Shown here: piece by piece, positions 1-32,000 of the stretch | Position numbering within the stretch: the stretch's first letter is position 1 | Layout of the letters: every line of letters starts with the position of its first letter | NCBI RefSeq assembly: GCF_000186885.1 | Contig: NC_014972.1 | Span: 2,490,001-2,522,000, forward strand | Reading direction: 5' to 3' | Length of the DNA stretch: 32,000 bases | Source: Desulfobulbus propionicus DSM 2032 | Lineage (GTDB): Bacteria > Desulfobacterota > Desulfobulbia > Desulfobulbales > Desulfobulbaceae | The notes under the pieces: model-generated | The model's database searches: none | What the model saw: the letters and a program-made list of their open reading frames with translations, nothing else | Told to the model about the DNA's origin: nothing | Position numbers and translations under genes: made by a program

Positions 1-655
1 TGATGCCGCGCCGGGAGAACTCGTTGAGGATGTCGACCAGAATGCCCACCCGGTCATCCAGGGGTTCGGTGATCAGGGTGGTGGCGTCATAGCCCGTGGC
101 CGGTGCCAGTTCATGGCCGAGCACCGCATAGCGGGTCCGGTTGTGCGGGGCCACCTCGCGTTCGATGATCCGCAGGCCGTGGGCGGTCAAGGTTTCGGCG
201 CTGTCGACCACCGCCCTGCCCTTGACCTGGCCGCTTTCGCGGATCTCGGCAATGGCTTGGCTGACATCCTGCACGCTCACCTCGGTGATACCGGGGAGTT
301 GGTTGTCGATGAACTCTTCGCACTGGTTGAACACCTCGCGCTTGCCCACCAGTATCCGCAGCCCAGCCACGGTTTCGTTCTCGTCGAACACGCCCAGGGA
401 CAGATTGGAACTGAGAATGATGTTGCCGACCCAGTAGCCGCTCTTGATCTGATCGAAAAAACGGAAATACTGTTTCTTTTCCCCTTCCCGGGTATTATAC
501 ACCGGCAGGACGGCATACTCGGTCTCGCGGGCGGCAAAGGCATCGAGCAGGGCCTTGACATGGGGATACGGCCGGATCTCCGCCTCGCCGTCGTACTGTA
601 CGGCGGCCTGCCATGACGGCGAGTGTTCCGGGCCAAGGGTTGCGATCGTTTTCAT
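1..655 (-). CDS. pheA: prephenate dehydratase, N-terminal ~218 aa (3' end lies beyond the window edge)
   Basis: Absent from the ORF track because it has no stop codon inside the window. Hand translation of the reverse strand from the ATG at 655..653 gives MKTIATLGPEHSPSWQAAVQYDGEAEIRPYPHVKALLDAFAARETEYAVLPVYNTREGEKK...APHNRTRYAVLG...TTLITEPLDDRVGILVDILNEFSRRGI. This is a PDT domain with the N-x-T-R-(F/Y) motif followed by the start of an ACT domain. Confidence 0.85.
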   Translation of the reverse strand, partial: MKTIATLGPEHSPSWQAAVQYDGEAEIRPYPHVKALLDAFAARETEYAVLPVYNTREGEKKQYFRFFDQIKSGYWVGNIILSSNLSLGVFDENETVAGLRILVGKREVFNQCEEFIDNQLPGITEVSVQDVSQAIAEIRESGQVKGRAVVDSAETLTAHGLRIIEREVAPHNRTRYAVLGHELAPATGYDATTLITEPLDDRVGILVDILNEFSRRGI

Positions 656-903
656 GTTGGGGTGTTCCTGGGTACATATTGACCAGTCCTGCGGGGGCCT
701 CTCGCGCGGCGATCAGCGGCGGATGGCGGAGGACCGGTTGGGGTAAAAAACGAGGCGGCGTTCGGGCCGCATGCGGGGCACGCGATGGGACATCCGACAA
801 AGGGTGGGCGTGCGGTGGCCGGGCGGCGCCGAACAATCACTCCAACAGGGTGCAATACAAGGTTAGTGCCGCGGAGTAAAGCTATTTTTGGCAATAGCGG
901 ACG

Positions 904-3891
904 ATGAAGGTGAAGGCCGTGACAATGCAACCCATTCGGGGAACGGTGGCAGAGTATCTCGCCGCCCTCAAGAGTTCGAGCACATTCGGACCGCAGGTAG
1001 TGGCGCATCGGGTGACTGCTCCTCGCGAGGCCGTCACCCTCCCCCCTGACATGCTGATGCCGGCACTGCGGCAGCTGCTTGAGCTCCGGCGAATGGCTGG
1101 ACTCTATGCCCACCAGCACCAGGCCATTGGCCACATCCTCGCCGGCGGCAACACGGTGGTGGCCACCCCCACCGCCTCGGGCAAGAGCCTGATCTATACC
1201 CTGCCGGTTTTCCAGACGCTGTTGCATTATCCGGCGGCCAAGGCCCTCTACCTCTTTCCCCTTAAGGCCCTGGCCCAGGATCAACTCAAAACCGTGGAGC
1301 AGCTCTGGCACCTGCTGCCGGCAACCCTGCGGGGCGAATTACCGGTTGGGGCCATCTACGACGGCGACACCAGTGGCTACCGACGCAAGAAGATTCGCGA
1401 TGTTCCACCACCGATCATGATCACCAATCCGGACATGCTGCATCTGTCGCTGTTGCCCTACCATGACCGCTGGGCCCATTTTTGGGCCAACCTGCGGTAT
1501 GTGGTGATCGACGAGATCCACACCTATCGTGGGGTCTTCGGTTCGCACGTGGCCTGGGTGATACGGCGGCTCAAACGAATCTGCGCCCTCTATGGCTCCA
1601 GTCCCCTTTTCATCCTTGCCTCGGCGACCATCGGCAACCCCGGTGAACACGGGCGGTTGCTGATCGACGCGCCGGTGACCGAAATCACCCAATCCGGAGC
1701 CGGCAGCGCGGCGCGCCACACCCTGCTGCTCAATCCGCTCGAAAGCGCCGCCACCAGCGCCACTCGGTTGCTGGAGGCGGCGATCAGCCGTGAACTGCGC
1801 ACCATCGTTTACTGTCAGTCGCGCAAGATGACCGAGCTGATCACCGTTTGGACCGAGAAGCGGCTCAAGGAGCGCAAGGGATTGATCGCCTCCTACCGCT
1901 CAGGTTTCCTCCCAGAGGAACGGCGGGGTATCGAGGACCGGCTGGCCTCCGGCAGTTTGCTGGGGGTAATCTCCACCTCGGCCCTGGAACTGGGAATCGA
2001 TATCGGCCACTTGGACCTCTGCATTCTTGTCGGCTACCCCGGCTCGATGATGGCCACCTGGCAACGGGCCGGACGGGTCGGACGCAAGCAACAGGAATCG
2101 CTGGTGGTGCTGATTGGCCACGAGGATGCCCTGGATCAGCACTTCATGCGCCATCCGGAGGATTTTTTTTCCCGGCCGGTGGAACCGGTGACCATGCATG
2201 TCGGCAATCCTCATATCGCTGGTCCGCAACTGGTCTGTGCCGCTGCGGAAATCCCGTTCTCCGCCACCGACCCGTTGCTGGCCACACCGGAAATGAGGGC
2301 GATGATCGAGCGGCTCACCAGGCAGGCAACGCTGTTGCAATCCGCAGACGGCAACACCTGGTTTTCACCACAACGCTATCCGCAGCGCCATGTCAATCTG
2401 CGGGGCGGCGGCACCACCCTGTCGATTCTGGTTAACCAACCACGGCGTCAGCTGCTGGGGATCATCGATGCCCATCGGGCCCTGCGCGAATGTCATCCCG
2501 GAGCCATCTACCTCCACATGGCCCGGACCTATCATGTCGACAGCCTCGATCTGGAAGGAGGGGAAATCCTGGTCACCGAGGCCAAACCCGCCTATTTCAC
2601 CCGGGTACTGACCGAGAAGAGCACGGAAATCATGGCGATCATTGAGACGACCCGTTGCGGGGCCGCCCAAGTACGTTACGGCACGCTGCGGGTGACCGAA
2701 CGCATTACCGGCTATCACCGCATCGCCCACGGCAGCTTGCGGATCATCAACCGGGTACCGCTTGATCTGCCGCCGCAACGGTTTGAAACCGAAGGATTCT
2801 GGGTGGAAATTCCCGACTGGCTGCAAAGAAGGACGGAGGAGGCCAAGCTGCACTTCATGGGCGGCATCCATGCCCTGGAACATGCGATGATCGGCCTGAT
2901 GCCGCTGATGGTTCTCTGCGACCGCAACGACTTGGGCGGAATTTCCCATCCATGGCACGATCAGGTGGCTGGTCCGGCGGTCTTTGTCTACGACGGTCAC
3001 GCCGGTGGCATGGGGCTGACCGCCCGCGCCTTTGGCGCCATGCAGCGCCTCCTTCAACAAACCCGGCAGTTGGTGGCCGATTGTCCGTGCGACCTTGGAT
3101 GCCCGTCCTGCGTCCATTCCCCCAAATGCGGCTCCGGCAACCGGCCCATCGACAAGCAGGCCTGTGGGTTTCTGCTTGAGCAGCTGATGCATCCCGCCAT
3201 GCCGGCGGTGCGGGAAGTCGCCAAGCACCCCCGTCCCCTGCCACAGGCTGTCAAGGAGCGGCAACGACCGGCCGATCTTCCGCGAAATTTTGGGGTATTC
3301 GATATCGAGACCCAGCGATCAGCCGAAGAAGTCGGCGGCTGGCACCGGGCGGAATTGATGCGCGTTAGTGTCGCCGTGCTGTACGAAAGTTGCGGCCAAC
3401 GATTCACCACCTACACCGAAGCCACTGTCGGCGCACTCATTGAACGTCTCTTTGCCTTGGACCTGGTGGTCGGATTCAACAACAAGCGCTTCGACAACAA
3501 GGTGCTTTCGGCCTATACCAATCGCGATCTTGGGCTGCTGCCCTCTTTTGACCTGTTGGAGGCGATCAGCGGTCTGCTGGGCTACCGGCTCAGCCTCGAC
3601 CGATTGGCGGAAAAAACATTGCGAGTGAAAAAAGAGGGCAACGGCCTGGAGGCGCTTCGCTGGTTCAAAAGGGGAGAAATGGAGAAATTGGCGGCATATT
3701 GCCGCAAGGACGTGGAAATCACTCGGGATTTGTTTCTGTACGGCTGCCGGCAGCAGTATCTCCTGTTCCAGAACAAGGCGGGTCAGGAGGTACGGCTGCC
3801 GGTGGACTTCATCCAATCAATCGAGCAAATACTCGACCAGAGGGAGCGGATGCTCAGGGCCAGACAAGATCTTTCTGCACCCAGCCAGTGA
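904..3891 (+). CDS. DEAD/DEAH-box helicase of the MrfA/YprA (Lhr-like) type with a DUF1998-type 4-Cys Zn domain and a fused C-terminal DEDD (DnaQ-like) 3'-5' exonuclease domain
   Basis: 995-aa ORF. Helicase motif I is ATPTASGKS, motif II is VIDEIH, motif III is SAT, and motif VI resembles QRAGRVGR. The Zn module is CPCDLGCPSCVHSPKCGSGN. The C-terminal ~190 aa carry FDIET (Exo I), GFNNKRFDNKVL (Exo II) and YCRKDVEITRDLF (Exo III, Y-x3-D). An alternative start exists at 925. Confidence 0.85.
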   Translation: MKVKAVTMQPIRGTVAEYLAALKSSSTFGPQVVAHRVTAPREAVTLPPDMLMPALRQLLELRRMAGLYAHQHQAIGHILAGGNTVVATPTASGKSLIYTLPVFQTLLHYPAAKALYLFPLKALAQDQLKTVEQLWHLLPATLRGELPVGAIYDGDTSGYRRKKIRDVPPPIMITNPDMLHLSLLPYHDRWAHFWANLRYVVIDEIHTYRGVFGSHVAWVIRRLKRICALYGSSPLFILASATIGNPGEHGRLLIDAPVTEITQSGAGSAARHTLLLNPLESAATSATRLLEAAISRELRTIVYCQSRKMTELITVWTEKRLKERKGLIASYRSGFLPEERRGIEDRLASGSLLGVISTSALELGIDIGHLDLCILVGYPGSMMATWQRAGRVGRKQQESLVVLIGHEDALDQHFMRHPEDFFSRPVEPVTMHVGNPHIAGPQLVCAAAEIPFSATDPLLATPEMRAMIERLTRQATLLQSADGNTWFSPQRYPQRHVNLRGGGTTLSILVNQPRRQLLGIIDAHRALRECHPGAIYLHMARTYHVDSLDLEGGEILVTEAKPAYFTRVLTEKSTEIMAIIETTRCGAAQVRYGTLRVTERITGYHRIAHGSLRIINRVPLDLPPQRFETEGFWVEIPDWLQRRTEEAKLHFMGGIHALEHAMIGLMPLMVLCDRNDLGGISHPWHDQVAGPAVFVYDGHAGGMGLTARAFGAMQRLLQQTRQLVADCPCDLGCPSCVHSPKCGSGNRPIDKQACGFLLEQLMHPAMPAVREVAKHPRPLPQAVKERQRPADLPRNFGVFDIETQRSAEEVGGWHRAELMRVSVAVLYESCGQRFTTYTEATVGALIERLFALDLVVGFNNKRFDNKVLSAYTNRDLGLLPSFDLLEAISGLLGYRLSLDRLAEKTLRVKKEGNGLEALRWFKRGEMEKLAAYCRKDVEITRDLFLYGCRQQYLLFQNKAGQEVRLPVDFIQSIEQILDQRERMLRARQDLSAPSQ

Positions 3892-4303
3892 GATCGGGGT
3901 GAGAGATCTTGATCCAGTCCCCCTTCTGCTCGACCTTCTTGAAGATCACGTCCTTGACCCCCTTACCCACCACCGAGTCATTGGCGCTGGGGCCGCTGCG
4001 GATATTGCATTCCTTCACCTTGACAATCACGTAGGGCGTTTTGCTGACCAACGATTCGGTGATATAACCCTTGTCACCCTCGTAATCGCTGACCTTCAAC
4101 CACTGTCCCTCTTTGCTGAGAATTTCAAGCGGGTAGCCCGAAGGCAACTGATAGAGAATGTCGGTGTTGGTGTTGGGGCCGGAACGGAGATTGACTCCAT
4201 CCTTGACGACGCTGACATACTCCGCGCCCAGAACGGTGCTCACAGCAAAGGCAGAGGCCAGCAAACTCAATGGTATCGTCTTAATCAACGGTCGAAAGGT
4301 CAT
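3854..4303 (-). CDS. secreted protein with two bacterial SH3 (SH3b) domains
   Basis: The ORF 3854..4336 was trimmed to the ATG at 4303, which is preceded by AAAGGAG with 7-nt spacing. The N-terminus MTFRPLIKTIPLSLLASAFAVSTVLGA looks like a signal peptide. It is followed by two repeats of the V..G.N(L/I)RSGP....(G/W)(Y/W)(I/V) SH3b pattern. Confidence 0.7.
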   Translation of the reverse strand: MTFRPLIKTIPLSLLASAFAVSTVLGAEYVSVVKDGVNLRSGPNTNTDILYQLPSGYPLEILSKEGQWLKVSDYEGDKGYITESLVSKTPYVIVKVKECNIRSGPSANDSVVGKGVKDVIFKKVEQKGDWIKISHPDLTGWVQKDLVWP

Positions 4304-5090
4304 CACGATCTCCTTTGTCCAAAATTTGCGTTCCATTGTCCCCTGTGACGGCGGAACCGGTCAATAACATAAAATACTCTTGATTGCCCTTGGCCCCCTT
4401 GACGCCGGAGGCGATGATGCGTTCACACCCCAGCCCCAACCGTTGCCCGAACTGTTGCACCATGTGCAGGGCCTGCCGGTGCAACAGCTCGTCGCTGACA
4501 ATCCCCCCATCGTCCACCAGCTCGCGGGGCAGTTGAAACTGCGGCTTGACCAGAGCCACAATGCGAACAACGCCTTTAAAAAGCGGGATGAGGGGAGGCA
4601 AAAGCGGTTCGAGCGAGATAAACGAAGCATCGATCACGGCCAGATCGAGGCATTTCGGTATGTGGTGCGTGGTCAGATGGCGGGCATTGGTCCGTTCGAG
4701 CACCACCACCCGCTGGTCGTTGCGCAGTTTCCAATCCAGCAGTCCATAGCCCACGTCAACACAGTAGACCCTGCGTGCACCGTGCTGCAGCAGGCAGTCG
4801 GTGAATCCACCGGTGGAACTGCCGATATCGGCGCAGACCCAGTCGTGGGGAGTGATCGCCAAACCGGTCAGACCGGTTTCCAACTTATCGCCACCGCGAC
4901 TGACAAAGCGTTTCCCCCCTTTGACCGAAACATGGGAGGTGGCCGCGACCTGCGCGCCGGCCTTGTCCAGGCATTGATCGTTTACCAATACCTGCCCCGC
5001 GCCGATTAGCCGCCTGGCGTGGTCGATATTGTCGGCCATCCCCCGCTCGACGAGCAGGAGATCAAGCCGTTGTTTCTGTTTTCCCGCCAA
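4281..5090 (-). CDS. tlyA: TlyA-family rRNA (cytidine-2'-O)-methyltransferase (S4 domain + FtsJ-like methyltransferase)
   Basis: The N-terminal S4-like segment is RLDLLLVERGMADNIDHARRLIGAGQVLVN. The SAM motif is DIGSSTGGFTDCLLQHGARRVYCVDVG. KPQFQL and EYFMLL are typical of TlyA. The apparent start codon is TTG, directly after AAGGAG. Confidence 0.85.
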   Translation of the reverse strand: MAGKQKQRLDLLLVERGMADNIDHARRLIGAGQVLVNDQCLDKAGAQVAATSHVSVKGGKRFVSRGGDKLETGLTGLAITPHDWVCADIGSSTGGFTDCLLQHGARRVYCVDVGYGLLDWKLRNDQRVVVLERTNARHLTTHHIPKCLDLAVIDASFISLEPLLPPLIPLFKGVVRIVALVKPQFQLPRELVDDGGIVSDELLHRQALHMVQQFGQRLGLGCERIIASGVKGAKGNQEYFMLLTGSAVTGDNGTQILDKGDRDDLSTVD

Positions 5091-5102
5091 CGCTCCTTGT
5101 CG

Positions 5103-6236
5103 CTACAGTTTACCCAGCCGTTCCTTGGCCTGCGACGCCTCCGCGCTGCCGCCATGGTCACTGATCAATTTTTTATATATGATCTTAGCGGTTTCATGGT
5201 CGGTTAGCTTTTCAAAGGACATCCCTTGTTTGAGCAGTGCCGCAGGAGCCAGCGCATCCTTGCCGTGATTGGAAATGACTTTTTGATAGTCCAGGATGGC
5301 CAGGTCATACTCGCCTTGATTGTACAGGGATTCTCCCATGTAATACAGCGACTTGGCTGCCTGGGAACCATTGGGGTTGGTCGACAACGACTGTTCGAAG
5401 GATTTGTAGGCTTCTTTGTAGTTCTTTCCTTTATACTGATTCATCCCCTGGGAAAAAGGATCGGAAGAGGAAGAGGCGGCCTGACTCTTTTCCTCAGGGG
5501 CTGCTGAGGATGCGGCTTTGGTGGATGCTGGCGGTGCGGCTGCCGCCGTCTGCGCTGCAGGTTGTTCGGCGGCCTTTTTCGTGGTTGTGGGCATGGTCGT
5601 GGTTGCGGCCGTGGTCTGGGACGACGCCGTTGAGGCAACCTTGGTCTTTTTGGAACCAGGCTCCACTTTGACAAAAGCACTCGAAGATGGAGCGGAAGCT
5701 GGCGACACCGCTGTCGTGGCTACCGGAGCAGCAGAGCTGGCGGCCGAAGCGGCGCGCTGTTTGGCGGCTTCCGCCTTTTGCGCGGCCGCCTGGGCGCGCT
5801 TTTCCGCTTCATTAATTTTATCTTGCTGAATTTTTGTAAAATTTTCACTAATGAGCGAAATTTTCTCTTCCAGTACTGCTACCTTTTGACTGAGCTCAGA
5901 GATTTTGGCATCCTGATCTGTCCGCGCATTCTCCATGGAGGACTGCAGATTGGCGATATTCTGATTGACCTGTTCACGGAACTGGCTGGTCTGGGAGGCG
6001 TTCTCCTCGATGCTTGACTTGATCCGCAAGGTTTCGTCCTCGACCTGATCAATCTTGCTTACCGAACTGGCCTGCTTCTTCTGCATTTGGTTAACCGTGT
6101 TGCTTTTCACGTCTTCAAGCTTTTGATTCATCGCTCGAAGCTGGTACTGCAAATTTTGCACTTCATCCTGTGAGGCACATTGGGTCAACAGCATCAGCGA
6201 GCAACCCGCCACCGCGATATTTCTTATGGTTTTCAT
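5103..6236 (-). CDS. cpoB: Tol-Pal system protein CpoB/YbgF (N-terminal coiled coil, long Ala/Thr/Ser/Pro-rich linker, C-terminal TPR)
   Basis: The signal sequence is MKTIRNIAVAGCSLMLLTQCAS. The N-terminal half is coiled-coil-like and rich in Q/E/K. The C-terminal TPR block is YKGKNYKEAYKSFEQSL...YYMGESLYNQGEYDLAILDYQKVI...LKQGMSFEKL. The gene lies directly downstream of tolB. Confidence 0.8.
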   Translation of the reverse strand: MKTIRNIAVAGCSLMLLTQCASQDEVQNLQYQLRAMNQKLEDVKSNTVNQMQKKQASSVSKIDQVEDETLRIKSSIEENASQTSQFREQVNQNIANLQSSMENARTDQDAKISELSQKVAVLEEKISLISENFTKIQQDKINEAEKRAQAAAQKAEAAKQRAASAASSAAPVATTAVSPASAPSSSAFVKVEPGSKKTKVASTASSQTTAATTTMPTTTKKAAEQPAAQTAAAAPPASTKAASSAAPEEKSQAASSSSDPFSQGMNQYKGKNYKEAYKSFEQSLSTNPNGSQAAKSLYYMGESLYNQGEYDLAILDYQKVISNHGKDALAPAALLKQGMSFEKLTDHETAKIIYKKLISDHGGSAEASQAKERLGKL

Positions 6237-6334
6237 ACTCTAGGGCTCCCTTGCTCTCAGAGAACGTTAACGGTTTTCATCACCTGGAAAATAGTTCTCC
6301 GTTCCGATTCAGATGTGCATCAACAAACGTTTCG

Positions 6335-7621
6335 TCAAGGCAATCGGCCCGACCATTGGGGATAGGATTGATTGCCCTTCATGGCAAAAAGCGATCGAAC
6401 ATCCTTGCCGCTCTTGCTGACCACGCAAATTTCCGATCGGCTGCCACTCTTTCGAGTCACCGCGAGCAGCCGGCCATCGGGGGACCATGTTGGCGACTCG
6501 TAGTTGCCGCCGCCGGTACTCAACTGGCGGACATTCCCTCCGTTGCGGTCCATGACGAAAAGCTGGTAGATCCCTCCTTGCAGGCCGGTAAAGGCAATCT
6601 CATCTCCCTTGGGCGACCAGACGGGTTCGCTGTTTTCAGGACATTTGAAAGTCAGGCGTTTGGCTTGGCCACCTCCGGCACTCATCACATAGACGTTGGG
6701 TTTGCCGCTCCGATCGGACACAAAGGCAAGAGTTTGGCCGTCGGGAGAATAAGAAGCCGACACGTTGATACCGGCGCCAGAAGTCAATTGCCTGATGATG
6801 TTGCCTTGACGATCCATGGAATACAAATCAGGGTTACCGCCTTTGCTCAAGGTGACAACCATGGTACGGCCATCGGGGGAAAAGGTTGGCGCCAGATTCA
6901 AGCCGTTACGTCGTGACAGGGCATTGGTCGCTGTATTCTGCCGCAGATCGGTGATGTACAGATCCTGATTTCCCCGATGATAGGTCGAGTAAGCGAGGTA
7001 ATTGCCATCCGGAGTAAAACGAGGGGAAACACAAAGCGCCCGATGACGAGTGACCTGACGAGGATGTCGTCCGAGGATATCGGAAATGTACACTTCTTTC
7101 CGTCCTGTCGCGTCGGAAACATAGGCTATCCTGGTTCGCGCCACGCCCATCTCTCCAGTGAAGTCCTGGATCAGGGTGTCGCACAAGCGCAACGTCATGT
7201 CTTCGAGTTGGGCGGCGGACCCTTTGAATCGACGACCGGCCAGTGACGCATTGCTGGCCACGTCAAGAATCTGTCCTTCGACTGCAATCCCGGCAGGGTC
7301 GCCGCTGACCTGGCCCAGGACCACGTAGTCGGCACCCAGGGATTTCCAGTCCGCATCGCGACTGCCGCCATACCGGCTTGAATCGATGACGCCGATAAAG
7401 CCGTGCAGCTCAAGCCCCTTGGTGAGCAACTGCGCGACGGCGGCACCTTGATTGCCTCCACTGCCGCTGAAATTGGGCACTGCGACCATGATCTTGCGGA
7501 CATCGGACGCACTGATGTCGTAATAGGTCCGTTCTTCCGCTTGAAGATTCCGCGCCGACAGGCAGGAAAGAAAACTTACCGCCAAGATAACGACTGTGAA
7601 AAGAGAGTGTCTGCGTTTCAT
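6335..7621 (-). CDS. tolB: Tol-Pal system beta-propeller protein TolB
   Basis: 428 aa with a signal peptide and an N-terminal TolB domain. Propeller blades repeat with the (F/W)SPDG motif: TPDGNYLAY, FSPDGRTMVV, YSPDGQTLAF, WSPKGDEIAF, WSPDGRLLAV. The gene sits downstream of tolQRA. Confidence 0.9.
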   Translation of the reverse strand: MKRRHSLFTVVILAVSFLSCLSARNLQAEERTYYDISASDVRKIMVAVPNFSGSGGNQGAAVAQLLTKGLELHGFIGVIDSSRYGGSRDADWKSLGADYVVLGQVSGDPAGIAVEGQILDVASNASLAGRRFKGSAAQLEDMTLRLCDTLIQDFTGEMGVARTRIAYVSDATGRKEVYISDILGRHPRQVTRHRALCVSPRFTPDGNYLAYSTYHRGNQDLYITDLRQNTATNALSRRNGLNLAPTFSPDGRTMVVTLSKGGNPDLYSMDRQGNIIRQLTSGAGINVSASYSPDGQTLAFVSDRSGKPNVYVMSAGGGQAKRLTFKCPENSEPVWSPKGDEIAFTGLQGGIYQLFVMDRNGGNVRQLSTGGGNYESPTWSPDGRLLAVTRKSGSRSEICVVSKSGKDVRSLFAMKGNQSYPQWSGRLP

Positions 7622-7682
7622 AGTAAGATGTGGGTAATGGTGTATTCTTGTTCAGCCCGGCAAGACATTTTGTATACACAAT

Positions 7683-8849
7683 CTATCGCAACTTGCCAAG
7701 TTCACGAACATTAAAATTACAGGGCACTTCCGTGGTCTCCTCGGTCATCAGGGCGGGGAATGGCGGCATGGGCACGGCCCGGTTGATCGCCTTTTCCACC
7801 AGCTGATCGAATTGGGGGTCTCCCGAACGTCGTTCGAATTGAATGCGGACGACCTCACCCTTTTTATTGATGGTAATCACGACATTGGAGGCCAGACTGT
7901 TGTCCCAGCTGCGGGTGTCCGGCAGTTGCCAGAATTCATTGATCCGGGACGCCGCTGTTTTGCCGTAGGTTTGCGCCACAATACCACTGGCTGCGGCCCG
8001 ACCGGTCGTGGTACCAGTGGCAGCACCTTGCATGGAGGCCGCCTTGCGGGCTGCATCCGCTCGCGCCGCAGCCAAAGCGGCATTGGCGGCATTGGCCTGG
8101 GCCGCCAGCTCCCTGGCTTCCGCAGCAGCCTCACGAGCTTCGTTTTCCGCCCGAATCTGGTCCAGCCGAGCTTGAGCAAGGGCTTTTTTGCGTTCGTCCT
8201 CGCGACGCTGCACCTCCTTCCGCTCGGCCTCACGCTTGCGCTCTTCAATCTTCTTCTGCAGCTCCTGCTCTTCTTGTTTACGCTGCTCAGCCTCGCGCTT
8301 GCGCTCTTCGATCTTCTTCTGCAGCTCCTGCTCTTCCTGTTTGCGTTCTTCCTGCTCGCGCTCCTTGACTTTCTCCTCTTCCAGCCGTGTATCCTGTGCC
8401 TTCTTTATTTTGCGTTTTTCGGGCGCAAGCGAAATAGGATCCTTTGTTTCCACCGGCTCTGGTGCGGTTGTTTCGGGCTCCACAGCCACCTTTTCCTTGG
8501 GGGTTGGAGCAACGGTTTGTGGCGGAGATGCCGGTTCCGGGGGAGCCGCCGGTTCTGGTGGAGGGGGCGGTGGAGATGGTGGTTCTACTTTTTTCTCAAC
8601 GGCTGGCTTGCTCGGCTTGGCGGAAGGAGCAGCCGCTGGCGGCGCGCCGCCGCCTCCAACATCCGGTAGCGAGACGAGGCTGACGGAAACGACCTCCTCG
8701 ACGATCGGCTTAGAGGAAAACAGTGAAGGCATGAACACAACAGACAAAACAACAGCCACATGAACGCCAAGAGCGAGCAATGTGGCCAGCCACCAACGTC
8801 TGTCGGTTTCCTGCTGAAGGAGATAGAATTCCGTCTCGGTATACTGCAC
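7683..8849 (-). CDS. tolA: TolA-like protein (N-terminal TM anchor, Pro-rich and Glu/Lys/Arg-rich helical spacer, TonB/TolA-type C-terminal domain)
   Basis: The TM anchor is WWLATLLALGVHVAVVLSVVF. It is followed by a PPPPPEPAAPPEPASPP tract, a long EEKVKEREQEERKQEEQELQKK charged helix and a globular C-terminus. The gene lies between tolR and tolB. Confidence 0.7.
   Translation of the reverse strand: MQYTETEFYLLQQETDRRWWLATLLALGVHVAVVLSVVFMPSLFSSKPIVEEVVSVSLVSLPDVGGGGAPPAAAPSAKPSKPAVEKKVEPPSPPPPPPEPAAPPEPASPPQTVAPTPKEKVAVEPETTAPEPVETKDPISLAPEKRKIKKAQDTRLEEEKVKEREQEERKQEEQELQKKIEERKREAEQRKQEEQELQKKIEERKREAERKEVQRREDERKKALAQARLDQIRAENEAREAAAEARELAAQANAANAALAAARADAARKAASMQGAATGTTTGRAAASGIVAQTYGKTAASRINEFWQLPDTRSWDNSLASNVVITINKKGEVVRIQFERRSGDPQFDQLVEKAINRAVPMPPFPALMTEETTEVPCNFNVRELGKLR
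8228..8353. repeat. 63-bp in-frame tandem duplication (2 copies) inside tolA
   Basis: Copy 8228-8290 and copy 8291-8353 align base for base. The first ~52 nt differ at 4 positions. The copies encode RKQEEQELQKKIEERKREAEQ and RKQEEQELQKKIEERKREAER. Confidence 0.85.
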
Positions 8850-8869
8850 AGCTATACAACTCGTTCCTT

Positions 8870-9292
8870 TTACTTCTCGTTTTCAGCTGGAACAGTGATC
8901 ATTCCCAGCTTTTCAAAACCCGCGGCATGAATGTCCGCCATGGTCGAGGTGACCACGCCGTACGGCACATTTTTATCCGCCCGCAGATAAATGCCCTCTT
9001 TTTTCACCTCGGGCGGCATATCGCGCAATTGTTGCTGGAGACTTTCCGAGGTAACTTTATCTTTTTTCAGGTACACATCCCCTTCCTTACGGATCGTGAC
9101 CACCAACGGTTCTTCCTGCTGGCGCAGGGCCTTGGTGGTGGCTTCCGGAAGTTCCACCTCGAGCCCCTGGGTCATCATCGGCGCCGTGACCATGAAAATG
9201 ATCAGAAGAACAAGCATGACATCGACAAGGGGGGTCACGTTGATTTCAGCAACAATGCTCCGCTTGCCCTTGTTGTTTCCTAGCGGTCCCAT
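8870..9292 (-). CDS. tolR: TolR (ExbD/TolR family biopolymer transport protein)
   Basis: The track ORF 8870..9622 overlaps tolQ. I trimmed it to the ATG at 9292, 4 nt after the tolQ stop. The product MGPLGNNKGKRSIVAEINVTPLVDVMLVLLIIFMVTAP... carries the canonical ExbD/TolR TM segment and signature. Confidence 0.85.
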   Translation of the reverse strand: MGPLGNNKGKRSIVAEINVTPLVDVMLVLLIIFMVTAPMMTQGLEVELPEATTKALRQQEEPLVVTIRKEGDVYLKKDKVTSESLQQQLRDMPPEVKKEGIYLRADKNVPYGVVTSTMADIHAAGFEKLGMITVPAENEK

Positions 9293-9296
9293 ACAA

Positions 9297-9989
9297 TCAC
9301 GTCCTGGTGAGAATGTCCCTTTCAATGAGGTTGATGAAATCGGTACTGAAACTCTCGACGTTGGAGTCGAATTCAGCCACCTTATTGGAAAAGTAATTGT
9401 AGAAAATGACTGCGGGAATAGCAACGGCAAGACCGGCTGCTGTGGCGACGAGCGCCTCGGAAATACCCGGCGCGACAACGGCGAGCGAGGCTGATCCCCG
9501 CTCGCCGATGCTTTGAAATGAAGCCATGATTCCCCATACCGTACCGAACAGACCGATGAACGGGGTTGCACTGCCAGTGGTGGCAAGGACACTAATATAA
9601 CTCGCCAAGCGGTCGGATTCAAGAAACTGAGCCTTCCGCACCGCTCGCTTCAGGTTGTCCATGGTCGCCAGCTGTGTTTCCAATGTCGCGAGGGCTTGCC
9701 CGGCGCTTCGTGCGGCGCTGATTTTTTTCAACTCGTTATACCCGGTGACAAAAACGGTCGCCTCGGGGCTGAGCGGATATTCCCGAGCAGCGTCATAGGC
9801 TTCGTTCAGGGTTTTACTGTCCCAAAAGGCATCGAGAAAATCGAGGGAAGCGTTTCGCGCTTTGCGAAACATGAGAAATTTCATAATGACAATCGACCAG
9901 GAAGCAACTGAAAAAATGAGCAAAATGAGCATGATCAATTTGCCCATCATCCCGGCATGCTTCATTATTTCAAAAATAGACAAACTCAC
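9297..9989 (-). CDS. tolQ: TolQ (MotA/TolQ/ExbB proton-channel family)
   Basis: 230 aa with three TM segments and a C-terminal TTGSATPFIGLFGTVWGIM...APGISEALVATAAGLAVAIPAV signature. The start codon is GTG at 9989, preceded by GAAGGAA. Confidence 0.9.
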   Translation of the reverse strand: MSLSIFEIMKHAGMMGKLIMLILLIFSVASWSIVIMKFLMFRKARNASLDFLDAFWDSKTLNEAYDAAREYPLSPEATVFVTGYNELKKISAARSAGQALATLETQLATMDNLKRAVRKAQFLESDRLASYISVLATTGSATPFIGLFGTVWGIMASFQSIGERGSASLAVVAPGISEALVATAAGLAVAIPAVIFYNYFSNKVAEFDSNVESFSTDFINLIERDILTRT

Positions 9990-10370
9990 GACGTTCCTTC
10001 TCGTTGAAATTGTTTTCTTTTGTCCCTGTCGTTAAGCGACAGGGGGTTGCCTGTCAATGTTGACGCCATGCGAAAACAGGCGCACAAAAACGTGACCCGC
10101 TCTGCAGCGTATCTCCTGCCGGTTATGACAGAATCTGCAAGCGGGCCAAAAAACATGGAATGTACCACATTTGGCCTGAATTCGATGCAGAAATCGCACC
10201 GTCCGGCAATCTGTGATCACAATAAATTTGAATTATATACGAATCCAATAAATCTGTCGACCTTGATATGGAGATGAGGTACAAATCTTCAGGAAGGATT
10301 CGTGTTTGTTTACACCTTTAGGAAAAACGACCCTTCAGTTTTATCGTTTCTCTCATCTAAGGAGCAGCAT

Positions 10371-11285
10371 ATGGCAGAACAACTGTATGATGTGGTTATT
10401 ATAGGTGCCGGACCGGCAGGCCTTCAGGCGGCCATTCATGCCACAAGAAAAAAAACCCGCGTATTGGTCTTGGGTCGGGCGGAAAACTCGGCCCTCTATG
10501 GCGCCCATATTGAAAATTATGCCTTTGTCGGCGGCATTCATACCGGGGCCGAGTTGCTGCATATTGGTGTCGAGCAGGCAAAAAATTTTGGCGCCGAAAT
10601 TTCTTGCGAGGATGTGCTCAAAATCTCCAATATCAACGAGCAATTTCATCTTAAGCTGGAAAATGGCCGAGAAATCGCTACGAGGACGCTGATTTTCTGC
10701 ATGGGGGTTTCCAAGAAAAAGCTCGGAGTTCCCGGCGAGAAGGAACTGCTGGGTCGAGGCGTTTCCTATTGTGTCGATTGCGATGCCAATTTCTATCGCG
10801 GAGCGGTCGTGACCGTAACCGGTGACCGGAGCGCCGCCGTTGATGGGGCGTTGACCTTGCTTGATTACGCCTCAAAGGTCTACCTGGTCACGGACACGTT
10901 GAATGTCTCCAAGGAATTGCTCGCCCGTCTCAAGGCAAGCACGGTAGAATGGATTGCAAGTACCGTCAAGCAGGTCAATGGCGAACGCGTTGTGCAGTCG
11001 CTCGTGCTGACCAACGGAGAAACCCTGGAAACAGAAGGGCTCTTCATCGAGCTTGGCTCCAAGGGCGCATTGGAACTCGCCACACAGATCGGAGTGCAGC
11101 TCGATAGCGAATCCTGCAAATATATCGAAGTCAACCGGAAGCAGGAAACCAACATCCCTGGAATTTACGCGGCGGGAGACATTGTCGGCCCCCCTTATCA
11201 GATGGCCAAGGCCGTCGGCGAGGGATGCGTCGCCGGCATGGAGGCGGCCACCTATGCGCGGAAACTGCGTGAGACTATGGGATAA
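10371..11285 (+). CDS. thioredoxin-reductase-like FAD flavoprotein with a CxxC (CVDC) centre but degenerate NAD(P)H-binding motifs
   Basis: The ATG at 10371 is preceded by AAGGAG. The FAD motif is VVIIGAGPAGLQAA, the redox motif is YCVDCDANFY, and the C-terminal FAD motif is IYAAGDIV. Where TrxB has GGGNSA and HRR, this protein reads TGDRSAA and VTDTLNV. Confidence 0.75.
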   Translation: MAEQLYDVVIIGAGPAGLQAAIHATRKKTRVLVLGRAENSALYGAHIENYAFVGGIHTGAELLHIGVEQAKNFGAEISCEDVLKISNINEQFHLKLENGREIATRTLIFCMGVSKKKLGVPGEKELLGRGVSYCVDCDANFYRGAVVTVTGDRSAAVDGALTLLDYASKVYLVTDTLNVSKELLARLKASTVEWIASTVKQVNGERVVQSLVLTNGETLETEGLFIELGSKGALELATQIGVQLDSESCKYIEVNRKQETNIPGIYAAGDIVGPPYQMAKAVGEGCVAGMEAATYARKLRETMG

Positions 11286-11292
11286 AAAAAAA

Positions 11293-11847
11293 TCATTCCT
11301 TCACCAGCGACTCGTTCGCACGCTGGCGCGACTCGTGAATGGATTTGAGATAACGGAAAATCTCCCGGCTATGCCGGGGGTTTCTCGTGCGGGCAAACAG
11401 GTAGGACAGCCGTGACAACGTCAGCACATCGATTTCAGGCAACTGCGCCTTGAGTTCCACCAAGGTCCGGCTTGACCAATTTTCTCCCCATTCCATGTTG
11501 CGCTCTTGACATGCCCGCTGTGTTTCCAAGGCTTCGTTGATGAGCGTGTCGCGGAAAAACTCGAGAGTGTGCAACTGCTTCCGTTCTGCCAAGAACTTGC
11601 CGCGATGTCGGCCGACCACGGCATACAGGGGTTCAAGCGAATGCTCCTGAAGCAGTTTGGTGAGATACTTGATTTGACGCTGCCTGGCACTTCCTTTCAG
11701 CCCAGCGGTTTCCCGAAAAATGGGTTTCAATTCCTCCAGACCAGCCACGTGATCAAGCACCTGGGGCGGCAACCGAACCAGTTCGGCCACCAGTTGTTCA
11801 ATTTCCTTGATTCGCCTTTTTTGTTCCGACCGGCTTACCTGCATCAC
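11293..11847 (-). CDS. darP: ribosome-associated protein YjgA/DarP family (DUF615)
   Basis: 184 aa. By eye it is collinear with E. coli YjgA. SRSEQKRRIKEIEQLV matches SKSEIKRDAEELKRLG, RQRQIKYLTKLL matches RRRQLQLIGKML, and the C-terminal HSREIFRYLKSI matches SARQIFQYLREL. Confidence 0.75.
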   Translation of the reverse strand: MMQVSRSEQKRRIKEIEQLVAELVRLPPQVLDHVAGLEELKPIFRETAGLKGSARQRQIKYLTKLLQEHSLEPLYAVVGRHRGKFLAERKQLHTLEFFRDTLINEALETQRACQERNMEWGENWSSRTLVELKAQLPEIDVLTLSRLSYLFARTRNPRHSREIFRYLKSIHESRQRANESLVKE

Positions 11848-11871
11848 GAAACGCCCCGTTGTTGAAAAGAG

Positions 11872-13086
11872 TTACTCCTTGATGGCCTTTTCGCCGAGCA
11901 GGGTGACAACCCTGTCCAAAATGCGATCGGCTGTGGCTTCCTTGCTCAGCAGCGGCAAGGGATGGATTTCCTTCCGTCCGATCAACGTAACCTGATTGGT
12001 TGCCACATCGAACCCGGTTTCCGAACCAAGAATATCATTGACCACGATCAGATCCAGGTTTTTTTCCCGGAGTTTTCGCTGTCCTTCGGACAGGTGATCG
12101 TGGCTCTCGGCAGCGAAGCCGACAAGAACCTGATGCGGTTGGCGACGATGGCCGAGCTCGGCCAGTATATCCCTGTTCTTGATCAAATCGAGCCGCAACC
12201 CTTGGTTCGTTTTCTTGATTTTCAAGGATTGGCAGCTTGCTGGCCGAAAATCAGCGACCGCTGCGGATTTGATGATCACATCCATGGCAGGAGCCTGTCC
12301 GAGCACTGCGGCTGCCATTTCCTCTGCGGTCGTTACCCGAATCACGTCAATGCCCCATGGATCGGCAAGCGCCACCGGCCCGGTGACCAAGGTCACCGCC
12401 GCTCCCCTGCGTTGCGCGGCTTGCGCCAGGGCAAACCCCATCTTGCCGCTGGAACGGTTGCTGAGGAAGCGTACGGGATCGATAGGTTCACGGGTTGGCC
12501 CTGCAGTGATCAAAACGCTCTTGCCTTTGAGATCGGCTGGCCCCAAAAGAAAAAGCAGGGCCTCCCGCGCGGCCTCCCATTCGGCCAACCGTCCGTCTCC
12601 GGTTTCCCCGCAAGCCAAGGCGCCACTCCCCGGTTGCACCAGATGATAGCCAAATTGCCGCAAGCGGTTCATGTTTTCCTGGGTGGCGGGGTGGGCCAGC
12701 ATCGAGGAATTCATTGCCGGACAGATCACCACCGGAACCTGGGCAGCAAGGACCACGGCCGCCAACAGGGTATCAGCCCAACCACCGGCAAGCCGGGCGA
12801 TAGTCTGCGCGGTTGCTGGCGCGATGACAAGCGCATCCGCTTCCCGGGACAGATTGATGTGCGCCATGACCCGATCGGGTGATTCATCAAACATGTCGCG
12901 GTAGACGGGATTACCGGAGAGAGCCGAAAAGGTCAATGGGGCGACAAACTTCTCGGCGGCCCCGGTCATGAGCACGGTCACCACCGCTTCTTCCTTGACC
13001 AGTTCCCGCACCCACTGGGCCGCCTTATAGGCGGCGATCGACCCGGTCACTCCCAGCAGAATATTCTTTCCTTGCAGACCCGACAT
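11872..13086 (-). CDS. coaBC: bifunctional phosphopantothenoylcysteine decarboxylase / phosphopantothenate-cysteine ligase
   Basis: 404 aa. The N-terminal flavoprotein motif is [14 protein letters not shown] with PAMNSSM. The C-terminal CoaB part contains [25 protein letters not shown] and AAVADFRP. Confidence 0.92.
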
Positions 13087-13106
13087 GATGGAAAATTGGG
13101 AAATGT

Positions 13107-13610
13107 TTATTGGGAAAAGGATTCACCAAAGGAGCCGGATGAATCGCCAACCGAACCGGCGCCGCCGCCCCCTGTCTTGTCAATGGCCACATACAGTTTC
13201 AACTCGGTTTTACCAAGGACGCCCTCGGCGATGACCATCATGCATGTCTTGTTGGGCTTGATAAAGGCCAGCATGATGTTCTTCGAGGCCGTTTCCCCGA
13301 CAAGCCGCCACTTATTATCCTGCATGGAGGCGATCATGTAATCTTTCAAGGACATGATCTCGGCCCGCCCTTTGTACGTAAAAACACCCCCTCTGAAGGA
13401 CTCGGTCTTGATGACCATCGAGTTCTTTCGGTCCCACTGAAGTTCTGTTGGCAGGGTAATATCCTTGATATCGTCGGCGAAATTGGTCATTTGTGGCAAT
13501 CCGGAAGCGTCGGTCGCCATTTTACTGCCCGAGGAGGCGCAACCAGCGCAAAGGAGCATGAATGCCATCCCCAGGAAGAGCACCAATTTCATTCCATTAT
13601 TTGTTTTCAT
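13107..13610 (-). CDS. hypothetical probable lipoprotein
   Basis: The track ORF 13107..13739 was trimmed to the ATG at 13610, with GGAGG 9 nt upstream. The N-terminus is MKTNNGMKLVLFLGMAFMLLCAG|C. I do not recognise any family. The C-terminus is a Gly/Ser-rich tail. Confidence 0.5.
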   Translation of the reverse strand: MKTNNGMKLVLFLGMAFMLLCAGCASSGSKMATDASGLPQMTNFADDIKDITLPTELQWDRKNSMVIKTESFRGGVFTYKGRAEIMSLKDYMIASMQDNKWRLVGETASKNIMLAFIKPNKTCMMVIAEGVLGKTELKLYVAIDKTGGGGAGSVGDSSGSFGESFSQ

Positions 13611-13967
13611 GCGAGTCATCCTCCAGTTCTGAAAAGAGTTGTTCAGGCGGCTTTCTTTAAACGTCTGTGTAGAAAAGCCCGTTGAACGGAATCCGCTGAG
13701 CTCGGTCATGCGCCTTCCTGTCCTCATGGGTTCTCCCATTGTTTTCCTTCAAAAATCAGGGAGAAAAAAAGATATCCCCTGCCACGGCAGCGGACAGGCG
13801 ACCCAAGATAACCAGTTGTAAAAAAATAAGGTTTTAATGTCAATAAACATTCACTATGATACAGGGCAAATGTCTTGCCTCGACAAAAAGAGGCATCCCG
13901 ATCGGACGTTCAACGACCCAACCCACTCAATATTCTAAAAAACAGCATTCCACGCACAGCGGTTCCC

Positions 13968-14801
13968 ATGAAGCTCAACAACACCCCCTTGCCCCAACTC
14001 GACAGTTCCGCCGAACTCATCGACACCCATTGCCATCTTGACATGGAAGAGTACCAAGCCGATCTCGAAACAGTGATTCAGGCGGCGGCGCAACACGGCA
14101 TCCGCCGAATCATCACCATAGGGATTGATCTTGCCAGTTCCTGCCGGGCGGTCTCCCTTGCTCAGCAACATGCCGGAGTCTTTGCCACCGTGGGCATTCA
14201 TCCCCATGACGCCGACCAGGCGAACCGGGAGACGCTCAAGCAGCTTGCCGATCTGGCAAAAAATGCCCGCGTGGTCGGTTACGGCGAGATCGGCCTGGAT
14301 TATGCCAAGAAATATGCGCCCGCGGAGGTCCAGCGCAAGGCCTTCGCTGCGCAACTTCAACTGGCCAAGACACTTGATCTGCCGGTGGTGATTCACGACC
14401 GGGACGCCCATCAAGATGTGGCCCGTTTGATTCGATCTGCAGGCCCCTTTCCCCGGGGAGGCGTGATGCACTGCTTCTCCGGAGACAGACGATTGGCGGA
14501 GGAGATGGTTGATTGCGGTTTTTTCCTCTCCATTCCAGGCATTGTCACCTTTGCCAATGCGGCAACGTTGCACGACGTCATCCGGGCGATTGACCTCGAT
14601 CACCTGCTGCTGGAAACCGATGGACCCTTCCTTGCCCCCGTGCCCTATCGAGGCAAAAGAAATGAACCGAAATTGATGCTTTACACCGCGCAAATGGTCG
14701 CATCGCTCAAGCAGGTTTCCCTGGAGGAAGTGGCCAGGGCAACCACGACCAACGCGGTCCGCCTTTTTCACCTGCCCGAGGTTCGCCATGATTGTCGATA
14801 A
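13968..14801 (+). CDS. TatD-family metal-dependent hydrolase
   Basis: The sequence shows LIDTHCHLDM, GIHPHD, GEIGLDY, VIHDRDA, GVMHCFSG and ETDGPFLAP, the canonical TatD/YcfH metal-ligand pattern. The start is uncertain: ATG at 13968, or the track start at 13875. Confidence 0.85.
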   Translation: MKLNNTPLPQLDSSAELIDTHCHLDMEEYQADLETVIQAAAQHGIRRIITIGIDLASSCRAVSLAQQHAGVFATVGIHPHDADQANRETLKQLADLAKNARVVGYGEIGLDYAKKYAPAEVQRKAFAAQLQLAKTLDLPVVIHDRDAHQDVARLIRSAGPFPRGGVMHCFSGDRRLAEEMVDCGFFLSIPGIVTFANAATLHDVIRAIDLDHLLLETDGPFLAPVPYRGKRNEPKLMLYTAQMVASLKQVSLEEVARATTTNAVRLFHLPEVRHDCR

Positions 14802-15495
14802 TCTTACCCGAATTTTGACCACCATCGCGACAGCAGCGCGCAGATCAGGAAGGCATCCAGATACCGTCCAGTTGGTAGCGGTCAGTAAACAAGTCGGAGT
14901 AGAAGCCATTTGCGAGGCGGTCGCGGGCGGGCAAATGCTGTTCGGAGAAAACTATCTCCAGGAGGCAGCGGACAAAATCCCTCAATTGCCGCCCACGGTT
15001 CAGTGGCATTTCATCGGTCATCTGCAAAGCAATAAAGCGGCACAAGTGGCGGAACTCTTTACCATGGTGGAGACGGTCGATCGCTTCAAAGTCGCCAAGG
15101 CGCTCGATCTGCATGCCAAGCGATTAGACAAGCACCTGTCCATCCTCATCCAGGTCAATATCGGCCGGGAAAAACAGAAATCCGGGGTAATGCCCGAGGA
15201 AACAACAGAGCTTCTGCACGCCATCAGCGCGGAAACCAATCTTCGTGTTCGCGGTCTGATGGCGCTGCCCCCCTTTTTCTCCGATCCAGAAAAAAGCCGT
15301 CCCTATTTTCGCGCGCTCAGAGAACTCGCCCAACAGCTGGCCGTAAAAAAATTATTCCATGACAACGACGCTATTGAACTTTCCATGGGGATGTCCAACG
15401 ATTATCCTGTGGCGATCGAGGAAGGGGCAACCATTGTCCGCGTCGGAACAGCGCTGTTTGGCAGCAGAATGAAAGAAGGAGTTGAAAAAAAATGA
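14788..15495 (+). CDS. yggS: YggS-family pyridoxal-phosphate homeostasis protein
   Basis: 235 aa with VQLVAVSKQ (the PLP lysine), WHFIGHLQSNK, LSMGMSNDY and VRVGTALFG. It overlaps tatD by 14 nt and ugd by 4 nt (ATGA). Confidence 0.88.
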   Translation: MIVDNLTRILTTIATAARRSGRHPDTVQLVAVSKQVGVEAICEAVAGGQMLFGENYLQEAADKIPQLPPTVQWHFIGHLQSNKAAQVAELFTMVETVDRFKVAKALDLHAKRLDKHLSILIQVNIGREKQKSGVMPEETTELLHAISAETNLRVRGLMALPPFFSDPEKSRPYFRALRELAQQLAVKKLFHDNDAIELSMGMSNDYPVAIEEGATIVRVGTALFGSRMKEGVEKK

Positions 15496-16802
15496 ATATT
15501 ACCATGATCGGAACCGGTTACGTAGGCTTGGTCACCGGTACCTGTTTTGCCGAATTTGGCCATATTGTCACCTGTGTTGACAACATGGAAGAAAAGATCA
15601 TGCAATTAAACCAAGGGATTATTCCCATTTACGAACCCGGCCTCGACGTGTTGGTCAAAAAAAATACCGCCGAGGGCCGGTTACGTTTCACCACCGACCT
15701 CGCCCAGGCGATCCCCGAGGCGGATGCAGTCTTCATCGCCGTGGGCACGCCCAGTTCCCGTCGCGGTGACGGCTATGCCGACCTAACCTATATTTATGCG
15801 GCTGCGCGGGAACTGGCCGTCCAGCTGCGTAAGTATACCGTGGTTGTCGACAAGAGCACTGTACCGGTGGGCACGGCCCGGCAGGTCGAGCGAATTATCC
15901 GAGAAACCAATCCGCAGGCTGAATTCGATGTTGCCTCCAATCCGGAATTTTTGCGGGAGGGAGCTGCGATCAGCGATTTCATGCGCCCGGATCGCATCGT
16001 CATTGGGGTCGAGACGGAACGAGCGGGAAAAGTGCTCAAGGAAATTTATAAGCCCCTCTATCTACGCGATACACCGATCGTCCACACCACGATCGAAACA
16101 GCTGAGCTGACCAAGTATGCCGCCAACGCCTTTCTCGCGGTGAAAATCAGCTTTATCAACGAAATTGCCATGGTGTGCGAATCAGTCAACGCCAATGTCA
16201 TTGATCTGGCCAAAGCAATCGGCATGGATGGACGAATCGGCAGCAAATTTCTCCACCCCGGTCCAGGTTACGGCGGTTCCTGCTTTCCCAAGGATACCCT
16301 GGCCCTGATGCGCATCGTGCAGGAACATGGGGAAAATGTGCGCATCGTTGAAGCCGCGGTCGAGGTCAATGCGGCGCAAAAGGCAAGAATGGTAAAAAAA
16401 ATCAGAGAGATGCTCGGAGGTATCGAGGCCGGGAAAACCATCGCCATCCTTGGCCTAACCTTCAAGCCAGAAACCGATGACATGCGGGATGCGCCATCCA
16501 CGACCATTCTTCCCGCCCTGATAGAAAAAGGAGCGCGCATCCGGGCCCATGATCCCAAGGGCATGGAAGAGGCAAAAAAATACCTTCCCGCCGCCATTGA
16601 ATACGTCGACACCCCCTATGAGGCCGCAACAGGGGCGGACTGCATCGTGCTGATGACAGAATGGAATCAATATCGTGCCCTGGATCTGCGCCAGCTCAAA
16701 ACACGGATGAAGACCCCGATCTTTATCGATTTACGCAATGTCTACGATCCGGCCAGCATGAAAGAAGCCGGATTTCAGTATACGGGGGTCGGCAGGAAAT
16801 AG
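15492..16802 (+). CDS. ugd: UDP-glucose 6-dehydrogenase (UDP-glucose/GDP-mannose dehydrogenase family)
   Basis: 436 aa. The N-terminal Rossmann motif is ITMIGTGYVGLVTG. The catalytic region is GGSCFPKDT. Also present are NPEFLREG and the C-terminal UDP-binding domain LGLTFKPETDDMRDAP. Confidence 0.9.
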   Translation: MNITMIGTGYVGLVTGTCFAEFGHIVTCVDNMEEKIMQLNQGIIPIYEPGLDVLVKKNTAEGRLRFTTDLAQAIPEADAVFIAVGTPSSRRGDGYADLTYIYAAARELAVQLRKYTVVVDKSTVPVGTARQVERIIRETNPQAEFDVASNPEFLREGAAISDFMRPDRIVIGVETERAGKVLKEIYKPLYLRDTPIVHTTIETAELTKYAANAFLAVKISFINEIAMVCESVNANVIDLAKAIGMDGRIGSKFLHPGPGYGGSCFPKDTLALMRIVQEHGENVRIVEAAVEVNAAQKARMVKKIREMLGGIEAGKTIAILGLTFKPETDDMRDAPSTTILPALIEKGARIRAHDPKGMEEAKKYLPAAIEYVDTPYEAATGADCIVLMTEWNQYRALDLRQLKTRMKTPIFIDLRNVYDPASMKEAGFQYTGVGRK

Positions 16803-16814
16803 TTGGAAACAAAA

Positions 16815-16852
16815 CAGCTCCCTTTAGGGACAACAAGACCTAAAGGGAGCTG
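16815..16852. terminator. 12-bp perfect inverted repeat between the convergent ugd and PxxKW genes (possible bidirectional terminator)
   Basis: CAGCTCCCTTTA (16815-16826) pairs with TAAAGGGAGCTG (16841-16852) around a 14-nt loop. There is no clear U-tract, hence the moderate confidence. Confidence 0.45.
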
Positions 16853-16955
16853 CAAAGTGCTGAGGAAGGAGAAAAAGCAGTTGCGTGCCGAGCGGACACT
16901 GAAATGATCCACTGTGCTTGCACCACCCGCTAGAAGCAAGGAACAGCGCAATCAG

Positions 16956-17201
16956 TTACTTGCGACGGGAAGCTCGCTTGGCCGCCTTCAACGGGTTGAC
17001 CCGGATTTTTGCGACCTTTACCTCGGGTTTTGCATGGGTAGCAAAGTTGCAAATGCCCAACCGCCATTTCGCGGCCGGATTCATATAAGTTTCACAAAAT
17101 TTATTGCCGCTTGCCTCAACGATACGCTCGCACCCTTCGCACTGCTCGATAACCGGGAGAAATGCTCCTTCGCTGAATTTTGCCACGTCGCTTGTTTGCA
17201 T
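16956..17201 (-). CDS. PxxKW-family small cysteine-rich protein
   Basis: The track ORF was trimmed to the ATG at 17201, with AGGAG 8 nt upstream, giving 81 aa. The product is MQTSDVAKFSEGAFLPVIEQCEGCERIVEASGNKFCETYMNPAAKWRLGICNFATH... It has four Cys and the PAAKW motif. The family name is from memory of database naming. Confidence 0.6.
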   Translation of the reverse strand: MQTSDVAKFSEGAFLPVIEQCEGCERIVEASGNKFCETYMNPAAKWRLGICNFATHAKPEVKVAKIRVNPLKAAKRASRRK

Positions 17202-17234
17202 ATTGCCAACTCCTGAAAAAATATAAACTTTTTC

Positions 17235-17263
17235 TTGAATCAGAAAAAAATCTTCCATACAAT
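17235..17263 (+). promoter_or_regulatory. sigma-70-type promoter candidate for pilC
   Basis: TTGAAT (17235-17240), a 17-nt spacer, then TACAAT (17258-17263). It lies ~130 nt upstream of the pilC ATG. Confidence 0.4.
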
Positions 17264-17395
17264 TAAAACGTAATATGAGAGCTCAACGCTCTCGTCGTCC
17301 AAAAGATAACTTTTATAAAGGCTATTGCGCCGTCTGTCAATACCAACTCTTTCTTGTTGATATAAAATTGTTGGCAACTGTCTGGAGATTTCTTT

Positions 17396-18601
17396 ATGCC
17401 CATCTACGTCTGGAAAGGAAAAAACAGCTTTGGCGAAAAGCGCAAAGGCGAAATCGAAGCGCTCGATGAAGCCGGCGCTCGCGCGCAGCTCAGGCGGTTG
17501 CGCATTGACAATCCGACGGTCAAGGAAAAGCCCAAAGATATTTTTGAGAACATAGATTTTTTCAAACCCAAGGTAACGGGCAAGGACATTGTCATTTTCA
17601 CTCGGCAGTTGTCGACCATGATCGATGCCGGCCTGCCACTGGTCCAATGCCTTCAGATACTTGGCAAACAGCAGAGCAACGCCACGTTCAAGAAGGTATT
17701 GCTTTCCATTCAAAACGACGTTGAAACAGGAACCACTCTCGCCGACTCCATGCGCAAGCACCCAAAGGTGTTTGACAACCTCTACAGCAACATGATTGAA
17801 GCCGGTGAACTAGGAGGTATCCTGGATACAATCCTCTCGCGGTTGGCCAGTTTCAAGGAAAAAGCCATGGCTCTGCAGAAAAAGATCAAGGGTGCCATGA
17901 CCTACCCTGTTATCTGTCTGGCCATTTCCATTCTCATCCTGATCGTCATCCTGGTGTTTGTCATTCCCGTTTTTGTCGAAATGTTTGCCAGCATGGATTC
18001 CGCCTTGCCGGCAGTCACCCAACTGGTCGTTGACATGAGTGATTTTGTCAAAGGGAATATCATTTATATTCTGATGTTCGGCATCTTGTTATTCTACGGG
18101 ATTAAAAAAATCTACAACACGGAAAAAGGGCGGCTCAAAATCGATGCGTTCATCCTCAAAGCCCCGGTCATAGGGCAACTCACCAGAAAAGTAGCGGTAT
18201 CAAAATTCACCCGAACCTTGAGCACTATGCTGCAAAGCGGTGTGCCCATATTGGACGCCCTTCAAGTCGTTGCCCGGACCTCGGGCAACAAAATTGTCGA
18301 GCGGGCGGTTCTACGGGTATCTGAAAGCATTGCCGAGGGCCGGCCGATTGCCGAACCCCTGGAGGAGTCGGGTGTTTTTCCGAACATGGTTGTCCAGATG
18401 ATTAATGTTGGTGAATCGGTGGGCGCACTTGACACCATGCTGGAAAAAATAGCCGATTTCTATGATGAAGAAGTGGATCAGGCCGTCGAAAACCTGACAG
18501 CAATGATCGAACCCTTCATGATGGTTTTTCTTGGTGGCATGATCGGTGGACTTGTAGTAGCAATGTACCTACCCATTTTCCAAATGGCGGGCAAAATTTA
18601 A
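17396..18601 (+). CDS. pilC: type IV pilus assembly platform protein PilC (GspF family)
   Basis: 401 aa with two GspF repeats and three TM segments. The N-terminus MPIYVWKGKNSFGEKRKGEIEA is typical of PilC. The RBS is GGAG. Confidence 0.88.
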   Translation: MPIYVWKGKNSFGEKRKGEIEALDEAGARAQLRRLRIDNPTVKEKPKDIFENIDFFKPKVTGKDIVIFTRQLSTMIDAGLPLVQCLQILGKQQSNATFKKVLLSIQNDVETGTTLADSMRKHPKVFDNLYSNMIEAGELGGILDTILSRLASFKEKAMALQKKIKGAMTYPVICLAISILILIVILVFVIPVFVEMFASMDSALPAVTQLVVDMSDFVKGNIIYILMFGILLFYGIKKIYNTEKGRLKIDAFILKAPVIGQLTRKVAVSKFTRTLSTMLQSGVPILDALQVVARTSGNKIVERAVLRVSESIAEGRPIAEPLEESGVFPNMVVQMINVGESVGALDTMLEKIADFYDEEVDQAVENLTAMIEPFMMVFLGGMIGGLVVAMYLPIFQMAGKI

Positions 18602-18629
18602 ACTTCGTCTTACTAATTGCAGGAGATAG

Positions 18630-19928
<1,299 letters not shown>

Positions 19929-19933
19929 ACCGG

Positions 19934-19963
19934 TTGACAGCTTGCCGCTTCTATTCCTATGAT
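19934..19963 (+). promoter_or_regulatory. sigma-70-type promoter candidate for ihfA
   Basis: TTGACA (19934-19939), an 18-nt spacer, then TATGAT (19958-19963). It starts immediately after the eno stop and ~55 nt upstream of the ihfA ATG. Confidence 0.5.
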
Positions 19964-20017
19964 AGGAAAAATTGGTTGAATTGATTTTTTCTGTGTGTTC
20001 CATCAAGGAGGTACAAA

Positions 20018-20305
20018 ATGACGCTGACCAAAGCTGATTTAGTCCAGCAGGTCTACAAGACCCATCCCAATTTGACCAAATCACAATCCACGGAGTCCGT
20101 CGAAACCTTTTTAGCGCTCTCCAAATCCTCGTTGATCACCGGCGAGGACTTGTTGCTGAGCGGATTCGGCAAATTCAACATCAAAGATAAAAAGTCCCGG
20201 AGGGGTCGAAACCCGCAAACAGGAAACGAGTTGACCCTTGACGCCCGACGCGTGGTAACGTTTAAACCATCGGGCATTCTGCGATCCAGAATCAACAGTG
20301 ATTAA
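20018..20305 (+). CDS. ihfA: integration host factor alpha subunit (HU/IHF family)
   Basis: 95 aa. MTLTKADL...LSGFGKFNIKDKKSRRGRNPQTGNELTLDARRVVTFKPSGILRSRIN is collinear with E. coli IhfA (MALTKAEM...[30 protein letters not shown]). The RBS is AAGGAGG. Confidence 0.8.
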   Translation: MTLTKADLVQQVYKTHPNLTKSQSTESVETFLALSKSSLITGEDLLLSGFGKFNIKDKKSRRGRNPQTGNELTLDARRVVTFKPSGILRSRINSD

Positions 20306-20348
20306 CCCTGTGTAATAATCGAACAAAGAACCCTTACCAGGCTATATC

Positions 20349-20378
20349 AGGGCGCCTTCCCATTGGCGCCCTTTTTTA
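20349..20378 (+). terminator. rho-independent terminator after ihfA
   Basis: AGGGCGCC (20349-20356) pairs with GGCGCCCT (20365-20372) and is followed by TTTTTAT. Confidence 0.75.
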
Positions 20379-20408
20379 TTGCCTGGCAGTCACCCGTAGC
20401 AAAGAACA

Positions 20409-21362
20409 ATGGATACGAACCTTCCGGCGACATTCGACTTCACCTTCACACTCCTTGGCACGTCGCAACTCGACTTTCCCGATCACTTCATCGATTTTCT
20501 GTATCACGAATGCACGGATGCGTTGATCGTTGAGAGCTTGCAAAAAGTTGGCCTGACGCAACCATTGCCTGTCCGGCAGATTGCACCTTCACGCTATCAA
20601 CTCCTGGCCGGTTATCCCTATCTGCCAGCGATCAGGGATCTAGGGATCGATGAGGTTTATTGCCAACTCGTTTCCCCTGCCACCCCATTGTTCAATATCA
20701 CGTACCTGCAAATCGTTCATAGCTTGTCAACGGTCCGCAACAGTCCGGTCTTGCAAGCCCATCTTTTGCAAGAAGCGCAGCAAATCCTTGCCGACCATGA
20801 AGTAATGAAATTGTTGTCGGCCATGGGACACAAACCTCAACGGTACAAGCTGCAAGAACTTCTTGGTGTGCTACAATTAGAATCATTGGTCGTATTTGCC
20901 CTGCATAATGGGACCCTATCCTTAAAAGTTGGCAAACAATTCGCTCGTCTTTCCGAAGGAGATCAACGTTATCTGATGAAATTGATCGATACTTATCGCC
21001 CAGGAGGCTCAAAGCAGCAGAAACTGGTAGAGATGATAATCGAGATCTCTTTGCGAGAGGGCAAGTCCGTGAGTGATCTTGCAGAGGAATGGTTCAGGAC
21101 AGAAAAGGAGATCGATCAAGACAATATCCCGCAACAGCTGCAACAGCTTTTACGCTACCTGGACCACCGCTCTTCACCGGGAAAAAATGCGGCAGAAAAA
21201 AAATTCAGGCAGCTCATTCAAGAGCTGCAACCACCTGACCGAATAACGATTGAACACTGCCTTTCTTTTGAAGACGAAAGCCTGGAAGTTCGTCTGCAAT
21301 TTCCCGACAGCGACTCTCTGCGGCGGCAGTGGCCGGCTATCATCAATTGCACCACCCCTTGA
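20409..21362 (+). CDS. hypothetical protein with a divergent ParB-like N-terminal domain and ParB-like HTH region
   Basis: 317 aa. ESLQKVGLTQPLPVRQIAPSRYQLLAGYPYLPAIRDLGIDEVYCQLV follows the ParB N-domain pattern (..G..qPi.Vr....y.liaGeRR.rA....G...v...v). LLGVLQLESLVVFALHNGTLSLKVGKQFARL resembles the ParB HTH/linker. The match was made by eye only. Confidence 0.4.
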   Translation: MDTNLPATFDFTFTLLGTSQLDFPDHFIDFLYHECTDALIVESLQKVGLTQPLPVRQIAPSRYQLLAGYPYLPAIRDLGIDEVYCQLVSPATPLFNITYLQIVHSLSTVRNSPVLQAHLLQEAQQILADHEVMKLLSAMGHKPQRYKLQELLGVLQLESLVVFALHNGTLSLKVGKQFARLSEGDQRYLMKLIDTYRPGGSKQQKLVEMIIEISLREGKSVSDLAEEWFRTEKEIDQDNIPQQLQQLLRYLDHRSSPGKNAAEKKFRQLIQELQPPDRITIEHCLSFEDESLEVRLQFPDSDSLRRQWPAIINCTTP

Positions 21363-21452
21363 CACCCGTTCATCAACAGGGGCATGCAACGTCCGCCTGT
21401 GACCGCCGGTAACGCGTCGAACAGCAGGATTTCTCCACGGATTCGAAAGGTC

Positions 21453-21499
21453 AAAAAAAAGCCGAGAAAACCAGTTATCGCCCTGGTTTCCATCGGCTT
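21453..21499 (-). terminator. rho-independent terminator ending NrfD-like/MerR-like operon copy 1
   Basis: On the minus strand, AAGCCGA..AAACCAG pairs with CTGGTTT..TCGGCTT as an interrupted stem, followed by T8. On the plus strand this is A8 at 21453-21460. It lies 26 nt downstream of the MerR-like stop. Confidence 0.7.
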
Positions 21500-21524
21500 G
21501 GCTGGAACCTCTTCGACAGGATCA

Positions 21525-21944
21525 TCAAGCCGCCTTCGAATCGGCCTTCTGCACTTTTTTGATTTTCTGCTTGTCGATTTTCTTGGGGACCAGGGCATTG
21601 GCCATGAACGCTGTGCACTGTTTGCGTTTTTCAAAAGGACAATCGGTGATATTCCAGCAAGGTGTGTACTGGAGCAACTTTTTCACGGCGGCAATGGATA
21701 CACCATGTTCGTGGATCATCTCCCGCAGACACTCGATCCATTTGATATCGTTCATGGTGTAGTACCGCCACTTCCCCTTGCGCAAGGGAGCAACCAGCCC
21801 CTCTTCCTCATAAATCCGCAAGGTCCGGGGATGCACCCCAAGCATCTGCGCCGCTACCCCGATGGTAAATATCGCTTTTTGTTCATCAACCATTTCAACC
21901 CTCGCAATGGTAAATTCATGACCGTTCCCCAAGGGAACGGTCAT
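21525..21944 (-). CDS. MerR/HspR-type HTH regulator with a conserved four-Cys cluster (copy 1)
   Basis: The HTH is FTIGVAAQMLGVHPRTLRIYEEEGLV, with wing and alpha3-4 NDIKWIECLREMIHEHGVSIAAVKKLL. This is followed by PCWNITDCPFEKRKQCTA and a Lys-rich tail. The Cys are at 72/96/102/110. An alternative start at 21893 is preceded by GAGGG. By eye it is about half identical to the 28573..29016 product across the core. Confidence 0.8.
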   Translation of the reverse strand: MTVPLGNGHEFTIARVEMVDEQKAIFTIGVAAQMLGVHPRTLRIYEEEGLVAPLRKGKWRYYTMNDIKWIECLREMIHEHGVSIAAVKKLLQYTPCWNITDCPFEKRKQCTAFMANALVPKKIDKQKIKKVQKADSKAA

Positions 21945-21965
21945 GAATCGGATCGATTCCCAGGA

Positions 21966-23150
21966 TCAATGCGCCTCGTGCTCGGTGAAACTCTTGCCAA
22001 AGAATCGTTCGCCCTGAAGGAAGGCTATGCCGGTCAAACCGATACCCGCCATGACCACAAGCCACTCATATCCAGATGGTGTGTAGGTAAGATAGGTGGG
22101 TAAATTATCATAACCGGCATATTGAGGCACGATCTGCCCACCAACCACCATGTTGAGCCGGGAGACAAACATGCCAACCAAGGTCATCAACGCCGCGGTC
22201 GACATGGCCGCCACGCTCTTTAAACGGCTGAGAAGAAGCAGAACGACTGGCGCCGCCAGTCCGACTCCGACCTCAAGTGCCCAGAAATTGAATGACAGCG
22301 GACCGATATAAAGAGCATTGGCAGCGATTTTTCCGTCATTGACGCCTCCGACATAGAACGAAGCCATTCTCCAGAAGGTGGAGACAGCAACCAGGATCAG
22401 CATCAGCAGCAATACCTTGCCGGCAGCGTGCACACCTTCAAAAACATGCTGTTCCATCTTGCGGCCACGAATGACATAGGCATAGTGGGTGAAAAGAATG
22501 GCTGCAGCCGCCCCGGATAGAAAGGCGCAGGCGAGGAAATACACCGGCAATTGGGCCCCATACCAAAACGGTCGAGCGGCTAGGGTGGCGAACACCCCAC
22601 CCAAACAGGTGTTGGCCGCAACCTCGGCCAAGGCGCCGAGAATGCCAAGCACCAGGGCCAAGGTGTAATGGCGGGTGAGGATAAGCCAGAACTCAAGAAG
22701 AATGAAACCAAGCGCCAAACCGTACAGCGTGCCCATCCACCAAATGTTGGAAGTGATGTTTGGCGAAATGATATTGTAGATCGCCATGCGCCATGGACTT
22801 TCGATTTCCATGCCGATGACCGTGAACCCGCTGAGGATGGTGATCAAGGAGATCCACACCATTCTGTTGGCCAGGGGAGCCAGTTTGTTGCCGCCGAACA
22901 CATGGCTGATCGCCGCCAACAAACACAATCCCGTGGAGGTGATGGCAAAAAAAGCGTACGTGGAAATCAAAAGCCCCCAGGGAACTTCACGTGTGTTGTT
23001 GAATATATGTTCATGACCAATAAAAAAACCAACTAGGCCGACACCAACGCCGACGATCAAAAGTAACCCGAAAATACCGGATAAGGTTTTTACCAGGGGA
23101 CTCGCCACCTCCGGTTCAGCTGTTGCAGTCAGTGAAAATCCGTTTGCCAT
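21966..23150 (-). CDS. NrfD/PsrC-family polytopic membrane protein (quinone-interacting subunit type), copy 1
   Basis: 394 aa and highly hydrophobic, with roughly 10 TM segments. It carries the NrfD-type signatures REVPWGLLISTYAFFAITSTGLC and EIESPWRMAIYNIISPNITSNIWWMGTLYG. The RBS is AAGGAGG. It is a paralogue of 29102..30295. Confidence 0.85.
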   Translation of the reverse strand: MANGFSLTATAEPEVASPLVKTLSGIFGLLLIVGVGVGLVGFFIGHEHIFNNTREVPWGLLISTYAFFAITSTGLCLLAAISHVFGGNKLAPLANRMVWISLITILSGFTVIGMEIESPWRMAIYNIISPNITSNIWWMGTLYGLALGFILLEFWLILTRHYTLALVLGILGALAEVAANTCLGGVFATLAARPFWYGAQLPVYFLACAFLSGAAAAILFTHYAYVIRGRKMEQHVFEGVHAAGKVLLLMLILVAVSTFWRMASFYVGGVNDGKIAANALYIGPLSFNFWALEVGVGLAAPVVLLLLSRLKSVAAMSTAALMTLVGMFVSRLNMVVGGQIVPQYAGYDNLPTYLTYTPSGYEWLVVMAGIGLTGIAFLQGERFFGKSFTEHEAH

Positions 23151-23197
23151 GGGCCTAACCTCCTTTTGTGCTTGTTCAATAATGACAATGATGCTGA

Positions 23198-23431
23198 TTA
23201 TAACCGCGCTGGCTCAATCATCTTCTCCCTGTTCTCTTCGCTGGCAAGGGACCCGAGGCCAATCAAGACGACGATGGCTGAAAAGGGCCCTAAAAGAAGA
23301 AAAAGAACAAAGGTGAGACAGAACCAGAAAGACTCGACAATTTGCGTGACATGTGCCCGCATCCACAAGGCGAGAGAATGACCGCCATCATTTCCCGACT
23401 GTTTGGTTTGACTGTACGGTAGGATATTCAT
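23198..23431 (-). CDS. small single-TM protein upstream of NrfD-like copy 1
   Basis: 77-aa ORF with AAGGGGGA 5-6 nt before the ATG. The TM segment is FWFCLTFVLFLLLGPFSAIVVLIGLG, followed by the acidic tail SLASEENREK. It lies 47 nt upstream of the NrfD-like start and downstream of the sigma-54 promoter. No homology was recognised. Confidence 0.5.
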   Translation of the reverse strand: MNILPYSQTKQSGNDGGHSLALWMRAHVTQIVESFWFCLTFVLFLLLGPFSAIVVLIGLGSLASEENREKMIEPARL

Positions 23432-23484
23432 TGGTTTCCCCCTTTTCGTTATCTGCCGATGAAGCGTTTCGATGCCTTTGACAA

Positions 23485-23500
23485 CGCAAGGGATATGCCA
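23485..23500 (-). promoter_or_regulatory. sigma-54 (-24/-12) promoter
   Basis: The minus strand reads TGGCATATCCCTTGCG. This matches TGGCAY-N5-TTGC with the exact GG-N10-GC spacing. The GC lies 55 nt upstream of the ATG at 23431. Confidence 0.65.
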
Positions 23501-24091
23501 CCTGGATATGCGAGCGCCTTCTTTTCACGAAAGAATGACATAACGACTTGAAGTTACGTTTGTTTTACAATCTACAACAATTTGTTTTTAAGTTTTCAGT
23601 CCATCTACGATTGTCAATATTTTACTGGTACACGATCAAAATTAGCCCACATGCCACACTACGATTGATCAAAATACGCCTGATCTTTTCCGTGACACCA
23701 AGGGGACGCATGCATACTCCCAGGAAAAAAACGTCAATAATTTCAAACGATATCGTCCAGCAAGGCCAAAACTACCAACCCATGCCTTTCTTTACCGCTT
23801 CCGATAACAAAAGAACGGCTTCAAAAAAATATCTATAAATTCAATGTATTATAAAAAGCCAGCCACACGAGCGGCGCATTTCAAGTCCATCCAGACAAGA
23901 AACCACGCAACGACAGGGGACCGCTTCAAGGGAACGGTAGAGGGGTACCGTCATCGATACTCCACGAACCAATGAGTTAATCAAACAGGAAGGGAGGGGG
24001 GAGAGAGTGACAAGCCATGCTAGGTGTCGCGGAAAGAGTTGGAACCGCTATTGTCAGGAAAGTTGTCAATAGCGGTGGAGAGCTGAAAGGG

Positions 24092-24116
24092 CGGGACGGG
24101 CAGGACACCCGTCCCG
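24092..24116 (-). terminator. terminator-like GC hairpin after the cytochrome gene
   Basis: CGGGACGGG (24092-24100) pairs with CCCGTCCCG (24108-24116). It lies 18 nt downstream of the stop at 24134 and is followed on the minus strand by CCCTTTC. A second 10-bp inverted repeat, ACCGCTATTG/CAATAGCGGT, sits at 24044-24076. Confidence 0.5.
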
Positions 24117-24133
24117 ATATGCTGAGCGGACGA

Positions 24134-24853
24134 TCAGTGTTCTTTTTTCCCGTGGTCCTTGCCTTCGACTTGGGCCGCGCCGGCAAATTTGCGCTCGAAT
24201 CCCTTTACGCCAATGTGACAGGTGGTACAACGGGTGTTGGAGGCAAAGGCGTCGGTGCCGTTATGGCAGACACCACAGTATTTGCCCGCATAGAGCGCCT
24301 CCATGGTAAATTTTTCTGGATGTTCTTCGGCTGCACCTTTGCGCATTTCAAAGGCCTTATCATGGCAGCTGGCACAGTCAAGCCCCATGTCAACATGCCC
24401 CTTGTGCTCGAATATGACCGATTTCACGGGAACATTAAACACAATGGTCTCCGGCTGCTTCATATCGCTACCATGGCAGACCTTGCAGGTTTCTGGTCCG
24501 GTGGTGTTGAACGCCATTTTGCCATCATGGCAGGCACCGCAGTATTTGCCGGCATCCAGGGAAGCCATGTTATAATCGCCCTTGGCCTTGGTTGATCCGC
24601 GTTTGCGCTCAAAGAGATCGGGGTGACAGCTGTCACAACTCAAGCCAGCGGTCACCACATGGGATTTGTGGCTGAACATCTCCTTGACCGGTTCCACAGC
24701 GATCACCTGGGTTTGGCCATAGGATTCAAATTGCTTGTCCTGGGCGGGCGGCTGTGCTGCGGTCGGGGCAGTTGCCTGAATATCGGCGGTGCACAATACC
24801 CCTGCGGCGACAAGAAGACCAAGGGCTGCGAGTATTTTCGTTTTTGTGTTCAT
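24134..24853 (-). CDS. periplasmic hexahaem cytochrome c (two tandem c7/c3-like trihaem domains)
   Basis: It has a signal peptide, MNTKTKILAALGLLVAAGVLCTA. There are six CxxCH motifs: CDSCH, CGACH, CKVCH, CASCH, CGVCH and CTTCH. They fall into two repeats of the pattern F.HK.H.....L.C..CH...F........GKYCG.CH.G..AF....C..CH. Confidence 0.9.
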   Translation of the reverse strand: MNTKTKILAALGLLVAAGVLCTADIQATAPTAAQPPAQDKQFESYGQTQVIAVEPVKEMFSHKSHVVTAGLSCDSCHPDLFERKRGSTKAKGDYNMASLDAGKYCGACHDGKMAFNTTGPETCKVCHGSDMKQPETIVFNVPVKSVIFEHKGHVDMGLDCASCHDKAFEMRKGAAEEHPEKFTMEALYAGKYCGVCHNGTDAFASNTRCTTCHIGVKGFERKFAGAAQVEGKDHGKKEH

Positions 24854-24874
24854 AGTCCCCTCTCCTTCCGCTGT

Positions 24875-25630
24875 TTAGGCATTCATATAAAAGACATTGG
24901 GCAAGGCGCCGGTTTCCGGCCGCAGGACCCAGACCGTTGTTTCCGGCCGATGCACCAGTTTATAGACCTCGCTGTTTGGATCGCTGAGATCGCCGAACAC
25001 CCGGACCTTAGCCGGACAGGCTTCCACGCAGGCTGTGTCTTTTTTCCCTTTGGACAAGCGGGTGTCATAGCAGAAATTGCATTTATCGACCGCGCGAATT
25101 TCTTCATTGAAGTACCGTGCATTATAGGGACAAGCGGCCATACAGGTCTTGCAGCCGATGCATTTCTTGCTATCCATGACCACGATACCGGTGGTTTTAT
25201 CCTTGTAGGTGGCCACGGTGGGGCAAACGCGGACACAGGGCGGCTCGTTGCACTGGTTGCAGAGCACGGGCATGAATATTGTCTCTTTTTCTTTGGGTCC
25301 GATCTCCCGGACTCTTTCCAGGATCATGGTCCGCCAACCATAGGGAGGCACATGGTTGGTTTGGACACAGGCCTCCATGCAGCGTTCGCAATCGACGCAG
25401 AGATTCTGGCGCATGACCATGCTGTAATGAGGGCTGTAGGGGTATTTCTCGGTCTTTGGCGGAGCGCCCACAGCACTTTCGGCGTTGCGAACGCTGGTCA
25501 GCGACAGTATCGTCCCCCCCATGAACAATCCGGTAATGGCGAGTCCGGCGCGCAAAAAGGTTCGGCGCTCAAGTGAAGGCAGGTGTTCCACACCTTCATT
25601 GTTTAATTTTTCCAGCTCATTAATGTTCAT
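24875..25630 (-). CDS. Tat-exported 4x[4Fe-4S] ferredoxin-type subunit (NrfC/PsrB/HybA/HmcB family)
   Basis: The twin-arginine signal is SLERRTFLRAGLAITGLFMGG. There are four cluster motifs: CVDCERCMEAC, CNQCNEPPCVRVCP, CIGCKTCMAACP and CNFC...CVEACP. Confidence 0.9.
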   Translation of the reverse strand: MNINELEKLNNEGVEHLPSLERRTFLRAGLAITGLFMGGTILSLTSVRNAESAVGAPPKTEKYPYSPHYSMVMRQNLCVDCERCMEACVQTNHVPPYGWRTMILERVREIGPKEKETIFMPVLCNQCNEPPCVRVCPTVATYKDKTTGIVVMDSKKCIGCKTCMAACPYNARYFNEEIRAVDKCNFCYDTRLSKGKKDTACVEACPAKVRVFGDLSDPNSEVYKLVHRPETTVWVLRPETGALPNVFYMNA

Positions 25631-25973
25631 TCCATACCCTCAAGATAAAAAGTAACGAAGACGACATCGGCACCTTGTGCTACAATGTGTTGTTATGGCC
25701 CGAAAAAAAAAGCCCTAGAATGAATAGCCACTCATTAATTAAAAAATGCAACGAGGGAACATAACCCAAAACCAAGAGAAGAGCAAGTTTTCAAATATAT
25801 GCTATAGTAAGGCAACTTCGCACAGCCAATTTTCACTCCTGGCACCCGTTGCGGCGGAGTGCCGCTGATGCAATCGAAATCAGTGTTTCGTTTCTCGCAC
25901 GGCTGAATCTTTTTATCCCGGAATGTGAACTGTTGACCGGTTCGCGCTTCCCTCCACCAAGCGGCGGCTGACC

Positions 25974-28379
25974 ATGAATAAAAATCTTTCCCGGGAACAC
26001 CCTGTGTTCCAGAACACATTGGCGGTATTCTCCCTTGACCGCGACTGCCGGATCATCGGGTTGAATAAAAATGCAGAACTGCTCACCGGTCGGCCCTTAG
26101 GCGAATTGTTTGGCAAATCAATGGATGAGCTCCTGCTGTTCAAAGGACAAACCGTCAATTTGGCCGAACTCTTCTCCCAGGCGGATTGGGAACAATCGCT
26201 TTCCCGCCAGTCCCTCTTGCTGCAGACTGACCAGGAAATCCGTCCCATCGACGTCCTGGCCACGGTGACCCCATTATGGGATCGCCACCGCGCGCTCTGC
26301 GGCGCGCTTGTCACCCTGGACAGCACCAATGAATCGCTCTATCACCAACTGCTTCTGGACAGCGTCTCCGAAGGCGTGCTAACCGTCAACCGCGACATGG
26401 AAATCATCTCGTTCAACCGCGCAGCGGAAGCGATCACCGGTTGGAAGACCGAGGAAATTCTCGGCAAGAACTGTCAGGATGTCTTTCCGGAAGAACTGTG
26501 CGAAAACGGCTGTCTGATTCGCTCCTCGATCGAGCGGGAGCAGTCGTTTGCGGCCCAGACCGTATTCATGACCCATAAGGACGGTCGGTTTTTCCCCCTG
26601 TCGCTAACCTCCTCGCCGCTCTACGATCTCAACGGCAAGGTCATCGGCGGAGTACAGACCTTTCATGATTGCTCCGACAGCCTCAACAATGCCTTGATCC
26701 TGGCTTCGGTGGCCGACGGCGTGTTCACCATCGACCGCAACCGGACCATCACCTCCTTCAATCGAGCGGCGGAATCGATCACCGGCTGGAAACAGGAAGA
26801 GGTGATCGGTAAACCCTGCAACGAAATTTTCCATTCCAGCGTCTGCGGCAGCGACTGCATGCTGATGAAGGCTATCGACCGCAACAACATGTACATCGAC
26901 CGGTCCATCTTCATCAAGGGCAAGGCGGGCAATTCCATCCCGGTGACCATCAGCTCGGCGCCGTTGTTCGACGATTTCGGCAATATCATCGGCGGCATCG
27001 AAACGTTCCGCGACAACACCTCCTCCATCCGTGAAAGCCTGATCCTTGATTCCATAGCCGATGGCGTGTTCACCGTGGACCGCAACTGGAACATCACCTC
27101 GTTCAACAGGGCCGCCGAGGAGATCACCGGCTGGTCACGGGAGGATGCCATGGGCATGTCCTGCTCAGACATCTTCCACTCGTCGATCTGCGGCAAAAAC
27201 TGCGCCATCGCCGAAAGCCTCTACAGCGGCAAACCGGTGGCCAACCGCTCGATCACCATCCGCAACAGTCAGGGGGAAAAGGTGCCGATCAGTATCAGCG
27301 CCGCCCCGCTCACCGATCATGAAGGCAACATTATCGGCGGGGTGGAGACCTTCCGCGATCTGACCGCGATCACCAGCCTGCGCCAGCAATTGAGCCAGAA
27401 ATATACCTTTGACGCGATCATCTCCAAGTCAGCCGCCATGCAGCGGCTGTTCAACATTCTTCCGGAAATCGCCCGCAGCCCCAGCACCGTGCTCATTCTC
27501 GGGGAATCCGGCACCGGCAAGGAATTGGTCGCCAGGGCGCTCTACAATGCTAGCGAACGCAAGGACAAGCCCTTTGTGGTGGTCAACTGCGCGGCCCTGC
27601 CGGAAACTCTGCTTGAATCCGAACTGTTCGGTTACAAGGCCGGCGCCTTCACCGATGCCCGCAAGGACAAGATCGGCCGTTTTGCCGCCGCCGAGGGCGG
27701 CACACTGTTCCTCGACGAGATCGGCGACATTCCCGGCGCCGTTCAGGTCAAACTGCTGCGCGTTCTCCAGGAAAAGGTCTACGAGCCGCTGGGCTCCAAC
27801 ACGCCGGTCAAGGCCGATGTGCGCATCATCACCGCCACCAACCGCAACCTCCAGGCCCTGGTCAAGGAAGGAGCTTTCCGCGACGACCTCTTCTACCGCC
27901 TCAATGTGGTCAAAATCAACCTGCCGCCGTTGCGTGAACGCAAGGAGGACATCCCGTTGTTGATCGATCACTTCATTAAAAAATACAGTGCCCAACAGGG
28001 TAAGGACATCGTCGGTATATCCAGCGGCGCCTTGGCCATCCTCATGCGCTACGACTATCCCGGCAACATCCGTGAATTGGAAAATATTGTCGAATATTCC
28101 TTTATCCTCTGCGAAGGCGGCTATATCCAACCCCAACATCTGCCCGAACCCTTTGCCGCCGGTTTCGAGCAACCCGCCTCCCGCGCCGTGCAGGATGACG
28201 GGCCGCAGACGCTTGAGGAGATCGAAAAACAGGCGATCATTCTCAGTCTGGAGCGCAACCGTTGGCGCAAGATGGCCACCTGCCGGGAACTGGCGATCTC
28301 CAAGGACACTCTGCGCCGCAAGATCGAACGCTATGGTATCCACAATCCGCTGACGGGCGAAGCCGAACAGGAAGAATAA
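25974..28379 (+). CDS. sigma-54-dependent transcriptional activator (bEBP) with four N-terminal PAS domains, an AAA+ sigma-54 interaction domain and a Fis-type HTH
   Basis: 801 aa. Walker A is GESGTGKE, the GAFTGA loop reads GAFTDA, and Walker B is LFLDEIG. RVIAATN-like (RIITATN) and FRDDLFYRLNV are present. The C-terminal HTH is ATCRELAISKDTLRRKIERYGI. Confidence 0.92.
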   Translation: MNKNLSREHPVFQNTLAVFSLDRDCRIIGLNKNAELLTGRPLGELFGKSMDELLLFKGQTVNLAELFSQADWEQSLSRQSLLLQTDQEIRPIDVLATVTPLWDRHRALCGALVTLDSTNESLYHQLLLDSVSEGVLTVNRDMEIISFNRAAEAITGWKTEEILGKNCQDVFPEELCENGCLIRSSIEREQSFAAQTVFMTHKDGRFFPLSLTSSPLYDLNGKVIGGVQTFHDCSDSLNNALILASVADGVFTIDRNRTITSFNRAAESITGWKQEEVIGKPCNEIFHSSVCGSDCMLMKAIDRNNMYIDRSIFIKGKAGNSIPVTISSAPLFDDFGNIIGGIETFRDNTSSIRESLILDSIADGVFTVDRNWNITSFNRAAEEITGWSREDAMGMSCSDIFHSSICGKNCAIAESLYSGKPVANRSITIRNSQGEKVPISISAAPLTDHEGNIIGGVETFRDLTAITSLRQQLSQKYTFDAIISKSAAMQRLFNILPEIARSPSTVLILGESGTGKELVARALYNASERKDKPFVVVNCAALPETLLESELFGYKAGAFTDARKDKIGRFAAAEGGTLFLDEIGDIPGAVQVKLLRVLQEKVYEPLGSNTPVKADVRIITATNRNLQALVKEGAFRDDLFYRLNVVKINLPPLRERKEDIPLLIDHFIKKYSAQQGKDIVGISSGALAILMRYDYPGNIRELENIVEYSFILCEGGYIQPQHLPEPFAAGFEQPASRAVQDDGPQTLEEIEKQAIILSLERNRWRKMATCRELAISKDTLRRKIERYGIHNPLTGEAEQEE
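26337..27362 (+). repeat. three tandem ~345-nt (115-aa) PAS-domain-coding repeats inside the bEBP gene
   Basis: DSVSEGVLTVNRDMEIISFNRAAEAITGW (aa 129), ASVADGVFTIDRNRTITSFNRAAESITGW (aa 244) and DSIADGVFTVDRNWNITSFNRAAEEITGW (aa 359) recur at an exact 115-aa period. Each ends in (V/I)IGG(V/I)(Q/E)TF(H/R)D. Confidence 0.8.
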
Positions 28380-28401
28380 ATCCGGCACGTTCATCCGGCA
28401 C

Positions 28402-28444
28402 AAAAAAAGCGTTCCGAACTTTGCTCGGAACGCTTTTTCGTTTT
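28402..28444. terminator. bidirectional rho-independent terminator (bEBP on +, MerR-like copy 2 on -)
   Basis: An A7 run precedes AGCGTTCCGA (28408-28417), a loop ACTTTGC, and TCGGAACGCT (28425-28434), followed by TTTTCGTTTT. The hairpin is flanked by U-tracts when read on either strand. Confidence 0.8.
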
Positions 28445-28572
28445 CCTCATCGTCTCAACCGTGCACCACCGACTGTTGGTCGAACGGTACTCCTGAGCCA
28501 ACTCGACACGGCCTTAGGCACACGATCTTTGCCGGTTGCCGGGGATCGAGGAACAACCGATTCGAAAATCGA

Positions 28573-29016
28573 TCAACCGGACGATTGGTGCTTTTTTTTT
28601 TGCCCGGGTTCGCCCCGACTCTGCCGATCCTTTTCCTTGGCCTCCAGCCGGGCGGCCGCATCACCTACCGGATGCAGCGTCCGCGGCACGGCCCGATCGA
28701 CCTTGGCCGTGCACTGTTGCTGGATTTCTGCTGGACATCCAGCCACTTCCCAGCAGGGAACCAAATCGAGCAGCTTTTTCAGCCCCGGAATACTGATCCC
28801 CTCTTCATGGATAAAGGTGCGCAGACAGGTTATCCATTGAATATCATCGGCGGAAAACATCCGCCGGTTGCCGACAAGGGTCGGCTTGATCAATCCTTCC
28901 TGTTCATAAATCCGCAACGTCCGCGGATGCACATTCAGCAACTTGGCGGCGACTCCGATCGGATAGATAGGCACATCGGACCGTATCGCCTGTATTTCCG
29001 TTTTCTTTCTTGCCAT
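28573..29016 (-). CDS. MerR/HspR-type HTH regulator with a conserved four-Cys cluster (copy 2)
   Basis: 147 aa with the RBS GGAGG 6 nt upstream. The core is IYPIGVAAKLLNVHPRTLRIYEQEGLI...DDIQWITCLRTFIHEEGISIPGLKKLL..PCWEVAGCPAEIQQQCTA. The Cys are at 64/88/94/102, the same C-x23-C-x5-C-x7-C spacing as copy 1. Confidence 0.8.
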   Translation of the reverse strand: MARKKTEIQAIRSDVPIYPIGVAAKLLNVHPRTLRIYEQEGLIKPTLVGNRRMFSADDIQWITCLRTFIHEEGISIPGLKKLLDLVPCWEVAGCPAEIQQQCTAKVDRAVPRTLHPVGDAAARLEAKEKDRQSRGEPGQKKKHQSSG

Positions 29017-29047
29017 GCCGGCCTCCTCTGTCAGTGCGGGGCGCCGG

Positions 29048-29084
29048 GACGGAGCGGCAAGCTGTCAGCGCCTGCCGCTCCGTC
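29048..29084 (-). other. 12-bp perfect GC-rich hairpin between NrfD-like copy 2 and MerR-like copy 2
   Basis: GACGGAGCGGCA (29048-29059) pairs with TGCCGCTCCGTC (29073-29084) around a 13-nt loop. No U-tract follows on the minus strand. It is flanked by a direct CTGTCAG repeat. Confidence 0.5.
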
Positions 29085-29101
29085 GTTCGACACACAATCC
29101 A

Positions 29102-30295
29102 TCAGTGCTCTTCGGACAGATGACCGCGGAACAGCCGTTCGCCCATCATGAAGAGGATTCCGCAGAAGGTAAAGCCGGACAGGGTCACCATCCACTCGTG
29201 CAAGGTCGGCGCATAGGGCAAAATATGCGGCAGATCAACAATATTGAATTGATGAAACCCGGGAATGATTTGCCCAACGATCACCAGATCGTAGCGCATG
29301 ACGAAGATGCCGATGATGCTGGCCAGCGAGCCGAGCGCCATGGCCGTCAGGTTCTTGGCCCGAACCGCAAGGATGATCAGGAAGGGGATGACCAGCCCCA
29401 GAGCAACCTCGCCATACCAGAAATTCTTGGCAAAGGGACCGTTGATCAGGGCCATGATCGCCTCGTATTTTCCCGGCGGATGACCGGAGATACCGGAGAT
29501 CAATTTCCAGGTGGTGAAGAACATGATGATGAGGTACAGCAACGCTCCCAGTTTGGCCACAGAACGCAGGGACTCCTGCAGCTGCTCGCTCATCTTCCAG
29601 CCGTTGATCTTATACCCCAGCCAATGAAAGAAAATCACCGTGGCGCACCCGGACATCATGGCCGAGGTGATGAAGTAGATCGGCATATAGGGGCCATGCC
29701 AGAACTCACGGCCATTCAGGAGTCCAAATACCGCCCCGAGATTGGAATGAGCGGCAACACCCGAAATAACGCCCAATAGACCGCACATGCCGGCAATCTT
29801 ATGCCTGCCGGCCTGCAACAGGGCAAACTCGATCAGCATGAAGAACAGGTAGGCGCCGTACAACGTGCCCATCCACCAAATGTTGGAACTGAGATTCGGG
29901 GAGATGATGTTGTAGATAGCCATGCGCCAGGGATTTTCAATCTCAAAGGCGATGACCAGAAAACCCGCCACAATGGTGGCAATGGCCAGATAGACCGAAC
30001 GTTTGGCAATGGGCTTGAAGGCCTCGAAGCCGAACACATGGCCAATGGACGAAACCAGACACAGCCCTGTCGAGGTCACGACAAAAAAGACGTAAGCGCC
30101 CAGCATCAGCCCCCATGGGACTTCGCGGGTGACACCATACACATGTTCATGGCCGGCAAACATGGCGTGCACGCCAAAGGCGATTCCCACCAGGGTGAAC
30201 AGACCCAACAGACCGATCACGCCGTTGTACACGCTGGACCGGCTCCCTTCAAGCCCCCCTTCCTGGGGCAGAACCTTGGTTAATATATTTTCCAT
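29102..30295 (-). CDS. NrfD/PsrC-family polytopic membrane protein, copy 2
   Basis: 397 aa with the RBS AAAGGAGAAGG. It shares long blocks with copy 1: REVPWGLMLGAYVFFVVTSTGLC, EIENPWRMAIYNIISPNLSSNIWWMGTLYG and MVVGGQI/LVIVGQI. No FeS or cytochrome gene is adjacent. Confidence 0.85.
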   Translation of the reverse strand: MENILTKVLPQEGGLEGSRSSVYNGVIGLLGLFTLVGIAFGVHAMFAGHEHVYGVTREVPWGLMLGAYVFFVVTSTGLCLVSSIGHVFGFEAFKPIAKRSVYLAIATIVAGFLVIAFEIENPWRMAIYNIISPNLSSNIWWMGTLYGAYLFFMLIEFALLQAGRHKIAGMCGLLGVISGVAAHSNLGAVFGLLNGREFWHGPYMPIYFITSAMMSGCATVIFFHWLGYKINGWKMSEQLQESLRSVAKLGALLYLIIMFFTTWKLISGISGHPPGKYEAIMALINGPFAKNFWYGEVALGLVIPFLIILAVRAKNLTAMALGSLASIIGIFVMRYDLVIVGQIIPGFHQFNIVDLPHILPYAPTLHEWMVTLSGFTFCGILFMMGERLFRGHLSEEH

Positions 30296-30391
30296 GGCAC
30301 CTTCTCCTTTACGGAATCAACGACCCCAATCGTCGTTATTCCGGCTGATTAATAACCGTTGAATCAAACCACATCGGGACGAACAATTTGG

Positions 30392-30508
30392 TCAGGGCAA
30401 ATCGCTTTCTTCTCGCAAAGACTGAAGAACCGGCTTGATTCTCAGATCAAACAGCGTATGGAGAACAGCACCACCCAACCAGATAACGAAAAAAATAAGA
30501 GCTTCCAT
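30392..30508 (-). CDS. candidate 38-aa single-TM peptide upstream of NrfD-like copy 2 (too short for the ORF track)
   Basis: Hand translation gives MEALIFFVIWLGGAVLHTLFDLRIKPVLQSLREESDLP. A strong RBS, AAGGAG, lies 6 nt before the ATG at 30508. Position and architecture (TM then acidic tail SLREES) match the 77-aa ORF of copy 1 (tail SLASEEN). Confidence 0.4.
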   Translation of the reverse strand: MEALIFFVIWLGGAVLHTLFDLRIKPVLQSLREESDLP

Positions 30509-31332
30509 TTGCTTCTCCTTGTTCCGGATCTCCGGACAGTTGTTGTGCACCAGGATTTATTGGCGGATAAACACCCGGTTGATTGTCTTTTGCGCGGCAC
30601 CTCCTTGCGATGCGACCCGGCACCATTCTGCGGCTGCCGGATCTGGTCCTCGAATATTTCCTTGCTGCTTTTTTATCCAGCGGCGAATACGCTGTCAAGA
30701 AAAACAACGGTCGATTGTTAAAAAATATGTAAATAAATAGATCAATATTCGCCCGATAAAAAGATTTCAACTTGCATGCGAAATAAATATTTTCGATATT
30801 ATCCACCGCAATTATTTGTATATATTTATTTTTAGGCATTTTTATTCAATAATTAATCAAGACACCACTACCCTTTCCCCGAAATAGCAATCCAACTCGC
30901 GGTTCTCATTATGCGTCTAAAAAATAACATTATGATCAAAATGCGCCCACACTGTTCACCCTCTCCGCAACCGCAGGTTCCCGGTATCCCTCAGAACCGG
31001 ACCAAAGGGGCAGAATATCGACCTGATAGAAAAGAACACCCGAGCAGCAGGTAATGCTTGACTATGGAACAAATACTGCAAATGATATTTTTAGCTACTC
31101 GCCTTCATCCAGATGACGAGCGAGCTTCCTTTTTCCCCTTCAAGGTGGCGGCCTTGGAGGGGATTTCTTTTCCCCTCCCCTTCCTCCGGCTTTACCTTTA
31201 CCGCGATTTATGGTAGCCCTGATCAGACATGCCGCTTGCTTGGGCGGCCGTGGCCTTGGGCCTCCCGCCCGCGCCATCGTCAACTTTGGGCGCATTTTTT
31301 CCATCGTCTTGTTCATTCCCCAGGAGCCTTGC

Positions 31333-32000
31333 GTGCAAAAATTCTACAAGAATCTTTCCATCTGGCTGATCATCGCTCTTTCCGCCCTGCTGCTGTTGCA
31401 TTACTGCAAGAAATCACCGGATCGCCACCATACCGTTGCCTATACCGAATTCCTGAAAAAGGCGGACAGCGGCGTACTCTCCACGGTCACCATGATCGAC
31501 CAAACCATACTTTGGGAAACCGCGGACGGTGAGCGTTTCAAAACGGTTGTGCCGCAAGCCCAGGCCACCGTTGACCACCTGCTGCGCAAAAACGTCACGA
31601 TCCGCGCTGAAATCCCGCCCCAGACCCCGTGGTTTGTGCAAACGCTCCTATCCTGGCTGCCCATTTTACTTTTTGCTGTTCTCTGGTTCTTTTATTTCCA
31701 AAAAGGAGGCAGCCAAGGGGGAAGTGGTTCCGGCAGGGCCATGGCATTTGGCAAAAGCAGGGCCCGCCTGATCAACCCAGAGGAATCGAAAGTCAAACTT
31801 GCCGACGTGGCTGGCATCGACGAAGCGAAGGAAGAAGTAGAGGAAATCGTTGATTTTTTAAAAAATCCCGGCAAATTCGTTGCAGCTGGCGCCCGAATTC
31901 CCACCGGCGTGCTCCTCTACGGAGAACCGGGAACCGGTAAAACCCTGCTGGCCAAGGCCATTGCCGGTGAAGCAGGCGTGCCTTTTTTCTCCATCAGCGG
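31333..32000 (+). CDS. ftsH: ATP-dependent zinc metalloprotease FtsH, N-terminal ~222 aa (continues beyond the window)
   Basis: Absent from the ORF track because it has no stop in the window. The start is GTG at 31333, preceded by AGGAG with 6-nt spacing. Translation gives (M)[21 protein letters not shown]... (TM1), then [23 protein letters not shown] (TM2), then [13 protein letters not shown]...[29 protein letters not shown]...[32 protein letters not shown]. Confidence 0.93.

Follow-up and report, generated by a model that had tools for sequence, protein, structure and literature searches.

Two NrfD–MerR gene pairs around a periplasmic FeS/cytochrome unit in Desulfobulbus propionicus and its relatives

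What is the role of two NrfD-like membrane proteins, each encoded directly ahead of a cysteine-rich MerR-like regulator, on the two sides of genes for a periplasmic FeS protein and a hexahaem cytochrome? This question is raised by a locus of Desulfobulbus propionicus DSM 2032, contained in a window of 32,000 nucleotides (contig NC_014972.1, positions 2,490,001 to 2,522,000 of the forward strand), to which all coordinates below refer. An earlier note had proposed, as one of two possibilities, that a single periplasmic FeS/cytochrome unit is served by two membrane anchors under separate regulation, each anchor having an autoregulator of its own. This reading fits best, stands at about even chances and is partly supported: conserved synteny and separate control speak for it, whereas the note's premise that the NrfD-like proteins lack a partner does not hold.

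Gene content, paralogy and conservation

A check of the whole window located all nine claimed open reading frames at their positions and on their strands. Module 1 consists of small1 (23198..23431), nrfD1 (21966..23150) and merR1 (21525..21944), and module 2 of small2 (30392..30508), nrfD2 (29102..30295) and merR2 (28573..29016), all on the reverse strand. An ftsH gene adjoins module 2 in the window. Both membrane subunits match the NrfD profile PF03916, which has a cut-off of 25.8 bits (NrfD1, 100.9 bits, 1.4e-28; NrfD2, 106 bits, 3.9e-30), and both regulators match MerR_1/MerR HTH profiles (5.7e-18 on MerR_1 for MerR1). NrfD1 and NrfD2 share 43% identity over 370 aa (E 2e-109) and MerR1 and MerR2 share 49% over 108 aa (E 3e-40), so that each pair is indeed paralogous. 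The true start of merR1 is likely at 21893, which gives 122 aa instead of 139 aa (start used by gene callers).

The small proteins do not belong to the duplication proposed for three genes. Small1, a 77-aa membrane protein with the motif SExFWF...LFL.GPFS, gave no family match in profile searches, and small2 is a 38-aa single-helix protein with the motif ME..F.V.WLGGA.LHTLFD.K.KPV; because no similarity between the two was detectable, the paralogous unit is nrfD plus merR. Each is conserved nevertheless, small1 in 55 of 75 and small2 in 63 of 72 evaluable loci.

The comparison covered about 160 related loci, 79 of them from genomes and 80 from metagenomes, with Desulfobulbia providing the majority. 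They share the order small2–nrfD2–merR2, an antisense sigma-54 activator gene, nrfC–cytochrome and small1–nrfD1–merR1, and since the compared loci are phylogenetically related, all counts represent non-independent events. The layout is kept across the class Desulfobulbia, where NrfD1 orthologues are 58–94% identical. The gene merR1 follows nrfD1 in 65 of 74 loci and merR2 follows nrfD2 in 69 of 74, showing that the adjacency is not confined to this genome, and the paralogue types of NrfD and MerR gave 195 matched pairings and 0 mismatched ones. Gene content, paralogy and synteny thus establish directly that the NrfD–MerR coupling is real, conserved and duplicated as one unit. The literature searched yielded no description of this coupling or of its duplicated arrangement, and the pairing of NrfD with a cysteine-rich MerR-like regulator is undescribed there, as the earlier note had supposed.

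The FeS/cytochrome unit and its possible membrane anchors

The Tat-exported NrfC-like protein (24875..25630, reverse strand; Fer4_11, 1.9e-24) carries in its translation the twin-arginine motif ERRTFLR and four cysteine clusters of the [4Fe-4S] type. Models of NrfC, TtrB and DsrO gave 172–180 bits, every one under its cut-off, and the protein resembles PsrB (2vpw_B, 3e-43) and ActB. The adjacent gene (24134..24853, reverse strand) encodes a periplasmic cytochrome with six CxxCH motifs in two c7-type triheme domains (Cytochrome_C7, 9.2e-31; TIGR04257, 129.8 bits), for which matches to GSU1996 (3ov0, 2.1e-42) and to ActA of alternative complex III (8k9e_A, 2.9e-6) were found in the PDB. The domains and motifs expected of these two proteins, and of the PAS-rich sigma-54 activator also located between the modules, were all present.

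The description of the NrfD proteins as partner-less is true only of immediate adjacency in the window. Of the 64 genome loci that could be evaluated, 56 have nrfC and the cytochrome gene upstream of nrfD1, and 11 compact nrfC–cyt–nrfD1 loci have gaps of <300 nt and no small1; one of these (L035) is a self-contained three-gene operon flanked by unrelated genes only. An NrfD2-type gene directly precedes nrfC–cyt in L110 and L158, another, whose product is 61% identical to NrfD2, lies within an nrfD–nrfC–cyt operon of Desulfuromonas (L086) with a c7 cytochrome, and in 8 further loci merR2 alone separates nrfD2 from nrfC inside an apparent operon. Because of this synteny, the compact loci and the nrfD2-type genes abutting nrfC–cyt, an NrfD without partner was the wrong premise. 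Some modules have no nrfC–cyt within 7–8 kb (module 1, 8 of 64 loci; module 2, about 13 of 51), and this weighs against the reading as alternative anchors.

The AF2 model of NrfD1 (pTM 0.85) has about ten long helices of the ActC type, and its best match in the PDB is ActC of alternative complex III (6btm_C, TM 0.83), with ActF matched too. Alternative complex III (ActABCDEF) has in common with the locus a c7-like multihaem subunit, an NrfC-type FeS subunit and a ten-helix NrfD-type subunit, and it contains two paralogous NrfD-like subunits together with small single-helix subunits. These likenesses, the matches of the cytochrome to ActA and of NrfC to ActB, and the position of nrfC–cyt between both nrfD genes in most loci favor a single complex in which NrfD1 and NrfD2 would be joined with NrfC, the cytochrome and the small proteins, like ActC and ActF, and in which the promoters would tune stoichiometry. 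However, many genomes possess one arrangement only, either compact nrfC–cyt–nrfD1 or nrfD2–nrfC–cyt, modules are also found alone, and the promoters and leaders of the two units are entirely different. The locus also differs in the absence of equivalents of ActD, ActE and the molybdopterin-like ActB1 domain (NrfC has only 251 aa), in an identity of just 15–18% with no match in the sequence search, and in having each nrfD gene in a unit of its own that is regulated differently from the other and includes a transcription factor gene. A single complex of this kind is judged unlikely.

Other systems resemble the locus in part. The periplasmic module DsrJ/DsrO/DsrP of DsrMKJOP also combines a multihaem cytochrome, an FeS protein and an NrfD-type protein, and NrfC reached 171.6 bits on the DsrO model, whereas on the DsrP model NrfD1 and NrfD2 scored 23 and 53 bits against a cut-off of 350. 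Menaquinone reductase Qrc (QrcABCD), from a sulfate-reducer lineage, likewise has a hexahaem QrcA-like cytochrome, an FeS subunit and an NrfD-type subunit, but QrcB is missing here and scores for QrcA, QrcC and the NrfD-type subunit fell far below their cut-offs (29 vs 180, 103 vs 400). Geobacter Cbc3/Cbc4, Shewanella SirCD and E. coli NrfBCD-type systems are comparable in design (a membrane subunit with an NrfC-like FeS protein and a c-type cytochrome), although the descriptions of these systems include neither duplicated cassettes nor a transcription factor gene in a constant position behind the NrfD gene. From the same bacterial order, and alike by description, the 'TMH1-dsrOhPh-tetrahaem' locus of cable bacteria and Desulfobulbales includes a small single-helix protein in cable bacteria and was proposed to link the quinone pool to periplasmic cytochromes; it differs in haem number and in gene order (O-P-tetrahaem vs C-hexahaem...small-D), and the paper describing it reports no regulator, with 0 matches for MerR (PMC13047784).

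The cysteine-rich MerR-like regulators

In their DNA-binding domain, a winged helix, the regulators are closest to GlnR, TnrA and HspR, which are short members of the MerR family, and a long dimerisation helix was not confidently modelled. Unlike these proteins, they add an invariant PCW-x4-C-x7-C motif and a cysteine in the preceding helix, the four cysteines (C64, C88, C94 and C102 in MerR2) being invariant within each MerR group, and they are encoded in a respiratory context instead of next to chaperone or nitrogen genes. The cysteine region was modelled at pLDDT 39–64, and because of this low confidence the binding of a metal or an Fe-S cluster by the four-cysteine site is a guess. The regulators are members of a large HspR-like family that is uncharacterised and marked by a "CW" cysteine motif: of the 150 best representative relatives, 106 have C-W...C...C, most of them with a second copy, and the relatives often adjoin quinol-oxidising cytochromes. 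One relative matches the NCBIfam 'two-CW domain' family NF045718 weakly (17.8 bits vs a cut-off of 35), whereas the window's regulators have the first CW half only; the literature search retrieved neither a published function of this family nor a relevant paper.

It was considered whether MerR1 and MerR2 are stress or oxidative-stress repressors of the HspR type with main targets elsewhere, such as ftsH or chaperone genes, and with a merely historical position in the locus. HspR is their best model match, relatives were annotated as HspR by JGI, and ftsH adjoins not only module 2 here but also relatives' genes in L085, L089, L171 and L172. Against this, the HspR model gave 68 (67.9) bits for MerR1 and 63 for MerR2 with a cut-off of 105, gene calling in the examined loci returned no chaperone genes, paralogue-matched adjacency was kept in about 135 loci and after duplication, and merR1 is missing from 8 of the 10 compact loci evaluable downstream, that is, exactly where nrfD rejoins the nrfC–cyt operon. 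Such a generic role is very unlikely, and scores, cysteine motif and gene context indicate that the regulators are other than the ordinary HspR orthologues that the earlier note had allowed for.

Glutamine synthetase controls TnrA and GlnR, and DnaK controls HspR. As the structurally closest regulators are all governed via partner proteins, the NrfD-like protein might directly contact the MerR-like protein encoded alongside and in this way signal the state of the quinone pool or membrane to it. The strict, paralogue-matched adjacency, the minority of loci having cassettes without nearby nrfC–cyt and the 8 loci with merR2 between nrfD2 and nrfC would agree with direct contact, but the four invariant cysteines suggest direct sensing by the regulator via a metal or Fe-S site, and two-CW relatives adjoin unrelated membrane proteins such as NapC/NirT-type cytochromes, so that any contact would not be specific for NrfD. 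Direct contact is doubtful, and it seems no less doubtful that the cassette has a signalling function on a par with its respiratory one.

Separate control of the two modules

The sigma-54 promoter claimed for module 1 is real. It lies at 23485-23500 on the reverse strand (TGGCATATCCCTTGCG, TGGCAT-N5-TTGCG) ahead of small1–nrfD1–merR1, and TGGCAY-N5-TTGC occurs at the same position in 61 loci, the compact loci being without it. An IHF-like site is located at 23541-23552 (TTCAAGTCGTTA). The sigma-54 enhancer-binding activator (25974..28379, forward strand) has four PAS domains, of which PAS 2–4 each contain C-x8-C-x3-C, an AAA+ domain and HTH_8; its gene lies antisense between merR2 and nrfC in 30 of 51 evaluable metagenome loci, and most loci having the promoter also have the activator. 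Of the features said to insulate module 1 from the FeS/cytochrome pair, the promoter and the AT-richer spacer (23432-24133, GC 0.43) were confirmed; an 8-bp GC hairpin is present 19 nt past the cytochrome stop codon (24115-24093), without a strong T-run. A dyad of the form TTGC-N9-11-GYAA that overlaps with the -12 element is present in 24 of the 61 loci (2.6 expected), and this 20-bp element, similar in size to the HAIR site of HspR, is a candidate operator; in the Desulfobulbus window it is imperfect, with GCAT where GCAA is expected.

The control region of module 2 (30509..30698, reverse strand) contains a sigma-70-like promoter (TTGACA 30698-30693, ATAAAA 30676-30671), conserved among loci as TTGACA-N16/17-ATAAAA, an invariant AAGGAGGTG (30606-30598) and leader hairpins. 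In hairpin HP-2, whose loop CCGCCA lies at 30566-30561, covariation gave 87.9% paired positions vs 53.9% after shuffling (0 of 500 shuffles), and its covariance model matched the window at 30541-30586 (E 3.3e-5). A second hairpin (30536-30523) stands directly ahead of the ribosome-binding site. No Rfam family matched the leader, and a search for an operator of MerR2 found none.

Module 1 mRNA also contains a hairpin, HP-1 (23374..23396, reverse strand), within the small1 codons N-D-G-G-H. It was also seen in the centroid fold, and of 102 distinct regions at least 52 have it upstream of nrfD1 (0.05 expected); its covariation gave 83.5% paired positions vs 55.8% shuffled (0 of 500 shuffles). Its invariant loop UGGCGG (23387-23382) is complementary to the invariant loop CCGCCA of HP-2, which suggests that RNA cross-talk between the modules may occur. 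Promoters and hairpins, observed directly, place the modules under different control, a sigma-54 promoter vs a sigma-70-like promoter with a structured leader.

For the reading as alternative anchors, we infer complex formation, alternative use of the two anchors, and the signals and targets of the regulators. The sigma-54 promoter would turn on small1–nrfD1–merR1, most likely via the adjacent PAS-rich activator, and small2–nrfD2–merR2 would be driven by the sigma-70-like promoter through its leader. Each nrfD would be transcribed as a separate unit together with the gene of its particular small membrane protein, a probable accessory subunit, and that of its own HspR-like MerR-family regulator, which may feed a redox signal back on its operon. 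The Tat-exported FeS protein and the c7-type hexahaem cytochrome would constitute one periplasm-facing electron-transfer unit. Either of the paralogous NrfD-type subunits, both ActC-like and presumably interacting with quinone, could serve as its docking partner, and the resulting complex would connect the menaquinone pool and periplasmic cytochromes.

Gene content of the locus and probable partners of the NrfD proteins

All open reading frames named in the earlier note were recovered: on the minus strand, the genes of module 1 (small1, 23198-23431; nrfD1, 21966-23150; merR1, 21525-21944, with its start placed at 21893 by gene callers), those of module 2 (small2, 30392-30508; nrfD2, 29102-30295; merR2, 28573-29016), the cytochrome gene cyt (24134-24853) and nrfC (24875-25630), and on the plus strand the gene for the sigma-54 activator (25974-28379). 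Profile searches with Pfam and NCBIfam upheld both NrfD assignments (100.9 bits for NrfD1 and 106 bits for NrfD2 on PF03916, gathering cut-off 25.8) and both MerR helix-turn-helix (HTH) assignments (PF13411, E 5.7e-18 and 3.8e-15). The proposed paralogy of the two modules holds for the NrfD pair (43% identity) and the MerR pair (49% identity) and not for small1 and small2, between which no similarity was found. The NrfC-like FeS protein (251 amino acids) contains only Fer4 domains, and a twin-arginine motif and four Cys clusters can be read in its translation; the cytochrome is a hexahaem protein with two c7 triheme domains, and the activator is of the sigma-54 type with four PAS domains. The sequence C-x8-C-x3-C occurs in each of PAS domains 2-4 of the activator (KNCQDVFPEELCENGC, KPCNEIFHSSVCGSDC, MSCSDIFHSSICGKNC) and not in PAS 1, and these three may be redox- or metal-sensing domains. 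Adjoining merR1, a gene at 20409-21362 (+) encodes a protein of 317 amino acids whose only match is ParB N-terminal-like and weak (E 6.5e-4); L001, L003 and L004, the closest contigs, have this gene at the same place. An ftsH gene (about 31333-32000, +), divergent from module 2, is cut by the end of the window.

The NrfD/PsrC fold consists of two four-helix bundles with 8 or 10 helices and is free of cofactors. An AF2 model of NrfD1 (pLDDT 80, pTM 0.85) fits this fold and matches best ActC of alternative complex III (ACIII; TM 0.83), followed by ActF and PsrC; the PDB yielded no match to NrfD1 by sequence or by profile, so that the protein is placed by fold comparison alone. NrfC resembles PsrB and the FeS part of ActB, and the cytochrome resembles GSU1996 and ActA. 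In NCBIfam, the NrfD proteins scored below the equivalog cut-offs for DsrP (23 and 53 versus 350), HmcC (31.5 and 59 versus 550) and NrfD sensu stricto (39.7 versus 347.6); the scores on QrcA (29.3 versus 180), QrcC (102.6 versus 400) and DsrO also lay under the respective cut-offs and, with QrcB absent, the locus does not qualify as Qrc. The rival idea of a single ACIII-like complex containing both NrfD proteins finds a parallel in the likeness to ActC, ActF and ActA; however, the molybdopterin-like ActB domain, ActD and ActE of ACIII have no counterpart in the locus. ACIII holds two NrfD-like paralogues in one complex; the two paralogues of the window are encoded in separate units and may or may not assemble together. 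The gene set would work like the cytochrome-FeS-NrfD core common to ACIII, Qrc, DsrJOP and Cbc complexes and is outside every such family that could be tested. For the 'TMH1-dsrOhPh-tetrahaem' locus of cable bacteria and some Desulfobulbales, electron transfer from quinone to periplasm has been proposed (PMC13047784, 2026); this locus is analogous, with another order of genes and another number of haems, and its description includes no regulator. Literature searches on NrfD with MerR, on ImcH with MerR and on 'two-CW' returned nothing relevant, and in two papers on Desulfobulbales the NrfD proteins mentioned are all unrelated.

Related loci were collected in a genome scan with one genome per species (79 loci among at least 530 relatives) and in a metagenome scan with NrfD2 as query (80 further loci), and open reading frames called in them were scored against the proteins of the window. 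The arrangement described in the earlier note proved real and strongly conserved, but its premise of partner-less NrfD proteins is wrong, as both NrfD types are found directly beside nrfC-cyt in relatives. In eleven compact loci, the gaps within nrfC-cyt-nrfD1 are smaller than 300 nt; small1 and the sigma-54 promoter are present in none of them, and merR is missing from 8 of the 10 that could be evaluated. One such operon, in L035, has only unrelated genes on either side, and the genes for NrfC, for a c7-type cytochrome and for an NrfD1-type protein are therefore a set sufficient by itself. Similarly, nrfD2 abuts nrfC-cyt in L110 and L158, only merR2 intervenes between nrfD2 and nrfC in 8 loci, and the NrfD of a Desulfuromonas nrfD-nrfC-cyt c7 operon is 61% identical to NrfD2. 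What the window shows is an elaborated version of this three-subunit module, each of the two flanking NrfD genes having become a unit of its own. Cassettes with no nrfC-cyt inside 7-8 kb, surrounded by unrelated genes, account for 8/64 cases of module 1 and about 13/51 of module 2. The cytochrome flanked by nrfC and nrfD1 varies in size, with about 150, about 240 or 326 amino acids (for example L038, 5265-5717; L035, 5895-6875): the shortest variant is probably one c7 unit, the form of about 240 amino acids, as in the window, has two c7 units and six haems, and the longest has three c7 stretches.

Conservation and predicted separate control of the two modules

The commonest gene order is small2-nrfD2-merR2, the antisense sigma-54 activator gene, nrfC-cyt, a gap of 0.5-1.4 kb, and small1-nrfD1-merR1. 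A merR gene follows nrfD1 in 65 of 74 loci and nrfD2 in 69 of 74, nrfC-cyt lies on the upstream side of nrfD1 in 56 of 64, and small1 and small2 were found in 55 of 75 and 63 of 72 loci, respectively; both small genes are kept at the protein level and are real. The NrfD-MerR adjacency noticed in the window is accordingly strongly conserved and its types are always matched: 195 pairings joined NrfD1 with MerR1 or NrfD2 with MerR2 and none was mixed, and therefore the nrfD-merR pair was duplicated as one unit and stayed together. In a less favoured rival reading, NrfD and regulator form a sensing pair, NrfD signalling to the regulator. In L045 (4500-10117), a single contig of a metagenome-assembled genome (MAG), small1-nrfD1-merR1 occurs twice in tandem with identical scores, which is either a very recent duplication or else an assembly artefact.

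The sequence TGGCATATCCCTTGCG at 23485-23500 (-) is a predicted sigma-54 promoter (TGGCAT-N5-TTGC). Searches with the strict sigma-54 consensus found nothing; the site, which has T in place of C at -24, was recovered once mismatches were allowed. TGGCAY-N5-TTGC is present at the equivalent position in 61 loci, and the PAS-rich activator shares the locus with the promoter in most cases. The conserved site and the adjacent gene for an enhancer-binding activator support the earlier proposal that module 1 has a sigma-54 promoter of its own. A dyad, TTGC-N9-11-GYAA, overlies the -12 element in 24 of 61 loci, compared with 2.6 expected from shuffles (its right arm reads GCAT in the window); similar in its 20-bp size to the HAIR operator of HspR, it is, with low confidence, a candidate MerR1 site. 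About 50 nt upstream of the promoter lies an IHF-like site, TTCAAGTCGTTA at 23541-23552 (-), with the pattern TTCAAnnnnTTR conserved in many loci, and a gene of the HU/IHF family (20018-20305, +) is located about 1.2 kb downstream of merR1.

No sigma-54 promoter was found upstream of nrfC or small2, and the activator is therefore not supported as a regulator of either unit. The control region of module 2 (30509-30698, -) comprises a conserved sigma-70-like promoter, TTTTTCTTGACA-N16/17-ATAAAA, and a structured leader of about 155 nt 5' of small2. The leader contains the invariant sequence AAGGAGGTG and two hairpins: HP-2 (30549-30580, -), whose loop CCGCCA is invariant, and a short one that immediately precedes the ribosome-binding site. 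HP-2 covaries strongly: in alignments, 87.9% of cells are paired compared with 53.9% after shuffling (0 of 500 shuffles as high; slid controls at most 54%); folding of the single leader sequence did not recover HP-2, and its support is thus comparative only. No Rfam family was matched anywhere between 20000 and 32000, and the leader is a candidate for a new cis-regulatory RNA. A MerR operator was sought for MerR2 and none was identified. MerR-type activation through a 19-20 bp spacer was rejected for module 2, the spacer being 16-17 nt and not conserved, and so was a leader peptide after AAGGAGGTG, whose start codon and reading frame are not conserved. Upstream of nrfC (25631-25973), a long leader highly conserved inside the genus has a likely promoter, TTGCTC-N17-TATGTT, and a palindrome, AATGA-N8-TCATT (25719-25736). 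This palindrome has 2 matches in the 32-kb window, versus 0.34 expected, the second being the module-1 hairpin HP-1 itself.

The best-supported reading of the locus, to which we give about an even chance, is that it encodes two alternative membrane anchors under separate regulation, with a Cys4 regulator dedicated to each.

A family of CW-motif regulators

Of the four Cys residues invariant in the regulators, the helix W-I-x-C-L-R contains one and the motif P-C-W-x4-C-x7-C the other three. In an AF2 model, the HTH (pLDDT 83-92) superposes best on GlnR (rmsd 1.6) and TnrA, and the Cys region is poorly modelled. HspR is the best model for both regulators, as a rival reading as generic, HspR-like stress regulators would have it, yet they score only 67.9 and 62.9 bits against a cut-off of 105; gene calls for the locus in the window include no chaperone gene of the dnaK/clpB type, and in related loci the neighbours of the regulators are NrfD, NrfC, cytochrome and activator genes. 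Ordinary HspR was therefore rejected, on score and on context. The equivalog for SoxR, a [2Fe-2S] regulator of the MerR type, gave 19.8 against 116.9, and the C-terminal CIGCGC...C motif of SoxR is replaced by PCW-x4-C-x7-C.

When 1.84 billion representative proteins were searched with a profile, 970 clusters were obtained at E<=1e-10; the C-W...C...C motif was present in 106 of the best 150 clusters, and most had a second CW motif. The regulators of the window, with one CW motif, did not match the two-CW domain (NF045718, cut-off 35) at E<=0.01, one relative matched it weakly (17.8), relatives with two CW motifs exist, and the literature yielded nothing on this domain. Ten genomic contexts of CW-motif relatives, from other Thermodesulfobacteriota and Aerophobetes, were inspected. 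In 6 of them, the regulator adjoins a multihaem protein of about 480 amino acids of the NapC/NirT/NrfH type (five of the six were scanned and gave 48-62 bits on the NrfH model), in 2 an NrfD-NrfC-cyt c7 operon lies within 4 kb, in 4 the regulator adjoins ftsH, and in 3 the neighbours are unrelated. Thus, the family is recurrently linked to presumably quinone-interacting, periplasm-facing electron-transfer proteins, and the NrfD-linked single-CW form is its Desulfobulbia variant. An ftsH-cytochrome-regulator arrangement is recurrent: in L085, L089, L112, L171 and L172, ftsH precedes one or two genes for multihaem proteins of the NapC/NirT type (about 480 amino acids) and a two-CW MerR gene, all in the same orientation. 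In the Desulfuromonas locus L086 (5001-6188), two tandem two-CW MerR genes lie between multihaem cytochrome genes, 3 kb from the nrfD-nrfC-cyt c7 operon, and in the MAG locus L173 a cyt-FeS-NrfD operon is accompanied by genes encoding a DUF2339 protein, a MerR protein and a cytochrome of the NapC/NirT type.

Complementary hairpins and a possible choice between membrane anchors

A covariance model of HP-2 matched, in the sense of the module-2 leader, module-2 leaders only, and on the opposite strand also the small1 coding region in several loci. There, the module-1 mRNA contains HP-1 (23374-23396, -), located inside small1 or, in other clades, in the small1-nrfD1 spacer; its invariant loop UGGCGG is the exact Watson-Crick complement of the HP-2 loop CCGCCA. 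In HP-1, 83.5% of cells are paired versus 55.8% after shuffling (0 of 500 as high), and the covariation includes a synonymous Asn change paired with a His-to-Arg change. Hairpins of the HP-1 type occur 5' of nrfD1 in at least 52 of 102 distinct regions (background 0.05 per region) and of the HP-2 type 5' of nrfD2 in 47 of 70 (background 0.03); where both regions are visible (n=33), 16 loci have both hairpins, 9 neither, 6 only HP-2 and 2 only HP-1.

The complementary loops suggest a contact between the mRNAs of the two modules, which is a lead and not a finding. Against it, one lineage has HP-2 without HP-1, the invariant loops show no covariation with each other, the loop hexamer is common (52 copies in the window), and the loci compared are phylogenetic relatives. 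In the lineage with a CCGCUA loop in module 2, module 1 lacks the hairpin altogether; a search there for a compensatory change gave no help, and the result does not fit a kissing interaction. An RNA-wired switch between membrane anchors, combined with Cys4 regulators that read the state of the NrfD complex or of the quinone pool, is considered unlikely. In such a switch, module-1 mRNA made on sigma-54 induction would pair through its UGGCGG loop with the CCGCCA loop in the leader of module 2, a kissing contact by which the translation or stability of module 2 would be altered; each HspR-like Cys4 regulator would at the same time respond to the state of its own NrfD complex or of the quinone pool. 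If true, direct cross-talk between the mRNAs of paralogous respiratory operons, combined with a MerR subfamily that is new, senses redox state and is devoted to quinone-interacting membrane modules, would amount to a new regulatory principle in anaerobic respiration.

The respiratory core is of a known kind; the fixed, duplicated cassette of NrfD, regulator and small protein, the dual sigma-54 and sigma-70/leader control and the complementary hairpins are new. In sulfur- and metal-cycling anaerobes, including relatives of the cable bacteria, it is mainly NrfD-type modules that link the quinone pool to the periplasm. On the reading with two alternative anchors, the locus is a conserved, compact case in which one periplasmic FeS/cytochrome unit is served by two differently controlled membrane subunits. 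It also ties a large Cys-rich, HspR-like family to presumably quinone-interacting membrane proteins, NrfD here and NapC/NirT-type multihaem cytochromes in relatives, and its covarying hairpins with complementary loops are directly testable. If the locus works as proposed, it would offer a handle on how Desulfobulbia switch between electron-transfer routes and would give the CW-motif regulators a first function.

Follow-up and report, generated by a model that had tools for sequence, protein, structure and literature searches.

A cysteine-containing MerR-family variant and candidate redox sensor encoded beside NrfD genes in Desulfobulbus propionicus

SoxR is a redox-sensing transcription factor of the MerR family and, to our knowledge, stands alone in that family in having an established Fe-S cluster. 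Its winged HTH of the MerR type is separated by a long α5 coiled coil from a four-Cys site close to the C-terminus, in which the [2Fe-2S] motif reads C-x2-C-x-C-x5-C. In CueR, ZntR, and MerR, the C-terminal end of α5 bears a metal loop with a C-x7-C or C-x8-C pair. GlnR and TnrA (PDB 4r4e, 7tea, and 4r22) have no dimerisation coiled coil, and their activity is controlled by a C-terminal tail, which binds glutamine synthetase. HspR is likewise a short repressor of the MerR type. Outside the MerR family, the Rrf2-family regulators IscR, NsrR, and RsrR carry three Cys spaced 5 to 7 residues apart on the C-terminal side of a winged HTH, and their fourth ligand varies. The [4Fe-4S] ligands of NsrR, for example, are C93-x5-C99-x5-C105 and Asp8 (PMC9338935). 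In FNR, which belongs to the CRP family, a labile Cys4-bound cluster sets dimerisation and DNA binding by O2.

Two regulator genes, merR1 and merR2, were compared with these systems. Both lie in one window of the Desulfobulbus propionicus DSM 2032 genome (the whole 32-kb stretch of DNA that was analysed) and encode the proteins P1 and P2, which share 49% identity across 108 residues (E=3e-40). The minus-strand ORF 21525..21944 translates into 139 aa with Cys at positions 72, 96, 102, and 110, and the 147-aa ORF of P2 has Cys at positions 64, 88, 94, and 102; neither contains any further Cys, and the positions are those listed in the earlier note on this DNA. However, the extent of 21525..21944 given there for P1 appears to be 17 codons too long upstream. 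The P1 homologues are mostly 122 aa long and start with MVDE(K/Q)KAIFTIG, the ATG at 21893 has a Shine-Dalgarno sequence, GAGG, 5 nt before it, and the alternative ATG at 21944 sits within a 27-bp hairpin-forming palindrome. The true start is therefore most likely the ATG at 21893, and the four Cys residues of P1 (C1 to C4) then become C55, C79, C85, and C93. The features of the window are listed in Table 1. A gap of approximately 700 bp separates the hexahaem cytochrome gene from the 77-aa small ORF, for which Pfam gave no match.

Table 1. Features of the window discussed in the text
Feature	Coordinates	Strand	Basis or remark
merR1 (P1), 122 aa from likely start	21525..21893	-	ORF list, homologue length, RBS
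P1 MerR-type winged HTH, residues 9-76 (122-aa form)	21666..21869	-	Pfam MerR_1, AF2, Foldseek
P1 first Cys, C55 (122-aa form) / C72 (ORF), in helix α3	21729..21731	-	
P1 Cys module P-C-W-x4-C-P-x6-C-T-A; C79, C85, C93 (122-aa form)	21609..21662	-	
Terminator-like hairpin and T-run, downstream of merR1	21466..21491	-	sequence
Intercistronic GC-rich hairpin-forming palindrome, 27 bp, nrfD1/merR1	21918..21944	-	sequence
nrfD1, NrfD/DsrP-like membrane protein, directly upstream of merR1	21966..23150	-	Pfam NrfD 100.9 bits, synteny
Small conserved membrane-protein ORF, 77 aa	23198..23431	-	tblastn matches in most loci
σ54-type promoter TGGCATATCCCTTGCG	23485..23500	-	sole strict match in the 32-kb window
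Hexahaem cytochrome, two c7-type domains	24134..24853	-	family models, synteny
nrfC-like (NrfC/DsrO-like) Tat Fe-S protein	24875..25630	-	family models, synteny
18-bp palindrome AATGAGT-GGCT-ATTCATT (- strand reading), about 90 bp upstream of nrfC	25719..25736		candidate operator
σ54 activator, four PAS-family matches, divergent from nrfC	25974..28379	+	Pfam, synteny
merR2 (P2), 147 aa	28573..29016	-	ORF list; orthologues uniformly 147 aa
P2 four-Cys span: C64 in α3; C88, C94, C102 in PCW-x4-CP-x6-C	28711..28827	-	
nrfD2, second NrfD-like gene, directly upstream of merR2	29102..30295	-	Pfam NrfD 106 bits

The winged HTH is the familiar part of both proteins and by sequence belongs to the MerR family. 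Pfam MerR_1 (PF13411) matched P1 and P2 with 65.2 and 56.2 bits, well over its cut-off of 21.6, in line with the MerR winged HTH read in the earlier note, and PF00376 matched with 44.9 and 39 bits (cut-off, 28.2). An AlphaFold2 (AF2) model of P1 was computed from a 50-sequence alignment and reached a mean pLDDT of 84.8, with values of 97 to 98 in the HTH core and approximately 77 to 85 in the Cys segment and with a low-confidence tail. In this model, α4 spans residues 67 to 76 and is followed only by short helices at residues 79 to 83, 87 to 90, and 94 to 98. These helices are 4 to 5 residues long, and the long α5 coiled coil of classical MerR proteins is missing from the model, which bears out the earlier reading that there is no long heptad coiled coil. 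Full-length structural alignments to CueR, BmrR, and PbrR gave rmsd values of 12 to 15 Å. Foldseek matched the P1 fold to the HTH domains of GlnR, TnrA, NmlR, CueR, and SoxR, and the nearest solved structures are those of GlnR and TnrA (sequence E=8e-11; target-normalised TM score of 0.78 to 0.89). Sequence and model together thus place P1 and P2 as paralogous regulators in the short, coiled-coil-less MerR branch that includes GlnR, TnrA, and HspR. In both proteins the α4 region (..KKLL..) runs straight into PCW-x4-CP-x6-C-TA and then into divergent basic tails, just as first described. The Pfam and NCBIfam models matching P1 and P2 cover the HTH alone, with no Fe-S or metal-binding model on the Cys module, and a comparison of the module with the PDB gave no profile match even at E≤10 and none by fold.

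P1 and P2 differ from the MerR-family groups described above. Unlike SoxR, they have no coiled coil, their Cys spacing is C-x23-C-x5-C-x7-C, and C1 lies in α3; they also contain no C-x7-C or C-x8-C pair of the CueR, ZntR, and MerR kind. NCBIfam models for SoxR, CueR, ZntR, and MerR scored 20 to 27 bits versus cut-offs of 117 to 168 (TIGR01950 for SoxR, 19.8 versus 116.9 bits; CueR, ZntR, and MerR models, 20 to 27 versus 147 to 168 bits). Membership in these four groups was ruled out by the missing motifs and by the scores under the cut-offs, and the earlier observation that the Cys pattern matches no known MerR-family metal or redox motif holds. The NCBIfam TnrA model gave 28.6 bits versus a cut-off of 140, and GlnR and TnrA, unlike P1 and P2, have no Cys module, carry a Glu at the C1 position, and occur in nitrogen rather than respiratory contexts. 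In all three GlnR PDB sequences the residue opposite C1 is a Glu, and that face of α3 is therefore polar in relatives without the Cys module. In the P1 family, W52 and C55 share one face of α3, which fits a docking surface for the Cys module.

The earlier note had also called the two proteins HspR-type, and this label did not survive. HspR and the two proteins have a similar recognition helix, the HspR model NF047375 is the best-scoring curated family, and JGI labels relatives 'MerR/HspR', which could suggest that P1 and P2 are no more than HspR heat-shock repressors with incidental Cys. However, the scores of 67.9 (P1) and 62.9 bits (P2) fall below the equivalog cut-off of 105, no match to the HAIR operator (CTTGAGT-N7-ACTCAAG) with fewer than four mismatches occurs in the window and none lies near the merR genes, no dnaK, clpB, or groE gene is a neighbour, and synteny is strictly with nrfD. 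The sub-cut-off scores and the absence of a HAIR site and of a chaperone operon rule out HspR identity, which leaves the heat-shock reading extremely improbable. We know of no HspR that carries a Cys module of the P1/P2 type. In the public records, the proteins are named only 'MerR family transcriptional regulator' or 'HspR', and for this reason the family has been hidden.

When 5.8 billion proteins were searched for homologues, P1 and P2 each drew an orthologue set of their own, with members from Desulfobulbus, Desulfogranum, Desulfolithobacter, and many Desulfobulbales MAGs. For each set, the 120 listed 90%-identity cluster representatives were aligned to a common profile, and in each set C1, C2, C3, and C4 are kept in 120, 120, 120, and 119 of these 120 representatives, respectively. 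Because of this conservation in both paralogues, the four-Cys pattern is, judged from the alignments, far beyond chance, and the absence of the Cys from homologues, which the earlier note had named as a refutation, was not observed. Such conservation is required of a Cys-ligated Fe-S cluster but does not suffice to establish one. To cover the wider family, 1.84 billion 50%-identity cluster representatives were searched with a profile, which gave 466 clusters at E≤1e-10, and the best 149 were analysed. An aligned C-x5-C-x7-C triad is present in 99 of these 149, from several phyla. In the 99 triad-bearing representatives, a Trp follows C2 in 92 and a Pro precedes it in 84; positions +2 and +9 from C2 are often acidic and position +11 is often Arg, and the family motif was derived as LLxLxPCW(E/D)(I/L)xxC(P/S)x(E/D)xRxxCxA(Y/F). 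C1, the α3 Cys, is found in 111 of the best 149. The earlier description of the four Cys as strictly conserved is thus correct for the orthologues but not for the wider family, in which the C-x5-C-x7-C triad is the core.

Approximately one in four members of the wider family does without C1, so that the site may consist of Cys3 plus a variable ligand. Six family representatives have the triad Cys alone. Of the 87 triad-bearing representatives open to scoring, 21 lack C1 and 66 have it; a further Cys 10 residues past C4 is present in 15 of the former and in 25 of the latter (Fisher p=0.011, not corrected for phylogeny), and this association of C1 loss with an extra Cys hints at alternative fourth ligands where C1 is missing. 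For the family as a whole, it is safest to speak of three core Cys and a fourth ligand that varies, and in P1 and P2 the fourth ligand is probably C1.

The conservation pattern also bears on two cofactor-independent or haem-based readings. A Pro follows C3 in 111 of 120 P1 and 119 of 120 P2 orthologues, and the locus encodes a hexahaem cytochrome, so the Cys-Pro dipeptide could be a haem regulatory motif through which cytochrome c output is matched to haem supply. This reading is very improbable, since the Pro is kept in only 42 of the 99 family members and the other three invariant Cys would go unexplained. The conserved Cys, and the fusion of some relatives to a thioredoxin-like domain, would also suit a metal-free thiol-disulfide switch among the four Cys that alters DNA binding in the manner of OxyR or Spx. 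Such a switch is distinctly improbable: four invariant Cys together with an invariant Trp and Pro exceed its needs, and the three-Cys members and the 7- to 8-Cys long forms resemble cluster or metal sites.

These long forms, which make up 24 of the 87 motif-bearing representatives, continue after C4 with x9-(P)CW-x7..10-C-x4..6-C-x2-C-x-Y, bringing the total to 7 or 8 Cys. They match the NCBIfam 'two-CW domain' (NF045718) over its full length but weakly, with scores of 10 to 18 bits that are all under the 35-bit cut-off; the best is P0246 (E=0.003, 17.8 bits). NF045718 spans 80 positions with two CW motifs, and the long relatives resemble it in the order P-C-W...C...C...P-C-W...C...C-x2-C, whereas P1 and P2 carry the first CW half alone and have no match to it at E≤0.01. 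Judged by these alignments, the P1/P2 Cys module is the first half of a wider two-CW-like Cys-rich module. In some relatives, the unit of MerR domain and CW module (MerR-CW) is fused to the thioredoxin-like domain (P0272, P0276, and P0278), and in others to a response-regulator receiver. A profile search with the two-CW region for the module in other architectures, limited by its word seeding, returned five matches, all of which are N-terminally truncated MerR-CW fragments. A literature search found nothing on the P1/P2 subfamily, the two-CW domain, or a link between MerR and NrfD proteins.

At their end, the long forms carry a C-x2-C pair of the kind typical of Zn knuckles, and AF2 folds the Cys module confidently without a cofactor, which raises the possibility that a structural Zn(II) folds the C-terminal module in lieu of a coiled coil, with regulation exerted by a partner protein on the basic tail. 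The nearest relatives are partner-controlled short MerR proteins (glutamine synthetase with GlnR or TnrA and DnaK with HspR), and P2-type tails contain a conserved VD-x-A-x-P-R-x-L-H-x-x-G-D, both of which would agree with this idea. However, P1 and P2 have no CxxC pair, Zn ribbons do not usually show C-x5-C-x7-C spacing, the family contexts are overwhelmingly redox or respiratory, and the named source organisms, although a small sample, are all lineages or MAGs from anoxic habitats. A purely structural Zn site is unlikely, though not negligible.

The genomic contexts are highly conserved. The order σ54 activator, divergent from nrfC - cytochrome c - small ORF - nrfD - merR (- nrfD2 - merR2), is kept in 80 Desulfobulbales loci, from Desulfobulbaceae, Desulfurivibrionaceae, and Desulfocapsaceae. 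In these 80 loci, nrfD, the gene of a quinone-linked membrane protein, is directly upstream of merR1 wherever the sequence reaches, save for one locus and contig-edge cases, and the nrfD2-merR2 pair is also kept, in Desulfocapsaceae-type loci. The adjoining membrane proteins to which the earlier note had tied the regulators are thus neighbours in essentially all 80 loci, in both pairs. The adjacency of nrfD and merR occurs in two further lineages as well. In a separate cluster, P0414 lies in the arrangement activator, divergent from nrfC - c7 cytochrome - nrfD - merR, in which merR begins one base past the nrfD stop, and the long form P0246, which is 44% identical to P1, sits upstream of an NrfD gene. 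More distant relatives have neighbours of other kinds: cydAB (cytochrome bd), OsmC, and rhodanese genes in Bacteroidota; multihaem cytochromes and rhodanese; a cytochrome c-cytochrome b fusion (CbcL-like); Tat molybdopterin oxidoreductase, NarJ-like, Fer4_11, and cytochrome b genes; hypA, hypB, and hypF; and an ArsP_2/CDF/FeMo-co-like/ParA-like cluster in Acidobacteriota. From these neighbours, the MerR-CW family is seen to travel with anaerobic respiratory and metallo-cofactor genes, and such contexts would fit a redox- or metal-responsive role.

The small ORF is preceded, at a distance of 54 bp, by the σ54-type promoter TGGCATATCCCTTGCG, and a scan of 77 loci showed its consensus TGGCAY-N5-TTGCK to be kept upstream of nrfD1 in approximately 60. 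Beyond merR1 comes a terminator-like hairpin, and so merR1 is, as read from the sequence, the last gene of a σ54-dependent small ORF-nrfD1-merR1 operon. The stem between nrfD1 and merR1, although differing in sequence, is present in most of the loci L001 to L062. Approximately 150 to 200 bp further upstream of the promoter, relatives have two tandem palindromes of the form GGGCGCA-N3/4-TGCGCCC, which are degenerate in the window (23681-23664 and 23649-23632), and a similar palindrome lies upstream of nrfD2 (30949-30932). Sites of this type probably belong to the PAS-σ54 activator rather than to a MerR protein, and the divergently encoded activator probably drives the promoter at 23500. Save for these probable activator sites, no operator shared by the upstream regions of nrfD1 and nrfD2 was found.

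A σ70-like promoter is kept upstream of nrfC. The arms of the 18-bp palindrome, AATGA(A/G)T-N4-ATTCATT, are invariant in 15 aligned loci, and the palindrome lies approximately 90 to 115 bp upstream of nrfC in L001 to L026; in L091, from a separate lineage, the corresponding sequence is ACTGAAT-N4-ATTCAGT. In the window the palindrome occurs once, a number that does not exceed chance expectation. Other palindromes are likewise candidate operators. In Desulfurivibrionaceae the corresponding place upstream of nrfC holds a different one, TTGACA-N8-TGTCAA, which covers the -35 box and the spacer and stops short of the -10 box; a GCAATTAAT-N6-ATTAATTGC palindrome comes next after it. TGACAAT-N4-ATTGTCA is found 37 bp upstream of the Acidobacteriota merR-CW gene. 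The candidate ACTCCC-N5-GGGAGT, in the nrfD1 leader of Desulfurivibrionaceae, was rejected as an operator; it is clade specific and absent from the window. The operator hunt by exact inverted-repeat counts and alignments tied no site to P1 or P2. The HTH substitutions V13T, Q16K, G32N, and K41Q are clade specific and would be compatible with an operator switch, although they prove nothing. The 5-4-5 core geometry of the 18-bp palindrome also suits CRP/FNR-type factors.

Taken as a whole, the sequence evidence suggests that P1 and P2 form a MerR-family variant that senses redox state through Cys, probably by way of an Fe-S cluster, and that they control the NrfCD-cytochrome module next to them, a proposal that we give about an even chance of being right. 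P1 and P2 would bind DNA through the GlnR/TnrA-like MerR domain, and the Cys module of approximately 20 residues, P-C-W-x4-C-(P)-x6-C, would stand in place of the long dimerisation helix. The module may dock on α3 and, together with the α3 Cys, hold one cofactor per subunit. An Fe-S cluster is the likeliest candidate, and Zn is the foremost alternative. Whether the cofactor is present, or in which redox state, could decide how the C-terminal module folds and thereby govern dimerisation or DNA affinity, so that P1 and P2 would act as redox or O2 sensors like Rrf2-type regulators, FNR, and SoxR. The likely targets are the nrfC-cytochrome c operon and the nrfD units, the genes that travel with merR. 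Because merR1 ends the small ORF-nrfD1-merR1 operon, the regulator would be made together with the membrane anchor, and P1 could then gate the σ70-type nrfC-cytochrome promoter, with the 18-bp palindrome as the candidate operator. FNR resembles the proposal in mechanism alone; it has a different fold. By analogy, the closest working counterparts may be the Rrf2-type regulators, which have an unrelated DNA-binding fold, so that the likeness is one of function and not of homology. The hmc complex contains NrfC- and NrfD-like subunits (HmcB and HmcC). Rrf2 was discovered downstream of the hmc respiratory operon, going by the citation of that work in a later paper (Keon et al. 1997, reference 10 in PMC9338935).

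A further possibility is that each MerR-CW protein signals in the cytoplasm as a partner of its own NrfD membrane subunit. The Cys module and tail would then dock on the cognate NrfD or its complex, and the quinone-pool redox state or electron flux would decide between release to DNA and sequestration, in a relay from membrane complex to transcription comparable to glutamine synthetase with GlnR or TnrA and to DnaK with HspR. Such a partnership is rather improbable, although it would explain the inseparable nrfD-merR unit, its joint duplication (nrfD1-merR1 and nrfD2-merR2), and its recurrence in L081 and L091.

What may be new in the two regulators is that a sensory module built on Cys, probably with an Fe-S cluster, sits on a MerR scaffold that has no coiled coil, in tight coupling to NrfD genes. 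A 2026 paper reports that cable bacteria and some Desulfobulbales have a TMH1-DsrOh-DsrPh-tetrahaem locus, which may be related to the NrfCD-cytochrome module of the window, and the section consulted mentions no regulator for the locus (PMC13047784). If the proposed redox-sensing role is true, P1 and P2 would represent a second Fe-S type in the MerR family, with an architecture other than that of SoxR and thus a new class of redox sensor, which would have no coiled coil, would carry its Cys triad straight after the HTH, and would occur in several anaerobic phyla. The MerR-CW proteins would also offer a handle on the control of the poorly understood NrfD-type respiratory modules, including the DsrOP-like cytochrome loci of Desulfobulbales.

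The small ORF-nrfD1-merR1 unit is preceded by TGGCATATCCCTTGCG, the only strict sigma54 promoter match within the 32-kb window. Of 77 orthologous loci scanned for this promoter, approximately 60 have kept it. The promoter and putative activator sites lie in the gap that separates the small ORF from the cytochrome c gene, and a gap of ~500-1200 bp is present at this position in nearly all orthologous loci. The divergent PAS-sigma54 activator probably binds the GGGCGCA-N3/4-TGCGCCC-like sites on the nrfD1 and nrfD2 sides. Three of the PAS domains of this activator each carry a C-x8-C-x3-C motif (KNCQDVFPEELCENGC, KPCNEIFHSSVCGSDC, and MSCSDIFHSSICGKNC), and these domains may be metal, Fe-S, or redox sensing. 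The 18-bp palindrome upstream of nrfC, which encodes an Fe-S protein, was kept throughout the Desulfobulbaceae loci and also in L091, a separate lineage, and it is replaced in Desulfurivibrionaceae by TTGACA-N8-TGTCAA and GCAATTAAT-N6-ATTAATTGC.

Coordinates of the ORFs and of the regulatory and structural elements
Feature	Position	Strand	Context
317-aa ORF	20409-21362	+	Downstream of HU gene
GC-rich hairpin-forming palindrome ATGACCGTTCCC-TTG-GGGAACGGTCAT	21918-21944	-	nrfD1 stop to merR1 start
Small ORF, 77 aa, conserved single-pass membrane protein	23198-23431	-	
Non-coding gap, ~700 bp, GC ~0.45	23432-24133		Cytochrome c gene to small ORF
Sigma54 promoter	23485-23500	-	Upstream of small ORF-nrfD1-merR1 unit
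Conserved TTGACAAT block	23617-23610		Inside the gap
Tandem GGGCGCA-N3/4-TGCGCCC-like sites	23632-23681		150-200 bp upstream of sigma54 promoter
Terminator-like hairpin	23875-23862		Inside the gap
18-bp palindrome AATGA(A/G)T-N4-ATTCATT, arms invariant	25719-25736		~90 bp upstream of nrfC
Sigma54 activator	25974-28379	+	
Small ORF, hydrophobic peptide	30392-30550	-	Just upstream of nrfD2
GGGCGCA-N3/4-TGCGCCC-like site	30932-30949		Upstream of nrfD2

A stable stem of other sequence occurs at the nrfD1-merR1 junction in most of the loci L001 to L062, which indicates that the structure is conserved and the sequence is not. The hairpin may set the NrfD:MerR ratio, acting either as an intercistronic mRNA stabilizer or as an attenuator. 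Between nrfD2 and merR2, a similar stem was observed (~29050-29080).

The 77-aa membrane ORF precedes nrfD1 in Desulfobulbaceae and Desulfocapsaceae and follows merR1 in Desulfurivibrionaceae (L031-L062). This ORF may be the counterpart of "TMH1", a gene that has been reported for the cable-bacteria DsrOhPh-tetrahaem locus (PMC13047784). The product of the hydrophobic ORF near nrfD2 is probably a peptide of 38 aa starting from MEALIFFVIW..., with a GGAG ribosome-binding site. In L091, the region upstream of nrfD encodes a peptide resembling it (MKGVIFLTCWIGCAILHTIYDLKLKPVLKD...). For the 317-aa ORF, the sole match was ParB_N, which was weak and subthreshold (E=6.5e-4).

P0246, a longer relative of the merR1 product with two CW motifs, is encoded at locus L081. 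Its structural model (m61e07ae9e2be) contains a predicted 46-residue helix after the Cys-rich region (residues 123-168; pLDDT, 63-80), which suggests that some members of the MerR-CW family may retain a dimerization helix after the Cys module.

What the first reader, a model, noticed from the sequence alone, without database searches (positions are those of the whole stretch)
26337..27362. The sigma-54 activator carries three tandem PAS domains, each with a conserved C-x8-C-x3-C triad
Seen in sequence. PAS2-4 repeat at an exact 115-aa (345-nt) period with very similar sequence. Each carries three Cys at the same positions: C167/C176/C180, C282/C291/C295 and C397/C406/C410. The contexts are GKNCQDVFPEELCENGC, GKPCNEIFHSSVCGSDC and GMSCSDIFHSSICGKNC. 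The last two also have a His in FHSS. PAS1 lacks the triad.

Established knowledge. PAS domains bind haem, flavin, metals, or in a few cases (for example NreB) a Cys-ligated Fe-S cluster. Cys triads in bEBP sensor domains (for example the VnfA GAF domain) are associated with Fe-S sensing.

Inference. This may be a triplicated Cys-ligated cofactor or metal sensor feeding a sigma-54 output, next to Cys-rich MerR-like regulators and respiratory proteins.
Basis: partly seen in the sequence, partly recalled or inferred. Interest (0 to 1): 0.7.

Follow-up and report, generated by a model that had tools for sequence, protein, structure and literature searches.

The report
Triple OrpR-type iron-sulfur PAS sensor
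This Desulfobulbus propionicus gene encodes a sigma-54 activator whose sensor end carries three tandem copies of the cysteine-triad PAS domain that binds a redox-sensitive iron-sulfur cluster in Desulfovibrio OrpR. The domain type is therefore known, but this tandem arrangement and its link to a membrane redox gene cluster were not described in the literature I could search.

Summary
ORF 25974-28379 (+) encodes an 801-aa regulator with four PAS domains, a sigma-54 AAA+ domain and a Fis-type HTH. C-x8-C-x3-C sits at C167/176/180, C282/291/295 and C397/406/410, exactly 115 aa apart. PAS1 lacks it.

In OrpR (DVU2106) of Desulfovibrio vulgaris, C52/C61/C65 have the same spacing and are proposed to hold a redox-labile [4Fe-4S] cluster in the PAS domain (PMC8359166). 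An OrpR orthologue aligns with PAS4+AAA+ at 58% identity, and an OrpR-like protein aligns through the HTH at 59%. Both share the unusual GAFTDA loop.

Across 73 homologues the triad is invariant in PAS4, nearly invariant in PAS3 and incomplete in some PAS2 domains.

The gene is not beside orp genes. In five of six other loci it sits beside the same genes: Fe-S protein, c7-type cytochrome, small ORF, NrfD and MerR. A conserved sigma-54 promoter (23500-23485, minus strand) has OrpR-box-like sites 141 and 174 nt upstream.

I read it as an OrpR-family redox sensor with a triplicated cluster-binding module. Cluster binding itself is inferred, not shown. It is a new variant of a known kind and moderately interesting.

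The parts
25974..28379 (+). Gene for the 801-aa OrpR-family sigma-54 activator (PAS x4, AAA+, lid, HTH_8)
   Evidence: ORF listed. Pfam domains. It is 100% identical to the D. propionicus protein named 'PAS modulated sigma54 specific transcriptional regulator, Fis family' (P0009).
25974..26336 (+). PAS1 (aa 1-121), without the Cys triad
   Evidence: Only C25 and C109 are present. It is 26-28% identical to the OrpR PAS.
26337..26681 (+). PAS2 (aa 122-236). Triad C167/C176/C180 at nt 26472-26513, D169 at +2, Pro instead of His at +5
   Evidence: 40-44% identity to the OrpR PAS. The three Cys are kept in 63, 65 and 72 of 73 homologues, and C167 is Tyr in 10.
26682..27026 (+). PAS3 (aa 237-351). 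Triad C282/C291/C295 at nt 26817-26858, E284 at +2, H287 at +5
   Evidence: 45-50% identity to the OrpR PAS. The Cys are kept in 73, 70 and 73 of 73 homologues.
27027..27371 (+). PAS4 (aa 352-466), next to the AAA+ domain. Triad C397/C406/C410 at nt 27162-27203, D399 at +2, H402 at +5
   Evidence: 54-59% identity to the OrpR PAS, E 1e-44 to 1e-46. All three Cys are invariant in 73 of 73 homologues.
27417..27917 (+). Sigma-54 interaction AAA+ domain. Walker A GESGTGK at nt 27501-27521. GAFTDA loop at nt 27642-27659
   Evidence: Pfam Sigma54_activat, E 2.5e-70. Coordinates. GAFTDA is the variant listed for DVU2106/OrpR (PMC4641369), and each of its six residues is at least 90% conserved in the family.
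28209..28334 (+). Fis-type HTH_8 DNA-binding domain. ATCRELAISKDTLRRK matches ATCRELGISKDTLRR of the OrpR-like protein in L031 except for one A/G difference; the SKDTLRR stretch is identical
   Evidence: for the domain. Sequences.
23485..23500 (-). Sigma-54 promoter-like element TGGCATatcccTTGCG, starting 69 nt upstream of the small-ORF ATG
   Evidence: The same element is found in the equivalent intergenic region of L121, L122, L124 and L125, and 69 nt before the small-ORF start in L121.
23634..23680 (-). Two OrpR-box-like putative UAS sites, GGCTAATTTTGATC and GGCGTATTTTGATC, 33 bp apart and 141 and 174 nt upstream of the -24 element
   Evidence: 5 matches in the window against 0.31 expected by chance. 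Orthologous loci carry closer matches to the OrpR box GGGCGYRTTTTGCGCCC in the same intergenic region, up to 16 of 17 in L124. Distances.
21525..23431 (-). Likely target operon: 77-aa membrane ORF (23198-23431), NrfD-like protein (21966-23150), MerR-like regulator (21525-21944)
   Evidence: Pfam and NCBIfam. Synteny. The small ORF is conserved.
24134..25630 (-). Genes divergent from the activator gene: Fe-S protein with a candidate twin-arginine signal (RRTFLR; DsrO/NrfC/TtrB-like, 24875-25630) and a hexahaem c7-type cytochrome (24134-24853)
   Evidence: 6 CxxCH motifs. The RRTFLR motif is read from the translation. Conserved next to the activator in L121-L125. No sigma-54 promoter was found in the 25631-25973 spacer.
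28573..30508 (-). Second cassette: 38-aa ORF (30392-30508), NrfD-like paralogue (29102-30295), MerR-like paralogue (28573-29016)
   Evidence: (NrfD paralogues 43% identical, MerR paralogues 49%). Present in L121-L126.
30740..30947 (-). OrpR-box-like sites upstream of the second cassette: GGCGCATTTTGATC at 30934-30947 and a one-mismatch copy at 30740-30753
   Evidence: No sigma-54 promoter was found here, only a sigma-70-like TTGACA-N17-TAAAAA, so their role is uncertain.

Best explanation
The gene encodes an OrpR-family bacterial enhancer-binding protein. The [4Fe-4S]-binding PAS domain of OrpR has been duplicated into three tandem copies (PAS2-4), placed behind a Cys-less PAS1.

Proposed mechanism:
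1. Each triad PAS ligates a redox-labile [4Fe-4S] cluster. The ligands are Cys1 at the start of helix E-alpha, Cys2 in the E-alpha/F-alpha loop and Cys3 at the N-cap of F-alpha. The conserved D/E at +2 is the likeliest fourth ligand.
2. The protein sits on OrpR-box-like sites 141 and 174 nt upstream of the sigma-54 promoter at 23500-23485.
3. With intact clusters, at low redox potential, the PAS array releases the AAA+ domain. The AAA+ domain then remodels sigma-54 RNA polymerase and switches on the small-ORF/NrfD/MerR operon.
4. Oxidation or loss of the clusters makes the PAS array repress the ATPase.
5. PAS4 abuts the AAA+ domain and is the most conserved. It is probably the primary transducer, and PAS3 and PAS2 add further cluster sites that could sharpen or grade the response.

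Shown here: the motif, its conservation, homology to OrpR, synteny, the conserved promoter and the box-like sites. Inferred: cluster binding, the polarity of the switch, the target operon and any role for multiplicity.
For: Precedent:
- OrpR's C52/C61/C65 have exactly the C-x8-C-x3-C spacing, with a conserved D/E at position 54. The anaerobically purified protein carries an EPR-silent [4Fe-4S]2+ cluster that converts to [3Fe-4S]1+ with mild oxidants. The study places this cluster in the PAS domain on the basis of the conserved Cys and a model. The triple Cys-to-Ser mutant and the PAS deletion are both constitutive (PMC8359166).

Homology:
- An OrpR orthologue was fetched through the OrpR box (L053). 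It lies in an orp-type locus with DUF5320 and MinD/ParA-Fer4 genes, its numbering C52/D54/C61/C65 matches the paper, and its motif is CRDVFHSSICDGAC.
- L053 OrpR aa 12-390 aligns to aa 357-736 here at 58% identity (E 3e-163). The OrpR-like L031 protein, aa 12-433, aligns to aa 357-782 at 59% (E 1e-178). The OrpR PAS is 54-59% identical to PAS4, 45-50% to PAS3 and 40-44% to PAS2.
- The GAFTDA loop variant is shared with DVU2106.

Conservation:
- The triad is present in 73 of 73 homologues in PAS4, in 70-73 of 73 in PAS3 and in 63-72 of 73 in PAS2. D/E at +2 is present in 70 of 73 PAS4 domains.
- In a broader sample the motif has D/E at +2 in 36 of 43 instances.

Structure:
- An AF2 model of aa 122-470 has pLDDT 84 and shows three canonical PAS folds. 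The Cys lie at E-alpha and the start of F-alpha, in lower-confidence loops.
- A profile alignment places Cys1 on the photoactive Cys of a LOV domain, which is a pocket-facing position.

Target:
- Synteny with Fe-S protein, cytochrome, small ORF, NrfD and MerR holds in L121, L122, L124 and L125, and partly in L123 and L126.
- The sigma-54 promoter is conserved in five loci.
- OrpR-box-like sites lie upstream of it.
- The HTH SKDTLRR stretch is identical to that of the L031 OrpR-like protein, which sits beside a perfect OrpR box.
Against: - No metal or cluster measurement exists for this protein.
- OrpR itself was isolated with only 0.3-0.5 cluster per chain, and its fourth ligand is unassigned.
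- The PAS2 triad is incomplete in about 14% of homologues and has Pro at +5 in this lineage. Not all three sites may be occupied.
- The window's UAS-like sites match only the left half of the OrpR box (12-13 of 17). They also occur upstream of the second NrfD cassette, which has no sigma-54 promoter. They could be sites for the MerR-like proteins instead.
- The polarity of the switch (active when reduced) is borrowed from OrpR.
Confidence: 0.7

Rival explanations
1. Only PAS4 is a working Fe-S sensor, as in single-PAS OrpR. PAS2 and PAS3 are duplicated domains that now serve dimerisation, spacing or partner binding. Their Cys are structural or decaying remnants.
For: - Conservation falls with distance from the AAA+ domain. 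PAS4 keeps the triad in 73 of 73 homologues, while C167 of PAS2 is kept in 63 of 73, with Tyr replacing it in 10.
- 33 of 120 homologues have only two motifs.
- In a rough NJ tree PAS2 of this lineage sits on a long branch.
- PAS2 has Pro instead of His at +5.
Against: - The PAS3 triad is kept in 70-73 of 73 homologues, with E/D at +2 and His at +5.
- Homologues with four motifs keep all of them.
- Two-triad arrays recur in other activators and in chemoreceptors. This argues for selection on multiple sites.
Confidence: 0.2
2. The triad, with the His of FHSS, binds Zn or another metal, or acts as a thiol/disulfide switch, rather than holding an Fe-S cluster.
For: - Three Cys plus one His is a common Zn ligand set.
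- The His is conserved in 66 of 73 PAS4 domains and is replaced by Cys in 4.
- OrpR preparations were sub-stoichiometric in cluster.
- No solved structure of this PAS subtype exists.
Against: - OrpR, with the same motif including the His, shows 320/410-nm absorption. It is EPR-silent as isolated, gives a [4Fe-4S]1+ signal on reduction and a [3Fe-4S]1+ signal with DCPIP, and loses colour in air.
- Across the wider family +5 is mostly R, K or Q, not His.
Confidence: 0.07
3. The protein is simply the D. propionicus orthologue of OrpR. It controls orp (orange protein complex) operons elsewhere in the genome, and the neighbouring NrfD genes are incidental.
For: - 58-59% identity to OrpR and an OrpR-like protein over PAS4, AAA+ and HTH.
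- Shared GAFTDA loop and a near-identical HTH helix.
- Its candidate sites resemble the OrpR box.
Against: - No orp-type genes (MinD/ParA-Fer4, DUF5320) occur anywhere in the 32-kb window, nor in six homologous loci.
- A genuine orp locus, L053, has them directly beside orpR.
- The activator stays beside NrfD-module genes down to 56% identity: the full set in L121, L122, L124 and L125, partly in L123 and L126. The locus keeps its own conserved sigma-54 promoter.
Confidence: 0.05

Closest known systems
OrpR (DVU2106) of Desulfovibrio (Nitratidesulfovibrio) vulgaris Hildenborough, a sigma-54 activator with an Fe-S PAS domain (Fievet et al. 2021, PMC8359166)
   Same: - The same C-x8-C-x3-C triad with D/E at +2 and the FHSS context.
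- 58-59% identity across PAS, AAA+ and HTH.
- The same GAFTDA loop.
- A Fis-type HTH with a near-identical helix, and similar box-like sites.
   Different: - OrpR has one PAS domain. This protein has four, three of them with the triad.
- OrpR is flanked by the two orp operons. This gene is flanked by an Fe-S protein, a c7-type cytochrome, NrfD and MerR, with no orp genes.
- The window's boxes have a diverged right half, GATC instead of GCGCC.
NreB of Staphylococcus, a PAS domain with a [4Fe-4S] cluster
   Same: It is a cytoplasmic PAS domain that uses Cys thiolates to hold an oxidant-labile [4Fe-4S] cluster.
   Different: From my own knowledge, NreB uses four Cys in a C-x2-C-x11-C-x2-C arrangement and signals through a histidine kinase. 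No NreB-like spacing is present here, and NreB did not appear among the PDB or sequence matches.
Tandem cofactor PAS sensors with solved structures: DosP, FixL, MmoS, NifL, PpsR
   Same: These are the best Foldseek matches to the modelled PAS2-4 array. They show the same overall logic, in which stacked PAS domains relay a redox or gas signal to an output domain.
   Different: Their cofactors are haem or FAD, and usually only one PAS domain of the array is loaded. None carries the Cys triad.
LOV domains (phototropin, AsLOV2)
   Same: A profile alignment puts Cys1 of the triad on the photoactive Cys of GRNCRFLQ, at the start of E-alpha and facing the cofactor pocket. Phototropin LOV domains are weak profile hits.
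   Different: The NCRFLQ flavin-binding signature is absent, and Cys2 and Cys3 have no LOV counterpart.

Membership tests
OrpR-type Fe-S PAS sigma-54 activators | PAS domain with three conserved Cys spaced C-x8-C-x3-C (OrpR C52/C61/C65) | tested here: met
   Present three times, at aa 167, 282 and 397. It aligns column for column with the OrpR orthologue L053. Conserved in homologues.
OrpR-type Fe-S PAS sigma-54 activators | Conserved Asp/Glu two residues after the first Cys (OrpR position 54) | tested here: met
   D169, E284 and D399. D/E is present in 70 of 73 PAS4 domains and in 36 of 43 motif instances in the broad sample.
OrpR-type Fe-S PAS sigma-54 activators | End-to-end homology of PAS, AAA+ and HTH, with the GAFTDA loop variant | tested here: met
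   58-59% identity, E 3e-163 to 1e-178; the HTH is covered only by the L031 alignment because L053 is cut at the locus edge. GAFTDA is at aa 557-562, as listed for DVU2106.
OrpR-type Fe-S PAS sigma-54 activators | Single N-terminal PAS domain (about 450-aa protein) | tested here: not met
   Four PAS domains in an 801-aa protein.
OrpR-type Fe-S PAS sigma-54 activators | Gene flanked by, and regulating, the two divergent orp operons | tested here: not met
   No MinD/ParA-Fer4 or DUF5320 genes in the window or in six homologous loci. They are present beside orpR in L053.
OrpR-type Fe-S PAS sigma-54 activators | Binds the palindromic UAS GGGCGYRTTTTGCGCCC upstream of a sigma-54 promoter | tested here: inconclusive
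   Half-box-like sites GGC-NN-ATTTTGATC lie 141 and 174 nt upstream of a conserved sigma-54 promoter. Orthologous loci have matches of 15-16 of 17. Binding was not tested.
OrpR-type Fe-S PAS sigma-54 activators | Redox-sensitive [4Fe-4S] cluster in the PAS domain | not testable with these tools
   This needs anaerobic purification and spectroscopy.
NreB-type Fe-S PAS | Four Cys in a C-x2-C-x11-C-x2-C arrangement (my own knowledge) | tested here: not met
   The Cys list of the protein shows no such spacing.
LOV (flavin) PAS | GXNCRFLQ flavin-binding signature | tested here: not met
   Only the Cys position coincides. The motifs here read C[QNS][DE][VI]F.

The most novel reading that the evidence does not exclude
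The OrpR-type Cys-triad PAS is a portable Fe-S sensor module, not a peculiarity of OrpR. It is deployed in arrays of one to four copies in sigma-54 activators and in chemotaxis receptors of anaerobes. In this protein, three clusters in series would act as a multi-threshold or cooperative redox rheostat. That rheostat would tune expression of an uncharacterised NrfD-type quinone-linked membrane module. The module is itself paired with a second family of Cys-motif MerR regulators.
Probability: 0.25. Interest if true: 0.7.

Novelty: new variant of a known kind. Interest (0 to 1): 0.45.

Why it matters
OrpR was reported in 2021 as the first sigma-54 activator with an Fe-S PAS sensor, and was described as restricted to species that carry orp genes. 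This locus suggests a broader picture.

- The same cluster-binding PAS has been multiplied within one protein.
- It has been recruited to a different target, a conserved gene set for an Fe-S protein, a cytochrome and an NrfD-like membrane protein in Desulfobulbales and related Thermodesulfobacteriota.
- Relatives of the domain also sit in chemoreceptors.

If the three domains each hold a cluster, the protein offers a natural system for asking how cluster number and position shape a redox switch. It would also give a regulatory handle on an uncharacterised respiratory module. Even so, it extends a known mechanism and is not a new one.

Tried and rejected
- Tandem Repeats Finder found no DNA repeat. 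The repeat is visible only at protein level.
- A homology search with one 115-aa PAS domain returned only 8 short fragments. The whole protein had to be used instead.
- Sequence and profile searches of the PDB, and Foldseek on the model, found only generic PAS domains (phytochrome B, DosP, FixL, LOV, MmoS). None has the triad.
- Scanning all genomes with the OrpR box gave mostly chance hits. Two of the 120 fetched stretches were useful (L031, L053).
- I considered that the protein might be the counterpart of DVU2956, a minor OrpR ChIP peak. I rejected this because DVU2956 has no N-terminal sensor domain.
- I found no sigma-54 promoter in the spacer between the activator and the Fe-S gene, nor upstream of the second NrfD cassette.
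- I tried to measure Cys-Cys distances, but model coordinates are not exposed.
- It could not have shown whether D. propionicus also has a canonical orpR.
- The NJ tree of PAS domains has no support values and is used only as a rough guide.
Full report
**Observation.** The ORF at 25974-28379 (+) encodes an 801-aa protein. Pfam finds four PAS stretches, a sigma-54 interaction AAA+ domain (aa 482-648, E 2.5e-70), an AAA lid and a Fis-type HTH_8. No NCBIfam equivalog reaches its cut-off. The pattern C-x8-C-x3-C occurs exactly three times, at aa 167, 282 and 397, which is an exact 115-aa period. PAS1 has only C25 and C109. Random placement of the protein's 15 Cys gives at least one such motif in 0.5% of trials and never three. 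The repeats are 39-53% identical in protein and 54-61% in DNA, and Tandem Repeats Finder reports nothing. This is therefore an old domain triplication, not a recent repeat. The protein is identical to a Desulfobulbus propionicus protein annotated as a PAS-modulated sigma-54 regulator.

**What the triad is.** A literature search found Fievet et al. 2021 (PMC8359166). OrpR (DVU2106) of Desulfovibrio vulgaris Hildenborough is a PAS, AAA+ and HTH activator. Its PAS domain has three fully conserved Cys, C52, C61 and C65, which is C-x8-C-x3-C, plus a conserved D/E at position 54. The anaerobically purified protein is brown, absorbs at 320 and 410 nm and is EPR-silent. It gives a [4Fe-4S]1+ signal on reduction and a [3Fe-4S]1+ signal with DCPIP, and it bleaches in air. 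The authors place the cluster in the PAS domain on the basis of the conserved Cys and a structural model. A triple Cys-to-Ser mutant and a PAS deletion are both constitutive. The PAS domain therefore represses the AAA+ domain when the redox potential rises.

**Direct comparison with OrpR.** To compare sequences I scanned genomes with the published OrpR box GGGCGYRTTTTGCGCCC. Two of the 120 fetched stretches encode a sigma-54 activator with the motif.
- L053 (Nitratidesulfovibrio sp.) has the numbering C52/D54/C61/C65, matching the paper, and the motif CRDVFHSSICDGAC. It lies beside DUF5320 and two MinD/ParA-Fer4 genes, which is an orp-type operon.
- L031 (Desulfovibrio sp.) has CWEVFHSSICDGAC but a different neighbourhood.

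By BLASTP, L053 OrpR aa 12-390 aligns with aa 357-736 of the window protein at 58% identity (E 3e-163); the L053 protein is cut at the locus edge and lacks its HTH. The L031 protein aligns over aa 12-433 with aa 357-782 (PAS4, AAA+ and HTH) at 59% (E 1e-178). The OrpR PAS is 54-59% identical to PAS4, 45-50% to PAS3, 40-44% to PAS2 and 26-28% to PAS1. The GAFTGA loop reads GAFTDA (aa 557-562). That is the variant tabulated for DVU2106 (PMC4641369), and each of its residues is at least 90% conserved in this family.

**Conservation.**
- Among 120 homologues of 56-100% identity, 84 have three motifs, 33 have two and 3 have four.
- In a 73-sequence alignment the three Cys of PAS4 are invariant. In PAS3 they are kept in 73, 70 and 73 sequences. 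In PAS2 they are kept in 63, 65 and 72, and C167 is replaced by Tyr in ten.
- D/E at +2 is present in 70 of 73 PAS4 domains.
- The His at +5 is present in 66 of 73, and four of the exceptions are Cys.
- In a broader sample from a search of 1.84 billion representatives, 28 of the 148 newly returned top hits carry the motif. D/E at +2 is kept in 36 of 43 instances, while +5 is mostly R, K, Q or H. The acidic residue, not the His, is therefore the family-wide candidate fourth ligand, as the OrpR authors suggested.
- The broader set includes two-triad activators of 560-600 aa. It also includes methyl-accepting chemotaxis proteins with one or two triad PAS domains.
- A rough NJ tree places PAS4 orthologues in a tight clade. 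The internal PAS domains form a sister group, and OrpR and single-PAS forms fall outside. This suggests duplication within this subfamily (no support values).

**Structure.** An AF2 model of aa 122-470, built with 73 sequences, has mean pLDDT 84 and shows three canonical PAS folds. Cys1 is the first residue of the E-alpha helix, Cys2 ends a short helix, and Cys3 caps F-alpha. Confidence dips to 62-75 in these loops, which would be consistent with a missing cofactor (my interpretation). Foldseek finds only generic tandem PAS proteins such as DosP, PpsR, NifL, MmoS and FixL. No PDB sequence carries the triad. A profile of triad PAS domains aligned to AsLOV2 places Cys1 on the photoactive Cys of GRNCRFLQ, a pocket-facing position. 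The OrpR paper's model gives 5-8 A.

**Context and likely target.** No orp-type genes occur in the window. The activator gene diverges from an Fe-S protein (DsrO/NrfC/TtrB-like) that carries a candidate twin-arginine signal (RRTFLR, read from the translation) and from a hexahaem c7-type cytochrome. These are followed by a 77-aa membrane ORF, an NrfD-like protein and a MerR-like regulator. A second cassette (38-aa ORF, NrfD, MerR) lies downstream of the activator.

This arrangement recurs around homologues of 59-74% identity in Desulfogranum, Desulfolithobacter, D. alkaliphilus and Thermodesulfobacteriota MAGs. A 56% homologue keeps only the second cassette.

Upstream of it, orthologous loci carry sequences matching the OrpR box at up to 16 of 17 positions.

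The window carries a variant, GGC-NN-ATTTTGATC. It occurs at 23634-23647 and 23667-23680, which are 141 and 174 nt from the -24 element. It also occurs twice upstream of the second cassette. That is 5 matches against 0.31 expected.

The HTH sequence ATCRELAISKDTLRR matches that of the L031 protein, which sits beside a perfect OrpR box, except for one A/G difference. The second cassette has no sigma-54 promoter, only a sigma-70-like one. The boxes there are unexplained and might belong to the MerR-like proteins.

**Interpretation.** The best-supported reading is an OrpR-family redox sensor with a triplicated cluster-binding PAS domain, controlling the adjacent small-ORF/NrfD/MerR operon from a sigma-54 promoter. 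By analogy with OrpR, it would be active when the clusters are intact and repressed by the PAS array on oxidation.

The motif, its conservation, the homology, the synteny, the promoter and the box-like sites are shown here. Cluster binding, the polarity of the switch, the target and any function of multiplicity are inferred.

The main rival is that only PAS4 senses and that PAS2 and PAS3 are scaffolds. The conservation gradient favours this, but near-invariance of the PAS3 triad and the recurrence of multi-triad arrays argue against it. A Zn or thiol-switch reading, and a reading as the plain OrpR orthologue acting on distant orp genes, are less likely.

**Novelty.** The motif and mechanism have been published for OrpR since 2021. 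Searches of the held library found no description of multi-triad arrays, of this NrfD-linked regulon or of triad PAS domains in chemoreceptors. A 2026 paper on cable bacteria describes a dsrOP-homologue plus tetrahaem locus in Desulfobulbales that may be related to the neighbouring genes. It does not discuss regulators, and I did not test identity. I rate the finding as a new variant of a known kind, of moderate interest.

Noticed in passing
21525-21944 (-) and 28573-29016 (-): Two MerR-like paralogues, 49% identical, each sit directly after an NrfD-like gene. They share a C-terminal motif PCW-x4-C-x7/8-C plus a Cys in W[IV]xC[LI]R. The motif is kept in ten orthologues from six other loci. The N-terminus resembles HspR but scores below the NCBIfam cut-off. 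This may be a second Cys-based sensor family tied to NrfD genes.
   Followed up: partly
23198-23431 (-) and 30392-30508 (-): Small conserved membrane ORFs lie upstream of each NrfD gene. The 77-aa ORF has orthologues in L121 and L124. The 38-aa ORF MEALIFFVIWLGGAVLHTLFD... has an orthologue in L124. Neither matches any Pfam or NCBIfam family.
   Followed up: partly
P0183, P0188, P0208, P0213 (representative proteins, not in the window): The C-x8-C-x3-C PAS subtype also occurs in methyl-accepting chemotaxis proteins. P0183, P0188 and P0208 have two triad motifs each, and P0213 has one, in a HAMP, PAS and MCPsignal architecture. This suggests possible Fe-S-based redox taxis receptors. I found no literature on them.
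   Followed up: partly
aa 402 (nt 27177-27179) and aa 287 (nt 26832-26834): The His at +5 of the motif is replaced by Cys in 4 of 73 PAS4 and 3 of 73 PAS3 orthologues. A His-to-Cys exchange is what one might see at a ligand position. In the wider family, however, this position is mostly R, K or Q, and D/E at +2 is better conserved.
   Followed up: partly
21966-25630 (-): This stretch holds a DsrO/NrfC/TtrB-like Fe-S protein, a hexahaem cytochrome with two c7-type triheme domains, and an NrfD/HmcC/DsrP-like membrane protein, with no catalytic subunit. None reaches an NCBIfam equivalog cut-off. A 2026 cable-bacteria paper (PMC13047784) describes a 'dsrOhPh-tetrahaem' locus in Desulfobulbales that may be related.
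   Followed up: partly
30296-31000 (-): The second NrfD cassette has no sigma-54 promoter. It has a sigma-70-like TTGACA-N17-TAAAAA, with similar elements at the aligned positions in L123, yet it carries OrpR-box-like sites (30934-30947, 30740-30753). It is unclear who binds them.
   Followed up: partly
L031 3408-4742 (-): An OrpR-like single-PAS activator (motif CWEVFHSSICDGAC) in Desulfovibrio sp. W18 has a perfect OrpR box upstream. It lies next to a HAMP-PAS histidine kinase, not orp genes. OrpR-like regulators therefore also occur outside orp loci within Desulfovibrio.
   Followed up: no
1-21400: The rest of the window is housekeeping: a DEAD-box/MrfA-type helicase, a Tol-Pal-like cluster (TolB, TonB_2, ExbD, TPR), a thioredoxin-reductase-like flavoprotein, CoaBC, UDP-glucose dehydrogenase, a T2SS F protein and enolase.
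   Followed up: no
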